Source: Betaproteobacteria bacterium (GTDB taxonomy: Bacteria > Pseudomonadota > Gammaproteobacteria > Burkholderiales > Burkholderiaceae_D). From it: a stretch of DNA of 64,000 nucleotides. How positions within the stretch are numbered: the stretch's first letter is position 1; each line of letters starts with the position of its first letter. This document shows positions 1-64,000 of this stretch, piece after piece. Made by a program: the position numbers and the translations under genes. The notes beneath the pieces are model-generated. The model saw only the letters and a program-made list of their open reading frames with translations, did not search any database and was not told the origin of the DNA. The stretch lies in contig JABDED010000003.1 of NCBI GenBank assembly GCA_013287275.1, positions 11,225 to 75,224 of the forward strand, given 5' to 3'.

Positions 1-252
1 TGTGGCGCGGCGCGCGGTGGATTCTGCAGCAACCGCTTTTGCCCCGTTTTCACAAAATTCAAAGGTAGAAGTATGGTCCTGGTCCGGCCAGGCGCAACCC
101 GGACAATCAAAACCGTCAGGCTGGTTGGCCGACAGCAGGGTACGAGCGCCTTTGGCCGGGATGCCCTGCTCAAAGATCTGCTGCGCAACGCTTCTCAACG
201 CACCCCAGCCGCCTGCCGGCCTATCGTATACCTGGACAATTTTTTTACTCAT
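1..252 (-). CDS. FdhF/YdeP family molybdopterin oxidoreductase, N-terminal part (runs off window)
   Basis: Manual translation from ATG at 252: MSKKIVQVYDRPAGGWGALRSV...NQPDGFDCPGCAWPD...FEFCENGAKAVA, the typical YdeP/FdhF-family N-terminus. Not in the ORF track because the stop lies outside the window. Confidence 0.9.
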   Translation of the reverse strand, partial: MSKKIVQVYDRPAGGWGALRSVAQQIFEQGIPAKGARTLLSANQPDGFDCPGCAWPDQDHTSTFEFCENGAKAVAAESTARRAT

Positions 253-510
253 GCTGATCTCGGTGATTGGGTATCTGGGCCTGCCGGCCTGCATTTATTT
301 GAAGGATGTAGCCGGCCATACATACAAGTTGACTCCCCCTAGGCTACCACGCATGGCATTGCAGATTCAATAAGCTGAATTAAGCATATTTGCTGGCCGC
401 AAAAAAACGCTGCCGGCGTCAACAGGCCAACATCGCACAGCGTTTCCAGTCCAGCCGGAATATATCAATCCGGTTTGACCTATCTGCTCCAAGGTGCGCA
501 GGCTTTATGT

Positions 511-539
511 AAAAAAAGACCGCGCAAGCGCGGTCTCTT
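511..539 (-). terminator. Rho-independent terminator after MFS gene
   Basis: aaaaaaagaccgcgcaagcgcggtctctt: GC hairpin with a U-run on the minus strand. Confidence 0.7.
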
Positions 540-585
540 GATTTGCCTTGATGACGCCAGGCTTATTTTCATGCAATGCAAATTA

Positions 586-2244
586 TCATTTGAACAGCAC
601 TATCGCTTTTTGCAGCGTGATCCAGATACCGATGAACATAGGAATGCCGACGGCGACCCAGGCAAACAAAACCAGCGCAGGATTGGTCGCTGTTCCAGCC
701 ACAACCGCACCGGTAGCGCCGGTATTGGCGGCCACCGTGCGGTCATGCGCCAGTTTGCGTTCCGCAGCCAGTTCTTCGTCGGTCATGAACTCGCTATCCT
801 TGACCGGGCGCACCAGCAGATTGCAGATGAAACCGAGGACCAGCAAGCCAGCCAGGATATACATCGTGATGTCGTATGCCTGTGCCTTGGCCACGCCGTG
901 GGCCAGTTGATATTCGCGGATGTAAGTGATCAATACCGGTCCCAATACGCCGGCGGTTGCCCATGCCGTCAACAAACGGCCGTGGATCGCGCCGACCATC
1001 TGCGACCCGAACATATCGGCCAGATAGGCCGGCACGGTCGCAAAACCGCCGCCATACATGGACAGGATGATGCAGAAGAACAGCACGAACAGGCCCTGGC
1101 TGCCGGCGTGTGCGGTGGACGGGATAGAAGCATACAGCACGAAGCCCAGCACGAAGAAGACGAAATAGGTCGCTTTGCGGCCGATATAGTCGGAACAGGA
1201 AGCCCAGAAGAAACGGCCGCCGATATTGAACAGCGACAGCAGCCCGGTGAAGCCGGCGGCTATCGTGGCGATCTGCGCTTTTTGCGCAGTAGTCAGGTCG
1301 TTGAATGCGACGTTATCCAGGCCGATCAGCTTGCCGGCGAATACTTCCTGCAGCAGCGGCGATGCCATGCCCAGGATGCCGATACCTGCGGAGACGTTCA
1401 GAACCAGAACGGCCCAGATCAGCCAGAATTGCGGCGTAGTCCAGGCTTTGCTCAGGTGCACGTGCCTGCTGGTGATCATCGCATTATTAGCCTGCGCAAC
1501 CGGTGGCGTCCAGCCGGCCGGTTTCCAGCCGGAAGCGGGAACGCGATAGCCAAAGGCGCCGGCCAGCATGAACACGAAATAGATCGCAGCCATCGCCAGG
1601 AAAGTTTCCCATACGCCGACCGAGGTCGGAGTGGCGAAATGGCGCATCAGCCAGTCAGCCAGCGGCGCGCCTATCATTGCACCGCCGCCGAAACCCATGA
1701 TCGCCATGCCGGTTGCCATGCCGCGCTTGTCCGGGAACCATTTGATCAAGGTCGACACCGGTGAGATATATCCCAGCCCCAGCCCGATACCGCCAATCAC
1801 GCCGGCGCCCAGATACATGATCCACACCTGGTGCACATACACGCCGAGTGCAGAGATAACCAGGCCGCCGCACCAGCACACTGCGGAGACAACGCCAGCC
1901 TTGCGCGGACCCGCGCGTTCCAGCCAGCCACCGAACAACGCGGCAGAACAGCCCAGGAAAATGAAGAACAGCGTATACATCAGGCCCAGCGTGGAAATTT
2001 TCCAGTCGCAGTTGCTGGCGAATAGCTCAGCAAAAAAACTGATGTCTTGCGCGCATGCCACCGGCTTGTCCAGGCCTATGGCCTTGGATAAGGGCAACCA
2101 GAACACCGAGAAACCGTAGGCCATTCCGATACATAAATGGATCGCCAGGGCAGCAGGCGGCACCAGCCATCGGTTGAAACCTTCGCCTGCGATCGTTCGC
2201 TCTTTGGAAAGCAAAGAAAATTGTGATTGTGACATTAAATTCAC
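586..2244 (-). CDS. OFA (oxalate/formate antiporter) family MFS transporter
   Basis: NRWLVPPAALAIHLCIGMAYGFSVF, KWFPDKRGMATGMAIMGFGGGA, YGGGFATVPAYLADMFG; many TM helices. Confidence 0.88.
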   Translation of the reverse strand: MNLMSQSQFSLLSKERTIAGEGFNRWLVPPAALAIHLCIGMAYGFSVFWLPLSKAIGLDKPVACAQDISFFAELFASNCDWKISTLGLMYTLFFIFLGCSAALFGGWLERAGPRKAGVVSAVCWCGGLVISALGVYVHQVWIMYLGAGVIGGIGLGLGYISPVSTLIKWFPDKRGMATGMAIMGFGGGAMIGAPLADWLMRHFATPTSVGVWETFLAMAAIYFVFMLAGAFGYRVPASGWKPAGWTPPVAQANNAMITSRHVHLSKAWTTPQFWLIWAVLVLNVSAGIGILGMASPLLQEVFAGKLIGLDNVAFNDLTTAQKAQIATIAAGFTGLLSLFNIGGRFFWASCSDYIGRKATYFVFFVLGFVLYASIPSTAHAGSQGLFVLFFCIILSMYGGGFATVPAYLADMFGSQMVGAIHGRLLTAWATAGVLGPVLITYIREYQLAHGVAKAQAYDITMYILAGLLVLGFICNLLVRPVKDSEFMTDEELAAERKLAHDRTVAANTGATGAVVAGTATNPALVLFAWVAVGIPMFIGIWITLQKAIVLFK

Positions 2245-2506
2245 CCTGTATAAATTTATATTGGCTACCGGATTGCTGCCTTATGGGTTGCGTACTTATT
2301 CCATATGATCAAATAATGCCTGCCTCGCTGCTCCTGCCCATGCAAAACAAATTGCTGGGGCAATGAATTCGGAATTATTCCATTGCATTGTGTTTCAGAA
2401 CATGCTTTCTGACAACTAATTTCTTTGCATAAAGCAACACTGAATTTAATTGACAGAATTGAAATAAAAATTTAGATTTTCGCGAGCTGCCGCCGGCAAA
2501 TAACAA

Positions 2507-2537
2507 AGGCCTTGCCCGCATGATGCGGGCAAGGCCT
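2507..2537 (-). terminator. Hairpin terminator after XRE regulator
   Basis: aggccttgcccgca-tga-tgcgggcaaggcct, 14-bp stem, T-rich tail on the minus strand. Confidence 0.65.
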
Positions 2538-2560
2538 CAAGAAATAAAAACCGCTGGAAT

Positions 2561-3133
2561 TTAGCGGTGTATGACTACCATCAGCGCGCGGGCCTCGGTT
2601 TTTCCGGTATTGCGGATGGCGTGGTTCTTGTCGGCCTCGTACCGCGCAGTGCCGCCAACTTTCAGCTTTTTCTTCACGCCGTCCACTTCCACCTCCATAG
2701 AGCCGTGCAGCAGGGTCAGGTGTTCGGTGGCGCCCGGATCATGCGGACTGGATACCAGTTCGCCGGCCGGCGCCAAGGTCAGCTCGTACCACTCGTATTT
2801 GCCTGCCAGTTCCATCGGACCCAGGATGCGCAGCACATAGCCGGCGTGTCCGCCGGGCAAGGTCGGCGTCTCATGCGGCTCCAGCATGCGTATCGTGTCC
2901 AGCTTGCGGACCTCGGACGACAGCAGCTCGGCGATGTTGACTCCCAGCGCATTGGCCAGGCGCCAGGTCACCGCGATGGTCGGATTGGCCTTTTCCCTTT
3001 CTATCTGGGACAGCATGGATTTGGAGACACCCGCCGTGCGTGACAGGTCTTCCAGCGTCAGGCCGCGCTCCAGACGCATTCTTTGCAAGGTTGCACCGAC
3101 TTCCGGCGGGGTATTGGCAACCGGTTTTTTCAT
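2561..3133 (-). CDS. XRE-family HTH transcriptional regulator with C-terminal cupin
   Basis: MKKPVANT...LTLEDLSRTAGVSKSMLSQIEREKANPT HTH followed by a cupin (PHDPGATEHL...HAIRN). Start placed at 3133; the 571-aa track ORF extends antisense through kbl. Confidence 0.88.
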   Translation of the reverse strand: MKKPVANTPPEVGATLQRMRLERGLTLEDLSRTAGVSKSMLSQIEREKANPTIAVTWRLANALGVNIAELLSSEVRKLDTIRMLEPHETPTLPGGHAGYVLRILGPMELAGKYEWYELTLAPAGELVSSPHDPGATEHLTLLHGSMEVEVDGVKKKLKVGGTARYEADKNHAIRNTGKTEARALMVVIHR

Positions 3134-3167
3134 AAATTTCCTTGCATAGTTTAATAAGCATAGATAA

Positions 3168-3205
3168 AATTCGATATATTGAACTTTAGTTCTCAATATC
3201 GAATT
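3168..3205. promoter_or_regulatory. Candidate operator pair in the XRE/kbl divergent promoter
   Basis: aattcgatatattgaact and agttctcaatatcgaatt, two related 18-bp imperfect palindromes whose outer 10 bp are perfect inverted repeats. Confidence 0.5.
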
Positions 3206-3292
3206 ATTCAATGATTTGTAAAAAAATCCATAATACCAGAGTGTTGTAGCATAGCGACACCGGTTTATGCAAATCACCCAAAGGGGATAGTA

Positions 3293-4498
3293 ATGAGCAC
3301 AAGCAATTCCAAGCAGGCATTTTTCACCGGCCTGGCCGGCAATCTGGATACGCTGCGCCAGCAGGGACTGTACAAGCCGGAGCGCGTCATCGCCTCCCGC
3401 CAGGGTGCGGAAGTCACCTGCGACGACGGCCGCAAACTGATCAATATGTGCGCCAACAACTACCTCGGCCTGTCCGGCGATGAATCCATGGTACAGGCGT
3501 CGATCAAGGCAACCGAGCAATTTGGTTACGGCCTGTCCTCGGTGCGTTTCATCTGCGGCACGCAGACTGTCCACAAGCAGCTGGAAACCGCAATTTCCGA
3601 ATTCCTGGGTATGGAAGACACCATCCTGTATGCAGCGGCATTCGATGCCAACGGCGGCGTATTCGAACCGCTGTTTGACGAGCAGGATGCCATCATTTCC
3701 GATGCGCTGAACCATGCATCGATCATCGACGGCATCCGCCTGTGCAAGGCCGCGCGTTATCGCTATGCGCATAACGATATGGCGGACCTGGAAGTGCAGT
3801 TGCAGGCTGCGGCAGGCAAGCGCCACAAAGTCATCGTCACCGACGGCGTATTCTCGATGGACGGCACGATTGCCCAACTGGACAAGATCTGCGACCTGGC
3901 CGACAAATACGGTGCGCTGGTCATGATCGACGAATGCCACGCCTCCGGCTTCATGGGAGCTACCGGCCGCGGCACGCACGAACACCACAATGTGATGGGC
4001 CGCATCGACATCATCACCGGTACGCTGGGCAAGGCATTGGGCGGCGCGATGGGCGGTTTCACCGCGGCGCGCAAGGAAGTAATAGACACGCTGCGCCAGA
4101 AATCCCGTCCTTACCTGTTCTCCAACACGCTGGCGCCTTCCATCGCCGGCGCCTCTTTGTCGGTATTGCAGCGCCTGTCTTCTTCGACAGAGCTGCGTGA
4201 CCGCCTGCACGCAAACACCGCCTTGTTCCGGCGCGAGATCGAGGCACTGGGCTTCACGATCAAACCGGGCACCCATCCGGTGGTACCTGTGATGCTGTTC
4301 GACGCACCGGTGGCACAGAAATTTGCAGCTCGCCTGTATGAACTCGGCGTACTGGTCACCGGCTTCTTCTACCCGGTAGTGCCTATGGGCCAGGCCCGCG
4401 TCAGGGTGCAGTTATCGGCAGCACACAGCACAGAACAATTAAACACCGCACTGGCCGCTTTTGCGCAGGCCGGCCGCGAACTCGGTTTGTTGAAATAA
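3293..4498 (+). CDS. kbl: Glycine C-acetyltransferase (2-amino-3-ketobutyrate CoA ligase)
   Basis: [34 protein letters not shown] (PLP Lys), RPYLFSN. Confidence 0.95.
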
Positions 4499-4508
4499 GG
4501 AAATCAGC

Positions 4509-5480
4509 ATGGAACGTATTCTAGTCATTGGCGCCAACGGCCAAATCGGTAGCGAACTGGTGGATGCACTGGCCGCACAACATGGTGCCGACAATGTAGT
4601 TGCCGCCGACATCAGCCCGCGCAGCCTGTACGGCGCAAAAATCTACGAAGTGGTCGACGTGCTGGACAACAGCCGGCTGGCGCAGATTGCCGAGCAATAC
4701 CAGATCACCCAGGTTTACCAGTTGGCGGCCATGCTGTCGGCCACCGGCGAACAAGCCCCGCTGAAAGCCTGGACCCTGAACATGGACGGCTTGCTGAACA
4801 TCCTGGAACTCGCGCGGATACGCGGCCTGGAAGGCAAGCCGCTGAAAGTGTTCTGGCCATCCTCGATCGCCGCTTTCGGCCCGAATACGCCGGCGGTGGA
4901 AACGCCTCAACTGACGGTAATGGATCCCAGCACGATCTACGGCATCAGCAAACTGGCCGGCGAGCGCCTGTGCGAATACTATTTCATCAAATACGGCGTG
5001 GACGTGCGCAGCATCCGCTACCCCGGCATCATCAGCTACAAATCGCCTCCGGGCGGCGGCACCACCGACTATGCGATCGCGATTTTTCATGCTGCATTGC
5101 GGGGTGAAACCTATCCCTGTTTCCTCAGTGCCGAGACTACGCTGCCGATGATCTACATGCCAGATGCCATCCGGGCAACGGTTTCGCTGATGGCCGCGCC
5201 TGCCGCCAAATTAACGGTGCGTTCTGCGTACAATGTCGCCGGTTTGAGCTTTAATCCACGGGAATTGGCGCTTGCAATCAAACAAAATTTGCCTGCATTT
5301 GACATACACTACACGCCGGACAGCCGCCAGGGCATCGCCGATACCTGGCCCGACAGCCTGGATGACAGCGTCGCCCGCTCCGAATGGGGCTGGCAGGCTG
5401 AAATAGGCCTGGCACAAATGGTCACCGACATGCTCGCCAATATCAAGGTAGAGCAAGGAGCGTTGAACCAGGCGGCTTGA
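4509..5480 (+). CDS. L-threonine 3-dehydrogenase, SDR/epimerase type
   Basis: GANGQIG, LSATGE, YGISK, PGGGTTDYA; in an operon with kbl. Confidence 0.85.
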   Translation: MERILVIGANGQIGSELVDALAAQHGADNVVAADISPRSLYGAKIYEVVDVLDNSRLAQIAEQYQITQVYQLAAMLSATGEQAPLKAWTLNMDGLLNILELARIRGLEGKPLKVFWPSSIAAFGPNTPAVETPQLTVMDPSTIYGISKLAGERLCEYYFIKYGVDVRSIRYPGIISYKSPPGGGTTDYAIAIFHAALRGETYPCFLSAETTLPMIYMPDAIRATVSLMAAPAAKLTVRSAYNVAGLSFNPRELALAIKQNLPAFDIHYTPDSRQGIADTWPDSLDDSVARSEWGWQAEIGLAQMVTDMLANIKVEQGALNQAA

Positions 5481-5521
5481 TAATTATAGAAGCACCAGAG
5501 ACGAAAAGAGACGGAAACTGT

Positions 5522-6904
5522 ATGGACATGCGTGTATTTGATTTGTTTAAAATTGGCGTAGGTCCGTCCAGTTCCCATACGGTAGGACCCATGCTGGCTG
5601 CGCGCCGCTTCCTGCTGGAATGTCCCGAATTGTACAAGGCCGCCAAGGTCCAGGTGGCCTTGTACGGTTCGCTCGCGCTCACCGGCCACGGTCACGCCAC
5701 CGACAAAGCGATTCTGCTGGGCCTGATGGGGGAAACCCCGCAAGACCTGATACCCGACAGCGTGGACGGCAAACTAGCCGCGCTGGCCGGCAGCGGCACC
5801 CTGCATCTGCTGGGTGAATACGGCATCAAGTTCAATATCGCCGAGGACCTGCTGTGGCATAAGCAGGAAGTGCTGCCCGGCCACCCTAACGGCATGCGTT
5901 TCACGCTGACCCGCAACGACGGTACCATCTGCGAGCGCGTGTTCTACTCTACCGGCGGCGGCTTCATCTATGCCGAGGAAGAGCTGCAAAATTCCAAATC
6001 CTCCACTGAAGCGCCCAAGGTCCAGATACCCTATCCGTTCGCCAAAATGGAAGACTTGCTGGCGCACGGCCAGCGCACCGGCCTCAGCATTGCACAAATG
6101 CTGCGCGCCAATGAAAACATGCACGCCGATGATGCTGAACTGGACGCCGGCCTGGACCGCATCTGGGCGGTCATGAAGGGATGCATCGCGCGCGGCCTGC
6201 AAATAACGGGCGAACTGCCGGGCGGCCTGCACGTCAAGCGGCGCGCCGCCAAACTGTGGCAAACCGCAAACGAAAACAAGGACGAGCTGCCGCACGACGG
6301 CATGCACAGGGTCAGCCTGTACGCAATGGCCGTCAATGAAGAAAACGCCGCCGGCGGCCGCGTCGTCACTGCCCCTACCAATGGCGCAGCAGGCATCATC
6401 CCCGCCGTGCTGCGCTACTACGCCGAAGACTGCAAGCCCAGCAATCCGGAACAAGGTATACGCGATTTCCTGCTGGTGGCTTCCGCGATAGGCATGCTAT
6501 GCAAGCGCAATGCGTCGATATCGGGCGCCGAGATCGGCTGCCAGGGAGAAGTCGGCGTCGCCTGTGCGATGGCTGCGGCCGGCCTCACAGCAGCGCTGGG
6601 CGGCAGCAATGAGCAAATCGAATCGGCGGCGGAGATAGGCATAGAGCACCATCTGGGCATGACTTGCGACCCGATAGGCGGCCTGGTGCAAATCCCCTGC
6701 ATAGAGCGCAACGGCATGGGTGCGGTCAAGGCAATTACCGCAGCCTCGCTGGCGCTGCGCAGCGACGGCACCCATCATGTCAGCCTGGACCAGGTGATAG
6801 AAACCATGCGCCAGACCGGCGCCGACATGATGGATAAATACAAGGAAACCTCGCTCGGCGGCCTGGCTGTGCACGTGGTGACAGTCAATTACCCGGCCTG
6901 CTGA
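5522..6904 (+). CDS. sdaA: L-serine ammonia-lyase (Fe-S type, single chain)
   Basis: KIGVGPSSSHTVGPM, VTAPTNGAAG, GCQGEVG, CDPIGGLVQIPCIERN. Confidence 0.93.
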   Translation: MDMRVFDLFKIGVGPSSSHTVGPMLAARRFLLECPELYKAAKVQVALYGSLALTGHGHATDKAILLGLMGETPQDLIPDSVDGKLAALAGSGTLHLLGEYGIKFNIAEDLLWHKQEVLPGHPNGMRFTLTRNDGTICERVFYSTGGGFIYAEEELQNSKSSTEAPKVQIPYPFAKMEDLLAHGQRTGLSIAQMLRANENMHADDAELDAGLDRIWAVMKGCIARGLQITGELPGGLHVKRRAAKLWQTANENKDELPHDGMHRVSLYAMAVNEENAAGGRVVTAPTNGAAGIIPAVLRYYAEDCKPSNPEQGIRDFLLVASAIGMLCKRNASISGAEIGCQGEVGVACAMAAAGLTAALGGSNEQIESAAEIGIEHHLGMTCDPIGGLVQIPCIERNGMGAVKAITAASLALRSDGTHHVSLDQVIETMRQTGADMMDKYKETSLGGLAVHVVTVNYPAC

Positions 6905-7246
6905 GCTTTTTTCCTTGCCCTTCGCCGGGCGCCATATTCGTGGCGCCCGCCTCTCCCCGCCTGCATGCCCCCTATCTAATGCGCGTTAGCGCACAGACCT
7001 CCTTAAACCCCCAAGCGATGATGAATGCGGTTCGCCGAGTATCGTTTCGATTCGCCTGCATCGGCCCGATGTTTCAGCTTGCGCCGCATCCGCACAAAGA
7101 AATTCCTGAAATTTTGCCCAGTTTTTCCTATTATCAAGTAAACAGGCTGTCAACGATGCGGCCCCGGCCTTGATTCCGGCCATGCAAACACCAGCCGGTG
7201 TTTCATGCAGCCGCATATCCTTAAGTTTTGAGAAGGAGCAAGCATC

Positions 7247-7729
7247 ATGTACAAACGTATCCTCTTGCCCACCGATGGCTCAGACTTGTCGAACAGCAGC
7301 GTACAGGCCGGCATCGAGTTCGCCAAGCAACTGAATGCCGACGTAGTCGGGGTTTTTGTCTCGGCCAACTTCCAGTATCCTATCTATGTCGATATCATTC
7401 CGCCCAATACCCCTACCGAGCAGGAATATCAAAGCGCGATGCGGGTGCTGGGCGAAACCTACCTGAATACGATACGGGATGCCGCCGCCAAGCAAGGCGT
7501 GGCATTCCAGCCGGTAATCCAGTTCAATGATTCCCCGGCAAAAGAAATCGTCCATACCGCACATGCATACGGCTGCGACCTGATCTTCATGGGTTCGCAT
7601 GGCCGCAGCGGCCTTGGCCAGTTCTTGCTGGGCAGCGTCACCACCAAAGTGCTGTCGAATTGCCAGATCCCCGTGCTGGTGCATCGCGTGAAACACCAAA
7701 CCGCCCATGCGGCAAAATCCCCGGCATAA
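7247..7729 (+). CDS. Universal stress protein
   Basis: YKRILLPTDGS ... DLIFMGSHGRSG...LGSVT. Confidence 0.92.
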   Translation: MYKRILLPTDGSDLSNSSVQAGIEFAKQLNADVVGVFVSANFQYPIYVDIIPPNTPTEQEYQSAMRVLGETYLNTIRDAAAKQGVAFQPVIQFNDSPAKEIVHTAHAYGCDLIFMGSHGRSGLGQFLLGSVTTKVLSNCQIPVLVHRVKHQTAHAAKSPA

Positions 7730-7809
7730 TTACAAATACACAATTTGCTCCGGGATTTCATGTAAAAACATCCGGATAAGCCGCCCATACCTTCACCCAG
7801 GAGAAGAAG

Positions 7810-8652
7810 ATGTCTTACAAGACAGTACTCGTGCATGTGGATGAATCGAGCCGTTCGGATTTCAGGGTGAAAATTGCAGCGGGAATAGCCAGGGCCGAAG
7901 GAGCGCATTTGATCGGCACTGCCGTTACCGGCGTTTCGCGCTTTATTTACCAGGATGGGAACATCAGCACCAGCGACCCCAATCTTGCCAACCACCTCAA
8001 CTTCCTGCGCGAACGGGCCGAACACTCGGTCGCCGGCTTTGCCCGCCAGGTACAGGACCTGGGCGTGTTATCCCATGAGAGCATGGTTGCGCACGATGAG
8101 GCGGGCGGCGGCATAGGCGTGCTGGCCCGTTACAGCGACCTGGTGGTGGTCGGGCAGGCCAACCGGGATGAACCTTCGCCGTCGGTACTGCCGGATTTCC
8201 CTGAATACATCGTGATGCACTCGGGACGGCCGGTGCTGATTATTCCGTATGCGGGAGACTTCACGTCGATAGGCAAGCGCCCGCTGATTGCATGGGATGC
8301 CAGCCGCGAATCCACGCGCGCGGTCACCGATGCGATTCCGCTGTTAAAACACGCAGAACTGGTACAGGTCGCCATTTTCAATTCCAGCCAGGCCGCCCTG
8401 GATGCGCATGGAGAACAGCCGGGCTCGGATATCGTCCGCTACCTCAGCCGCCATGGCATCAATGCCAAAGTATCGCTGCATAAAACCGGCACCGACGTCG
8501 GCAATGCGCTGCTATCGCTCGCGCATGACCTGGATAGCGACCTGATCGTGATGGGCGGCTACGGCCATTCCCGTTTCCGCGAAATGATCATGGGCGGCGT
8601 TACCAGGACCGTCATGGAGAGCATGACGGTGCCGATTCTGATGTCGCATTGA
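7810..8652 (+). CDS. Tandem-domain universal stress protein
   Basis: YKTVLVHVD, IAWDASRES, DLIVMGGYGHSRFRE..MGGVT. Confidence 0.9.
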   Translation: MSYKTVLVHVDESSRSDFRVKIAAGIARAEGAHLIGTAVTGVSRFIYQDGNISTSDPNLANHLNFLRERAEHSVAGFARQVQDLGVLSHESMVAHDEAGGGIGVLARYSDLVVVGQANRDEPSPSVLPDFPEYIVMHSGRPVLIIPYAGDFTSIGKRPLIAWDASRESTRAVTDAIPLLKHAELVQVAIFNSSQAALDAHGEQPGSDIVRYLSRHGINAKVSLHKTGTDVGNALLSLAHDLDSDLIVMGGYGHSRFREMIMGGVTRTVMESMTVPILMSH

Positions 8653-8737
8653 AGGGATTCAGCCTTTCGCAAACAGCGCCTGCTTTTGATCTATTTCCTG
8701 TGCCGCACAGTCGGCGCAGCTACAGAAATGCAGGATC

Positions 8738-8887
8738 GTAGCCCGGAGGCAGCGCAGCGAAATCCGGGGGTGTTCCCAAGGCCGATGCCGTGCAGGGTTT
8801 GCACCGCATTTGCTTTATCATCGTGAAGCATTGCGGTCGTTTTCCCTAGGCGAGCCCCCGGATTGCGCTGCGCTCCATCCAGGCTAC
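8738..8887. repeat. GTAG-type REP doublet (inverted pair), family 1
   Basis: gtagcccggaggcagcgcagcgaaatccgggg ... ccccggattgcgctgcgctccatccaggctac, between convergent genes. Confidence 0.85.
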
Positions 8888-8941
8888 TTCTGCTGGATGG
8901 CAACGTCCAGGGAGCATACCACCCGCTTCGTAAAATCTACG

Positions 8942-9430
8942 CTACGAGCGCAGCGGTTTTTCGCGGTAAGAAAACCAGAACAATACGCCGGCGACAAAAG
9001 AAAACATCCAATAATCGACAGGCGCAAACAGAAACCAACGCTTATGCCAGCTGATATCTACGGCATTGAAATGCGCCAGCCCGAAAGCCGGGTTCAGCAC
9101 AAACCACAGGAAGTCCTCGATAATCCAGAACAACATGATGCTGGCCAGCGCGCGTGCCTGCAGCTTCCATGACCATTGCTGCATGAAGAAAAACGGGAAA
9201 TGGAAAAACATCGAGATAAACGGGAAGACCCAGGCGTGATAACCGGTCATCGCCCTGCCACCCCAGAAGATGTCCAGCAGCCAGTGTTTTTCTATGCGCC
9301 AGGTAGGCAAGTTGGCCGCCCAGCCGGCCGCGCCCTCTATCTGTATCTCGGTCTGCGCAAAAAACAGGCCCAGCAAAGCTATCCACGCCAGGGTCAAGCC
9401 TATCTGCAAGGGGCGGTTCGATTTATTCAT
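8942..9430 (-). CDS. Hypothetical integral membrane protein
   Basis: About 4 hydrophobic segments, Trp/Phe-rich; 4-bp overlap with the upstream glycosyltransferase. Confidence 0.75.
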   Translation of the reverse strand: MNKSNRPLQIGLTLAWIALLGLFFAQTEIQIEGAAGWAANLPTWRIEKHWLLDIFWGGRAMTGYHAWVFPFISMFFHFPFFFMQQWSWKLQARALASIMLFWIIEDFLWFVLNPAFGLAHFNAVDISWHKRWFLFAPVDYWMFSFVAGVLFWFSYREKPLRS

Positions 9431-10584
9431 GGAGCGGCAGCCTTTTCGGGAGACATGGACGGATCCGACAATCCTGTTAATACGATATCCAGCACGTCCC
9501 TGGCGGCGTGGGGCCGTCCCAGCTGTCTGGCCTGGTCCGCCATGTCATCCAGCTTGGCCGGATGCTGCAACAAGTGGCGTATCCGATATTCCAGCGTGAC
9601 TTCGTCAAAGGCTTTCAGTGCGACGCCTTGCTCCAGCAAGAAATCGGCATTGCGCTCTTCCTGGCCGGGAATAGGCGCATTGACTATCATCGGCAAACCC
9701 ATCGCCAGGCATTCCGACGTGGTCAGGCCGCCGGGCTTGGTGATCACCAGGTCGGCGCAGGCCATCAGCCGCTCCACCTGCCCGGTAAACCCTTGCGGGA
9801 AAAGCCGCCCCGGATGTTCGGCGGCGAGCGTCTTCAGGCTGGACAGCAAGGCCGCATTTTTTCCGGTCAGCACGATCAGCTGGAAGTTTCCCTCCAGCGC
9901 CAGCAGGCGCGCCGCTATCGCGCCCATGCTGCCCACGCCGGCGCCGCCGCCCATCAGCAGGAAAGTACGGCGCTGCGGGTCCAGCCCGAATTCACGCGCG
10001 CAGCTTGTGCGATCCGGCGCCTGTGCAAATGCCGGCATGATGGGTATGCCGGTGACATGGATATTGGCCGCGGCGATGCCCTGCGCCCGCATGCGGAACG
10101 CCACTTCGTCATTGGCGGCAAAATAACCGCTCATGTGCTCGTGCACCCACATGCGGTGCAAGTCAAAGTCCGTCACCTGCACCCATACCGGGCAATGCAG
10201 TTCGTCCTTGCGTATCAACCTCGACAACATCTCCGCCGGCAGGAAATGGGTGCAGATGATGGCGTCGGGACGGAAGGCCTTGATTTCCTTTAACAAGGCC
10301 CTGGCATTCATCCGCTCCAGCTGGCGCCGCAGCCGCTCCATCGTGCTATCGGCTTGCGCCTCATTGCTCACGTTATACAGATAGCCCCACAAGCCGGGCG
10401 CCTTGTTGACCAGCTTGATATAAAAATCGGTGTACAGCTTGCGAAAGGCCGCCGTCACAAAATCCATCGCATCAAGGTGGGTAACTTCCACGTCCACACC
10501 GCCGGCGCTGGCGCGAATGGCCTCGGCAGCCCGCATATGCCCGGCGCCTGCCGATACGCTCAGCAAAAGGATTTTTTTTGTCAT
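9427..10584 (-). CDS. MGDG synthase/UgtP-like GT28 glycosyltransferase
   Basis: SAGAGHMRAA, IICTHF, VTDF..H..W, TGIP, ITKPGGLTTSE, PGQEERNA. Confidence 0.88.
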   Translation of the reverse strand: MTKKILLLSVSAGAGHMRAAEAIRASAGGVDVEVTHLDAMDFVTAAFRKLYTDFYIKLVNKAPGLWGYLYNVSNEAQADSTMERLRRQLERMNARALLKEIKAFRPDAIICTHFLPAEMLSRLIRKDELHCPVWVQVTDFDLHRMWVHEHMSGYFAANDEVAFRMRAQGIAAANIHVTGIPIMPAFAQAPDRTSCAREFGLDPQRRTFLLMGGGAGVGSMGAIAARLLALEGNFQLIVLTGKNAALLSSLKTLAAEHPGRLFPQGFTGQVERLMACADLVITKPGGLTTSECLAMGLPMIVNAPIPGQEERNADFLLEQGVALKAFDEVTLEYRIRHLLQHPAKLDDMADQARQLGRPHAARDVLDIVLTGLSDPSMSPEKAAAP

Positions 10585-10629
10585 GGATACCGTTCAGGAA
10601 TGGGCATGCAGTCGCAAGCTAGTCAATTT

Positions 10630-11181
10630 TCAGGAAGAATAAAAACAGCGGCCACACACATGCTTGTAGCGTTCGTTGCCGCCTATGTCGATCTGTTCGC
10701 CGGTAGTAACGCGCTTGCCGTCTGCACCGACGCGGATATTCATCGTTGCCTTCTTGCCGCAGGAGCAGATATTCTTCAGCTCTTCTATATCGTCGGCCAG
10801 CGCCAGCAGGTAGGCGGCGCCTTCAAACGGCTCGCCCATGAAGTCGCTGCGCAAGCCGTAGCAGATCACCGGCACACCCTTGACCTGCGCCAGCTGATGC
10901 AATTGCTTGACCTGGGCCGCAGTCAGGAACTGCGCCTCGTCAATCAGCATGCAGCTGAGCTTGGGCACTTCCTGCAAGAAATTGAAGGACGCATCAAACA
11001 CTTCCGCGTCACGCTGCGGCCCCAGCCGCGAGGTCACCTTGCCGCCGCCGTAGCGGTTGTCGATGGCGGCCGTGTACAGCTTCACCGTCTGTCCCTGCTC
11101 TTCATAATTGTGGGCGACCTGCAGCATCGCGGTGGATTTTCCGGCGTTCATCGCCGAATACCTGAAATAAAGTTTTGCCAC
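10630..11181 (-). CDS. tdk: Thymidine kinase
   Basis: YSAMNAGKST, IDEAQFL, YGLRSDF, ICSCGKKA, CGRC. Confidence 0.95.
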   Translation of the reverse strand: MAKLYFRYSAMNAGKSTAMLQVAHNYEEQGQTVKLYTAAIDNRYGGGKVTSRLGPQRDAEVFDASFNFLQEVPKLSCMLIDEAQFLTAAQVKQLHQLAQVKGVPVICYGLRSDFMGEPFEGAAYLLALADDIEELKNICSCGKKATMNIRVGADGKRVTTGEQIDIGGNERYKHVCGRCFYSS

Positions 11182-11351
11182 TATGTTTCCTTAAAACTAA
11201 TTCTTGATGCTTGTTATTGGGTAGCGGGTATTTTTTACCGGCTGCCCTTGCATTTCCGCATGACACCTCAATGCGTACAGGCGCCATTTTACTTGTTCTG
11301 GCACTGAAAATTGATGACAAATAAATCTGAATTTCTTTTTTCAAAAAAAAC

Positions 11352-11380
11352 CTTGAAAAGCATGCCAGGCGTTCGTATAT
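11352..11380 (+). promoter_or_regulatory. Possible sigma-32 promoter of the Hsp20 gene
   Basis: -35 CTTGAAA matches consensus; the -10 (cgtatat) only partly matches CCCCATNT. Confidence 0.4.
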
Positions 11381-11466
11381 CGGTATCAGCGGATGCTCAA
11401 CGAGGTCCGCGAGACGGCCCGCAGAAGTTTGGATCACGCGATTCCGACGGATGCATGCCCTTCACC

Positions 11467-11498
11467 ATATCGCTTATATTGACAAGGATATTATTATG
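11467..11498 (+). promoter_or_regulatory. ROSE-like RNA thermometer (terminal hairpin)
   Basis: atatc(g)ctt pairs with SD-containing aaggatat with a bulged G (U(U/C)GCU motif), immediately before the ATG of a small HSP. Confidence 0.75.
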
Positions 11499-11951
11499 CG
11501 TACTTATGACTTTTCCCCCCTTTATCGTTCCGCCATCGGCTTTGACCGCCTGGCGCAATTGTTCAACGATGCGCAACGTGCCGACGCGCAGCCTAGCTAC
11601 CCTCCATACAATATCGAATTGATCAGCGAAGACAAGTATCGCATCACGATGGCGGTAGCCGGTTTTGACCGCTCTGAACTGGAAATAGAAACCGAACGCA
11701 GCACGCTGAAAATTGTCGGCCGCAAGCAAAAAGATGAAGCCCAGCGCAATTTCCTGCATCGCGGCATCGCGGCGCGCGACTTTGAGCACAGCTTCCAACT
11801 TGCCGATCATCTGCGCGTTATTGGCGCCCAGCTCGATAACGGCTTGCTGAATATAGAACTCGTGCGTGAAGTGCCTGAGGCACTGAAACCGCGCAAGATC
11901 CTGATCGACGGCGTAGAAAACCTGCCGTTGCTGGATCGCCAGGCAGCTTAA
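11496..11951 (+). CDS. ibpA: Hsp20/alpha-crystallin small heat shock protein (IbpA-like)
   Basis: DFSPLYRSAIGFDRL, YPPYNIE, LHRGIAARDFE..FQLAD. Confidence 0.9.
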   Translation: MRTYDFSPLYRSAIGFDRLAQLFNDAQRADAQPSYPPYNIELISEDKYRITMAVAGFDRSELEIETERSTLKIVGRKQKDEAQRNFLHRGIAARDFEHSFQLADHLRVIGAQLDNGLLNIELVREVPEALKPRKILIDGVENLPLLDRQAA

Positions 11952-11967
11952 GCTATCCCGGCTGATG

Positions 11968-12001
11968 AAGCAGGCAAACCCCGGTTTGCCTGCTTTTTTT
12001 T
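11968..12001 (+). terminator. Rho-independent terminator
   Basis: aagcaggcaaac-cccg-gtttgcctgctttttttt. Confidence 0.8.
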
Positions 12002-12027
12002 ACCTGTACAAAACCGGCACGGTTCCT

Positions 12028-13602
12028 TCAGTGCGATTGCCGCTGGTTATACGCGAAGCCGGCCAGTATCGCCGTAACGCCTACGCACAGCTGGACCAGT
12101 ATCGATCCAGCGTTGGCAACACCATTGAACCCGACCACGTCGATCACCGGCACAACGGGCACATTGTTTGCCACATACAGCCAGAATAAAAACAGCACCA
12201 CGAAGCAGCGCGGGCTACGCGAACAGCGCCCCAGCAGTGTTGCTACTGCGCTCAGGCTCAGCACGCCAACCGCCAGCGCCGCCGCGCGCAAAGGATCGTG
12301 GAATACCCAGCGCAGCGCAATGACGCCCATGAACAGCAGCCCCAGCATGCCGGCGGCCAGCAACTGCCGCAGATAGCGCTGCACTATTCCTCCCGGGACG
12401 GCAGCGGTCAGCGCCTCCGTATCGGCCTGGAAATCGCGGGTGCTGATGTCGCTCACCAGCATTCCCCATGCAGCCACGGCGGCCACCAGCACCGCCGGCA
12501 AGCTGTCTATATGCACGATAAGCGAGAATGCCAGTGCCGCCATCAACGCCGCGATCATTGCCGGGGACGACAATAGTACCAGCGCAACATCGGCAAACGC
12601 CTGGCCCCAGATGCCCGAAAGCGAGGCGGCCAGTTTCGGCCAAGGTTGCATTATGCGCACCAGCGGGCGCAGCCAGCGATTGATCAGTTGCAAAGGCGAG
12701 CGCCAGTTGCGCGTACTGCCGGCCTTGACGCGGTCGGAAGAAAAACGATGGAACAAGGCGATAGCCGGCAACAGCGGCAGCAACGCCAGGCCCGCTGTCG
12801 CACAACGGGTCAGCACCATCGTGGCCGTCCACAATACGCTGGGCAAGGCCACGGCCTGCAGATGCGGGGTGTAGCTCGTCACGCCTTTCGATATGGCGGA
12901 AACAGGCAAACCCAGCTTCAGGCTCAGCATAGCGAGGGACATGCCCGCAGCCGAAACATCACCCAGCATCCAGGAAGAAAATTGACCGTCGCTACCCGCC
13001 AGAAAATGATCCAGCAAGGGAAATTGCAAAGTCCACAGCAAGAAATAAATCACGTCACCCGCCTTGCCCATCAGTGGCGCCACGCTATCGAACAACACGG
13101 CGCAACTGGCTACAAAAAAAATCACCGGCAACAGGAAGATGCAATAGGTTTGTAGATAGACCAGCGGTTGCAGCGGACCGTCGCCGCGCAGGCTGTGAAA
13201 AACCAACATGTTGACAACCAGGGCCGCGGCCAGGCAGCCCAGATACCCTACCCCGCCCAGCCAGCGGCTGAACAGGAACAGGCCATTGCCGGCCTGGGTC
13301 GATGCGATGACGCTGCCGACGCCGCTGCGCAGATCTTCACTCATACGGCCGCGCAGCAGATAAAAGCCCAGCAGCCCGAACAGGACGGCAAACAGCTTGG
13401 CGCTGGCCATCGCCAGCGCCGAACTAGTATACAGCACGCGCGCATGCTTGATCGATATCAGGGTCAAGGTACCGGTATTCGGATCAGGGACCATGGTCCA
13501 GAAAATAACGATCACCGCCAGCAATACCACCAGGCTGCCAAGGCGGCGCAGCCGCAGCCGGACTTCGTTCAGCGCCAGGACAGCAATAATACGGGGCATC
13601 AT
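12028..13602 (-). CDS. ABC-2-type exporter permease-like membrane protein
   Basis: Many TM segments; ATGA overlap with the upstream ABC ATPase. Confidence 0.7.
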   Translation of the reverse strand: MMPRIIAVLALNEVRLRLRRLGSLVVLLAVIVIFWTMVPDPNTGTLTLISIKHARVLYTSSALAMASAKLFAVLFGLLGFYLLRGRMSEDLRSGVGSVIASTQAGNGLFLFSRWLGGVGYLGCLAAALVVNMLVFHSLRGDGPLQPLVYLQTYCIFLLPVIFFVASCAVLFDSVAPLMGKAGDVIYFLLWTLQFPLLDHFLAGSDGQFSSWMLGDVSAAGMSLAMLSLKLGLPVSAISKGVTSYTPHLQAVALPSVLWTATMVLTRCATAGLALLPLLPAIALFHRFSSDRVKAGSTRNWRSPLQLINRWLRPLVRIMQPWPKLAASLSGIWGQAFADVALVLLSSPAMIAALMAALAFSLIVHIDSLPAVLVAAVAAWGMLVSDISTRDFQADTEALTAAVPGGIVQRYLRQLLAAGMLGLLFMGVIALRWVFHDPLRAAALAVGVLSLSAVATLLGRCSRSPRCFVVLFLFWLYVANNVPVVPVIDVVGFNGVANAGSILVQLCVGVTAILAGFAYNQRQSH

Positions 13603-14477
13603 ACCGGCAGCTCCTGCGCGCGGTTCAACGCATAGCGTTGTTCCATCAAAGCCTCTTCCAGGCTGGGTTCCGCGAGTTGCGCACCTTCGCAAGGCGAGTG
13701 GGGATGCGCTATCCGCAGGCTGAGCTTGCCGCCCTGGCGCTGCGCATGCAAGACCTGCACCCTGGCACGCAATGCATCATAGTGCTCGCTGCCGACCTGG
13801 GCCGACCATATCCTGCCGCGCGCCCTGCCGACAATCTCATCCGGCGTTTCAAAAGCGATCAATTTGCCGTTACGCATGATGGCCAGCTGACTGGCCATGC
13901 TCTCCACATCCGAGACGATATGGGTAGACATGATCACCAGTTTCCTGAATCCCAGCTCGGACAACAGGTGGCGAAAGCGCAGCCGTTCTTCGGGATCGAG
14001 GCCGGCGGTCGGTTCATCCACGATCAGGATGTCGGGATCGTTCAGCAATGCCTGCGCAATGCCCAGGCGGCGGCGCATGCCGCCCGAGAATGTGGAGGCC
14101 GGCCGGTCGGCATGATCATGCAGGTTCACCATTTCCAGCAGCTGGCGTATCCGAGCCGGGTCGCGCAGCTTCTTGAGCGCGGCAAAGTATTGCATGAATT
14201 CCAGCGCCGTCAGATTCGGGTACACGCCGAAATCCTGCGGCAGATAGCCTATGCGGCGGCGAATCGCATCCGGCGTCTTGACGATGTCCGCACCTTGAAA
14301 CAGGATCTGCCCGCTACTTGGCCGCGCCAACGTGGCAATCATCTGCATCAGCGTCGTCTTGCCGGCGCCGTTATGTCCTATCAATCCCACCACTCCATGC
14401 GACAAGCTAAGGGAAACGCCATCGACGGCAGTCACATTTTTTCCAAATGTTTTTACCACATTGCGGATTTCAAGCAT
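13599..14477 (-). CDS. ABC transporter ATP-binding protein
   Basis: GHNGAGKTT, FSGGMRRR, ILIVDEP; SD (gagg) before ATG 14477. Confidence 0.92.
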   Translation of the reverse strand: MLEIRNVVKTFGKNVTAVDGVSLSLSHGVVGLIGHNGAGKTTLMQMIATLARPSSGQILFQGADIVKTPDAIRRRIGYLPQDFGVYPNLTALEFMQYFAALKKLRDPARIRQLLEMVNLHDHADRPASTFSGGMRRRLGIAQALLNDPDILIVDEPTAGLDPEERLRFRHLLSELGFRKLVIMSTHIVSDVESMASQLAIMRNGKLIAFETPDEIVGRARGRIWSAQVGSEHYDALRARVQVLHAQRQGGKLSLRIAHPHSPCEGAQLAEPSLEEALMEQRYALNRAQELPV

Positions 14478-14654
14478 CTTGTTCCTCAAAGGAGAGTAGG
14501 ACGATGCTGAGAATGTAAGGCAGGCGCCTGGACGGTGCACGCGGCATGCGACGGATCGCACAAAACGCTGCACAGGAAGCTTGGAATGTGGACAGAACGC
14601 TAAGGCTTCATTTCACGCTCCTGGCAGCAAAAATACTAAAACGGGCCTCTAAAC

Positions 14655-14686
14655 AAAAACGGCGCCGGAAAACCGGCGCCGTTTTT
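14655..14686. terminator. Bidirectional terminator after ppiD
   Basis: aaaaacggcgccgg-aaaa-ccggcgccgttttt. Confidence 0.8.
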
Positions 14687-14717
14687 AATCAGTGGAAATC
14701 GGTGGCACACCGCCTGA

Positions 14718-16640
14718 TTACTGGTCGCCTCCAGAGGCGGTAGTTGTTTCTATTGCCGCCTGGTTGATGGTTACTTTTGCTTTTTTCTTCAGGTTTTCCA
14801 CATAAGAAAACATGTCCTGCTGCGCCTGGGCGCCATCCAGCTGCGTCCTCTCGCTGGCGCGGCGGGCTTCGTCCGGCGTGCCGGCGCGGACCTTGCTGAT
14901 GCGGTAGACCACATAGCCATTGCCTGGCGCTTCTATGCCTACAAAAGCCGGCAATTTTTGCGTGTCGGCCTTCAGCAAGTCTACCAGGGCCGGGCCGGGA
15001 ACGTCCTGGTTTTTCAGGCGGGAAATCGTTTTGGTGTCGGAAAAGCCGGCAGTATTGTCAGCCGCCTTCAATGCCTGCAATTTCGCTTCGCCTTCTTTTT
15101 TCGCCAGTGCGGCAGCCTCTGCCTGCGTAACGGCGGCAGTGATGGTCGCCTTCACTTCTTCAAACGGACGCTTGGACGCGGGCTTGTATTCCACGACATG
15201 GCCGGCGATCAAGGTCGATGGAGCTGCTTCCACCGCATCGGTATTCAGCTTTTTCTTGATCGCGCTATCGCCGAAAATCGCGGTCAGGAATTTCTGGTTA
15301 TTGGTCAGCACCGTCGGCGGCAAAGCCGGGTTAGGTTTACGGGTCAGGCCTTCCACGGTCTGTATCTTCAGCTTCAGCTTGTCCGCAACCGGCTTCAGGC
15401 TGTCCGCCTGCTCATACACGGTATTGGTGAAGGTTTCCGCCGCTTCGGCATAGGCCTTGGACGCTTTTTGCTTCTTGATCTCGGCAACGATGGCCGGCTT
15501 GACTTCTTCCAGCGGCTTCAGCGCGGCAGGCTTGATCGCGGTCAGCTGGATGATGTGGTAGCCGAAATCCGATTGCACGACGTCACTGATCTCGCCTTGC
15601 TTCAGTTTGTAGGCAGCGTCTTCGAATGGCTTGACCATGGCGCCCTTGCCAAAGAAATCCAGGTCGCCGCCGCGTTCTGCGGAACCGGTATCGGCAGAAT
15701 TTTCCTTGGCCAGTTTGGCAAACGAAGCAGGATTCTTGCGCACTTCGGCCAACAGGCTTTCCGCCTTGGCTTTGGCTGCCGCCTTATCCTTGTCGCTGGC
15801 GTCTTTCTTGACCTCGATCAGGATATGGCTGGCGCGGCGTTGCTCTTCAGTGCTGTAGTTCTTCTTGTTTTGCTCATAATAGGATTGCACGTCCGCATCG
15901 CTCACGTCAATCTGGGCTGCCAGCGAGTCATTGCTCAGCACCACATATTCTGCCTTGATCGCTTCGGGAATCTCAAACATCGCGGCATTCTTGTCGTAGT
16001 ATGCCTTCAGCATTTCATCGGTGACCTTGACCTTGGATGCATAGTCGGCCGCCTTGAATATCAGGGCCTGGACGTCACGCTCCTGCTCATTCATTGCCGA
16101 CAGGTTGGCAGCCACTGTTTTTGGCACGAAGGCGCTGCCCTGCACTGCATTCACCAGTTGCTGGTACACCAGATCCTGGCGCAGGCGCTGCTCGTAACCG
16201 GCCGTGCTCATGCCCTGCGAAGCCAGGATGCTCTTGTAGCGCTCTGCATCAAAACTGCCGTCTGGTTTCACCAGGCCCGGCGTCGACAGGATGTTTTGCT
16301 GCAAAACCTGGTCCGGGATGCTCAAGTGGTTTTTGGCGACTTCCGCATTCAGTGCGTGCTGGGCTATCAGGTTGTCCAGTATGCTTTTCCGAGCTTCCGG
16401 CGTATTCAGCATCTTGCTGTCGAACTGCGCGCCATACATCTGGCGCATGCGATCTATCTGCTCGCGCTGGGCGATATTGAATTCCTGCTGGCTAATCGAC
16501 TTGCCGCCGACTGTCGCAACGCCGCCGCCGTCCTGGAAGGATTTATAGCTGAATACGCCGCCAGCCACGAAGGACGGGAAAATAATGAGCAGCAACAGAA
16601 ACTGCATCAAGCGCTGATGTGTACGGATATACTCAAACAT
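14718..16640 (-). CDS. ppiD: Peptidyl-prolyl isomerase D (SurA N-terminal plus parvulin domain)
   Basis: N-terminal [23 protein letters not shown]; 640 aa; downstream of hupB-tRNAs. Confidence 0.9.
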
Positions 16641-16685
16641 GTTCGACCGATCACTAGAATAAAACTAAGCTAAGGCTACCGAATA

Positions 16686-16716
16686 TAAAAAAAGGCGAAC
16701 TCGCGTTCACCTTTTT
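16686..16716. terminator. Terminator-like hairpin upstream of ppiD
   Basis: aaaaaaaggcgaac-tcgc-gttcacctttt. Confidence 0.55.
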
Positions 16717-16991
16717 GATTTTTGACGGCACGTGCGGGTGGGTGAAAAATGCCTCAAACCATCACAAGCATCAATATAATCAAAGACTTAGTAGCATTAT
16801 TAATTAATAAGCAACAGGAAAATTGTCGCCAATCCCCGTTACGACTGCTAAACGATCTGCGATTTTATCAGTGTTTTCCGGCTTGTTGCACTGGTAAAAA
16901 CAAAAAAGCACCTGCTCCGGTGCTTTTTATGCCTGCATTCATGGAATTTGGCCGGGTCTGGCCGCACTTCCCCATCTGGAATACACAGCCC

Positions 16992-17426
16992 TTAGCTTGC
17001 AGCCCGCGCCTTGGCAACGAGTGCGCCGAATTCCTCGCGGCCAAAGGCAGTACCGGCCAATCCCCAACCGCCTTCGGCCGCTTCGGTGAGCAGCACCCAG
17101 GTACGCCCGGCCTGGGTCGGGTCGCCGGAAATTTTCGTCACGATCTCGGTCACTTCCCTGACTAGCTGCTTCTGGCCATCGCGGCTCAGCGCCGCCGGCG
17201 GCGTCACGACCTGAACGCGCACGGTACGCGCCAGCGCGGTGGCGGCGGTTTGCACCGCGGCCGAATCCATGCGGTGAATGTAGGCGGCCGTATTATTCAA
17301 GTGAAAGGCTCCGGGGCTGGCCACACCCTCGGCACGGAGTACCGCCAGCGTAAGTTCTTCGCCAAGCTGGCGGTCGGTGCCGGCGGGGAACAGGTCGGCA
17401 GCTGCGTAAACGTCGATCATGGGCAT
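16992..17426 (-). CDS. Tautomerase-superfamily protein
   Basis: Pro after Met (MPMIDVY), duplicated beta-alpha-beta pattern, TWVLLTE..EGGWG. Confidence 0.7.
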   Translation of the reverse strand: MPMIDVYAAADLFPAGTDRQLGEELTLAVLRAEGVASPGAFHLNNTAAYIHRMDSAAVQTAATALARTVRVQVVTPPAALSRDGQKQLVREVTEIVTKISGDPTQAGRTWVLLTEAAEGGWGLAGTAFGREEFGALVAKARAAS

Positions 17427-17481
17427 GGCTAAACTCCTCGGTATAAAGTAACAATGCTGGAAACTACGGCAGTTTTACACA

Positions 17482-18345
17482 TCAAAACTTGCCGTTCGGA
17501 TTCTTCCATTCGGCGCGCGGCGGGATGGCTTCTATGGTGTCCCAGTGCTCGGCAATTTTGCCGTTCTGGATACGATAAAGGTCGTAATACGCCGACGGGC
17601 GGCCACCGAAAGAACCTTCTGCCACGACCAGGACGAAATTACCCTCTGCCAGCACCTGGCGCACCCTGCCGTATTTCACGACCAGGCCCTGTTTGGCCAG
17701 CGCCTGCAACCCTGCAAACAGGCCGCTCAGCTGGTCCGCCACCAGCGGGCTGTGCTGGATATAGTTGCCGCCATCAAAGTAGCCGGTAAATTTTTCCTTG
17801 CGTCCCTGCAGCAGGTCGTCCATATACACCTGCATCAGGGCCTTGTTGGCGGCAGTCTTGTCCAGGTCGGAGGCGGTGGCCGGCCCATCGGTCATCGTAT
17901 GGCCGCTGGGGCTGGGCTTGGCGGCGGCCTCTTGCAGATTGTCCCAATGCTCGACGATCTTCCCGCTTTCAAAACGGAAAATATCGAAGCCGGTTTTGGG
18001 GCCGAAGAAATTGTATTCCGTATGCGCGAACACGAAATCGCCATCCTGGAAAACCCGCACCGTGTTGACCCTGGTTGTTCCCTTGGGCAGCGATTGCAAC
18101 AGGGCTTTGACTCCGGGCAAGCCATCGGCTACGGCCAGGTTGTGCTGAATGTATTTGTCAGGGTTGATGTAGGCGATCGGCCTGCTATCGCCGGTTTCTA
18201 TACTCTTCAGCAACTCGACGACCTGCTGCTTGTGGTCGGGTGCAACTGGTTTGTCGTGCGCGGACTGCGGATTTGCCGTACACGCGGCGAGTGCAAAAAC
18301 GCCGGCGGCAAGCAGGCATGAGCGTACAGGATAGCTGAAGTACAT
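17482..18345 (-). CDS. Tandem SnoaL/NTF2-like lipoprotein
   Basis: Lipobox LAAC; two YIQH...(D/F)IFR..GKI.EHWD repeats. Confidence 0.8.
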   Translation of the reverse strand: MYFSYPVRSCLLAAGVFALAACTANPQSAHDKPVAPDHKQQVVELLKSIETGDSRPIAYINPDKYIQHNLAVADGLPGVKALLQSLPKGTTRVNTVRVFQDGDFVFAHTEYNFFGPKTGFDIFRFESGKIVEHWDNLQEAAAKPSPSGHTMTDGPATASDLDKTAANKALMQVYMDDLLQGRKEKFTGYFDGGNYIQHSPLVADQLSGLFAGLQALAKQGLVVKYGRVRQVLAEGNFVLVVAEGSFGGRPSAYYDLYRIQNGKIAEHWDTIEAIPPRAEWKNPNGKF

Positions 18346-18440
18346 GTTGATCTCCCGGTTCAGCGCCTGCACAAGGAAGAATATCCCAGGGTGGGCGGCG
18401 ATTTGTAATGGCAGTGCTCTTGGCAACATTGGCCTTGTGA

Positions 18441-18454
18441 ATGATGACCATCAT
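18441..18454. promoter_or_regulatory. Candidate TetR operator
   Basis: Palindrome ATGATG-AC-CATCAT in the divergent intergenic region. Confidence 0.5.
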
Positions 18455-18518
18455 CCTTGTAAATGATGATGTCGAATATAATCCTCATTGTCAAGCCCCA
18501 TCTGGAGGAATTTTTTAT

Positions 18519-19091
18519 ATGGGCCATTCAAAGGCAGACAAAGCCAAAAGCCACGAACGCATAGTGCGGGTGGCAGCCAGCCGATTCCGCGAAACCGGCG
18601 TCGACGGCATAGGCGTGGCCGATCTGATGAAAGATGCCGGTCTCACCCACGGCGGGTTTTACCGGCACTTTGATTCGCGCGAAGAGCTGGTGGCGGAAGC
18701 AGTAGAGTGCGCGCTGCAAGACGGCAGTGAGGCGGTCGCCGCCGTGGCCAGGATCAAGCAAGCCCCTCTGGCTGCCGTGATAGACGCCTACCTCAGCATG
18801 GTGCACCGGGATAACCTGGCCGCCAGTTGCGCCGTCACCACCATGGCGGCCGACGTTGCGCGCAGCAACGAGCGGGCGCGCTCGGCGTACACGCAGCAAG
18901 TTGGCGTCTACCTGGATTTGCTGACTACGCTGATTCCCGGCGACAAGGAAAAGACCCGGCGGATGAAGGCGATTGCCGCACTATCCACCCTGGTCGGCGC
19001 AATATCGATGGCGCGCGCAGTAAACGACGAAAAACTATCCCGCGAAATTCTCAAATCCGCCGCTGACGAATTGAAGGCCCAGCTTGGCTAA
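18519..19091 (+). CDS. TetR/AcrR family regulator
   Basis: GVADLMKDAGLTHGGFYRHFDSREEL HTH; SD ggagg. Confidence 0.92.
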   Translation: MGHSKADKAKSHERIVRVAASRFRETGVDGIGVADLMKDAGLTHGGFYRHFDSREELVAEAVECALQDGSEAVAAVARIKQAPLAAVIDAYLSMVHRDNLAASCAVTTMAADVARSNERARSAYTQQVGVYLDLLTTLIPGDKEKTRRMKAIAALSTLVGAISMARAVNDEKLSREILKSAADELKAQLG

Positions 19092-19125
19092 AGTCCTTGC
19101 CATCCATGCCTGGATTCCCTGAAAA

Positions 19126-19608
19126 TCACGAAGAGCCTTGAAATGGGCCGCCGGGCTCCCCCCAGCCCCAGCGAGGCATAGGTTCGCCTGGCTTCATATC
19201 AATTTCCGTCTCCTGCGAATTAATAACCGCTATTCGCGTGCCCCATTCAATATAGGCGGCAAATGCCGAACGGAATTCAGGGTCGTCCGGCAAATTAATT
19301 TCATCCGCCGTTTCCACTAAAAGCTGCACCCATTTTTTTCTGTGCTGCTCCGTCAGATGCTTGCCCAGGTGCTTTTGGATCATCTTGAAATGCGTCCCTT
19401 CCGCGGAACTATACATTTTGGGGCCACCAAAAACTTCCGCGATAAAGTGCGCCACATGCAGCTGGTGCTCGGGAGACATGTGCTTGAACACAGGCTCCAA
19501 AAATTCATCCAATAAAACTTTTCTATAAAAAGCATTCATCAGTTTTTCAAATACCGGCATGCCTCCGGCCCATTCATAAAGCGTTGGAACGTTTTTTTCG
19601 GTGACCAT
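19126..19608 (-). CDS. Group II truncated hemoglobin
   Basis: TLYEWAGG, FY..V..D..L.PVF, EVFGGP..Y, H, EQHRKKW. Confidence 0.85.
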   Translation of the reverse strand: MVTEKNVPTLYEWAGGMPVFEKLMNAFYRKVLLDEFLEPVFKHMSPEHQLHVAHFIAEVFGGPKMYSSAEGTHFKMIQKHLGKHLTEQHRKKWVQLLVETADEINLPDDPEFRSAFAAYIEWGTRIAVINSQETEIDMKPGEPMPRWGWGEPGGPFQGSS

Positions 19609-19841
19609 TTTTGTTTACCGTCCTCAGGTTTTCAATATCCGATTTTATTTGATCGCGCAGCAAGAAAAACTGCGTAAAGTTACTGCTTGCTTCCTTAAAC
19701 ATTTGCAGGGTGTAAGATCGTAATGCCGCTTCCTCGAGCTGTTTCATGCCGGATACAGACACACAAGTTAAAACGAACGAAGCTCGAAATCAATAACTTA
19801 CCAAAAAGTAGGTCAGACCATGGATGGTTTTGGAAAAGACG

Positions 19842-20207
19842 ATGATTAAACTGAATAATAGAATTTATACCTGCCCCATCGACGTCACGCTTGGTTTTAT
19901 AGGCGGCAAATGGAAATTGCTGATCCTTGCCCATCTTCATCAATTCGATAAAAAGAGTTATGTCGAATTACGGGATAATCTTCCGGGGATATCAGAAAAA
20001 ATGCTGAGCCAGCAGTTAAAAGAACTGGAGCGGGACAGCCTGATAGAAAAAGACATCTTGTCGTCAAAACCCTACAGGGTCGAATATTTTCTATCGAATG
20101 ACGGAAGATCCCTTGGCCCTTTATATGAAATCGCCAGCGCCTGGGGAATAAGTCATTTAAAAAAGCACGGTATCGACTATTTGAAGGATCAGCATTTATA
20201 CAAATAA
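19842..20207 (+). CDS. HxlR-family winged-helix regulator
   Basis: CPIDVTL..IGGKWK, GISEKMLSQQLKELE, RVEY. Confidence 0.9.
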   Translation: MIKLNNRIYTCPIDVTLGFIGGKWKLLILAHLHQFDKKSYVELRDNLPGISEKMLSQQLKELERDSLIEKDILSSKPYRVEYFLSNDGRSLGPLYEIASAWGISHLKKHGIDYLKDQHLYK

Positions 20208-20230
20208 CCGATAATTTGAAATGCTTCAGG

Positions 20231-20974
20231 TTAAGCCGCACTGCAGCGGTACCAGTAGCGGTAAGCCGGGGTAAACCCCAAGCTTTCATATAAGCCTATC
20301 GCCGGCATATTGCACGCGGCGACCTGCAAATAAGCGGTCCTGGCGCCATGCTGCCTGGCCTCGTCCAGGAGCTCCGCCATCAATGCACGGGCATGGCCGC
20401 GCCGACGTAGCACCGGATCGGTGTTGATGTCAAAAATGCCGGCATAGTCGCCGTCAATCACCGCCAGACCAATAGCCGCATAGCCCTCCCCTGTTTGCAT
20501 GCCGCCGTAGACGGCCGGCAAAGCCAGCCTCTTTAGCAATTCAACGTGCTTCTGTTTTCTCTCCGGAGATCCCTGATCGAGGAGCATCATTTGCGAAAAC
20601 CATGTTTCAGCATCCGGCTGATGCAATTCTGAGTTAGTGCTCGCCATGGGATGATCAAGCGGCTTCATCAATACCAGGCTATCGTCTATGCGCTGCAGCC
20701 CTTCGCGCTCGAGGCAGGCGTCAAGCTCCAGGTTTTGCGGGTGGTCTGTCAGCCTGAATGTCAACGGCAAGCCTTGCTGCTGAAATAGATGTTCGCAGTA
20801 GCGTATTTTTTGTGCGAAGGGAATTGCCGATGCAGTCAGGACATTGACAGAGTTTGCTCGTTTCGGCCCACCGCCAGCCAGGCGGATCAGCCATCCGTCG
20901 TATAACAGGGTTTGAATGGAAGGCAGGCTGTTGAAGCCGGCTTCTTCGATTCTCCGGTGGAGCGGAGGTAACAT
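20231..20974 (-). CDS. GNAT family N-acetyltransferase
   Basis: DGWLIR..GG.KRANSV, RRRGHA, YLQV...N..AIGLY..LGF. Confidence 0.85.
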   Translation of the reverse strand: MLPPLHRRIEEAGFNSLPSIQTLLYDGWLIRLAGGGPKRANSVNVLTASAIPFAQKIRYCEHLFQQQGLPLTFRLTDHPQNLELDACLEREGLQRIDDSLVLMKPLDHPMASTNSELHQPDAETWFSQMMLLDQGSPERKQKHVELLKRLALPAVYGGMQTGEGYAAIGLAVIDGDYAGIFDINTDPVLRRRGHARALMAELLDEARQHGARTAYLQVAACNMPAIGLYESLGFTPAYRYWYRCSAA

Positions 20975-21110
20975 GCTTGAAGTTCCTATGCGAAGCAAAT
21001 ATAAGCGACGAATGATTGCGCAGAGGAAGGAGCGTAGCACAGGCATCCGGGAGACTGAAGCCGATGCCTCCATCCGGAAATGAAAAAGGCAGATAGTTCT
21101 ACGATGCTGT

Positions 21111-21562
21111 GCCCGCAAGCGGGCATTCATGTAAGTACAAATAAAAACGCCCGCTTGCGCGGGCATTTGTATTCTTGGCGGAGTGGACGGGACTCGCCCA
21201 CACTTTGCAGGCCGCTGAATCGCTGGTAAGCGATTCCCTTCGAGTCCCGCCGGAAGCCGCGCAGGCGGCTTCCTCCACTCCGCAAAGTGCGATGCCCGCA
21301 AGCGGGCATTTATTTAAGTACAAATAAAAACGCCCGCTTGCGCGGGCATTTGTATTCTTGGCGGAGTGGACGGGACTCGCCCACACTTTGCAGGCCGCTG
21401 AATCGCTGGTAAGCGATTCCCTTCGAGTCCCGCCGGAAGCCGCGCAGGCGGCTTCCTCCACTCCGCAAAGTGCGATGCCCGCAAGCGGGCATTTATTTAA
21501 GTACAAATAAAAACGCCCGCTTGCGCGGGCATTTGTATTCTTGGCGGAGTGGACGGGACTCG
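21111..21562 (-). repeat. tRNA-Asp-linked 183-bp tandem repeat (about 2.5 units), each unit with tRNA 3' end and terminator
   Basis: Unit starts at 21111, 21294, 21477 (exact 183-bp period); tggcggagtggacgggactcg at 21176, 21359 and 21542 (the last is the tRNA itself). Confidence 0.95.
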
Positions 21563-21618
21563 AACCCGCGACCCCCGGCGTGACAGGCCGGTATTCTAAC
21601 CAGCTGAACTACCACTCC
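21542..21618 (-). tRNA. tRNA-Asp (GTC)
   Basis: GGAGTGGTAGTTCAGCTGGTTAGAATACCGGCCTGTCACGCCGG...TTCGAGTCCCGTCCACTCCGCCA, 77 nt. Confidence 0.98.
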
Positions 21619-21648
21619 TAAGATATTGCATTATGTTGAACAGTTTTA

Positions 21649-21724
21649 TGGTGGGCGCTGAGAGGCTCGAACTCCCGACCTAAGCCTTGTAAGGGCTCCG
21701 CTCTACCAACTGAGCTAAGCGCCC
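21649..21724 (-). tRNA. tRNA-Val (TAC)
   Basis: GGGCGCTTAGCTCAGTTGGTAGAGC...CTTACAA...TTCGAGCCTCTCAGCGCCCACCA, 76 nt. Confidence 0.97.
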
Positions 21725-21776
21725 CACGCACAACACTGACAACATGGTGGTGCTTGTCACCGCACCACGAAGTCCA

Positions 21777-22049
21777 TTAGTTTACAGCATCTTTCAAAGC
21801 TTTGCCAGGCCTAAATTTAGGAACTTTGGCCGCCTTGATCTTAATTGCATCGCCTGTACGAGGATTACGGCCTGTCCTGGCGGCACGTTTGCCTACGGAA
21901 AAGGTGCCGAAACCTACCAAAGTGACTGTGCCATTCTTTTTCAATGTCGTTTTTACCGCAGCAATCACTGCGTCCAGTGCGCGTGACGATGCAGCTTTGG
22001 AAATGTCCGCAGTTTTCGCAATGTGATCGATCAATTCAGTTTTATTCAC
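21777..22049 (-). CDS. hupB: DNA-binding protein HU
   Basis: [35 protein letters not shown]; precedes tRNA-Val/Asp and ppiD. Confidence 0.93.
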
Positions 22050-22440
22050 TTACGCCCCCTCACAAAAGTTTGACTTCGCAACGATGTATCCGATTATTTT
22101 ATTTGTCGAGCATCCATCACGGCAAGCAGAAAATCTGCAGCCAGTATTAAATCAAGCGGCAAAGCCTTGTGTCAAGCGGTTTGCGTATTTTCATTACAAT
22201 CTATGCCGGTTTTTCATATTAAATCGAAAGTATAATTTCGGCTATCCATTTCGGCGTGAATCGGCTGGTGTCAATGCGAGGCACATACTGGCCGGCACTG
22301 GCAAAACATCCGATAATCGCACGCCCTGATACCATGCATGCCCGGAATATTGCGCTGCCATATTCCGTCATGCAGTTTCCAGGCCGATGTGACAGCGCCG
22401 ATGCCAGCCGCTTCCCGCTACTATTTCCTACTACTTACTA

Positions 22441-23661
22441 ATGACTATGAACACGATAAAACGACTGGGCACGCCTTTATCCCATACTGCAACCAAGGTA
22501 ATGCTGCTGGGATCCGGCGAACTGGGCAAGGAAGTGATTATCTCACTGCAGCGGTTGGGTGTAGAGGTCATCGCCGTGGACCGTTATGAGAATGCGCCCG
22601 GCCACCAGGTCGCCCACAGGTCGCATGTCATCGATATGACGGACGGCGCGGCCCTGGCAAAACTGATAGAGCTGGAGCAACCGGACCTGGTAGTGCCGGA
22701 GATAGAAGCTATCGCCACTCCTACCCTGGTAGAGCTGGAAAATGCCGGCAAGGTCCGAGTCATACCTACAGCGCGCGCCGCATGGCTGACAATGAACCGG
22801 GAAGGAATACGGCGCCTGGCGGCAGAAACCCTGTCCCTGCCGACATCGCCGTACCGCTTTGCCGACAGCCTGGCGGAACTGAAGGCAGCTTGCACGGCCA
22901 TCGGCTTCCCCTGCATCATCAAACCCGTCATGTCCTCGTCCGGCAAGGGCCAGTCCAAAATCGACAACGCCGACGAAGTGGAAGCCGCGTGGAACTATGC
23001 GGCCGCCGGCGGCCGCGTCAACTCCGGTCGCGTCATCGTCGAAGGCTTTATTGATTTCGACTATGAGATCACACAACTGACGGTGCGTGCGATAGGCAAG
23101 GACGGCGCAGTGGAAACCCATTTCTGCGATCCGATAGGTCATGTTCAGGTACACGGCGACTACGTAGAATCCTGGCAGCCGCAAGCAATGCACAGCAAGG
23201 CGCTGGAGCGCGCACGCGACATCGCCAAGAAAGTCACCGACGACCTGGGTGGCCTGGGCCTGTTCGGTGTCGAACTGTTCGTCAAGGACGATATGGTCTG
23301 GTTCTCCGAAGTCAGCCCGCGCCCGCACGATACCGGCATGGTGACGATGGCCAGCCAGGTACAGAATGAATTCGAACTGCATGCGAAGGCTATCCTGGGC
23401 CTGCCTGTGAATGTCGCATTGAAATCACCCGCCGCTTCTGCCGTCATTTACGGCCAGCACAATGAGAAGGCGATTGCGTTTGAAGGCGTGGCAGAGGCGC
23501 TGCAAATCCCAGGCGTGGATATACGTCTATTCGGCAAGCCTGAGTCCTTTACTCGTCGAAGGATGGGCGTGGCGCTGGCTGTGGCGGCGGATACGGATAC
23601 CGCGCGCGAGATTGCCAAGCGCGCCGCGGCTACCGTGAAACCGGTGGTAGTGCCCAAATAA
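22441..23661 (+). CDS. purT: Formate-dependent phosphoribosylglycinamide formyltransferase
   Basis: [49 protein letters not shown]. Confidence 0.96.
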
Positions 23662-23731
23662 ATACAGGAAACCTCGTGCCCCATCCATGATCCGCGTTCT
23701 ACGCAGAGCAATCAGGTATTGAATGAGAACT

Positions 23732-23820
23732 GTAGCCTGGATGGAGCGAAGCGTAATCCGGGGGCATTGAGGTTCGCGATCCGCACAGCCCCGGATTACG
23801 CTGCGCTCCATCCAGGCTAC
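23732..23820. repeat. GTAG-type REP doublet, family 1
   Basis: gtagcctggatggagcgaagcgtaatccgggg ... ccccggattacgctgcgctccatccaggctac. Confidence 0.88.
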
Positions 23821-24020
23821 AAGTCACGTTACCGCCGCAAATCTCTATCGCACTAAAAAATATCAATCAAAGTGCCCAAGCCGAAAATAGTCTATAGTTT
23901 AGGATCATTTTGGCACGCCCACCGTGGGCGCCGCGCCGGATGGCAGCAAAAGCATACGCTCACTGTAGCAAAACAAAGCCCTAAGCACTGTCCGCCATAG
24001 CCAATGTATATCAAACTCAT

Positions 24021-25631
24021 ATGAACATGAAATTCGACGTTGCAATAGTAGGTAGCGGCCTGGCGGGCCTATCAGTCGCGCTGCACCTGGCAAAAACACG
24101 CAAGGTGGCGGTCATTTCCAAACGTGAATTGCTGGACGGCGCCAGCAACTGGGCGCAAGGCGGCATTGCCGCCGTGCTGGATTCCGGCGACAGCCACGAC
24201 CAGCACATTTCAGATACGTTGATTGCAGGCGGCGGGCTGTGCGATGAGGGCGCCACCCGCTTCATCATCGAACACGGCCGTGAAGCGATAGACTGGCTGA
24301 TAGAGCAAGGCGTTCCGTTCACCCGCGACGACAGCGCCGAACTGGGCTTCCACCTAACCCGCGAAGGCGGCCATAGCCAGCGCAGGATCATCCACGCGGC
24401 AGACGCCACCGGCCACGCGGTGCAAGTGACGCTGGAAGAGAAAGTCAGGTCCCACCCCAACATCACGCTGCTGGAACACCATTACGCGATCGACGTCATC
24501 ACTACCGCCAAGCTCGGCGACCACACGCCCACGCCGCGTTGCGTAGGCCTGTATGTGCAGGATGTAAAAACCGGCAAGGTGCATACGGTATCGGCGCACC
24601 ATACGGTGATGGCTACCGGCGGCGCCGGCAAGGTCTACCTGTACACCACCAACCCGGACACCGCAACCGGCGACGGCATTGCGATGGCATGGCGCGCGGG
24701 CTGCCGCGTGGCGAACATGGAGTTCATGCAATTCCACCCTACCTGCCTGTACCACCCGTATGCAAAATCTTTCCTGATCACGGAAGCGGTGCGCGGCGAA
24801 GGTGGCGTATTGAAATTACCAGCGGAAGCCGGCAGTGCGGCCGGCACCCGCTTCATGCAGGCGCATGACGAAAGGATGGAACTGGCGCCGCGCGATGTCG
24901 TCGCGCGTGCAATCGACTTTGAAATGAAAAAACGCGGGCTGGATTATGTGGAACTGGATATCAGCCACCAGCCGCCGGAATTCCTCAAGGAACACTTCCC
25001 CACCATCTATGCAAAATGCCTGGAACTGGGCATAGACATCACCAAACAGGCGATCCCCGTGGTGCCTGCAGTGCACTTCACCTGCGGCGGCATCGTCACC
25101 GACACTACCGGCAGGACCGACCTGCCCGGCCTGTATGCGGTAGGCGAAACTGCCTATACCGGCCTGCACGGCGCCAACCGCCTGGCCAGCAACTCGCTGC
25201 TGGAATGCTTGGTAATCGGCAAGGCCGCGGCACAGCATATAGCCAGCCAGCCGGAAGCGGAATTCCGTAAACTGCCGTCCTGGGATGAAAGCCGGGTATC
25301 GGATGCCGATGAAGAAGTCGTCATCGCCCACAACTGGGACGAACTGCGCCGCTTCATGTGGAACTATGTGGGCATCGTGCGCACTACCAAGCGCCTGGAA
25401 AGGGCCAAGCACCGCATCCGCCTGCTGAAGGAAGAGATTGACGAATACTATGCCAACTTCCGCATCTCCAATAACCTGCTGGAATTGCGAAACCTGGTGG
25501 AAGTGGCCTCGCTGATCGTCAATAGCGCGCTATCGCGCCGCGAAAGCCGCGGCCTGCACTTCAGCCGCGACTATCCGGACACCTTGCCGAAAGCGCTGGC
25601 GACAGTGCTGTCTCCGAAGCGGAAGAAATAG
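24021..25631 (+). CDS. nadB: L-aspartate oxidase
   Basis: [46 protein letters not shown]. Confidence 0.96.
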
Positions 25632-25645
25632 CTGTACCCGGAAAC

Positions 25646-25683
25646 GAAAAGAGCGCCCGGATTTTTAGCGGCGCTCTTTTTTT
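25646..25683 (+). terminator. Terminator after nadB
   Basis: aaaagagcgcc...ggcgctctttttt. Confidence 0.65.
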
Positions 25684-25704
25684 ATTTGAGGTGATAAATT
25701 ATTC

Positions 25705-25839
25705 GTAGGGTGTGATAGCGCAGCGTATCGCACCAATGAGCTTTAGAAAAAATGCATCGCCACTAATTGGATGGAACATCGAAACCCGCTGCATGGCGTC
25801 AGGCGTTGACTGTGCGATACGCTGCGCTATCACACCTAC
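25705..25839. repeat. GTAG-type REP doublet, family 2
   Basis: gtagggtgtgatagcgcagcgtatcgcac ... gtgcgatacgctgcgctatcacacctac, between convergent nadB and nadC. Confidence 0.8.
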
Positions 25840-25851
25840 TTTCATTCTCCG

Positions 25852-26739
25852 CTAGATGATGCGCAGCGAAAAATCTGTCGCCTTCACATCCTTGGTCAGG
25901 CTGCCTATCGATATCCTGTCCACGCCGGTCTCGGCGATCGCCCGCACCGTCGTCGCATCCACGCCCCCCGAAGCTTCCAGCACTGCGCGCCCTGCTGTCA
26001 ACCCTACCGCCTCGCGCATCATATCCGTCGTAAAATTATCCAGCAAGATGGATTTTGCGCCCGCCTGCAGCGCATCATCCAGCTCCTTCAGGTTTTCCAC
26101 TTCTATCTGTATGCTGACGCCGGCATTCAGCGCCAGCGCCGCCTGCATCGCTGCGGTAACGCCGCCCGCTGCTGCAATGTGATTTTCCTTGATCAGGATG
26201 CCGTCATACAGCGCCAGCCTCTGGTTCTTGCCGCCGCCCACGCGTACCGCGTATTTTTGCGCCAGCCGCAAACCCGGCATGGTCTTGCGGGTATCAAGTA
26301 TCGCCGCGCGCGTGCCTGCCACGATCTGCGTATAGCGGCGTGTCGCGCTGGCGACACCGGACAGTAGCTGCAGGAAGTTCAAGGCGCCGCGCTCGGCAGT
26401 CAGCAAGGCGCGCGCCGGCGCCTCTATCTTGCACACTACCGTATCGGCAGCCATCAGCGCACCTTCCGCATATTGCCAGCTGATGCGGATGCCGGCATCC
26501 AGTTGCTTCATCACTGCCTCAAACCACGGCGCGCCGCACAGCACGGCCTGCTCGCGCACGACTACGTGGGCATTGACCCATTCATCCGCCGGCACCAGCT
26601 TGCCGGTCAAGTCGCCGCTGCCCACGTCTTCCGTCAGTGCGTCGGAGACATTGCGCTCAAAGGCCGCAGCGAGTGCGCTATCGAAAGGGGCAAAGGGATT
26701 GTTCAGCGTGGATGGGAAATCTTGAATTTGCGCGCTCAT
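25852..26739 (-). CDS. nadC: Quinolinate phosphoribosyltransferase
   Basis: [34 protein letters not shown]. Confidence 0.96.
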
Positions 26740-27875
26740 GCGGGGCCTATACCGGAAAACAGTTTTTGCTCTTGCGCCAGGTCGCCGCTCGGACGCACAT
26801 TGGCTTTTTTCTTTGCTGCGAAGTCCAGCATGCGGTCTATGCAGACCGTCGCCTTCTTGCCAAGCTCGGGGTCGACGTGGATCTCATTGGCGCCGGTTTC
26901 CAATACCTGCGCCAGGTTGGCCAGGCCGTTCATTGCCATCCAAGGGCAGTGCGCGCAGCTCTTGCAGGTGGCGCTGTTGCCGGCGGTGGGGGCAACGATA
27001 AAGCGCTTGTCCGGCGCCGCCATCTGCATCTTGTGCAAGATGCCGTTGTCGGTGGCGACGATGAATTCTTTCGCATCCATATTTTTGGCGGCGTTGATCA
27101 TTTGCGTGGTGGAGCCCACCACGTCTGCCAGCGCCACTACCGAGGCCGGGGACTCCGGATGCACCAGCACCTTGGCGTTCGGATATTCTTCCTTCAGCGT
27201 TTCCAGCTCGACTGACTTGAACTCGTCATGCACCAGGCAGGAGCCCTGCCACAACAGCATGTCGGCGCCGGTCTGCTTCTGGATATAGGCGCCCAGATGT
27301 TTGTCCGGCGCCCACAGGATTTTTTTGCCTTGCGCATGCAGGTCGGCAACGATGTCCAGGCCTATGCTGGAAGTGACCATCCAGTCAGCCCTGGCTTTTA
27401 CCGCTGCGCTGGTATTGGCATACACCACTACGGTGCGGTCAGGATGCGCATCGCAAAAGGCGCTGAATTCATCTGCCGGACAACCCAGGTCCAGCGAGCA
27501 GGTCGCATCCAGGTCCGGCATCAGGATGCGTTTTTCCGGACTGAGTATCTTTGCGGTCTCGCCCATGAAACGCACCCCGGCGACCACCAATGTCTTGGCC
27601 GGATGGTCGCGCCCAAAGCGGGCCATCTCCAGCGAATCGGACACGCAACCGCCGGTTTCTTCCGCCAGGTCCTGGATATCGGCATCGACATAATAGTGGG
27701 CGACCAGCACTGCATTTTGTTCGCGCAGTAACTGTCTGATACGCTGCTTCAGCGCTGTTTTTTCCGTAGCGGAAGGCACGACCGGGATTTTGGCCCAGGC
27801 ATTGGCGACACAACTGGTGCCGCTGTCCATCTGTGGACGTTCAAACTCTACAACTTTGGTAGCTTCCATCTGCAT
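26736..27875 (-). CDS. nadA: Quinolinate synthase
   Basis: [44 protein letters not shown]; start uncertain (27875 or 27869). Confidence 0.95.
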
Positions 27876-28195
27876 GATTCGTTTGGGTCTTAAACGCCTG
27901 CCCTTGCATATCGCCAGGGCTCCCGGCATTTGTTGCCTAAAAAATTAAAGTTCTTAAAGTGTACCCTAGCTTAGGCTTCGTCGCAGGACGCAGGCAGGCG
28001 GCGGGATATCAACTTGTTGCAAGACGAGGATGATACAAGCCCTATTCAGGAAATTGCTAGTGAATTCATATTCCTTGCGATATATTCAACACGTTGTTTA
28101 AAAATATGGCACGCTGGAACGCTTCATGCACCGAAGAAGCTCGTTGTCGAAAATGTTTGCCGGTTTATAAATTCTAATAATATGGAGATACCCGA

Positions 28196-29449
28196 ATGAA
28201 ACATCGTTTGAAGAAAATAGGCCCGGCATTGTTGCTCGCCGCGCTTGCCACTACGGGCTTTGCAAGCCATGCGCAGGCGGAGAACGTTAAAATTGCCTTT
28301 ATCGACGCGCTGTCCGGCGCCTTTGCTCCTCCAGGGCAGACCGCCCTGAAAAACTTCCAGATGATTGCCGATTTGGCAAACCAGCAAAAATGGGCGGGCA
28401 ACAACACGATAGAAGTGGTCGGTTTTGACGGCAAGGGCAGCCCGCAGGATTCCTCCACCCAGTTGAAGAATGCAATTGACCAGGGCTACCGCTATGTGAC
28501 GCAGGGCGGCGGTTCCGGCGTGGCATTTGCACTGATAGAAGCCATCAACAAGCACAATGAGCGCAACCCCGGCAAGGAACTGGTGTTCCTGGATTTTGCC
28601 GCGCTGGACCCCGACCTGACCAACGCCAAATGCAGCTTCTGGCATTTCCGTTTTGAACCCAACTCAGACATGCGCATGGAAGCGCTGACCAGCTTCATGG
28701 CCAAGGACCAAGGCATCAAGAAAGTGTTCGTCATCGGACAGAACTATGCGCTGGGCCACCAGGTGAGCCGGGCCTCCAAGGACTATCTGAAACGCAAGCG
28801 GCCCGATATACAGATCGTCGGCGACGACCTGCACCCTATCGCTACCGTCAAGGATTTCTCACCCTACGTGGCCAAGATCAAGGCCTCCGGTGCCGATTCC
28901 GTCATCACCGGCAACTGGGGCAATGACCTGGCCTTGCTGATCAAGGCCGCCAAAGAAGCCGACCTGAAAGCCAATTTCTACACCTACACCGCCTACACCA
29001 CTGGCGTGCCGACCGCGATGGGTTCCGCCGGCGTGGACCGGGTAAAGAATGTCAGCAACTGGAACATCAATAACGAAACCTATGCCGGCCACGAGATTGC
29101 GGAAGCCTTCAAGAAAAAATACAACGAAGACTACTGGCTGATGTCCAGCCACAGCGAGATCGCGATGCTGTCCAAGGCGATCAAGGACACCGGCTCCACC
29201 GATCCGGTGAAGGTCGCCTTTGCGATGGAGGGGATGAAGATCAAGAGCCTGAACGGAGAAGTGGAAATGCGCAAGACCGACCACCAGGCGCAGCAGCCGA
29301 TCTATATCACGACCTGGACCAAGACCAATGGCAAGGACGTCAGATACGATCAGGAAAACACCGGTTATGGCTGGAAAACAACACAAAAGATCGATAGCTT
29401 TGTAGCAAGCCAGCCCACCTCCTGCGAAATGAAGCGCCCAGCCAGGTAA
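28196..29449 (+). CDS. Branched-chain amino acid-type ABC substrate-binding protein (no cognate permease adjacent)
   Basis: Signal peptide, VKIAFIDALSG, DFSPYVAKIKASGAD.VITGNWG. Confidence 0.85.
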   Translation: MKHRLKKIGPALLLAALATTGFASHAQAENVKIAFIDALSGAFAPPGQTALKNFQMIADLANQQKWAGNNTIEVVGFDGKGSPQDSSTQLKNAIDQGYRYVTQGGGSGVAFALIEAINKHNERNPGKELVFLDFAALDPDLTNAKCSFWHFRFEPNSDMRMEALTSFMAKDQGIKKVFVIGQNYALGHQVSRASKDYLKRKRPDIQIVGDDLHPIATVKDFSPYVAKIKASGADSVITGNWGNDLALLIKAAKEADLKANFYTYTAYTTGVPTAMGSAGVDRVKNVSNWNINNETYAGHEIAEAFKKKYNEDYWLMSSHSEIAMLSKAIKDTGSTDPVKVAFAMEGMKIKSLNGEVEMRKTDHQAQQPIYITTWTKTNGKDVRYDQENTGYGWKTTQKIDSFVASQPTSCEMKRPAR

Positions 29450-29683
29450 GCGGCATGGCCAGGTGAGGATTCTTTGCATCCAAATAGTGTACGCGATGCA
29501 AAGAGCCCTCAAAGAGCCTTGTTAATGGCCTGGCCAGGCTGGAAAACCCCACGATTGGGAATTGCGGCATGACGCAATTTAATTGCTCAAGTCCCTTGGG
29601 CAAAGCGTAGAATAGTTTAGCGCGACATCTGCTGCCTGATTTGTCCGCGCTCCCCCACAGCATCACCAGCTAGCGAGGAAGAC

Positions 29684-29962
29684 ATGAACCTTCTAAAACC
29701 ACCGACCTATGTAGTCGACTTCACGCAAAAAACGATCCTGGCTGTGCTGTCCCCTGCTGCAATGGAGGGGGATGAGGTCGACCTGGACGTCTATGTCAAT
29801 AAAGACGTTGCCCAGAAATTTGAAGCCAAAGGCCAGAGGCTGGCGGAAGATCGGGATAAATTCCGGGTAACGACTAACGTCGGCGGCGCCATCGACACGC
29901 ATGACTGGAACTATACGATATTGCGGGAATCTGCAGACCGGCATCGCAAGACAAAAAAATAG
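29684..29962 (+). CDS. Hypothetical protein
   Basis: SD gagga before ATG; 92 aa; no motif recognised. Confidence 0.6.
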   Translation: MNLLKPPTYVVDFTQKTILAVLSPAAMEGDEVDLDVYVNKDVAQKFEAKGQRLAEDRDKFRVTTNVGGAIDTHDWNYTILRESADRHRKTKK

Positions 29963-30007
29963 ACGCCGCCAAACGCAGGCCGGGAAAAGCGGCCGCGTTG
30001 CCTGTTT

Positions 30008-30238
30008 TCAGCGCGCTGACAACATCTCCCTGGCTACTTTAAGCGCGGCCTCTTGCGCGGCCTGCTCGCTGTTGAATACCTCTTCCACACAGACTTGCTG
30101 GTTAGGGAAAACACTGTGACGGTGCATGGGATTCGAGCTGGGGCCATAGATCGTGAGGTAGGCGGTCCAGTTGCTGCTATTGGCTACCCGCACTCCAGAT
30201 ATCTCGATCTCGTGCCCCTTGATCTGCTCTGTCCGCAT
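30008..30238 (-). CDS. Small hypothetical protein
   Basis: SD ggagg before ATG 30238; resembles the ORF at 31491-31739. Confidence 0.65.
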   Translation of the reverse strand: MRTEQIKGHEIEISGVRVANSSNWTAYLTIYGPSSNPMHRHSVFPNQQVCVEEVFNSEQAAQEAALKVAREMLSAR

Positions 30239-30342
30239 AGCTGCCTCCGTTATATTTGTTAAAAATCTTATCACGGAGCGCGCATGCGCACTTTTAAAGT
30301 TGGCAAGCCATTCGTATCAGGAATGTTTGCCGGAGCCGCCGG

Positions 30343-30867
30343 CTACCAACCGACGAATTTATCCGCCTCTGCCGTTGCCAGCCTCGCATTGACTACCAGT
30401 TGCGCTTCCACCTGTTCCGCATGCGATCTTTTTTCATCCGCCTCTGCCGCTGTGGCGCTACGGTCCGTCGCCGCGCCGCCGCCCATTTTCTGTTCGCACA
30501 AGGCGGTCCACGCAGCCATCGCCTCCAGGTCGCTGATGGTGATCTTGAGTTCAGCCGGACAGTTCCTGGCCTTCAGCGCAGCGATGTTTTCGCGTATCGC
30601 CGCCATCTTGGAGGAATCGTAGGCAAAGCCGCCGTTTTCCAGCGCCAGGCGGCACTGGCGGGCAATCTCTTTCAGTTCAGACGCGGTATCCCTGGCGATA
30701 CGCCAGGCCTCAACACAGACGGCGGCATAGTCGTCCGCCTCTTTCTTGCGTTGCGCGCGGCTGACAAATACCGTTTTCAATTTTTCTTGCAGCAACGCCA
30801 TGACTGTCGTTGCAAACGAATCTTTCCCGACCATACCTGAACTCTCGTATTGATAATGACTTGGCAC
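30343..30867 (-). CDS. Hypothetical alpha-helical protein
   Basis: Ala/Glu/Lys-rich ORF; start uncertain. Confidence 0.5.
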   Translation of the reverse strand: MPSHYQYESSGMVGKDSFATTVMALLQEKLKTVFVSRAQRKKEADDYAAVCVEAWRIARDTASELKEIARQCRLALENGGFAYDSSKMAAIRENIAALKARNCPAELKITISDLEAMAAWTALCEQKMGGGAATDRSATAAEADEKRSHAEQVEAQLVVNARLATAEADKFVGW

Positions 30868-31189
30868 AACCCACTTTCAAAAAGTGTCGTGAATATGTGC
30901 TCTAAAACGCAGCATTATACCTGCAGGCAATTCTGCCCAGATGAAACAAAGACCGAATCGAAACATTCGCCTGAACGAATCGTCATTTGCATGATTTATC
31001 AATGAACAATCATGTTGCAAAAGCTACAAGCGCGGCAACCCCGCACACAACAGCATTGTCGTCCTTGGAAGCCAGCTTTGGATGAGATTTTCTTGTACGT
31101 AAGATTATTCCTACACAAGCACGAGAGTTTCCTCCGTTATCTTTTTAACTATGGCGAAGTAAGATGAGCTTATTGGAATTTTTAACGCA

Positions 31190-31390
31190 GTGCAGCAAAT
31201 GGCAAAAAAATCTAAAGAAATGGAAAAAGCTGACAAAACGAGCGCGGACGCAAATGCCTGGAGGCTGAGCGTGATCCCTGAAGTAGCGGCCCAGGGCGCG
31301 AAGACTGAAAGTCCGGACGAAGCCAGCTTGCGCCTGTATGCCGAGATGGTGGAACATGCAGTCCGCCCCACTCCGGAAAGCTCATGTTGA
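31190..31390 (+). CDS. Small hypothetical protein
   Basis: Short ORF followed by a terminator hairpin (acccgc...gcgggtttttt, about 31411-31433). Confidence 0.35.
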   Translation: MQQMAKKSKEMEKADKTSADANAWRLSVIPEVAAQGAKTESPDEASLRLYAEMVEHAVRPTPESSC

Positions 31391-31490
31391 AATCCCCTGC
31401 AGCACCCTTAACCCGCCGCGCGCGGGTTTTTTTGTGCTCTGGTGAAATATATAGCTGCTCTGGAAGAATATATAGCCGGGCTCTTAAAGA

Positions 31491-31739
31491 CTAGAAATCG
31501 CCGCCCACCGGGCTGGCAATCATGTCCACGATCTTTCTCTCCGCCTCATGCAGTGCGGCATTTTTTGCATCGGCTTCGGTAGCCGCCTCAAACGGGCCGG
31601 TGAAGCTTTGCGAGATTTCCAATCCGTCCGCCCCCATCTTTTGTATCTCGGTCGTAGCCGACCACCTGCCGTCTTTGGCGGGAAGCGCTATCGTAAAAAT
31701 GTCGTAGCCTTTAAAAGACTCGCTCGGCTGTCTGCTCAT
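31491..31739 (-). CDS. Small hypothetical protein
   Basis: SD gaggag before ATG 31739; KGYDI...W.A...I...F...A..AAL pattern. Confidence 0.65.
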   Translation of the reverse strand: MSRQPSESFKGYDIFTIALPAKDGRWSATTEIQKMGADGLEISQSFTGPFEAATEADAKNAALHEAERKIVDMIASPVGGDF

Positions 31740-31842
31740 GGCGTTCTCCTCTTTGAGTGGAAACCATAACATCTGTACTCAATCTGCTCTGTCTGTCGGC
31801 GTACAGTAGGCTTGCCCAGGCAGCAGGCAGTGCATGTGCAGC

Positions 31843-32223
31843 TTATTCGTCGTCAAAATCGGGGCCGGGGACGCCCAGCGTCTCGCGGCTATGCTGCGAT
31901 GAAGAGGCAAAATCGACCTCGGTATAGGTCTCTATATTCTTGAGGAACTTGGCAATATGCCGCTCAAAGCGGCGCATGCGGTTGCCGGGGTGCTTCACCA
32001 GTTCCTTGATCGTGTGCGGGCTCCAGAAAATGGTCAGCCCTAACGGAAACTCATATTTGCTGCCGCCGGCCGCCGGTCCGCCGTGCAAATACACGACCTT
32101 GGCCTGGTTCGCTTTCCCATCGAGATCATCCGCCACAATTTCCGCTGGCAGCTTGTTGCTGATCAGTTGCTTGAGCTTGGGAAAATATGTTTCATTAAAG
32201 ATATGTGCGGTCTTGGCATCCAT
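31843..32223 (-). CDS. Hypothetical protein
   Basis: 126-aa ORF with plausible codon use; no motif recognised. Confidence 0.55.
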   Translation of the reverse strand: MDAKTAHIFNETYFPKLKQLISNKLPAEIVADDLDGKANQAKVVYLHGGPAAGGSKYEFPLGLTIFWSPHTIKELVKHPGNRMRRFERHIAKFLKNIETYTEVDFASSSQHSRETLGVPGPDFDDE

Positions 32224-32355
32224 GACAGACTCTTATTAGGCTCGTTAGAGGGATATGATAGCCTCAATTCGGTTCGGCTGAATCGCCTTTTGCCCGCATA
32301 CCGGTGCATTGCATGAAGTGCGGCCCTGTCGTGCCGCAAGCAGCTCCGCTACGCT

Positions 32356-32805
32356 TCAGTCCACCCAGTTCAGCCTGGGGAATTTTTGATGGATTTCTTC
32401 CGGCATGGGCACCACCTTGCCGGTCTTGTACGCAAAGCAGACAAAGCCGGATTTGGCCATCGCCACCAGCGTGTTATCGGCAGGCCGGGTTATGCGGAAG
32501 GTGATGTCGCCGCCATACTTGTTAAAGTCCATCACGCCGACTTCAAACAGCAACTGGTCCCGCGCATGTGCCTCTGCCTTGTACATCGTCGCCAGGTCGG
32601 TGACGATAATGCCCGGCAGGCGCCCGCCGCTGGCCGTCTCGCCTATGCCGAACTCAAATAAAAAGCGGGCACGCGCTTCGGAGATCATCGAGATCATGGA
32701 ATCGTTGCCGAGATGGTTGGCGCCGTTGATGTCGGTGACGCGCACCGTCAATGTCGTGGAGTAGTAGAACTGGTCGTCGGGAAAAGTGAGATTGAGGCGG
32801 GCCAT
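32356..32805 (-). CDS. Hotdog-fold thioesterase (4HBT/YbgC-like)
   Basis: VRVTDINGANHLGND...SEAR. Confidence 0.85.
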   Translation of the reverse strand: MARLNLTFPDDQFYYSTTLTVRVTDINGANHLGNDSMISMISEARARFLFEFGIGETASGGRLPGIIVTDLATMYKAEAHARDQLLFEVGVMDFNKYGGDITFRITRPADNTLVAMAKSGFVCFAYKTGKVVPMPEEIHQKFPRLNWVD

Positions 32806-33249
32806 AGAGGGATTGTTTCTGAATTATTTAATGATGCAACCCCAATCCTAGCATTGTTCCAGACTGAGTTGAGCAAGGACAAGACCGGATATTGCCAAAT
32901 TCTCAAAAGGCCCGTCATCACGAATTGCAAGGAATCCCAGGAAAATTTGCCCGTCGATGCATATATCAGCGCTCTTGCAAGCGCCGTCTGGAGTTAAATT
33001 ATTCGCCGCACCAGAAGCTTTGCGAACTCCCGGCCCCATGGCCCACCCTGGCAACTAACTATTCCGCCCCTCTATGTCTCCCTGAAGATACGTCGCGTAG
33101 CCGCTTATGCATGGGCAGGCTTATCGAACCACTTATTTGTCCTATAAGGTGTAAATGTCATTGCTGATGGAAGACCTATCTGGCAATATTGGAAATCTAT
33201 AAGAAGTCCGATATACGTTATCTCACCCACTTGATTTCAGGAGGTACAG

Positions 33250-34008
33250 ATGAGCGATGAGGCACCACTCCCCCCACAGCGGCGGAATTTCTTGCGGCAA
33301 GTTATTACCATAGCAGGAACCGCACCTTTCTCTTCCCAATTGATCACCGGCGCCGGCGCTACCGCTGTAATCGCCGCGTCACCAGCCGCATTGGCGGCCG
33401 ACGCCGCGCCGGCACCGCCAGCCCCGGTCGGCTATGCATGCTTTAGCGCCGACGAAGCGGCATTTGTCGAAACCATGGTTAACGTCATGTGCCCGGCAGA
33501 CGAATACACGCCGAACGGCGTCGATTGCGGCCTGGCGATTTTTATTGATCGTCAATTGTCAGGGGCTTTCGGCAAGGGCGCGGGGCGCTATATGCAAGGC
33601 CCGTGGCAAGAAGGAAAACCGGAGCTCGGCCCGCAATTGCCGCTAACGCCGGAAGCGTTTTTCAAGCTTGGCGTGGAAGCGGCCAACCGGCAATGCCAGA
33701 GCCAGTTCGGCAAAACCTTTGACCAGTTGCCGCCCCCCGACGCCGACGCCTTTCTAAAGAATATTGCAGACGGCAAGGTTAAGGACGACTCCGTTCCATT
33801 GGCATCCTGGTTCAATGACCTGATTTATCCCTTGTTTTCGCAAGCCTGCTTTGCCGATCCTCTGTATGGCGGCAATAACAACAAGGTGTTCTGGAAAATG
33901 GTCGGTTATCCGGGCCTGCCGGCGACGCATACGCTAGACATGGTCAACTATCGTGGCAAACCCTTTCCAGGCGCGAAAGACCCCAAATCCATAGTTGATT
34001 TCAGCTGA
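33250..34008 (+). CDS. Gluconate 2-dehydrogenase subunit 3 (gamma)-like Tat-exported protein
   Basis: QRRNFL Tat motif, FIDRQL, FADPLYGGN, WKMVGYPG. Confidence 0.85.
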   Translation: MSDEAPLPPQRRNFLRQVITIAGTAPFSSQLITGAGATAVIAASPAALAADAAPAPPAPVGYACFSADEAAFVETMVNVMCPADEYTPNGVDCGLAIFIDRQLSGAFGKGAGRYMQGPWQEGKPELGPQLPLTPEAFFKLGVEAANRQCQSQFGKTFDQLPPPDADAFLKNIADGKVKDDSVPLASWFNDLIYPLFSQACFADPLYGGNNNKVFWKMVGYPGLPATHTLDMVNYRGKPFPGAKDPKSIVDFS

Positions 34009-34020
34009 AGGAAAAATCAA

Positions 34021-35781
34021 ATGCTCAAGAAACTAGACAAGCGGACGGTCGTCATCGTCGGCGGAGGGCTGACTGCCGCCCTGATTTCAAGGCGGCTGAC
34101 AGAACAGGGTGTGGATGTGGTAGTGCTGGAACGCGGCGGCGATCATACCAACGGTGCCGAGGCCAAATTGCCGAGCCAGCGCGATGAGTTGCGCTGGGAT
34201 GTAAGGCAAGGCCTGGTACAAAAATGCGATGTGCAAACCTATACCTTGCGCCATTCCCGCAATGACGTATCGCTGCCGGTGCGCTGGATGGAGGCTTTTC
34301 TTCCCGGTGAAGGCATGGGAGGGGCGGCCAACCACTGGAACGGCCACACCTGGCGCTGGGCGGAGTACGACCCGACCTTGCGCACCCATTACGCTAACCG
34401 GTACGGCAAAAATGCTATTCCTGCCAACATGCCCTTGCAAGATTGGGGGGTGACCTACAAGGAGATGGAGCCTCATCATGAGCTGTTTGAAAAGCTGTTC
34501 GGCTTGTCAGGCAAGGCCGGCAATATCGAAGGAAAAATCCAGCCGGGCGGCAATCCTTTCGAAGCACCGCGCCGCGGCGAATATCCGCAAAAGCCGCTGG
34601 AAATTACCGAGGCCGGCCTGATCTTCAAGCAAACGACTGAAAGCCTGGGCTACCATCCCTTCCCTACCCCTGCGGCCAACTCCTCCGGCGTGTATACCAA
34701 CCCGGACGGACAAAAGCTCGGCCAATGCCAGTATTGCGGCCATTGCGAACGATTCATTTGCGAGGCGCAAGCCAAGGCTTCACCGGAGGTCTTGTTATAT
34801 CCTATGCTGAAGCAGCGCAAAGGCTTTGAACTGCGCCTGTTCAGCCATGTGCTGGGCGTTAACTACGACCGCAAGACCAGGCGGGTGACGGGCGTGCGCT
34901 ATGTCAACCTGCACAACGGCCAGGAATATGAGCAGCCTGCCGATGTCGTGGTGCTGGCTGCCTTCACCATGACCAACAACAAATTGCTGCTGCTGGACCG
35001 CATTGGCACGCCCTACAATCCGGCGACCGGCAAGGGCGTGGTCGGCAGGAATTTCTGCTACCAGACGACTTCCGGAGTGAATTTGTTCATGAAGGACCGC
35101 TGGATCAATCCCTTCCTTGCCACCGGCAGCACAGGAACCGTGATTGACGATTTCAATAATGACAATTTCGATCATACCGGCCTGGGCTTCCTTGGGGGCG
35201 GCGCAATCAGTTGCAATGTTTTCGGCGGCCGCCCCATCACATCGCGCCGGGTGCCGCCGGGGACGCCGCGTTGGGGCACGCAATGGAAAAAAGCCAACGC
35301 CGACTGGTATGCGCATTCGTTCAGCTTGTCGGTGCAAGGCAGTTGCTACCCGCACACGGAAAATTTCCTCGACCTCGACCCTGTGTACAAGGACGCCTAC
35401 GGCCAGCCGCTGGTACGCATGACTTTTGACTGGCGCGACAATGAAATGAAAATGTCGGTCTACCTGACAAAAAAAATAGAGGCGATAGCCAAATCCATGG
35501 GCGCCGATATCGTTAGCCCGGCAACGCCGCGCAAAAGCCCGTTCGACACGCGCGTCTACCAGACCACGCACATTACCGGCGGTACGCCGATGGGTATTGA
35601 TCCCGCCACAAGCGTGGTCACGCCACGCTTGCAGCACTGGGATGCGCAGAACCTGTTTATTGTCGGCGCCTCCGTATTCCAGCATAACTCCGGCTACAAT
35701 CCGACCGGCCCGCTGGCTGCACTGGCGCTACGCCTCGGTGACGACCTGGTGCAGTACGTGCAGCATCCGCGGATGCTGTGA
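34021..35781 (+). CDS. GMC-family flavoprotein, gluconate 2-dehydrogenase large-subunit-like
   Basis: VVIVGGG..LERG, GGAANHWNG (His at the FAD-attachment position), CQYCGHC...C, YQTTH..GG, NPTG. Confidence 0.88.
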   Translation: MLKKLDKRTVVIVGGGLTAALISRRLTEQGVDVVVLERGGDHTNGAEAKLPSQRDELRWDVRQGLVQKCDVQTYTLRHSRNDVSLPVRWMEAFLPGEGMGGAANHWNGHTWRWAEYDPTLRTHYANRYGKNAIPANMPLQDWGVTYKEMEPHHELFEKLFGLSGKAGNIEGKIQPGGNPFEAPRRGEYPQKPLEITEAGLIFKQTTESLGYHPFPTPAANSSGVYTNPDGQKLGQCQYCGHCERFICEAQAKASPEVLLYPMLKQRKGFELRLFSHVLGVNYDRKTRRVTGVRYVNLHNGQEYEQPADVVVLAAFTMTNNKLLLLDRIGTPYNPATGKGVVGRNFCYQTTSGVNLFMKDRWINPFLATGSTGTVIDDFNNDNFDHTGLGFLGGGAISCNVFGGRPITSRRVPPGTPRWGTQWKKANADWYAHSFSLSVQGSCYPHTENFLDLDPVYKDAYGQPLVRMTFDWRDNEMKMSVYLTKKIEAIAKSMGADIVSPATPRKSPFDTRVYQTTHITGGTPMGIDPATSVVTPRLQHWDAQNLFIVGASVFQHNSGYNPTGPLAALALRLGDDLVQYVQHPRML

Positions 35782-35838
35782 CAGGAATGCTGTGATACGA
35801 CACAAAAATCATATGAAAATTGATCAAGGAGTACAGAA

Positions 35839-36213
35839 ATGAAGCGACTGAACAAAGCGGCACTGGCTACCATCGTTGCCCTGTCTTGCACGCCCATCGC
35901 TCCTGCGATGGCGCAAGACGCCGACGCAGGGAAGCAAGTCTTTGCGCAATGCACTGCCTGCCATGCGGTCACCGCCACCAACGGCGTGGGCCCTGGCCTG
36001 CTGGGCATAGTCGGCCGCAAGTCGGCGTCGTCTCCAGGGTTTCGCTATAGTCCGGCAATGAAAAGGGCCAACTTGAGCTGGGACGAGAAAGCCCTGGATG
36101 CCTACCTCACAGATCCGCAAAAAACCGTCCCCGGCAACCTGATGCCTTTCTCCGGCCTTGCGGATGCAAAGCAGCGCGCGGATTTGATTGCGTATCTGAA
36201 AATGATTAAATAA
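35839..36213 (+). CDS. Class I cytochrome c (c2-like, monoheme)
   Basis: Signal peptide, single CTACH, GPGL.GIVGR, PGNLM. Confidence 0.92.
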   Translation: MKRLNKAALATIVALSCTPIAPAMAQDADAGKQVFAQCTACHAVTATNGVGPGLLGIVGRKSASSPGFRYSPAMKRANLSWDEKALDAYLTDPQKTVPGNLMPFSGLADAKQRADLIAYLKMIK

Positions 36214-36297
36214 AGCAAAGAAGCATACGCGTCTTGCCCCCCCGGGACGACGAATTCAGGATCCGGGTAAGGAAAGCGCCGTATTTTCCTGGATACG

Positions 36298-36332
36298 AAA
36301 AAACCGCATATCTGTGAAGATATGCGGTTTTT
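36298..36332. terminator. Bidirectional terminator next to the decayed tRNA-Leu 3' end
   Basis: aaaaaaccgcatatct-gtga-agatatgcggttttt. Confidence 0.8.
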
Positions 36333-36421
36333 AAGTTTCTTGAGCTGGCGCCCGAGGCTGGAATTGACGCGGTACTTCTATTCAACGCGCGTGCATTGAC
36401 AACGAGAACCGAGTTCTCACA

Positions 36422-37660
36422 TCAATCCAGCGCACAGATTTCTTCCAAGGTAGCTAGCCGGCGTTTGGTCTCACGTACGTAAGGATTGCTTTGGTCCCAC
36501 GCATAACCGGCCAATATCGAACAGATCATGCGCCGTATCTCCGGCAACTGCCCTTCCTTGAAAATAATTTTCTGGAAGGCGCCCGCATACCAGGATTCGA
36601 CAAAAGCCCTGAACGTATCCACGCCCTGTTTCAGCGGCGCGCCGTATTCGCTCTGCCAATCGACGGTTTCGCCCGCGAACTGCCGCTTGAGCAGGGCCGC
36701 CGCCATGCTTGCCGATTTGAAGGCGATGGTCACGCCGGAAGAGAATACCGGGTCCAGAAATTCACCGGCATTCCCCAGCAATGCGTAACCGGGGCCCCAT
36801 AGCGATTTGACATTGGCGGAATACCCGACAATTTGCCGGGCCGGCGTATCCCAAACCGCATTCGCCAGCAAGCGCTGCAAGGAAGGGTCTTCATTCACCA
36901 GGGCCTGCAAACGCTCGCTTTCTGATCCCTTGTATTGGGCCAGAAATTCCGTTTCTGCCACTACGCCCAATGAGCAGCGTCCATTGGCAAACGGTATCAG
37001 CCAATACCAGACATTGCAGTGCTCGGGATGAACGGTAACCCTAATCTTGTTCCTGTCAAATCCGACCAGCGGAATGCCGTCTTCCACGTGCGTAAAAATG
37101 GCGCCGCGCACAGGAAAATTCGAAGGCGACTCCAGTTTCAGCAGGCGCGGCAGGATACGGCCAAAGCCGCTGGCATCAAGGATAAAACCGGCCTCAATGA
37201 CATACTCGGTGCCTTCCGGATTTTTGACCACAGCGCTCGGTTTGTCGGCATTCACCTCCACGCTGACGACTTCGTGCCGATACCTGACTTCTGCACCCTG
37301 GCGTTCTGCCTCCGTTGCGAGCAGGTGGTCGAAGTGGGCGCGTTGCACCTGATAGGTCGTGCCCCAGCCTTTGGAAAATTGATCGCGGAAATCGAATTCT
37401 GTGGAGCGCTCCCCCCTGACGAACGCGGCGCCGTTCTTATATTGGAAACCGGCCTCCACCACGGCCTTCAACATCCCCGCCTGCTCCAGGTACTCCATAC
37501 TTTGCGGCAGCAAGCTTTCACCGATGCTGAAACGCGGAAATTGCTCACGCTCGATCACGACTACATGCCGCCCCTGCTGCCGCAGCAGCGCCGCGGCCAC
37601 GGAGCCGGCCGGACCGGCGCCGATGATCAGCACTTCGCAATTCTCATTCTTTTGGCTCAT
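36422..37660 (-). CDS. FAD-dependent oxidoreductase, flavin-dependent halogenase-like
   Basis: GAGPAG, PRFSIGESLLP, DASG, WYWLIP (WxWxIP), GNAGEFLDPVFSSGV. Confidence 0.82.
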   Translation of the reverse strand: MSQKNENCEVLIIGAGPAGSVAAALLRQQGRHVVVIEREQFPRFSIGESLLPQSMEYLEQAGMLKAVVEAGFQYKNGAAFVRGERSTEFDFRDQFSKGWGTTYQVQRAHFDHLLATEAERQGAEVRYRHEVVSVEVNADKPSAVVKNPEGTEYVIEAGFILDASGFGRILPRLLKLESPSNFPVRGAIFTHVEDGIPLVGFDRNKIRVTVHPEHCNVWYWLIPFANGRCSLGVVAETEFLAQYKGSESERLQALVNEDPSLQRLLANAVWDTPARQIVGYSANVKSLWGPGYALLGNAGEFLDPVFSSGVTIAFKSASMAAALLKRQFAGETVDWQSEYGAPLKQGVDTFRAFVESWYAGAFQKIIFKEGQLPEIRRMICSILAGYAWDQSNPYVRETKRRLATLEEICALD

Positions 37661-37728
37661 GGCTATCCTATTTTTTTGTCTCTTTTTATACTAATTTATA
37701 CCAACTCGTTGTGAGATAAGGCAAACCG

Positions 37729-38658
37729 TTAATTCCAGATCCAGTTCCAAAGTCCGGGCAAATGAACCTTCTGTGACGCATCGCCGACAGAGCGGGCTAT
37801 CGCAGCCCGCTCCAACGCGGCAGGATCGTCATAAAAGGGCTTGGCGGCGGTCGGCATATTCAACTCGCGCGCGCTATCGGCCAATATCTGCAAATATTCT
37901 CGCATATGGCGCGCAGTGTAGCGATTGATATCGTGGAAAGTGACCACCACCGGTATGCTGCCGTCGACTGCAGGCAGTGCGCCCAGCGCTATCTGCTCGC
38001 GCACTTCGGCAAGCTGGTGCAACATGCTGGAGCGCCTTCTCAGGCTGAAATTGACTCCCCAGACTTTGCCGTCGTTTGCACTCAGGTCGGTCAGCAGCAT
38101 ATGCAATCCATGCTGCCGGTACCCGGCCAAGGTGCGCTGATCATAGCTCCAGAATGGCGGCCGCACCAGCGATGGCGCGCTGCCGGTGACGGCGCGGATA
38201 TCGGCGATGCCGTCATCCAGGGAGTGGGTAAATACCTCGGGACTGAGGTAGCGATGATTATCATGCCCGGCGGTGGCGCTATGCAAACCCAGCACATGCC
38301 CGGCGCTATATTCGCGCTGCATGAACTCTCGCCCCAATGCAGAACCGCCGGCATCGCTGGCTCGCGTTTGTAAAAAGAAAATTGCCTTGATACCAGGTTG
38401 CAGCGGATTATCCGCGAGGTCGTCCAGTATGGATTGCGTGGGGCTATTTTCTTTGGTAGCGACAGGGCCGTCATCAAAGGTCAATAAAAATCGGATCGGC
38501 AATTGATTTTGAGGCAGTCCGGCCACCGCAGCCGATTCACTCACAGGCGCCACTGAACAAGCCGACAATCCCAGAAGCAGCGCTATCGTTGCCAAAAATC
38601 CAAAAATGTTCGTCGACTTGCTTGTTGCACGGGAGAACCAGGCGAAAACATGATGCAT
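37729..38658 (-). CDS. Polysaccharide deacetylase (CE4/NodB) family lipoprotein
   Basis: Lipobox LSAC, LTFDDGP, HS...H, RPPF, TFHD; start uncertain. Confidence 0.8.
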   Translation of the reverse strand: MHHVFAWFSRATSKSTNIFGFLATIALLLGLSACSVAPVSESAAVAGLPQNQLPIRFLLTFDDGPVATKENSPTQSILDDLADNPLQPGIKAIFFLQTRASDAGGSALGREFMQREYSAGHVLGLHSATAGHDNHRYLSPEVFTHSLDDGIADIRAVTGSAPSLVRPPFWSYDQRTLAGYRQHGLHMLLTDLSANDGKVWGVNFSLRRRSSMLHQLAEVREQIALGALPAVDGSIPVVVTFHDINRYTARHMREYLQILADSARELNMPTAAKPFYDDPAALERAAIARSVGDASQKVHLPGLWNWIWN

Positions 38659-38960
38659 AAACGAGTGCCGCTGAAATAGGGAATATTGAGTTGAAAAACC
38701 AGCGGAAGCAGGTGGCGGAGTCAAACAGGCATCATCTTAGCAGTATTTTCCTTGAATTCAGGCGCAAAACCTCCTTATCCAGCCCTGTCGCCGGATGCCG
38801 ACATAGACGGGAGGTCTAAAATTCGTCACAATGTAGGCCATAATGGGCCATTAACGGCTAAAAATCTTCAGGCTGGTCATCTAAAACCTCAGACCAACCT
38901 CCAAATTACCGATAGCAGGCCCGTTTCATCGAGTGGCTATCTTATTTTTACAGCAAAACA

Positions 38961-39224
38961 ATGAGTGAACAACGAACAACGGAAGCAGAATTGGCAGAGT
39001 TGGTAGTGCAGGTACTGAATCTGGAAATTAAACCTCAAGACATCGATCCAGCGCAGTCCCTGGTTGAAGATCTGGGACTCGATTCATTGGATGTGCTCGA
39101 AATCGCCTTGACCGTGTCAAAAAAATACGGTGTGAAGCTGCGTTCTGACAACGAAAACAACAAGCAGATTTTCTCTTCGCTGGCAAGCCTGGCGCAGCAC
39201 ATCAACCAAGAACGCGTTAAATAG
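38961..39224 (+). CDS. Acyl carrier protein
   Basis: LGLDSLDVLE phosphopantetheine motif. Confidence 0.92.
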   Translation: MSEQRTTEAELAELVVQVLNLEIKPQDIDPAQSLVEDLGLDSLDVLEIALTVSKKYGVKLRSDNENNKQIFSSLASLAQHINQERVK

Positions 39225-39249
39225 GCGCGGGTTACCACTTATCAAATCC

Positions 39250-39774
39250 ATGCGGACCAAGGCTATTGTCAAGTTCGTGACGACAGCGCTGGTTTTGTCG
39301 TATCCATTCCTTACACACTGGATTCTGCCGCATTGGCAGACCGCCCCCGCTTTTGCGCTCATGCTGCCGCCGACGATACTGAACGCCCTGCTGGCCTGGG
39401 TATTTGGACGCACGCTGATGCGTGGGCGAGAACCGATGATCAGCATGTTCGCCAGGATGGAACATGCAGCTATCAGCAAGCAGGAAAATGCCGAGTTGCC
39501 GCAGGATCTGATTGCTTACACCCGCACACTGACCAAAATCTGGAGCAGCCTGTTCGTGGCCATGGCGCTGGTTTCCGCATCGCTTGCATGGTCCGGCCTG
39601 CACGCATGGTGGGCACTGTTTACTGGTCTCATTAGCTATGTATTAATGGGCCTGCTGTTTTTAGGTGAATACATGTTTCGACGTTTCCGTTTTACGCAAT
39701 ATCCGCACGCCAACCCATTTCAGTTTGTCTTGTCGTTGATAAAATCGGGCCCTATCTGGATGCGCGGTAAATGA
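39250..39774 (+). CDS. Membrane protein of aryl-polyene-type clusters
   Basis: FGRTL...PMI..FAR, YTR.LT..W, GEY.FR; about 4 TM. Confidence 0.75.
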   Translation: MRTKAIVKFVTTALVLSYPFLTHWILPHWQTAPAFALMLPPTILNALLAWVFGRTLMRGREPMISMFARMEHAAISKQENAELPQDLIAYTRTLTKIWSSLFVAMALVSASLAWSGLHAWWALFTGLISYVLMGLLFLGEYMFRRFRFTQYPHANPFQFVLSLIKSGPIWMRGK

Positions 39775-41411
39775 TGCCGGCGCTTTCACAACAGGCTTTG
39801 CCGCTGATCCGGCACTTTCCTGCCGGCAGCCCGCTGGCCCTGGGCAACGAGGCAGTCAGCCCTGCCCAGTTCATCGCCCTGGCGCGCAAGCTGGCAAGCC
39901 GCTTGCCGGATTGCCAGCATGTGATCAATTTGTGCGACGACCGCTATAACTTCCTGCTCGGCTTTGCTGCGGCCTTGATCGCCAACCGGATCACCTTGAC
40001 GCCGTCCAGTCGCGCCACGGAAGCGATTAACCGAATACAAGATGATTTTGCCGATACGTATGTACTCACCGATGATTTGTTAGCAGGCTACCTGGAACAC
40101 CCGGCCGCCGCCGATCCAGCCGATCTGCAGGCTGCCGCGGAGCTGTCCATACCCGGGATTCCCGCAGACCAGGCCGCCGTGATTTTGTTTACATCGGGCA
40201 GCACCGGCCAAGCCTCGGCGCATCTTAAAACCTGGGGCATGCTGGTGCAGGGAGCCGACCAGCTCCAGCACGCATTTGGCGTGCCGCCCGGCTCCTGCAT
40301 AGTGGGTACGATACCGCCGCAGCATATGTTCGGCCTGGAGAGCACTATCGTTTTCCCACTGCAGTGGGGCTGCACGATTCATCGCGCGCGGCCATTGCTG
40401 CCGGCGGATATTGAACATGCTGCAGAAAGTGCGAATGCCCCCGTGTGGCTGATGACTACGCCCGTGCATCTTCGCGCGCTGATCAGCGAAGACTATGCGC
40501 TGCGCGGTATTGCCGGCGCCATTTCAGCGACTATGCCCATCGACCAGCCGGGCGCTGTCGCTGCCGAGAAAATATTGAACGCGCCCTTATATGAAATTTA
40601 CGGCTGTACCGAAGCGGGCATTACAGCAACGCGGCGCCCTGCCGAGTATCTCGAATGGACACTATGTCCGGATTTTCAATTGCGTATTGAAGGTGAGCAA
40701 AGCTGGCTGGAAGGGCCGCGTGTTGCGCAAGCCCTGGCACTCACCGACCATATTGAGATGCACAGTGCAGATAGATTTACGCTACATGGCAGGACCGGCA
40801 GCATTCTCAAAATTGCAGGAAGGCGAACTTCGCTAGACGCATTGAACGCAGAATTGCTTGCGATTGATGGCGTGGTTGACGGCTGTTTTTACCTGCCGCC
40901 GTCGGCCCAGGAAAATCAAAGATTGCAGGCCTTCGTGGTCGCGCCGCAGCTGGACGCACGCGACATCACTAATGCATTGAAACAGCGCATCGATTCAGTA
41001 TTCCTTCCGCGGCCCCTGTGGAAGGTGCAGTACCTTCCTCGCGACAGCAATGGCAAATTACCGCATTCCGAATTGAGTAAACTGGCAAGCAGCATGACAG
41101 CATCCGGTGCAGTCGCAACCCTCAGCCTGAGCAGTGTCGTGAACGAAGGCCATGCCGCACTGGATGGCCATTTCCCCGGCCGCCCTATCGTGCCTGGGGT
41201 ATTGCTGTTAAGCGAGGTGATAACGCTGGCAACCGGCCATTATCGTGTCAGCGGAATCAGGCAAGTCAAATTTCATGCGCCGCTGAGCCCGGGCCAGGCG
41301 TATGAGATCCAGCTGCACCAGACCTCCCCTTCCTCGGTAAAATTTACCATTCAACACGAGCAATCCACGATAGCCACTGGACTCCTCCAGTGCGAGGCGC
41401 AGCATGTCTAA
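39771..41411 (+). CDS. AMP-dependent acyl/aryl-ACP ligase fused to a C-terminal FabA/FabZ-like hotdog domain
   Basis: FTSGSTG...K, YGCTE, LP...NGK, then GHFPGRPIVPGV. Confidence 0.85.
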   Translation: MMPALSQQALPLIRHFPAGSPLALGNEAVSPAQFIALARKLASRLPDCQHVINLCDDRYNFLLGFAAALIANRITLTPSSRATEAINRIQDDFADTYVLTDDLLAGYLEHPAAADPADLQAAAELSIPGIPADQAAVILFTSGSTGQASAHLKTWGMLVQGADQLQHAFGVPPGSCIVGTIPPQHMFGLESTIVFPLQWGCTIHRARPLLPADIEHAAESANAPVWLMTTPVHLRALISEDYALRGIAGAISATMPIDQPGAVAAEKILNAPLYEIYGCTEAGITATRRPAEYLEWTLCPDFQLRIEGEQSWLEGPRVAQALALTDHIEMHSADRFTLHGRTGSILKIAGRRTSLDALNAELLAIDGVVDGCFYLPPSAQENQRLQAFVVAPQLDARDITNALKQRIDSVFLPRPLWKVQYLPRDSNGKLPHSELSKLASSMTASGAVATLSLSSVVNEGHAALDGHFPGRPIVPGVLLLSEVITLATGHYRVSGIRQVKFHAPLSPGQAYEIQLHQTSPSSVKFTIQHEQSTIATGLLQCEAQHV

Positions 41412-42306
41412 TAATAATAATAATAAAAACTGGCTGGACCAATCAGAGCGCGGCAGCTTGCTGGCCATGAAGATCCTGGCGTGGGTCACACTCAATTTTG
41501 GGCGTGCTTTCGGCCGCATTTTCCTGTATCCCATTTGCCTGTATTTCATCCTGTTTTCCGTGGAAGCCCGCCGCAGTTCTGTGGAATACCTGCGCCGGGT
41601 ATTGCCGCAAGCACCGCGCTGGCGCGACGTGTTGCGCCACTACCATACGTTCGCGAGCACCATCCACGACCGCTTGTATATGCTGACCGGGCAATATCAA
41701 TATTTTGATGTGCAGGTGCACGGATACAAGGAAGTGGAAGCCTATATGCGCGGACGCGGCTGCATCCTGATGGGTTCGCACCTGGGCAGTTTTGAAGTAT
41801 TGCGGACCCTGGGCATGTTCAAGCAGTCCCTGCCTATCAATGTATTGATGCATGAAGGTAACGCCAACAAGATAAATCTCGTGCTGAATGAGTTGAATCC
41901 AGCAATGAAGCCCAAAATTATTGCCATGGGCCGGCCGGATACGCTGCTGAAAGTCCACGAATGTATTGAGCGCAAGGAGATCGTAGGCATGCTCGGCGAC
42001 CGCACCTTTACCAGCGAAAAGCGGGTAGTCTGCGATTTTCTGGGCGACAAGATTACCTTGCCGCAAGGGCCTTTGGCGGTGGCGGCTATACTTGACGTGC
42101 CTATCATCCTGTTTTTCGGCTTGTACCGCGGCGGCAAGCGCTATGATCTGCACTTTGAATTATTCGAGGCCAGCCCGGCCGTAGAGCGCAGCCTGCGCAA
42201 TGCCCGCATCAATGAATGGGCGCAGCGCTATGCGAACAGGCTGGAGCACTATTGCCGGCTGGCGCCGTATAACTGGTTTAATTTCTACCGCTACTGGAAT
42301 GAATAA
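41404..42306 (+). CDS. LpxL-like acyltransferase
   Basis: ERGS, GSHLGSFE, GMLGDR, PYNWFNFY. Confidence 0.85.
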   Translation: MSNNNNNKNWLDQSERGSLLAMKILAWVTLNFGRAFGRIFLYPICLYFILFSVEARRSSVEYLRRVLPQAPRWRDVLRHYHTFASTIHDRLYMLTGQYQYFDVQVHGYKEVEAYMRGRGCILMGSHLGSFEVLRTLGMFKQSLPINVLMHEGNANKINLVLNELNPAMKPKIIAMGRPDTLLKVHECIERKEIVGMLGDRTFTSEKRVVCDFLGDKITLPQGPLAVAAILDVPIILFFGLYRGGKRYDLHFELFEASPAVERSLRNARINEWAQRYANRLEHYCRLAPYNWFNFYRYWNE

Positions 42307-42892
42307 AATCTACCCGCGCTTCTACCCACTATCCATCCTGTTGACCCTGTTTATCCTGCTACAGCCGGGAGCAGTGCGCGCCGAAGCATGGGATTTGCCG
42401 CAATTGATGGCCGGCCTGGCACAGGTGCAATCGCACGAGGTTCGCTTCACTGAAAAGAAAACCATCGCACTATTGAAGGCCCCGGTTGAGTCAAGCGGCA
42501 TTCTCAGCTACCGGCGGCCGGACCACGTCGAAAAACATATTCTGCTGCCCAAAGATGAATCTCTGATCGTCGACGGCGATGAAGTAAGCTGGAAAGACGG
42601 AGCCAGCGGAAAGAAACACAGCTTGCGCCTGCAAAACAATGCAATGCTGGCGGCACTGGTCGATAGCGTAAGGGCGACCCTGGCCGGCGACCTGCCTGCC
42701 CTGCGCCGTTATTTTGCCGTCAAGCTGGACGGAACGCGGACACGCTGGACGCTGACACTGACGCCGGCGGAAGACACCATGCGACGCAGCTTGAAGCTGA
42801 TGCGCATCGAAGGCAGCGGCACCCAGGTTTCCGTCATCGATATACTGGAAGTGGGCGGTGACCGCTCGGTCATGGTTCTGCAGCATGACTGA
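42299..42892 (+). CDS. LolA-like periplasmic carrier protein
   Basis: Signal peptide, FTEKK..ALLK.PVESSG.L.Y..P. Confidence 0.75.
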   Translation: MNKIYPRFYPLSILLTLFILLQPGAVRAEAWDLPQLMAGLAQVQSHEVRFTEKKTIALLKAPVESSGILSYRRPDHVEKHILLPKDESLIVDGDEVSWKDGASGKKHSLRLQNNAMLAALVDSVRATLAGDLPALRRYFAVKLDGTRTRWTLTLTPAEDTMRRSLKLMRIEGSGTQVSVIDILEVGGDRSVMVLQHD

Positions 42893-45212
42893 TCTGCGCC
42901 GCCGCTTCTCGCTATGCATCTGGATATCCGCGCTGGTATTCAGCGCATGGATAGTGTTTGCCCATACAAGGATATTTACCGACCTGACCGGCTTCCTGCC
43001 GACAACGCCTGATCGCACACAACAGCTCTTATTGGATCAACTGCGTGACGGTCCGGCATCGCGCCTGATCCTGCTCGCGATAGAGGGCGGCACACCCCAC
43101 CAACTGGCAGATGCCAGCCATGCGTTAACCGAAGCGCTGCGACAGGACAAGCGCCTGGCCTTTGCGCATAACGGCGAACTGGATGCCCTGGAGGTGGAAA
43201 AGGATATTCTCACCCGTTATCGCTATTTGCTGAGCCCGGCCGTCAGTGCTGAACATTTCCAGGCGCCCGCGCTGGAAAAATCGCTGCAAAAGAGCGCGGA
43301 ACTGCTGCAATCATCCGCCGGGGCCCTGCTTAAGCCTTTAATCCCGCTGGACCCGACAGGCGAAGTGCCGCGCATCGCAGCGCTGTGGACACCAACGTCC
43401 ACGATCAAGATGCAGGAAGGCGTCTGGTTCTCGGCAGACAGCAAACGGGCGCTGCTGATTGCGCAGACCAATGCCTCCGGCATGGACGCGGTACAACAGC
43501 AAGAGATCATTTCTTCGCTTCAGCAGCATTTCCTGGCTGTGCAAAAGACTTTGCCCACAGCCAAAGAAGGGGCAATGCATCTGCTGATGTCGGGCACTCC
43601 AGTGTTTGCGGCGGAATCGCGCCAGATCATAGAACGCGATTCGTGGCGGCTTTCCCTGGTTGCCGCCGGCCTGGTATTGGCGGTGCTGCTCGTGGTGTAT
43701 CGTTCCCTCAGCATGACGATGCTGGCATTCGTGCCCGTCGCAGCCGGATTGCTGATTGGAGTTGCCGTTGTTTCACTCACATTTGGCGGAGTTCACGGTA
43801 TTACCCTGGCGTTTGGCGCCACTTTGATCGGCGAAGCGGTAGATTACCCCAATTATGCATTTTTGCACGCGGCTCGCGGCGAAGCGGTGAAAAATGCGTT
43901 GCAGCGCATAGGCCCCACCTTGCGGCTCGCTGTGATGACCACTGTATTGAGTTCGACTGCCCTGCTTTTCTCCAGTTTCTCGGGTTTGGCGCAACTGGGC
44001 CTGCTATCCCTGACCGGGGTTGCGGTGGCCGGCATCACAACCCATTTCATACTGCCCATCCTGGCGGGAGCCAATGTCACTGCCAGGAAAATCGAAATGC
44101 TGCCTTTCAGGCTGGTTCCGGGCAATAGCTTGCGCCACACCGTACTCCCCCTGCTTTTGCTGGCGCTGGCCGGGATCGCCTGGCAGCATGACAAAGTCTG
44201 GGACGATGACCTGGGCAGCCTGAGCCCTGTGTCCGAGCAGGCTAAACAGCTGGACCAGCAACTGCGCAGCCAACTAGGCGCACCCGATATCCGCCATATA
44301 CTGATGACCAGCGGTAAAGACACAGAACAGGCCTTGCGCAATAGCGAACTGTTGCAAGACGATCTGCAGCAATTGGTCAAGGATGGCGTGATCGGCGGTT
44401 TCGATATGGCTGCGCGCTACCTGCCCAGCCAGCAGTTGCAAAGGCAGAGACAGGCCGCGCTGCCGGATGCTGCAAGCTTGCAAACCCAGTTGCAGCAAGC
44501 CTTGGCTGGATCGGCCTTCCGCGAAGACGCCTTCCTGCCCTTTTTGCATGACGTGCAAGCCGGCAGGCAGCAAGCGCTCCTTCGCATGGAAGATTTGCGC
44601 GGCAGCTCTATCGGACTGAAGGTGCAGTCCCTGCTGCTGCACGATAGCCAGGGCGCCGTTGCCTTGATTACGCTGAACGGCGTTGCCGACTCGGAACGAC
44701 TAAAGGCAGCCGTTGCCCGCCTGCAAGCTAAAGGAATTACTGCTATCGACCTGAAAGACGATACCAGCCATCTCATCAACGGCTACCGCAAGCAGTCCCT
44801 GATATTATCCGGATTGGGCATCCTGCTGATTGCGCTACTGCTGTTGCTCAGCCTGCGCTCTATCCGCGACACCGCGCGCGTACTCTATCCGGTGTTGACA
44901 GGCACCGTCATCTGCGTTGCGCTCACTGTTTTGCATGGAGAAAAACTGACCCTGTTCCATCTGGTTGCACTGCTGCTGGTGATAGGCATAGGCTTGAACT
45001 ATGCATTGTTTTTCAATCGCCATGAGCACAGTGCCGAAGATACGCGACGCAATCATTTATCATTGCTTGTATGCAGCCTGACGACCTTCCTTTCTTTCGG
45101 CACGCTCATGCTGTCGCGGATACCTGTGCTGCATGCAATCGGCCAGACGGTGGCATTGGGCTCATTGCTGTGTCTGATATGTGCATTCCTGCTGGCAAAA
45201 CGAAACCCTTGA
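42885..45212 (+). CDS. MMPL/RND-type exporter
   Basis: Two TM bundles with large periplasmic loops; FGATLIGEAVDY, GIGLNY. Confidence 0.85.
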   Translation: MTDLRRRFSLCIWISALVFSAWIVFAHTRIFTDLTGFLPTTPDRTQQLLLDQLRDGPASRLILLAIEGGTPHQLADASHALTEALRQDKRLAFAHNGELDALEVEKDILTRYRYLLSPAVSAEHFQAPALEKSLQKSAELLQSSAGALLKPLIPLDPTGEVPRIAALWTPTSTIKMQEGVWFSADSKRALLIAQTNASGMDAVQQQEIISSLQQHFLAVQKTLPTAKEGAMHLLMSGTPVFAAESRQIIERDSWRLSLVAAGLVLAVLLVVYRSLSMTMLAFVPVAAGLLIGVAVVSLTFGGVHGITLAFGATLIGEAVDYPNYAFLHAARGEAVKNALQRIGPTLRLAVMTTVLSSTALLFSSFSGLAQLGLLSLTGVAVAGITTHFILPILAGANVTARKIEMLPFRLVPGNSLRHTVLPLLLLALAGIAWQHDKVWDDDLGSLSPVSEQAKQLDQQLRSQLGAPDIRHILMTSGKDTEQALRNSELLQDDLQQLVKDGVIGGFDMAARYLPSQQLQRQRQAALPDAASLQTQLQQALAGSAFREDAFLPFLHDVQAGRQQALLRMEDLRGSSIGLKVQSLLLHDSQGAVALITLNGVADSERLKAAVARLQAKGITAIDLKDDTSHLINGYRKQSLILSGLGILLIALLLLLSLRSIRDTARVLYPVLTGTVICVALTVLHGEKLTLFHLVALLLVIGIGLNYALFFNRHEHSAEDTRRNHLSLLVCSLTTFLSFGTLMLSRIPVLHAIGQTVALGSLLCLICAFLLAKRNP

Positions 45213-45278
45213 GTGCGCATTGCATTATCATGACTGCTTATTTCACAATTTATTCCACTATTCCACGGTGAATCAATC

Positions 45279-46463
45279 GTGCCATCGCCAATTTACCTAT
45301 CAGCCTTAACCGCCACCAGCGCACTGGGCGCCGGCCTGGACGCGACCCTGGATGCCCTGCAGTCTGGACGTTCAGGGCTGCGCGCCAACGACTTCCAGCT
45401 AGCCCCGATTGATACCTGGATAGGCCGGGTCGACGGTGTAGAAGAAGAACAGCTTGCCTCCGGCCTTGCCGACTACGCCTGCCGTAATAACAAGCTGGCG
45501 CAACTCGGCTTGCGCCAGGACGGTTTCATAGACGCAGTGAATCGCGCCAAGGAGGCCTATGGTGCCCATCGCGTAGGCGTGATCGTCGGCACTTCGACCT
45601 CCGGCGTGCTGGAAACCGAACTCGCCTATCGCAGCTACAGCAAGAATGGCGCCTGGCCGGAAAACATACGCTACCGCGAACAGCATAATCTGTTCGGCCT
45701 GGCCGACTTCGTGCGCAGGTACCTGGGCCTGCAAGGCCCGGCGCATGTGATCTCCACCGCCTGCTCTTCCAGCGCCAAGGTCTTTGCCAGCGCAGCCCGC
45801 TTTCTGCGCCAGGATCTTTGCGACGCAGTTGTGGTAGGCGGGGTCGATTCGCTGTCATTGACCACGCTGTATGGTTTTACCGCGCTGGAACTGGTTTCGA
45901 CCCAAGCTTGCCGCCCCTGGGATGCCCACCGCAACGGTATTTCCATCGGCGAGGCAGCCGGCTTTGCGCTGCTGGAAAAGCAGGAAGGCAGCGATATATT
46001 GCTGACGGGATACGGCGAATCCAGCGACGCCTACCATATGTCCACCCCCCACCCGCAAGGGAAAGGCGCGGCGCAAGCCATGCAGGCGGCACTGCAGCGC
46101 GCGCAACTGCAGCCGGGGCAAATCGATTACATCAATTTGCACGGCACCGGCACCCCCAGCAACGATGCGTCCGAAGACCTGGCGGTGCTGGAGGTGTTCG
46201 GTGCGGAAGTGCCGTGCAGTTCGACCAAGGGCGCTACCGGCCATACCCTGGGTGCGGCGGGCATGATGGAAGCGGCCATCAGCGTGCTATGCCTGCGCCA
46301 TGGGTTGATACCCGGCGGCGGCAGTACAACCCAGATCGATCCCCAGCTAAAAGCCAATTTTGTCCGGCATACAAAAACGGCGACGGTACGCCACGTACTC
46401 AGCAATTCATTCGGCTTCGGCGGCAATAACTGCAGCCTGCTCTTTTCACGGATGGACGCATGA
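45279..46463 (+). CDS. Beta-ketoacyl-ACP synthase (active KS)
   Basis: TACSSS, NLHGTGT, GHTLGA (Cys-His-His), SNSFGFGGNN. Confidence 0.93.
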   Translation: MPSPIYLSALTATSALGAGLDATLDALQSGRSGLRANDFQLAPIDTWIGRVDGVEEEQLASGLADYACRNNKLAQLGLRQDGFIDAVNRAKEAYGAHRVGVIVGTSTSGVLETELAYRSYSKNGAWPENIRYREQHNLFGLADFVRRYLGLQGPAHVISTACSSSAKVFASAARFLRQDLCDAVVVGGVDSLSLTTLYGFTALELVSTQACRPWDAHRNGISIGEAAGFALLEKQEGSDILLTGYGESSDAYHMSTPHPQGKGAAQAMQAALQRAQLQPGQIDYINLHGTGTPSNDASEDLAVLEVFGAEVPCSSTKGATGHTLGAAGMMEAAISVLCLRHGLIPGGGSTTQIDPQLKANFVRHTKTATVRHVLSNSFGFGGNNCSLLFSRMDA

Positions 46464-47251
46464 TCAGCATATTTGTTGAAAGCATAGGCCTGCTCGGCCC
46501 CGGCCTGCTCGGGTGGGAGCAAGCCCGCGCAGTCTTGCGCGGCGAAACCGGGTATGCGTGGCAGGACGTTCCGATGACTACGCCGCCGATCTTGCCGCCG
46601 GCCGAGCGCCGCCGCTGCATAGCATCCGCGCGCCTTTCGCTGACCACCGCGCATGAAGCCTTGCAACAGGCTGGCGGCGACGCGCCACGGCAGCTCGCTT
46701 GCGTATTCAGCAGCTCCGACGGCGATAGCCAGGTGATTACGCAAATCATGGAGGGGCTGGCGCAAGAAGCGCCCGACGTGTCGCCCACCCGCTTCGCCAA
46801 CTCGGTCCATAATGCCACTGCCGGTTACTGGAGTATTGCCACCGGCATGAAACAAAGCTCAACCTGCCTGAGCGCATACGACGACAGTTTTTCTGCCGGC
46901 TTGCTGGAAGCGGCTGTGCAAGTTGCCGACGAGGGCATGGATGTTTTGTTTACTGCTTCGGACGTCAAGTTCCAGGAACCGTTTTTCTCGCTGAGGCCGA
47001 TTGCAGTGGATTACTCGGCAACCTTGCTGGTAGGCCGGGAACGTTCACCAAGCAGCCTTGCTGCTTTACAGCTAACGCTGACTGAGCGCCAGGCCGCTAC
47101 GGCCATGCCGGCGTGGGTACCGGCATCTTTCGCCAGCAACCCGGCAGCGCATTCCCTGCCTTTGCTGGCGGCCCTTGCCGATCCGCGCGGGCAAACTGTC
47201 TGCCTCGATTATCTTGAGCAGACATTACAGGTAAAAGTGACACCATGCTGA
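46460..47251 (+). CDS. Short ketosynthase-like chain-length factor
   Basis: PPAERRR, VF.S..G, SPTRFANSVHNA; no catalytic TACS motif. Confidence 0.85.
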   Translation: MISIFVESIGLLGPGLLGWEQARAVLRGETGYAWQDVPMTTPPILPPAERRRCIASARLSLTTAHEALQQAGGDAPRQLACVFSSSDGDSQVITQIMEGLAQEAPDVSPTRFANSVHNATAGYWSIATGMKQSSTCLSAYDDSFSAGLLEAAVQVADEGMDVLFTASDVKFQEPFFSLRPIAVDYSATLLVGRERSPSSLAALQLTLTERQAATAMPAWVPASFASNPAAHSLPLLAALADPRGQTVCLDYLEQTLQVKVTPC

Positions 47252-47688
47252 GCAAAATTAATATCCCCTCCCTGATACCGCATCAGCGCGGCATGTGCCT
47301 GCTGGAAGAAGTCGTTTCCTGGGATGAAGCACGGATCCGCTGCCTGACCTCCAGCCACCGCAATCCGGCCCACCCTCTGCGTGGTAGATCCGGCTTGCTG
47401 TCTGTCTGCGGCATCGAATATGCGGCACAGGCGATCGCGGTACACGGCGGCCTGGTGGCAGCGCAGCAGCCTGATTTTCGCGCGCCCGGTATCGGCTATC
47501 TGGCCAATGCCAAGGATGTGAGCTGGAGTGTCGACCGCCTGGACGATATCGACGCGGACCTGCAGGTCGACGCAGAGCAGTTGATCAGCGAAGGCGGGCG
47601 TTCTATCTATACCTTCAAACTGTCGGCAGACGGCCGCGACCTGATGCAAGGCCGCATCGCGGTCGTACTGGAAGGAGCGGCAGCATGA
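47245..47688 (+). CDS. 3-hydroxyacyl-ACP dehydratase-like hotdog protein
   Basis: LIPH...M.LL..V, IEYAAQA.A.H. Confidence 0.82.
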   Translation: MLSKINIPSLIPHQRGMCLLEEVVSWDEARIRCLTSSHRNPAHPLRGRSGLLSVCGIEYAAQAIAVHGGLVAAQQPDFRAPGIGYLANAKDVSWSVDRLDDIDADLQVDAEQLISEGGRSIYTFKLSADGRDLMQGRIAVVLEGAAA

Positions 47689-48404
47689 AGCGCGCATTGG
47701 TTACCGGCGGCAGCGGTGCAATCGGGGCGGCGGTCTGCCGGCGCCTGGCAGCCGACGGCATGCATGTGATCGTGCACGCCAACAGTAATCTGCCTGCGGC
47801 CGAAGAACTCGTCGCCGAACTGCGCTCTGCCGGCCAGGCTGCGCAAGCAGTGAGCTTCGACGTCGGCAATGCCGAGCAGACTGCGCAGGCATTGGAAAAA
47901 TTGCTGCAGGACGGTGCAATCCAGGTGGTCGTGAATAATGCCGGCATGCATGACGATGCATTGATGGTCGGCATGGACGGCAATCAATGGCATCGGGTGA
48001 TTGATGTCTCGTTAAACGGTTTTTTCCACGTCACTCAGCCCTTGTTGCTGCCGATGATGGCGACCCGCTGGGGGCGCATCATCAATATGTCTTCCATCGC
48101 GGGCCTGATGGGTAACCGGGGCCAGGCAAATTACGCCGCTGCCAAGGCGGGCTTGCATGGCGCGACAAAATCCCTGGCGATGGAACTGGCAACGCGCGGC
48201 ATCACGGTCAACGCAGTTGCACCTGGCATTATTACGTCCGCGATGAGTGCGGAGGCCTTCCCCGCAGAAGTCATTAAACAATTGGTCCCGATGAAACGTG
48301 CGGGACGCCCCGACGAAGTGGCCAGCTTGGTGGGCTTTCTGGCGTCCGATAAGGCGGCATATATCTCAGGGCAAATCATTTCTGTAAATGGAGCAATGGC
48401 GTGA
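47685..48404 (+). CDS. 3-oxoacyl-ACP reductase (FabG-like, cluster copy)
   Basis: TGGSGAIG, NNAG, GQANYAAAK. Confidence 0.92.
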   Translation: MKRALVTGGSGAIGAAVCRRLAADGMHVIVHANSNLPAAEELVAELRSAGQAAQAVSFDVGNAEQTAQALEKLLQDGAIQVVVNNAGMHDDALMVGMDGNQWHRVIDVSLNGFFHVTQPLLLPMMATRWGRIINMSSIAGLMGNRGQANYAAAKAGLHGATKSLAMELATRGITVNAVAPGIITSAMSAEAFPAEVIKQLVPMKRAGRPDEVASLVGFLASDKAAYISGQIISVNGAMA

Positions 48405-49228
48405 CCGTAACAGCATCTATCGACAAAAAACTTACGGGCTACGAAATTTCGGGCTACGATGACTTCACCGTCGTCATCCCCGCCTATAACGAGTCGCACA
48501 CGATACGCGACCTGGTCGAGCGCACGCTGCTTCAGATTAAGCATGTCATCGTTGTTGACGACGGCTCAACAGACGGTACCGCAGACGCACTGAAAGGGCT
48601 GGACATTACCTTATTGCGCCACCCAGTCAATGAAGGCAAGGCCAGCAGTTTGTGGGACGGCATGCAGGAAGCCCGCAAGCGCGCTATCCAGGGTATCGTG
48701 ACGCTGGATGGCGACGGCCAGCATCTGCCGGAAGATATTCCCAGGCTACTGCAGTATTTTAAGCAAACGCCGGACACCATCGTCATCGGCTCACGCCTGC
48801 ATGAAAAGGCCAATATTCCGCGCGCGCGTTACAACGCCAACCGCTTTGCCAATTTCTGGATAGCCTGGGCCGCCGGCTATCCGATTATCGATAGCCAGTC
48901 GGGCTTCCGCATCTATCCGGCCGACCTGCTGGACAAAGTCAGGGTTGCGCATCACCGCTCTTCAGGGTTTGTGTTTGAAAGTGAAATATTGATAGAAGCC
49001 GGCCGCCAGGGCATCACCAGCCTGCCGATTCCAATCTCGGCAATCTACATGCCGCAGGCGCGCGCCAGCCATTTCAGGCCCGTAGTGGATATTGCCCGCA
49101 TTGTCCGCATGGTGGCGTGGAAATTAATATCGCGCGGCTTCTATCTGCAAGGTTTGAGGCGCAGCCTGCGGAAAGACGGCGAAAAACACGCAGCTCCGTT
49201 TGAATCTATTGCCGAATCAAAAAAATAA
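48401..49228 (+). CDS. GT2 glycosyltransferase
   Basis: VIPAYNE, VDDGSTD, DGDGQH, DSQSGFR, FESE. Confidence 0.9.
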   Translation: MTVTASIDKKLTGYEISGYDDFTVVIPAYNESHTIRDLVERTLLQIKHVIVVDDGSTDGTADALKGLDITLLRHPVNEGKASSLWDGMQEARKRAIQGIVTLDGDGQHLPEDIPRLLQYFKQTPDTIVIGSRLHEKANIPRARYNANRFANFWIAWAAGYPIIDSQSGFRIYPADLLDKVRVAHHRSSGFVFESEILIEAGRQGITSLPIPISAIYMPQARASHFRPVVDIARIVRMVAWKLISRGFYLQGLRRSLRKDGEKHAAPFESIAESKK

Positions 49229-49287
49229 AACCGCTTTTGATGCAGGGGCCGGAATCGGACCGTCCCCGATACAGGAAGCGGCGGATT

Positions 49288-49887
49288 TCAAGCCCATAGC
49301 AAAAATCCATGGACCACATTCCATCCAAGTAAAACACAAAAGATCGACAGCACTACGGCGGCGCCTCGATTTAAAGCCCCGGGATGCAGCCAGGCATATT
49401 TTGTTGACGCCAGCGATGCGCCCAGGCATATCCACCCCATCCCTATCGGAATAGCCAAAGACGCGAACAAGGACAGCGACTGCGCGTATTCTTTCAGGTC
49501 CGTAAAAGCTGCAGGCGGAAAAATCACACTGGCGAAGATCAATCCCTTGGGATTGAGCAAGGTCGCAAACAAAAGATCGACAGGCCTGGCCGTCCGCGAG
49601 CTTGATCCTAACTGCGGGGCTGTTTCCTGCCAAAATTTGACCGCCAGATATCCGATATATATTGCGCACAAAAATTTAATGGCATGGGGTATCCAGGGAT
49701 TGCTTGCAGACGCGACATTCAAATACGCGCCCCAGATACTTATCGAGATGCAGTAGCCAATAAGCTCGACCCCTATCATGTGCACGGACTTTCTAATGCC
49801 GCGAGTCGTCCCCGAGATCAAAAGCAAGGTGTTGGTGGGACCAGGCACCACAAGCACGCTGGCGATCGAAAATATCATGTATATCAT
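49288..49887 (-). CDS. LysE-family translocator
   Basis: PGPTN, TLLNPK; about 6 TM. Confidence 0.8.
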   Translation of the reverse strand: MIYMIFSIASVLVVPGPTNTLLLISGTTRGIRKSVHMIGVELIGYCISISIWGAYLNVASASNPWIPHAIKFLCAIYIGYLAVKFWQETAPQLGSSSRTARPVDLLFATLLNPKGLIFASVIFPPAAFTDLKEYAQSLSLFASLAIPIGMGWICLGASLASTKYAWLHPGALNRGAAVVLSIFCVLLGWNVVHGFLLWA

Positions 49888-49907
49888 TGAGAAGTTTTTT
49901 CATTTTA

Positions 49908-49998
49908 CTAGTGGACTGTAACAGTGAAATCGGGAGTGAAAGGCGCGTGCCCGCCGCACATGACAGGCACTTCTGATTTCACTGTTACAGTTCGCTAG
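49908..49998. mobile_element. MITE-like palindromic element bounded by CTAG
   Basis: ctag-tggactgtaacagtgaaatcgggagtg...cacttctgatttcactgttacagttcg-ctag; 17-bp perfect core within ~31-bp imperfect arms. Confidence 0.45.
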
Positions 49999-50333
49999 GT
50001 CATTCATTCTGGAGAACAGCGCGCTAAACAACGCGCGGGGCCAACTCTTGCCATCAGACATTGCGCAATTGTACTGGCATGTCTACGATTAGAAAGCAGA
50101 ATGTGCTTTATGAAAGCTCCAAATACATGGGATCCATGCCGGACGTCATGAAGAGGCGAGCTTAATGCAAAAGCCTATGCTTTTCACTTCCCTTGAGTAA
50201 GACACTCGCCATCAATATTGGAGAATGGCAACAATTTATTTACAGAATTTCATCACATTGACTTGCGTTATCACCTAGACTTGATTTAGAAGGTCGGCAA
50301 AAGTGCAAATACGCTAGATAAAGGGAGGAAAAA

Positions 50334-50870
50334 ATGAAAACCATCCCAGCGATTGGCCTCTCTACGTTTCAGCATCTCAAGCCAGGCAATTTGTTTTATA
50401 CCGCGAAGCGCCACCAGAGAGGCGGCGACGACACCTTGATCGGCATCAAGGGCTTGATGCCAGATGGGGCAGGATTAGCCCCCGTCGCCGTTATATTGCA
50501 AAAGACCGGTGAACATCAGCAATTCCGTCTGGTCGACCTTTCCGAGATCAGCACCCAGGCAGTGGACCTTGGCGCGACGTGGACCTTGAAGGTATCGACC
50601 GATCCATTCCAAAGAATCGCACTTGATTATGCTCCGGACAATACCCAGCTTGTCGCCATAGAAAACAAACCTGGTAGCGCCGAACTATATTTAAAAAGCA
50701 TTTGGACCGCCCCTGACAATCAGCAGGACTGCATGTTGACCAGACTATCTGACGGCGCCACCGATTTTGCCCATAAATTTCCACCAGAACGGATACACAT
50801 TAAATCCTGGCAAATCTATATCCAGAGCGAGGGATTCCCGCCGCAACTGGTGTTTGACTCACATACATGA
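50334..50870 (+). CDS. Hypothetical protein
   Basis: Strong SD (gggagga) before ATG; beta-strand-like composition; no motif recognised. Confidence 0.65.
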   Translation: MKTIPAIGLSTFQHLKPGNLFYTAKRHQRGGDDTLIGIKGLMPDGAGLAPVAVILQKTGEHQQFRLVDLSEISTQAVDLGATWTLKVSTDPFQRIALDYAPDNTQLVAIENKPGSAELYLKSIWTAPDNQQDCMLTRLSDGATDFAHKFPPERIHIKSWQIYIQSEGFPPQLVFDSHT

Positions 50871-51008
50871 GCATGGAGAAGCGCACAATGCCGAACAACT
50901 GGCGCGCAGACCGGTGGTAAAGAAATGACCAGGATATGGCTTCCTTGCTGGACGATACCGTCAGCAAGCCGGGGAACACAAAAGCCCGGCGCTCGCAACG
51001 GGAGGAAT

Positions 51009-51107
51009 GTAGCCTGGATGGAGCGCAGCGCAATCCGGGGAATTTCCACGGACCGCTGGTATGCCCCCTAGGCGCCCCCCGGATTACGCTCGCCTCATCC
51101 GGGCTAC
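51009..51107. repeat. GTAG-type REP doublet, family 1
   Basis: gtagcctggatggagcgcagcgcaatccgggg ... ccccggattacgctcgcctcatccgggctac. Confidence 0.85.
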
Positions 51108-51199
51108 AGGTTGCGGGTGATGTTCGGACTCTTTGAAATTGGAGCTTGCAATACTCCATGAAATAAAAGCGGCAACTCATCGCGCAAACTGCAAAAAAC

Positions 51200-52606
51200 T
51201 TATCCGTGCAGCGTGCGCGCCGCCGCTTCGTAGAAATACTTCGCGTCCAGAGTGAAATATTTATAGCCCTTCAGGCTGGCCGAATGCTTGAGCGCGGGGT
51301 CCGGCCAGGCCTCAAACGCATGCAGGGCCTCGCCATATTTCTTGTCGACCTGGATCAGTGCCTTGCAAAAATTTTCATCCACCAGCACCACGTCGGCATT
51401 GCGCGGCGCATGCGCGACCATCTTGGCGGAGCGGTTGACGCAGGGGCCCATGACGGTCGGCACCTGGAACTGGCGCGGCCCGATATTGGTGGAAATCACC
51501 GGCCCCAGCGCTATCGATATCCTCAGCTTGATCGCGGCAGCGCCATCCTTGGACAGCGCATTCCAGCGCAGGGCCTTGAATTCTTCAAAATGATCAAGCA
51601 GGTCGGCCGCCGCACATACCGACCTATAGGCCGGATTGCTGGTGGGCAGGCGGGTGTCGATGCCGCCGTAATGGAAGCGCAGCATCGTTCCATCGCCGTT
51701 AAACCTCTCCACCACCGCTGCAAAGGGCGCAATGCGCTTATACACTTGCTCGTTGAAACGGCTGATCAGGCGTACCGCTTCAATCAAGGGCAAAGCGCCG
51801 TAAAGCGTCGATGAGCCCGTCAGATCCAGGTGCATGATGACTGCGTTTTCCAGATTGAGCTCGCCCTGTAGGCCGAGGAAGCGCATTGCATCGGGACTGG
51901 TCAGGAACAGATGCGTGTCCTGGACCATCCGCGCACCGGATTCCGTCGCCAGCCATTGCGTCATCGCGCGCACATCCTCGTCGCTGAAACCGCGCACATC
52001 GAGCCTGTCGGTATCAGCCACCATCTTGTTGAACACCTGCAGCACGCCCACTTGCCGCCCCTGCCAGGATACCGGCAGCGCCAGGGCCTGGTAAGGTACG
52101 AATTTGGAATACTTGTCGTAGGACACGACATGCCGCACATCGCTTTGCAGTTCGTTGGTCCACAAGGGACCGGCATTGGTCCAGCAAGCGCCGACGATGG
52201 TCCAGGCTTCCACCAGCTTGATCTTCAGGATGGCCTCGGTCGCCGCCGGGTCGACATTGTAGACGGCAACAAAGGCGAAGCCGCGCGGCGACTCGGCGCC
52301 GTCATCGCGCGCATTGAATACCGGGATATACAGGGACGCGGCCTGCACATGGAAATCGCGCGCCAGTTGCTCCACCGCGTCGGTCAGCTGCCGGCGTAGC
52401 CTGGCGAGGTCGAATTGCAAAGGGATAGGGTTGTCGGCGGCAGCCTTGGCGTGCTGCTCCGCCTTCAGCAGTTCTGCGCGTATGCGGGCAATCTCGGCGT
52501 CCTTGCCCTCCACGACTTTGCCGTGATACAGCTTGGCGATAGTGCCCAGCGCCCCGACTCCAAGCAGGGAACCCGCCAGCTTCAAGCCTTCAATCCAGTC
52601 GCTCAT
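51200..52606 (-). CDS. TM-coiled coil-GAF-class III nucleotide cyclase domain protein
   Basis: N-terminal hydrophobic helix; GAF-like LALPV...VGVLQVFNK...GFSDED; cyclase DLTGSS, FNGDG, GPCVN; SD gggag before ATG 52606. Confidence 0.8.
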   Translation of the reverse strand: MSDWIEGLKLAGSLLGVGALGTIAKLYHGKVVEGKDAEIARIRAELLKAEQHAKAAADNPIPLQFDLARLRRQLTDAVEQLARDFHVQAASLYIPVFNARDDGAESPRGFAFVAVYNVDPAATEAILKIKLVEAWTIVGACWTNAGPLWTNELQSDVRHVVSYDKYSKFVPYQALALPVSWQGRQVGVLQVFNKMVADTDRLDVRGFSDEDVRAMTQWLATESGARMVQDTHLFLTSPDAMRFLGLQGELNLENAVIMHLDLTGSSTLYGALPLIEAVRLISRFNEQVYKRIAPFAAVVERFNGDGTMLRFHYGGIDTRLPTSNPAYRSVCAAADLLDHFEEFKALRWNALSKDGAAAIKLRISIALGPVISTNIGPRQFQVPTVMGPCVNRSAKMVAHAPRNADVVLVDENFCKALIQVDKKYGEALHAFEAWPDPALKHSASLKGYKYFTLDAKYFYEAAARTLHG

Positions 52607-52952
52607 CGATAGCTCCCCGATCAAGCCCCGCCCGCACCAGCAGGCCCGCACGCCATCAAAAAGACAGGCAGTAAGGTGAATTTTGCGCCAGATTTGTCCG
52701 TTTGTCATCTTTTCAGCGATGCAGGGAACGAATTGTCGGCAGCGTTCAATCTCAATGAACAAATTGTTGTGCCGACTTTGCTCCTTCGGTAAGCATCAAT
52801 GGCACCTAAGGCACGTGCCAGTTTTTTATAGACGGTTTCACTGTTCTTGCTTATCCTTACCAAGGTGAAAATTCCGCGCAGCTCCTGGCTTTGGATTTTT
52901 ACTCCCCCAGATTCTTCCCTTCCAACAAGATATTCTTCGTTTTGGAGATCAG

Positions 52953-54503
52953 ATGAAATCGTCTATTGCCGCCCTCACGGCGACTCTCGCCTCAGTGTTG
53001 GTCCCGCCCCTGTGCCTTGCTGAACTTCCAAACGGTTTGAGTGAAAGTGCAATCCGGTCTGCGGCAGTGGCGTCTTTTCCGGAATACCTTGAATTTCTCA
53101 CCCTGCCCAATGACGCCATGGTGAAGGGGGACGATATCAAGAAAAATGCCGCCTGGTTAGAGACGGCGCTGCAAAAAAGGGGGTTTAAGACGCACCAGTT
53201 TGCCAATGACGGCAAGCCACTGGTATTGGCTGAATACCCTTCAGACTCGTCAAAGAAGACGATCCTGTTCTATATGCATTTCGACGGCCAGCCGGTTATC
53301 CCCTCACAGTGGTCGCAAGCCAGCCCATGGCAGCCAGTCCTGAAAAAGAAAGGCGTGGATGGCAAATGGCAAGTGCTTGACATGCAGCAGCTGATGCATG
53401 CCGATTTTGACCCCGAACTGCGGGTGTTCGCGCGTTCTTCGTCGGACGACAAAGGCCCTATCATGATGTTCATGGGCGCCATGGATCTCTTGAAACAGCA
53501 AGGCCTGTCCCCCGCGATCAATATCAAACTGATCCTGGATAGCGAGGAAGAAATCAATTCACCCGGCATTGCCGCTGCTGTGCACCAGAACAGCGATTTC
53601 CTGCATGCCGATGCGCTGGTCATCCATGACGCCGCCGCGCATATCAGCGGCCGACCAACCGCCATGTTCGGCAATCGCGGCGTACAAACCTTGACGCTCA
53701 CCGTCTACGGCCCCAAGGCTCCGCTGCACAGCGGACACTACGGCAATTACGTCCCCAACCCTGCCTTCAATCTCGGCCGCTTGCTAGGTGCAATGAAAGA
53801 CGCCCAAGGACGCGTCACCATCCCCGGTTACTATGCCACGACCAAATTCAGTGCCGACGACCGGAAGATTTTCGCTGACAGCGGTGACGATGAGCCGGCT
53901 TTGCAGCGCAGGGTCGGCATCTCTCGCAGCGACCAAATAGGGAAAAATTATCAGGAGTCCTTGCAATATCCTTCCCTCAATGTACGCGGCCTGGCTGCGG
54001 GCGGCGTGGGCAAGCAAGCCGCCAACATCATCCCCAAAGAGGCGATTGCCGAAATAGACATCCGGACGACGACAGACGCCAACGGGAAATATCTTACCGG
54101 GCTGATTCGGAAATTCATCGAAAAGCAAGGCTTTACCTTGGTAGACCACGAACCGACTGACAGCGACCGCCAACGCTCTCCCCTGCTGGCTCAGTTACAG
54201 GAGGGCTTGCCGGCCGAAGCTGCACGCCAGCCGATGAATTCACCCGTCCGTTATTGGGTAGAGAAGGCATTGAACGCGGCCTTCCAGGGTGAAGCAGGCA
54301 ATTTGAAGCCGGTCATGATCCGGGCGATGGGCGCCACCGTACCCACCGCCGAAATCGTGGAGCCCCTCAAACTGCCCTTCGTCCTGGTGCCGGTGGTCAA
54401 TCCGGATAACAATCAGCACACCTATGATGAGAATTTAAGAATGGGCAATTATCTGTTCGGCATGCGCAATATGCTGGGTCTGTTGACCACGCCCTTTCAG
54501 TAA
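52953..54503 (+). CDS. Exported M20/M25/M40 metallopeptidase (ArgE/DapE-like)
   Basis: Signal peptide, HFDGQP, RSSSDDKGP, SEEE, LHSGHYG, NQHTYDEN. Confidence 0.88.
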   Translation: MKSSIAALTATLASVLVPPLCLAELPNGLSESAIRSAAVASFPEYLEFLTLPNDAMVKGDDIKKNAAWLETALQKRGFKTHQFANDGKPLVLAEYPSDSSKKTILFYMHFDGQPVIPSQWSQASPWQPVLKKKGVDGKWQVLDMQQLMHADFDPELRVFARSSSDDKGPIMMFMGAMDLLKQQGLSPAINIKLILDSEEEINSPGIAAAVHQNSDFLHADALVIHDAAAHISGRPTAMFGNRGVQTLTLTVYGPKAPLHSGHYGNYVPNPAFNLGRLLGAMKDAQGRVTIPGYYATTKFSADDRKIFADSGDDEPALQRRVGISRSDQIGKNYQESLQYPSLNVRGLAAGGVGKQAANIIPKEAIAEIDIRTTTDANGKYLTGLIRKFIEKQGFTLVDHEPTDSDRQRSPLLAQLQEGLPAEAARQPMNSPVRYWVEKALNAAFQGEAGNLKPVMIRAMGATVPTAEIVEPLKLPFVLVPVVNPDNNQHTYDENLRMGNYLFGMRNMLGLLTTPFQ

Positions 54504-54556
54504 GCGGGGGCGTGCGCCGGGGACTGGACCGCACATGCCTCGGACGCGCTGCTCTA

Positions 54557-55333
54557 TCAGCTTGTAATCAGCTGCTGTCCGCTATATCCCATGCTGGCCG
54601 ACAAGTGCTGCGCGTGTCCTAGTGCCAGTTCGACCAGCTTGGGCACATCCTCATCGCTGATACGGCTGGCGGGGCCGGCAATACCGAGCGAGGCAACCAC
54701 TTCGCCGGTGTGGTCGCGTACCGGAGCTGCCACTGCCACCGCGCCGGGCGACATTTCCGCTATGGAAACGGCGTAACCCAGCTTGACGATCTTGGACAGC
54801 TCCTGTGCCAGCTTGCTGCGCTGGGTGATGGTTTCATCCGTATAGCGCGCCAGCGTACTGCTGAGCACGGCCTGCCGCACCTCTTCCGGCGCAAACGCCA
54901 GCAAGACCTTGCCCGAGGCGCCGGCGTGCAACGGGCGGCGGTTGCCTACATTGCCATGCACACGCACGGCCTGCGTAGACTCCCAGCGCGCGACGCACAC
55001 GGTTTCCAGGCCGTCGCGCACGCGCAACTGCACGTTTTCATTGCATTTGGCGCCGATCTCACGCAATTCGCTGCCGGCAATGCGCACCAGGCCTACCTGT
55101 TCCTGCGCGGCCACCCCCAGGTAAAGCGCCTTGTAGCCGAGGCTGTACAGCGAGGCCTGCGGATCCTTATGCACCATGCCGCGTTGCTCCAGCGTATATA
55201 GCAAGCGGAAGGTGCGTGCCTTGGTGTTGCCGGAGCGTTCAGCCAGCTCCGTAACGCCCAGGCCGGGATTCTGCGCCACCAGCAGCATTAGTGCCAGCGC
55301 TTCATCGACGGCAGCTACCGTATAGTCAGCCAT
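54557..55333 (-). CDS. IclR family regulator
   Basis: LGVTELAER...TFRLL.TL HTH; PLHAGASGKVLLA, AVAAPVRD. Confidence 0.93.
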   Translation of the reverse strand: MADYTVAAVDEALALMLLVAQNPGLGVTELAERSGNTKARTFRLLYTLEQRGMVHKDPQASLYSLGYKALYLGVAAQEQVGLVRIAGSELREIGAKCNENVQLRVRDGLETVCVARWESTQAVRVHGNVGNRRPLHAGASGKVLLAFAPEEVRQAVLSSTLARYTDETITQRSKLAQELSKIVKLGYAVSIAEMSPGAVAVAAPVRDHTGEVVASLGIAGPASRISDEDVPKLVELALGHAQHLSASMGYSGQQLITS

Positions 55334-55432
55334 GTTTCCCTATCGTTTTATAAGTCGTAAAAGCGGTGAATCGTAGTGTAACCCTGCCGGAACAGCGCGC
55401 CATGCTCCAGTTGCCGGCCGGGCGGGACGGAC

Positions 55433-56278
55433 TTATATGCCGGCGCGCACATAGCCGGCAATGCGTGCTGATAATTGGGTCAGCTTATCCTGCAGGTCAA
55501 AAAACCCAGCGTTGGGCGTAAAGCGTTCTTCATCCATATACAGCCGCCGGTTGATTTCTATCTGTATGCTGTGCCGCTGCTGCGCAGGCGCGGCATAGGC
55601 ACTTACCAGTTCCGCGCCCTTGTACGGATCGTTGATTTTAACGGAATAGCCCAGCTCGCGCACCTGCTGCGCTATCCAGGAAGTGAATTGAGGATCGGCG
55701 CTGCTGCCATTGCGGTCGCTAACCACAAAATCCGGCCTGGGCGCGCCGGCATCAATGTTCATGGCGTTGCCTACCGATTTCATCGAGTGGCAGTCAATGT
55801 GCCATACCTTGCCGAAGCGGGCGTGCAGGACATCGAGCCGCTCGCGCAAGGTCTCATGATAGGGGATGTAGTAATCTTGCAGCCGCGCTTGCACCTCGGC
55901 CACACTCAGCTTGCGGTCATACATGGGTACGCCCGGCAGGGCCAGGCGCCTGATCAGGCCCATGCCCGCCTTGCTCTTCTCTGAAGTCTCCAGTTTTCCT
56001 GGCCATGGCTGATCCAGCAACACGGGATCGATGTCGTAGCGGCTGCGGTTGAGGTCGATATAGGTGCGATGAAAATGCGCCGCCAATAGCGCAGCGCCAT
56101 GGGCCAGGGCGCCGCTCCAGAGTTCGTCGATGAAGGCATCGCAGGCGCTCATCAGCGCTTTGGGCGGGGCAACGCACTGCATGTCCAGCGGCAGATCCGT
56201 GCCGCTGTGCGGGGAATCGAATACCAGCGGCAGCGCACTGGCGGGATCGGGTAGTTTCCAGGTGTAGGGTAAGCTCAT
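55433..56278 (-). CDS. N-formylglutamate amidohydrolase family protein
   Basis: DSPHSG, R.YIDLNR, YY.PYH, DCHSM, N.PYKG, QIEINR.LY. Confidence 0.9.
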   Translation of the reverse strand: MSLPYTWKLPDPASALPLVFDSPHSGTDLPLDMQCVAPPKALMSACDAFIDELWSGALAHGAALLAAHFHRTYIDLNRSRYDIDPVLLDQPWPGKLETSEKSKAGMGLIRRLALPGVPMYDRKLSVAEVQARLQDYYIPYHETLRERLDVLHARFGKVWHIDCHSMKSVGNAMNIDAGAPRPDFVVSDRNGSSADPQFTSWIAQQVRELGYSVKINDPYKGAELVSAYAAPAQQRHSIQIEINRRLYMDEERFTPNAGFFDLQDKLTQLSARIAGYVRAGI

Positions 56279-56293
56279 TGTAGGTCTCTTGAT

Positions 56294-57712
56294 TCAATAG
56301 CCGATCTGGACGGCGACGACCATCATCACCATCGACAACGCGGTCAGTATGCAGAACAGCGGCAGGATAAAGCGCAGCCAGGCGGAGAAAGATACCCGGC
56401 CGGTCGCCAGGTAGGCCAGCAGCATGCCGGAAGTAGGCGTCACCATGTTGGTCAAGCCGTTGCCAAACAGAAAAGCCAGCACCACGGTTTGTCCGCTTAT
56501 GCCGGCGAGATGGCCGATCGGTCCCAGGATGGGCATACTGATCGCCGCCTTGCCTGAAGTGGATGGAATCAGCACGTCCAGCACCATCTCTACCGCTACC
56601 ATGCCTTGCGCAGCCAGGGACGGCGAATGCCCTTCCACCAGCGAAGCAAGCTGGTAAATCACGGTATCCAGCACACGGCTCTCATCCAGTATGATCTCGA
56701 CTGCCTTGGCCAGACCGATCAGCAAGCCGCCCAGCATCATGCCCTTCATTCCCTCAATAAAGGCTTCCGATGCTTCGCGGGCGGACATGCGTGCGATGAC
56801 CGCGATCAGCATGCCCACAAAGATGTAGTAGGCGCCCAATTGCGGGTTACCCCAGTGGGAGCGGCTGGTGCCAAGCACGAGTCCGGCTACGCTGGCGCCC
56901 AGCACCGCCAGGACCAGTACATGGCGGGTTGACAGCTTGCTTCCGTAATCGAGGTCGGCGGGAATGGTATATCCGGTTTTTTTGACATGCAGCAGCAAAT
57001 AGGCGATACCGATGACCAGGTAGAGCACGAATATCGCTGCCCGCAAGCCGGCGCCGCTCAGCGGCGGCACTTGCACCAGGGGCTGCGCCACCAGCAGTGC
57101 CAGCGGATTGGTCACAGACGCCAGGTAGCCGATCTTGGCGGCGATGGCAACCAGCGCCGTCGCAAATAGGGGACGCAGGCGCAGTCTTTCCGCCAGCATC
57201 AAGACCATGGGGATGATGACCAGGTATTCCGAGATCAAGCCGAGAAAGGTGCTGCCGCAGGCAATGGCGAACATCAGTATCGGCGCCAACGCATAGACAT
57301 TGCCGCGCGTGAGCGCCAGCAAGCGGTCTATGCCGGCATCGAGTGCTCCGGTTTTGCGCAATACGCCGAACATGCCGCCAATGAACATCACCATGAAGAC
57401 CAGCGAAGCGGACTTGACCAGGCCGTTAGGGATGGCGACCATGGCGGACACCACGCTGGCCGGATAAGCCTTGCCACCGTCGCTCTTGGCCGGCGCCGGT
57501 TCAAACAGGCTGTGCAGGTCCCTTGTCTTGTCCAGGGTCTTGTAGGTGCCGGGCACTACCATGTGGCCGCTGCGCTGGAACTCGCCGGAGTCGAGCACAT
57601 AGGTCAGGCCTGCAGCAACCAGAATGATCAGGAGCATCATCATGATCGGGTGCGGCATGCGGCTTTTTACATGCACGTCCTTTATCGGCAATGTTTCGGT
57701 TTGTTGGTTCAT
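56294..57712 (-). CDS. YfcC/DcuC-like (ArcD-type) transporter
   Basis: MPH, GGMFGV...TGALD.G, IPSTSGKA, GNGLTN...PTSG. Confidence 0.82.
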   Translation of the reverse strand: MNQQTETLPIKDVHVKSRMPHPIMMMLLIILVAAGLTYVLDSGEFQRSGHMVVPGTYKTLDKTRDLHSLFEPAPAKSDGGKAYPASVVSAMVAIPNGLVKSASLVFMVMFIGGMFGVLRKTGALDAGIDRLLALTRGNVYALAPILMFAIACGSTFLGLISEYLVIIPMVLMLAERLRLRPLFATALVAIAAKIGYLASVTNPLALLVAQPLVQVPPLSGAGLRAAIFVLYLVIGIAYLLLHVKKTGYTIPADLDYGSKLSTRHVLVLAVLGASVAGLVLGTSRSHWGNPQLGAYYIFVGMLIAVIARMSAREASEAFIEGMKGMMLGGLLIGLAKAVEIILDESRVLDTVIYQLASLVEGHSPSLAAQGMVAVEMVLDVLIPSTSGKAAISMPILGPIGHLAGISGQTVVLAFLFGNGLTNMVTPTSGMLLAYLATGRVSFSAWLRFILPLFCILTALSMVMMVVAVQIGY

Positions 57713-57788
57713 CCTTATCTGTCTCCTGTCTTCGATGCCGTCTATTTTGAGCACTGGGAATAAGTGTTTATCGCTCGCATGATATTAA

Positions 57789-58018
57789 GTTTCACTGAAT
57801 AAAACAACATATTTATCTAAAAATAGACATTGAAATGCATTTTTAAAATATTTTACGTATGCATAGCTTTGCATTATCTTCCTAATAAAATAAGTACATC
57901 ATTGATTATATTGGAGTTTTTTTCGAGAACAACAGTAATGAGACAGTCTGTTTGACAGTTTTAACAAACCAACATACTATCGTATCAACTGGTGAATTTT
58001 TGTTTTATTAGATGAAAC
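57789..58018. promoter_or_regulatory. Two candidate IclR-type operators in the YfcC/porin divergent promoter
   Basis: gtttcactgaataaaac (57789-57805) and gttttattagatgaaac (58002-58018; reverse complement gtttcatctaataaaac). Confidence 0.55.
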
Positions 58019-58126
58019 AATATTTCATCACGCATATCAGGCAAGCCGGCCCGATACGCGTGAAACAACAATAGCGACGAACCAGCCAACAAATTCGATG
58101 GCAATATCAAACTTGAGGAGAGCAAG

Positions 58127-59341
58127 ATGAAGAAAAAAACGCTGGCCCTGGCCACAATCGCGGCTTTTGCAACAGCCTACGCCGAAGCCCAGAGCAGTGT
58201 TGTGATCTATGGGATCCTGGATACCGGGATGTCGTATGCCAACAAGATCGCCGCCCCGACCAGCGCCGCCCCCAGGGCGACGGGCGGCAAATGGACGCTG
58301 GATTCCGGCACTGTCCAGCAATCGCGCTTCGGCTTTCGGGATACAGAAGACCTGGGCGGCGGCCTGAAGGCATTCTTTAACCTGGAGGGCGGCTTTTCTG
58401 TCGATAGCGGCGCGTCCGGCCAGGGCGGCTTGACATTCGGCCGCACCTCGGTGGTCGGCCTCGCCGGCGACTTTGGTTCGGTGCAGTTGGGACGCCGCAA
58501 GGACTATACGGACGATATCTCGTCCAAATACTCCAGCGTGGACGACTATGGCGTCTTTGGCAACGGCGTGCATGACAACAACCTGGACCGCTACGGCGGC
58601 AACCGATCCAATAACCAGATCCGTTACGACACGCCCGATTTCAATGGCTTGAAATTGAATGCCATGTATGCTTTCGGCGAAACGGCAGGCTCTATTTCTA
58701 CCGGCCAGTCATTCGGATTCGGCGCCAATTACAAGAATGCCGGATTCGGCGTGGGCTTAGGCTATTTTCAGGCGAAGCTGGGCACGCTGGTTGGCGGCGT
58801 GAATTCCAGCAGCGACCAGGGAGCCGGCAGCGCCGCCGCTTGCGCGCCCAGCTTTGGCACGCCAGGCGATACTTGCCTGAAAACCTGGGTCATCGGTTCC
58901 AGCTACACAATCGACAAGCTCAAGCTGCGCGGCACGCTGTCTCAAGTGCGCCAGCCGCTGGCGGTGGCAGGAGCGGCGGCGCCGAATTTTACAGCCAAAT
59001 TCACCGGTGCTGCCGGCTCGGCTGCGTTTGCCGCGGGCGGCTCCAACAATGACAAGACCAACATCGCCGACCTGGGTCTGGACTGCAGCCTGGATGGCGG
59101 TTTGACAGTGACGGGAAGCTTGCTGCAGTCCCGCTATGACTTTGTCGGCAGCAGTGTAAAAGGCCGGCTGACCCAGGTCATCCTGGGGCTAGACTACCGC
59201 TTGTCCAAGCGTACCGACCTCTACACCTTTGCCAGCAGCCTGCGCGCATCCGACATGTACAGCCCAGGCATCATAGGCGGAGCACCGGGGGCAAACAATA
59301 GCAGTGTCGCCATGACTGCTGGCATTCGCCACCTGTTTTAA
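58127..59341 (+). CDS. Betaproteobacterial (Neisseria/Burkholderia-type) porin
   Basis: AQSSV.IYG..D.G, SRFGFR..EDLGGGLKA.F.LE.G, YRLSKRT, C-terminal GIRHLF. Confidence 0.93.
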   Translation: MKKKTLALATIAAFATAYAEAQSSVVIYGILDTGMSYANKIAAPTSAAPRATGGKWTLDSGTVQQSRFGFRDTEDLGGGLKAFFNLEGGFSVDSGASGQGGLTFGRTSVVGLAGDFGSVQLGRRKDYTDDISSKYSSVDDYGVFGNGVHDNNLDRYGGNRSNNQIRYDTPDFNGLKLNAMYAFGETAGSISTGQSFGFGANYKNAGFGVGLGYFQAKLGTLVGGVNSSSDQGAGSAAACAPSFGTPGDTCLKTWVIGSSYTIDKLKLRGTLSQVRQPLAVAGAAAPNFTAKFTGAAGSAAFAAGGSNNDKTNIADLGLDCSLDGGLTVTGSLLQSRYDFVGSSVKGRLTQVILGLDYRLSKRTDLYTFASSLRASDMYSPGIIGGAPGANNSSVAMTAGIRHLF

Positions 59342-59404
59342 TCCCTAGCCTTGTCGCTTGCCATTATCTTGGCAGCACGCGCTTATGCGGACGAAACTCG
59401 CTGT

Positions 59405-59441
59405 CCCCGCTACAACGATGCAATGCATCGTTGTAGCGGGG
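59405..59441. terminator. Long perfect palindrome after the porin gene (probable terminator)
   Basis: ccccgctacaacgatgca-a-tgcatcgttgtagcgggg, 18-bp arms. Confidence 0.5.
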
Positions 59442-59786
59442 TGTCTTTTGCGAGAGGCGACGAACGTTTGTACTGGCAATGCTAAGGGTTTCGCTTGCAA
59501 TTGCAAGTGCCGCTTCCTTACCTTGCAACTGGCAGCGCGGAATTTGGACAGTGAATACGATTTGCTTGATCATTGTTTGTCACTCTGACTATCAGTCGAC
59601 TTTGAAAATGGCGTATGCGGTACAAAGCAAATATTGACTTTCCCGCCCAGGCAGGCGAGCGAGGAAATGTACGATGCGAACAACCCAACTATAAAGGGGT
59701 TGAACGGTGTCCGTTGTCAATTGGATAGAATGAACGCCGTCAAAATTGGACGGCGTATTGTATCGGATGTCTAACCCGGAGATACT

Positions 59787-61421
59787 ATGCGGCTTTCAAT
59801 CAAGGGCAAGTTGATGGCGATCGTAGCCGTCATGTTATCGCTGGCGATTTTTGCGGGTGCTATGGGCATATACGGGATGACCGTAGCAAATGGCAGTTTG
59901 CGCGAAAGCCACGAAAAGCAACTGGCCTCAGTTGTTTTGGTGAATCGAGCGGCTACCGCCGTTGGTAGCGTACGTTTGAATCTCGACCGTGCGCTTCTGC
60001 ATCCGGACGCGGATGACGTACCGCGTCTCATGAAACGCACCGAACAACTTCTGGCAGAATCGGATGCCGCTTGGGAAGCTTATCGTAAGTTGCCGCTCTT
60101 TCCCGGCGAAGAAGAGCTTGCCAAGGAGGTGAGCGAGAGTCGCGAAAAGTTGATGCGCGCCACACTGCTTCCCCTGATCAAGGCACTCGGCAATCATGAC
60201 AGGGAGGCGACGGAGGTCATGGAGAAGGCAGTCGTGTCTCCGTTTCATGCCTACCGTGTTGCATCCGACAAGCTCGCCGAATTTCAGGAGAGGGCCGCGG
60301 AGAGCGCGTTTGGAGCCGCTACCCGGCGACTAGAACAAATGATCTACCTTTCGCTGGGAGGCCTCGCATTTGGGGTGTGCTGCTCTGTTTATTGCTTGAG
60401 CATGTTGCGCCGTAGTATTGCAAATCCTCTTTCCATCGCAGTCTGCCATGTAAAATCAATAGGTACTGGCGATTTGCGATCACCGATCGATTTTACGTCC
60501 CGGGACGAAATCGGATCTTTGATGGACGCTTTGCGGTTCATGCAGGCCAGTCTCGCAGACACCGTGGCTGGCGTGCGAAATGGAGCCGATTCAGTTGCAC
60601 TAGCAACGGCGGAGATTGCGGATGGAAACACCGACTTGTCCGAGAGGACGCAATCGCAAGCCGCTTCAATTGAACGGACGGCCGCTGCGGTTGAAGAAAT
60701 TACCGCTTCTCTCGAGCAGACTTCCGAAAATACTGCGTTGGCCGGAAAGCTTGTGACCGAAGCGGTAATCCTGGCGGAAGCAAATGGGAAAGCCTTCGAC
60801 AAAATCACGGAAAACATGCTCGCAATCGACAAGAGCGCTACAAGAATTACGGAAATCATCACCGTCATCGAAGGAATTGCATTTCAGACCAACATATTGG
60901 CCTTGAACGCTGCTGTGGAGGCCGCGCGGGCCGGTGAGCATGGTCGCGGGTTCGCCGTTGTAGCTTCAGAAGTACGAACGCTCGCCAGCCGAAGTTCACA
61001 GGCAGCGAAAGAAATTGCGACCTTGTTGTCGGAGTCGGAGAGCTACGCGAAGGAAGGAACACGCTTGGTCTCTGTAACGACTAAAACAATGTCGAGTGTC
61101 GGCCATTCGATTTCCCGTGTTGCAGAAATCGTAAGCGAAATCGACACCGCCGCAACACATCAAGCCAAAGGTATCAAGCTCGTGAACGGCGCGATAGTAG
61201 AAATTGATATGGCAACACAACAAAACGCGGCACTGGTTGAAGAGGCTGCTGCCGCCGCAGAGAATTTGCGCGACGAGGCTGACCGTCTTCGCAACCTCAC
61301 CAAGGCATTTCAAATTGAATCAGAACCGGTCCTGGTTCGTCAACGAATAGAAATGCCACGTCATGGGGTTAGCGTCCGTAGTTCAACTCCGGCAGTCCTA
61401 CGGGCAGTTGCTTTTAAATAG
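59787..61421 (+). CDS. Methyl-accepting chemotaxis protein (4HB sensor, HAMP)
   Basis: Two TM, GDL...[44 protein letters not shown]. Confidence 0.95.
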
Positions 61422-61469
61422 CTGCGGTCGTCATGCGGTCGCTGAATTAATGAACGTACGGAGAAGTCG

Positions 61470-63290
61470 ATGTCGACACATAAGCCAACAGAGCGTGGTA
61501 TGGCTAAATCTATTCTCAAGGGATGTACTCATGAAGTGAGCGTCGCGCGGCAATCGCCAGAAATATCCGGTAACACTCATCAAAGTTCAGGGAAGTGCCT
61601 ACCTCTGACAATTATTTTTTTGACGACAGTGATGCTCACGGCCTGCGGCGCCACTCCCCGTGTGACAACAAATCACAGTCAGCAATTCAAATTTGTCGAA
61701 GCCACGATTGCCGACATGCATATAGCGATGCAGACCGGCGAGTTAAGTTGCCGCACTGTGGTCCAAGGCTATATCGATCGTCTCAATGCTTTCGATCTGA
61801 GTGGCCCGTCGCTGCACACGGTGATTACGCTAAACCCCGCCGCCCTGGACGAAGCAGACGAACTGGATCGAAAATTCAAACTGTCCGGTCTGCAAGGTCC
61901 CTTACACTGCGTGACAGTGATGGCAAAGGACAATTTTGATACCGACGACATGCCCACCACGGCAGGCGCCAAGGCCTTCCAAAACAATCGTCCCACGCGT
62001 GACGCCTTTGTCATCACGAAGCTGCGTGCCGCTGGCGCGATCATCCTAGCCAAGGCCAACATGGATGAATTTGCCTTCACATACAAAGGTTCATCATCGA
62101 TCGCTGGGCAAGTCAGGAATGCTTACGACATCAACATAACTCCAGGCGGCTCCTCGTCTGGCACCGGAACTGCGGTGGCCGCCAGCATGGCGATGGTAGG
62201 ACTTGGCACTGATACCGGCGGTTCGGTACGAGTGCCAAGCGCGGTTCAGGGACTGAGCGGCCTCCGCCCCAGCCTCCGCTTGCTCAGCCAGAACGGCATC
62301 GTTCCCCTGGCCCATTCCGAAGACACTGCCGGTCCGATGTGCCGGACCGTGCAAGATTGTGCGCTCATGATGAATACCCTGGTCGGATACGATCCCGAAC
62401 CCGACAGCGGCCAACGGCGCACTATCGAACATGACGCCCCGCAAATCGGCAGTGTACGCGAGTATGCTGAGATCACCAAAGCGCCTACAGACTATATGGC
62501 CTACCTTGACACAAACGGATTGCGCGGCGCCCATATTGGTGTCGTGCGCCAGTTTTTTCCGCTGGCTGCATCTGCCGATAAAATCCTCTTCAACGACGGT
62601 CTTGATGCTGCGCTGGAGCGCATGAAAGCGGCAGGCGCGATTGTCGAAGACGTAACCATCCCCGATCTAGACCGTATCCTGGTCGAGTTCAAGACCGTCA
62701 AACCCTATGAATTCAAAGGCGACCTGGAGCGCTACCTGAATCGCTGGTCCTCGGAGCGCGATCATCATGTCCGCAACTATCACGCGATGCTGAGCACGGG
62801 CCTCTATGAGAGCCGAAATATCGAGCCTATTGCAGAATACGCCAAGAGCGGCGACGACCTTATACGCAACGCTGATTACATGAAAAATATCACGGAACGT
62901 TTTCCATTCGTACGTGCCCGCTTGATGCAAACCCTCGACAATACCGACAGCAATGGCAAGCAATACGGTCAGCGTTTCGACGTACTCATTTATCCGACAC
63001 GCGCCGGACTCAATACAAGCCAGGATGGCAAATCGTCCAACAGTCCTGCCACTAGTCGCCTGAGTTCTTTCAGCGGTTTTCCGGCCATGACCATCCCGGT
63101 CGGCATGGTGACGCCACCACTCATGGCGTCAAGCAAGGCAACGAAAGCTCAACCGATAGGACTGGAAATGCTGGCGCGCGAATTCGACGAGGGCAGCTTG
63201 ATCAAAATTGCGTATGCCTGGCAGCAAACCGCCAAGCCGCGACGCCCTCCGACATTGACGCCGGAATTGTCTATCATCAGTACTAAATAG
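61470..63290 (+). CDS. Amidase-signature family enzyme, probably exported or lipoprotein
   Basis: KDN, GGSSSG, GTDTGGSVRVP (Lys-cisSer-Ser); LTAC lipobox-like; start uncertain. Confidence 0.9.
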   Translation: MSTHKPTERGMAKSILKGCTHEVSVARQSPEISGNTHQSSGKCLPLTIIFLTTVMLTACGATPRVTTNHSQQFKFVEATIADMHIAMQTGELSCRTVVQGYIDRLNAFDLSGPSLHTVITLNPAALDEADELDRKFKLSGLQGPLHCVTVMAKDNFDTDDMPTTAGAKAFQNNRPTRDAFVITKLRAAGAIILAKANMDEFAFTYKGSSSIAGQVRNAYDINITPGGSSSGTGTAVAASMAMVGLGTDTGGSVRVPSAVQGLSGLRPSLRLLSQNGIVPLAHSEDTAGPMCRTVQDCALMMNTLVGYDPEPDSGQRRTIEHDAPQIGSVREYAEITKAPTDYMAYLDTNGLRGAHIGVVRQFFPLAASADKILFNDGLDAALERMKAAGAIVEDVTIPDLDRILVEFKTVKPYEFKGDLERYLNRWSSERDHHVRNYHAMLSTGLYESRNIEPIAEYAKSGDDLIRNADYMKNITERFPFVRARLMQTLDNTDSNGKQYGQRFDVLIYPTRAGLNTSQDGKSSNSPATSRLSSFSGFPAMTIPVGMVTPPLMASSKATKAQPIGLEMLAREFDEGSLIKIAYAWQQTAKPRRPPTLTPELSIISTK

Positions 63291-63362
63291 CACACTTAAA
63301 CGGTTAGTATTAGCGCCGATGGAGTGTTGAATCAGACTGCCGGTTCCAACTGACCCAACTAA

Positions 63363-63388
63363 AACCATTGGAACCATTGGAACCATTG
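63363..63388 (+). repeat. 9-bp tandem repeat (aaccattgg, about 3 copies) near the island end
   Basis: aaccattggaaccattggaaccattg. Confidence 0.7.
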
Positions 63389-63489
63389 CTGCGTGGTTAT
63401 TCTGACCATTTACGTTCAAGCAAAAACAAAAAAGCGCCGAAAACCAAAAAGGTTTGCGACGCTTTGTAAATGCATATTTATCTGACAAC

Positions 63490-63582
63490 TGGTGCCCGAG
63501 GCCGGAATCGAACCGGCACGCCCGCTATTAACGAAGCGGCGGATTTTAAGTCCGATGTGTCTACCAGTTTCACCACTCGGGC
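63490..63582 (-). tRNA. tRNA-Leu (TAA)
   Basis: GCCCGAGTGGTGAAACTGGTAGACAC...CTTAAAA...long variable arm...TTCGATTCCGGCCTCGGGCACCA. Confidence 0.96.
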
Positions 63583-63658
63583 ACTTGCCTGCGACCAGCC
63601 ACATTGATAATGCCACTGGTTGAAGCCGAAAAAAGCGCCTGTAGCGCTTTTTGTAATC

Positions 63659-63732
63659 TGGAGGCGGGGACCGGAGTCGAACCGGTCTACACGGCTTTGC
63701 AGGCCGCTGCATAACCGCTTTGCTACCCCGCC
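63659..63732 (-). tRNA. tRNA-Cys (GCA)
   Basis: GGCGGGGTAGCAAAGCGG...CTGCAAA...TTCGACTCCGGTCCCCGCCTCCA, 74 nt. Confidence 0.97.
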
Positions 63733-63854
63733 AAGGGTTGCTATTTTAAAGCAAATGAAATCTTCTTGCTGTAAGCCTGAAGCATTTGTACTTAAAAAGC
63801 GGAGGACACTTTAACTAAATAAAAAGGGAAGCCACCAGCTTCCCTTTAAAAATC

Positions 63855-63930
63855 TGGAGCGGGAGAAGAGTCTCGAACTCTCGACCTCAACCTTGGCAAG
63901 GTTGCGCTCTACCAACTGAGCTACTCCCGC
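63855..63930 (-). tRNA. tRNA-Gly (GCC)
   Basis: GCGGGAGTAGCTCAGTTGGTAGAGC...TTGCCAA...TTCGAGACTCTTCTCCCGCTCCA, 76 nt. Confidence 0.97.
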
Positions 63931-63967
63931 AATTTTTACTACTAGTCCTACATACTACGCCAAAAAC

Positions 63968-64000
63968 TGGAGCGGGAGAAGAGTCTCGAACTCTCGACCT
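63968..64000 (-). tRNA. Second tRNA-Gly, 3' part (runs off window)
   Basis: 33 nt identical to the 3' end of the tRNA-Gly at 63855; anticodon lies outside the window. Confidence 0.8.

Follow-up and report, generated by a model that had tools for sequence, protein, structure and literature searches.

A tandem array behind tRNA-Asp in Undibacterium points to an uncatalogued family of RtT-like structured elements in parts of the Burkholderiales

What is the tandem repeat that trails a tRNA-Asp gene in an Undibacterium genome, and why does each of its units end in a copy of that tRNA's 3' end? The repeat lies in a 64,000-nucleotide stretch of contig JABDED010000003.1 (assembly GCA_013287275.1, positions 11,225 to 75,224), hereafter the window, and was singled out by a first-pass annotation made from the sequence without database searches. 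This annotation described a 183-bp array linked to tRNA-Asp, the units of which would fold into CCA-ended mimics of a tRNA acceptor, and proposed that they either yield small tRNA-like RNAs processed by RNase P or constitute a non-autonomous element that targets tRNA genes. The precedent that it named, RtT (rttR) of Escherichia coli, is a set of 178-bp repeats distal to tyrT/tyrV whose discovery dates back to the earliest sequencing of tRNA genes, and it has been regarded as a peculiarity of enterobacteria. To our knowledge, RtT is without an accepted function.

The array and its host tRNA operon

Tandem Repeats Finder returned a single array at 21110-21562, with a period of 183 bp, 2.5 copies, 99% matches and a score of 892, and ARAGORN identified tRNA-Asp(GTC) as the gene to which it is attached, in agreement with the initial description. 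On the minus strand, the order of features is an HU gene (21777-22049), tRNA-Val(TAC), which is the first tRNA gene of the operon (21649-21724; ARAGORN, Rfam tRNA model 69.8 bits), the host tRNA-Asp (21542-21618; 68.8 bits) and the array. Each period consists of a 77-nt flank and a 106-nt unit, and hence the first unit begins 77 nt past tRNA-Asp. Flank copy 1 (21465-21541) carries a terminator-like hairpin with a T-run (21534-21511) and then a second hairpin; it is followed by unit 1 (21359-21464), recognized by its fold, its covariation and a score of 123.3 bits (E 2e-25) with covariance model R1. Flank copy 2 (21282-21358, terminator 21351-21328) equals copy 1, unit 2 (21176-21281) equals unit 1, and the array ends in a partial third flank copy of 66 nt (21110-21175, terminator 21168-21145), all on the minus strand. 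The positions originally given for the two units were therefore recovered, as was their identity, which amounted to 100% over both full periods, whilst the claim that the units are followed by the same type of terminator as the tRNA was borne out by three intrinsic-terminator-like hairpins, located after tRNA-Asp and after each unit.

No promoter-like site was found on the minus strand of the array region, and as a good terminator also precedes each unit, expression of the units in the window would need read-through. Since the identical 183-bp repeats occur in a short-read metagenome-assembled genome (MAG; 56% complete, 181 contigs), their copy number here is uncertain; arrays of one to three units in other genomes indicate that such arrays are real. 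A 60-aa Arg-rich open reading frame overlaps the repeat in the window.

Predicted fold of the unit

The computed fold of the unit has an energy of -65.2 kcal/mol, relative to -42.7 +/- 3.5 kcal/mol in 200 shuffled sequences (z = -6.3), and comprises five helices, given here with the positions of unit 1 on the minus strand. P1 consists of the 7 bp GGAGUGG/CCACUCC (5' strand 21464-21458, 3' strand 21369-21363) and is followed by GCCA (21362-21359). P2 is a 9-bp hairpin (21456-21435), whilst P3 is a 9-bp helix between 21433-21425 and 21378-21370 that makes use of the T-loop and the 3' strand of the T-stem. P4 is an 8-bp hairpin (21419-21400), and P5 a 7-bp hairpin (21395-21379) with a conserved G.U pair. 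The joints between helices are short and conserved (AAGG, GCG). The last 21 nt (21379-21359) are identical at 21/21 positions to the 3' end of tRNA-Asp in the window, from T-loop C56 to CCA (21562-21542), and this is the suffix that the tRNA has in common with each unit.

The acceptor stem GGAGTGG/CCACTCC with its GCCA and the stacked 9-bp second stem, both named in the first-pass annotation, were present in the computed fold. The two internal hairpins that it named were recovered as well, but the '20 nt' it had left as a spacer proved to be a third conserved hairpin, P5, so that the unit has three internal hairpins rather than two. Neither ARAGORN nor the Rfam tRNA model (RF00005, E<=10) called the units as tRNA, and a scan of window positions 20500-22500 and of a Burkholderia copy against Rfam returned no family except tRNA, and thus no full-length match to a catalogued family.

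Family members, hosts and distribution

A third unit in the source genome was found on a separate contig, behind tRNA-Ser(GCT). It also measures 106 nt, aligns to the window unit without gaps at 87% identity and has a similar fold, yet its last 21 nt equal the 3' end of tRNA-Ser and its 5' arm is altered to pair with that tail. The Asp array and this Ser unit are all that the source genome holds. Among 60 genomes of the genus, approximately 13 had strong matches to covariance model R1, built from these two units (Asp-type and Ser-type), as did a single genome from a different family. Further members were retrieved by scanning a single genome of each species for the pattern and filtering the output with the covariance model, and the matches listed included Herbaspirillum, Herminiimonas, Massilia, Noviherbaspirillum, Pseudoduganella, Burkholderia, Cupriavidus and several MAGs. 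The many pattern matches in GC-rich Actinobacteria were chance matches, rejected by the covariance model. Including those of Undibacterium, the genus of the window, at least 62 units were found with models R1 and R2.

Among the matches listed, 51 of 62 units had a tRNA gene on the same strand 7-260 nt upstream, and the remaining 11 were located at contig ends or displaced. The host tRNAs in this set were those for Asp, Ser (GCT, GGA, TGA and CGA), Glu and Leu(CAA), and in 39 of the 51 units the tail equalled the 3' end of the host tRNA at 20-21 of 21 positions. At least 16 distinct 21-nt tails were represented, every one equal to that of its own host tRNA. Whether homologues at other tRNAs change their 5' half to match the host had been proposed at the outset as a test, and both the tRNA-Ser unit and the variety of tails gave a clear answer in favour of this.

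An even sample of the order (150 genomes) yielded three matches, whilst an even sample of the class (150 genomes) yielded none with model R2; in runs of this size, the candidates were scored in part. Within what was searched, the family appears confined to a few Burkholderiales lineages. Literature searches on RtT, on tRNA-like small RNAs in Burkholderia and on small RNAs linked to tRNA-Asp found no description of it, and it is uncatalogued, being absent from Rfam.

Not every member carries the complete fold. P1 is missing in Glu-type units and in the Asp-type units of Massilia and Herminiimonas, and hence the family can do without the acceptor mimic, which is an elaboration; its core is formed by P2 to P5 and the tail. 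Decaying units were also encountered, such as that at the second Asp locus of genome G016, along with truncated or tail-less copies. A supposed decayed remnant behind the second tRNA-Val/Asp locus of the source genome was rejected, as its alignment comprised a shared terminator-type flank only.

Covariation and strand specificity

Covariation in homologues was looked for in an alignment of 54 model matches, 50 of them distinct, and was present. In this alignment, which was fitted to the model and hence favours structure, 94.1% of cells were paired, in comparison with 74.7% after shuffling and 36-49% with slid partners. Compensatory double changes occurred at 30 of 40 pairs (360 cells), and the covariation score was 0.50, relative to 0.15 in shuffles and no more than 0.11 with slid partners. 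P3 was paired in 93.9% of cells, with double changes at six of its nine pairs.

The pairing is also specific to one strand. There were 115 G.U cells versus 29 A.C cells (101 versus 12 when P1 was omitted), and one G.U pair in P5 was kept in 48 of 49 sequences. This excess of G.U over A.C indicates that the fold belongs to the tRNA-sense strand, and a bias of this type favours an RNA, or a single-stranded molecule at any rate, over inverted repeats acting as duplex, although a folded single-stranded DNA intermediate is also compatible with strand-specific pairing. Judged from these alignments, the unit is a conserved, strand-specific structured element and not a chance fold.

The relationship between arm and tail was informative in three respects. 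T-loop position N59 takes all four bases across hosts, and its P3 partner compensates every time. At six loci with a wobble pair in the tRNA acceptor, the 5' arm of the unit is the Watson-Crick complement of the tail at that position; as the arm tracks the complement of the tail and not the 5' strand of the tRNA, it is no duplicated tRNA 5' end. In the Ser unit of the source genome, the tail tracks the tRNA, whilst the arm still fits the tRNA-Ser variant of a sister species, a lag that would fit homogenisation of the tail followed by compensatory change in the arm.

Conservation and inheritance

Burkholderia, Cupriavidus and Massilia likewise have Asp-type units between tRNA-Asp and ppiD. Over their first 46 nt, Asp-type units show no difference from Undibacterium to Burkholderia and Cupriavidus, whilst their flanks are unrelated, and P4 of these units differs by compensated changes only. 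When the host-independent core (P2, joints, P4 and P5) was compared, conservation ranged from 88 to 97% between genera whose flanks cannot be aligned. Among the matches listed, the nearest neighbour of the core came from a different genome but from a tRNA of the same type for 33 of 54 units, and from another tRNA in the same genome for four of 54. This pattern suggests old lineages, each tied to one type of locus, with occasional exchange, an example of which is the Asp unit of genome G014, which bears the P2 type of the Ser units of that genome.

In Massilia horti, the order is tRNA-Asp, 9 nt, a unit, 18 nt, a second tRNA-Asp, 7 nt and a second unit, with a terminator last. Units placed amid tRNA genes in this manner, without an intervening terminator, must belong to the operon transcript. 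The unit is lacking from approximately 26 of the 30 orthologous Undibacterium loci, and is thus dispensable there.

The 4.4-kb islet and recombination at the locus

The array heads an islet of approximately 4.4 kb (16739-21109, minus strand), defined with Pfam and by comparison of 30 orthologous loci. It encodes a GNAT protein of the Rv0428c_C type (20231-20995), a globin (19126-19608), a TetR regulator (18441-19091, plus strand), a SnoaL-like protein (17482-18429) and a small ORF (16992-17426). No integrase, transposase or recombinase was identified in the islet by Pfam scans of the GNAT, globin, TetR and SnoaL-like products. The GNAT protein was considered as a possible tRNA-acetylating toxin partner of the units, and this was rejected, given its Rv0428c_C type and its position inside the islet, and as the genes next to units at other loci are unrelated.

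The distal border of the islet is marked by a decayed remnant of the tRNA-Asp 3' tail (16723-16738, minus strand), which reads CCCGCACGTGCCGTCA versus CCCGTCCGCTCCG-CCA. Joined directly to it are the ancestral tRNA-Asp terminator and ppiD leader (approximately 16641-16722, minus strand) and then ppiD itself (14718-16640, minus strand), a gene that trails tRNA-Asp, with a unit or with none, in Undibacterium, Burkholderia, Cupriavidus and Massilia. The islet is absent from most other Undibacterium genomes searched, in which ppiD comes directly after tRNA-Asp; in approximately 26 of 30, the order is tRNA-Asp, one terminator, then ppiD. The junction of the decayed tail with the ancestral terminator indicates that the array and the islet together represent an insertion at the 3' end of the tRNA gene. 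Its borders show the repeat signature of Campbell-type integration, the tRNA 3' end being directly repeated on either side, in decayed form at the distal border, as in an att scar. A clean empty site is undefinable at the Asp locus, as the clade of the source genome, G109 and G016 differs downstream.

The tails of complete units remain identical to the tRNA at 21/21 positions, whereas the solitary displaced tail at the islet border retains approximately 10/17. Recombination at tRNA tails has clearly moulded these loci, and it explains the arrays, the locally duplicated flanks and the displaced or truncated units seen elsewhere. For instance, a displaced unit in Burkholderia BCC0044 has no tRNA within 900 nt upstream (in 5,250 nt of sequence) and lies beside a coding region that by eye is PAAR (T6SS)-like, and a truncated unit is present in G016.

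Comparison with RtT and other known systems

The tyrT-tyrV region of E. coli contains four RtT units (RF00391, 133-137 bits, which served as the positive control for that model), and the final 19 nt of each are those of the tRNA-Tyr 3' end, as the precedent named in the first-pass annotation would have it. The likeness extends further. Both families form tandem repeats in the trailer of a tRNA operon, on the tRNA strand, and both terminate in the unaltered 3' sequence of the tRNA, with CCA included (19 nt in RtT, 21 nt here). A fold of several hairpins is closed in both by pairing of a 5' arm to the T-stem strand taken from the tRNA; the Rfam consensus of RtT is closed by a 5' arm GGGGAAGGAU paired to AUCCUUCCC of the tRNA-derived tail, the equivalent of P3. 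A short Arg-rich ORF runs over the repeat in both cases, tpr in E. coli and the 60-aa ORF in the window. Relatives of both adjoin other tRNA genes, and for RtT-family RNAs beside tRNA-Asn and tRNA-Lys genes Northern signals have been obtained in Actinobacillus (PMC4986893). RtT is also among the conserved RNAs listed in Xanthomonas (PMC3300014).

The two families nonetheless differ in architecture. RtT spans approximately 130 model positions, whereas the present unit fits five helices into 106 nt; the last 9 nt of RtT are unpaired, whereas most present units add a 7-bp mimic of the acceptor stem; and intrinsic terminators stand between the units of the window array. The complementary 5' half had been put forward as the feature that sets this array apart from RtT, and this holds for the acceptor part, P1, which is additional, but not for the pairing with the T-stem strand, which RtT already has. 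What is new relative to RtT is hence the acceptor-stem mimic, which is itself lacking in some lineages. In searches with RF00391, there was no match in window positions 20500-22500 at E<=10 or in the Burkholderia copy at E<=1, and the best score in the whole source genome was 17.4 bits, located elsewhere, relative to a gathering threshold of 45 bits. In the reverse direction, model R2 scored 8.8 bits (E 0.17) on E. coli RtT. With no detectable homology in either direction, the present family is of the RtT kind but not a member of RF00391.

Other tRNA-like structures are less close. The tRNA-like domain of tmRNA and YrlA stack an acceptor stem with CCA on a T-arm-like helix and dispense with an anticodon arm, but they are single dedicated genes with a true T-loop and fixed sequences of their own, whereas the 3' strand of the present unit is a literal copy of the neighbouring tRNA and its T-loop is replaced by the P4/P5 fork. 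Attachment scars of genomic islands likewise consist of a direct repeat of the tRNA 3' segment from the T-loop, and here a decayed repeat of this type bounds the 4.4-kb insertion. Such scars are bare decaying repeats, in contrast to the covarying structured body of 85 nt and the intact tails of the present units, which have no link to an integrase. Nor do the units resemble MITEs or other non-autonomous transposons, which have terminal inverted repeats, short target duplications and copies scattered over many unrelated sites, as members adjoin tRNAs or are displaced from them, and as their pairing is strand-specific.

Possible function and alternative explanations

On the sequence evidence, the units appear to be structured RNAs located within the tRNA operons of some Burkholderiales (Oxalobacteraceae-type genera, Burkholderia and Cupriavidus), in 3' trailers or in spacers. 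We consider it probable that they are co-transcribed trailer RNAs comparable to RtT, which the tRNA maturation machinery would convert into a CCA-ended RNA that imitates the acceptor and T-arm. The unit would be transcribed with the tRNA, either by read-through of a leaky terminator, as in the window, or, as in Massilia, uninterrupted by any terminator. In units with a P1, RNase P would cut at G1; the 3' side would be cleaved downstream and trimmed to CCA as in the tRNA, given that unit and tRNA share their tail and flank. This would leave a stable RNA of approximately 106 nt that displays the acceptor/T-arm end of the cognate tRNA and no anticodon. By analogy with RtT, and with low confidence, it might compete for or titrate factors that read an uncharged acceptor-CCA end. 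The array and its locally duplicated terminator would have arisen by unequal recombination between repeated tail-plus-flank segments; selection or short-patch conversion would preserve the identity of the tail with the tRNA, and the 5' arm would follow by compensatory mutation.

Public sequencing runs were examined as assembled Logan contigs, from which RNA ends, strand and level are unreadable. Two runs gave 17-20-kb contigs of flat depth, which look like DNA and are hence uninformative on transcription, whilst a true RNA-Seq library contained a 215-nt contig over a Burkholderia-type unit, at a depth of 20 versus 384 for the contig with HU and tRNA-Val, a weak hint that the unit is transcribed.

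The principal alternative at the DNA level is a recombination module, that is, a non-autonomous integrative element or att-like cassette in which the tail serves as a copy of the attachment site. As single-stranded DNA, P1 and P3 would rebuild the duplex of the tRNA gene end, and a tRNA-specific recombinase supplied in trans would excise and integrate circles, giving rise to arrays and captured islets. Integron attC sites and CTX-phage DNA are examples of recombination sites rebuilt by a folded single strand. Much at the locus has this appearance: the units are flanked by direct repeats of tail and local flank, as Campbell-type integration leaves, the array heads an integrase-less insertion that ends in a decayed tRNA-Asp tail, displaced units adjoin foreign cargo (BCC0044) or are truncated (G016), the 5' arm for the most part complements the tail exactly, and the distribution within the genus is patchy. 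Yet the flank is always local and never carried over from another locus, and the cores are specific to tRNA type across genera, with only four of the 54 listed being nearest to a unit at another tRNA of the same genome. A recombinase site would have no need of covariation in P2, P4 and P5, of the kept G.U or of the conserved joints; the G.U in P1 of Burkholderia units and the lagging arm of the source Ser unit suit mutation and selection rather than copying; Massilia units lie between tRNA genes inside an operon; and neither an integrase nor a transposase is nearby among the islet products scanned. We therefore regard this explanation as quite unlikely, and the initial proposal of a mobile element that targets tRNA genes fits poorly with the tRNA-type-specific cores, the strand-specific pairing and the lack of a neighbouring integrase or transposase.

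Under a second alternative, the unit would serve only in cis, in processing or termination within the tRNA operon, and would be inactive in trans. Read-through transcripts would thereby acquire one more tRNA-like end, together with a terminator, which would allow RNase P, RNase E and 3' exonucleases to free the upstream tRNA cleanly and to insulate genes further down, such as ppiD. Units always occupy a trailer or spacer on the same strand and bear the tRNA's own tail and flank, and hence identical 3' maturation signals. The 5' arm and a conserved AA are complementary to T54-72 of the upstream tRNA, and in the minimum free energy fold of the whole read-through transcript the arm pairs with the upstream tRNA tail; Rfam, moreover, types RtT as Cis-reg. 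Nonetheless, most tRNA operons, and approximately 26 of 30 orthologous Undibacterium loci, manage without a unit, tandem copies would be useless for insulation, and the conservation of P2, P4 and P5 exceeds what a simple processing site needs, which leaves a purely cis-acting role with a slim chance. That the units are a neutral relic, the scar of a tRNA duplication or island integration amplified by slippage with no selection on structure, is very improbable and strongly disfavoured. The two fully identical copies do speak of recent amplification, some units are visibly decaying, and the islet has a decayed tail at its far end, tRNA 3' ends being classic island integration sites; but a relic would not account for the compensation seen at 30 of 40 pairs, a count backed by strong controls, for cores conserved at 88-97% between genera with unalignable flanks, or for complete-unit tails intact at 21/21 positions when the solitary displaced tail has fallen to approximately 10/17.

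A broader extension of the co-transcribed trailer RNA is that RtT and the Burkholderiales family are convergent or very distant 'tRNA-end mimic' RNAs with a shared role in trans, whose repeats also serve as recombination points for the capture of islets; this is speculative and rather unlikely. Such RNAs, each tied to its cognate tRNA through a copied 3' end, would offer an uncharged acceptor-CCA end, or an antisense strand to T54-72, to factors that read tRNA, and the candidate targets would be stringent-response sensors, enzymes acting on CCA and the 3' end, and toxins directed at tRNA.

The RtT design is now represented in a different bacterial order, at seven tRNA species among the matches listed, and is under selection rather than a repeat artefact. 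With its added acceptor-stem mimic, the predicted product resembles the top half of a CCA-ended tRNA. The function of RtT-like RNAs thereby becomes testable in tractable genera such as Burkholderia, Cupriavidus and Herbaspirillum. The units also matter for genome annotation, in that short-read assemblies are broken by them downstream of tRNA genes and in that their tails may be confused with the att scars of islands.

An insertion at the tRNA-Asp tail and probable insertions elsewhere

In approximately 26 of 30 Undibacterium genomes, tRNA-Asp, the terminator and ppiD, the gene usually found after tRNA-Asp, follow one another without anything intervening. In the window, tRNA-Asp and ppiD have been split apart by an insertion of approximately 4.4 kb (16723-21109, minus strand), at the tRNA-proximal end of which lies the array of 183-bp repeats. 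The cargo of this insertion included GNAT, globin, TetR and SnoaL-like ORFs, with no integrase among the ORFs scanned, and its distal border carried a 16-nt decayed copy of the tRNA-Asp tail, joined to the ancestral terminator.

Displaced copies of the 106-nt unit were found in two other genomes. At positions 1260-1460 of locus L047 in Undibacterium G016, a unit truncated to helix P5 and the tail was followed by a terminator and then a full Ser-GGA-type unit; the DNA preceding these units was unrelated, and also contained a decayed tRNA-Glu tail. A full Ser-GGA-type unit in Burkholderia sp. BCC0044 (L052, 2640-3250) was preceded by a putative PAAR (T6SS) coding region, as judged by eye, and no tRNA was identified in the 900 nt preceding this unit, with 5,250 nt of sequence present in total. 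The displaced units of both loci resemble the distal borders of tRNA-tail insertions.

Other loci harbouring units or flanks

The genome under study encodes a second tRNA-Val/tRNA-Asp locus (L005, 686-915, on contig C123), which shares the terminator-type flank of the array and is without a unit. At the corresponding second locus of G016 (L050, 1129-1231) a unit was present, diverged and decaying (47 bits). In Burkholderia semiarida (L089), one full unit was followed by a duplicated 82-nt flank, 22 nt from the start of a second unit (7741-7762), unique sequence and ppiD; the phase at which this array is truncated differs from that of the window array. A unit and tRNA-Asp were also encoded on a contig of a MAG labelled Candidatus Paceibacteria (L120, 6719-6822), the unit being near-identical to the Herminiimonas/Undibacterium type, and this contig is most likely misbinned from an Oxalobacteraceae organism rather than genuine Paceibacteria sequence.

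Pairing and coding potential of the array

When the whole read-through transcript (21100-21620, minus strand) was folded, the minimum-free-energy structure paired the 5' arm of the first unit with the 3' tail of tRNA-Asp itself, and not with the unit's own tail. This 5' arm, together with a conserved AA, is the complement of tRNA positions 54-72, such that its complementarity to tRNA-Asp exceeds that to its own tail by 2 nt.

Each 183-bp period also contains an Arg-rich, basic 60-aa ORF with an ATG start (21127-21309 and 21310-21492, minus strand), reminiscent of the 'protamine-like' tpr ORF within the RtT repeat of E. coli. The ORF of the array extends across the flank, which is not conserved; the ORF is likely to be spurious.
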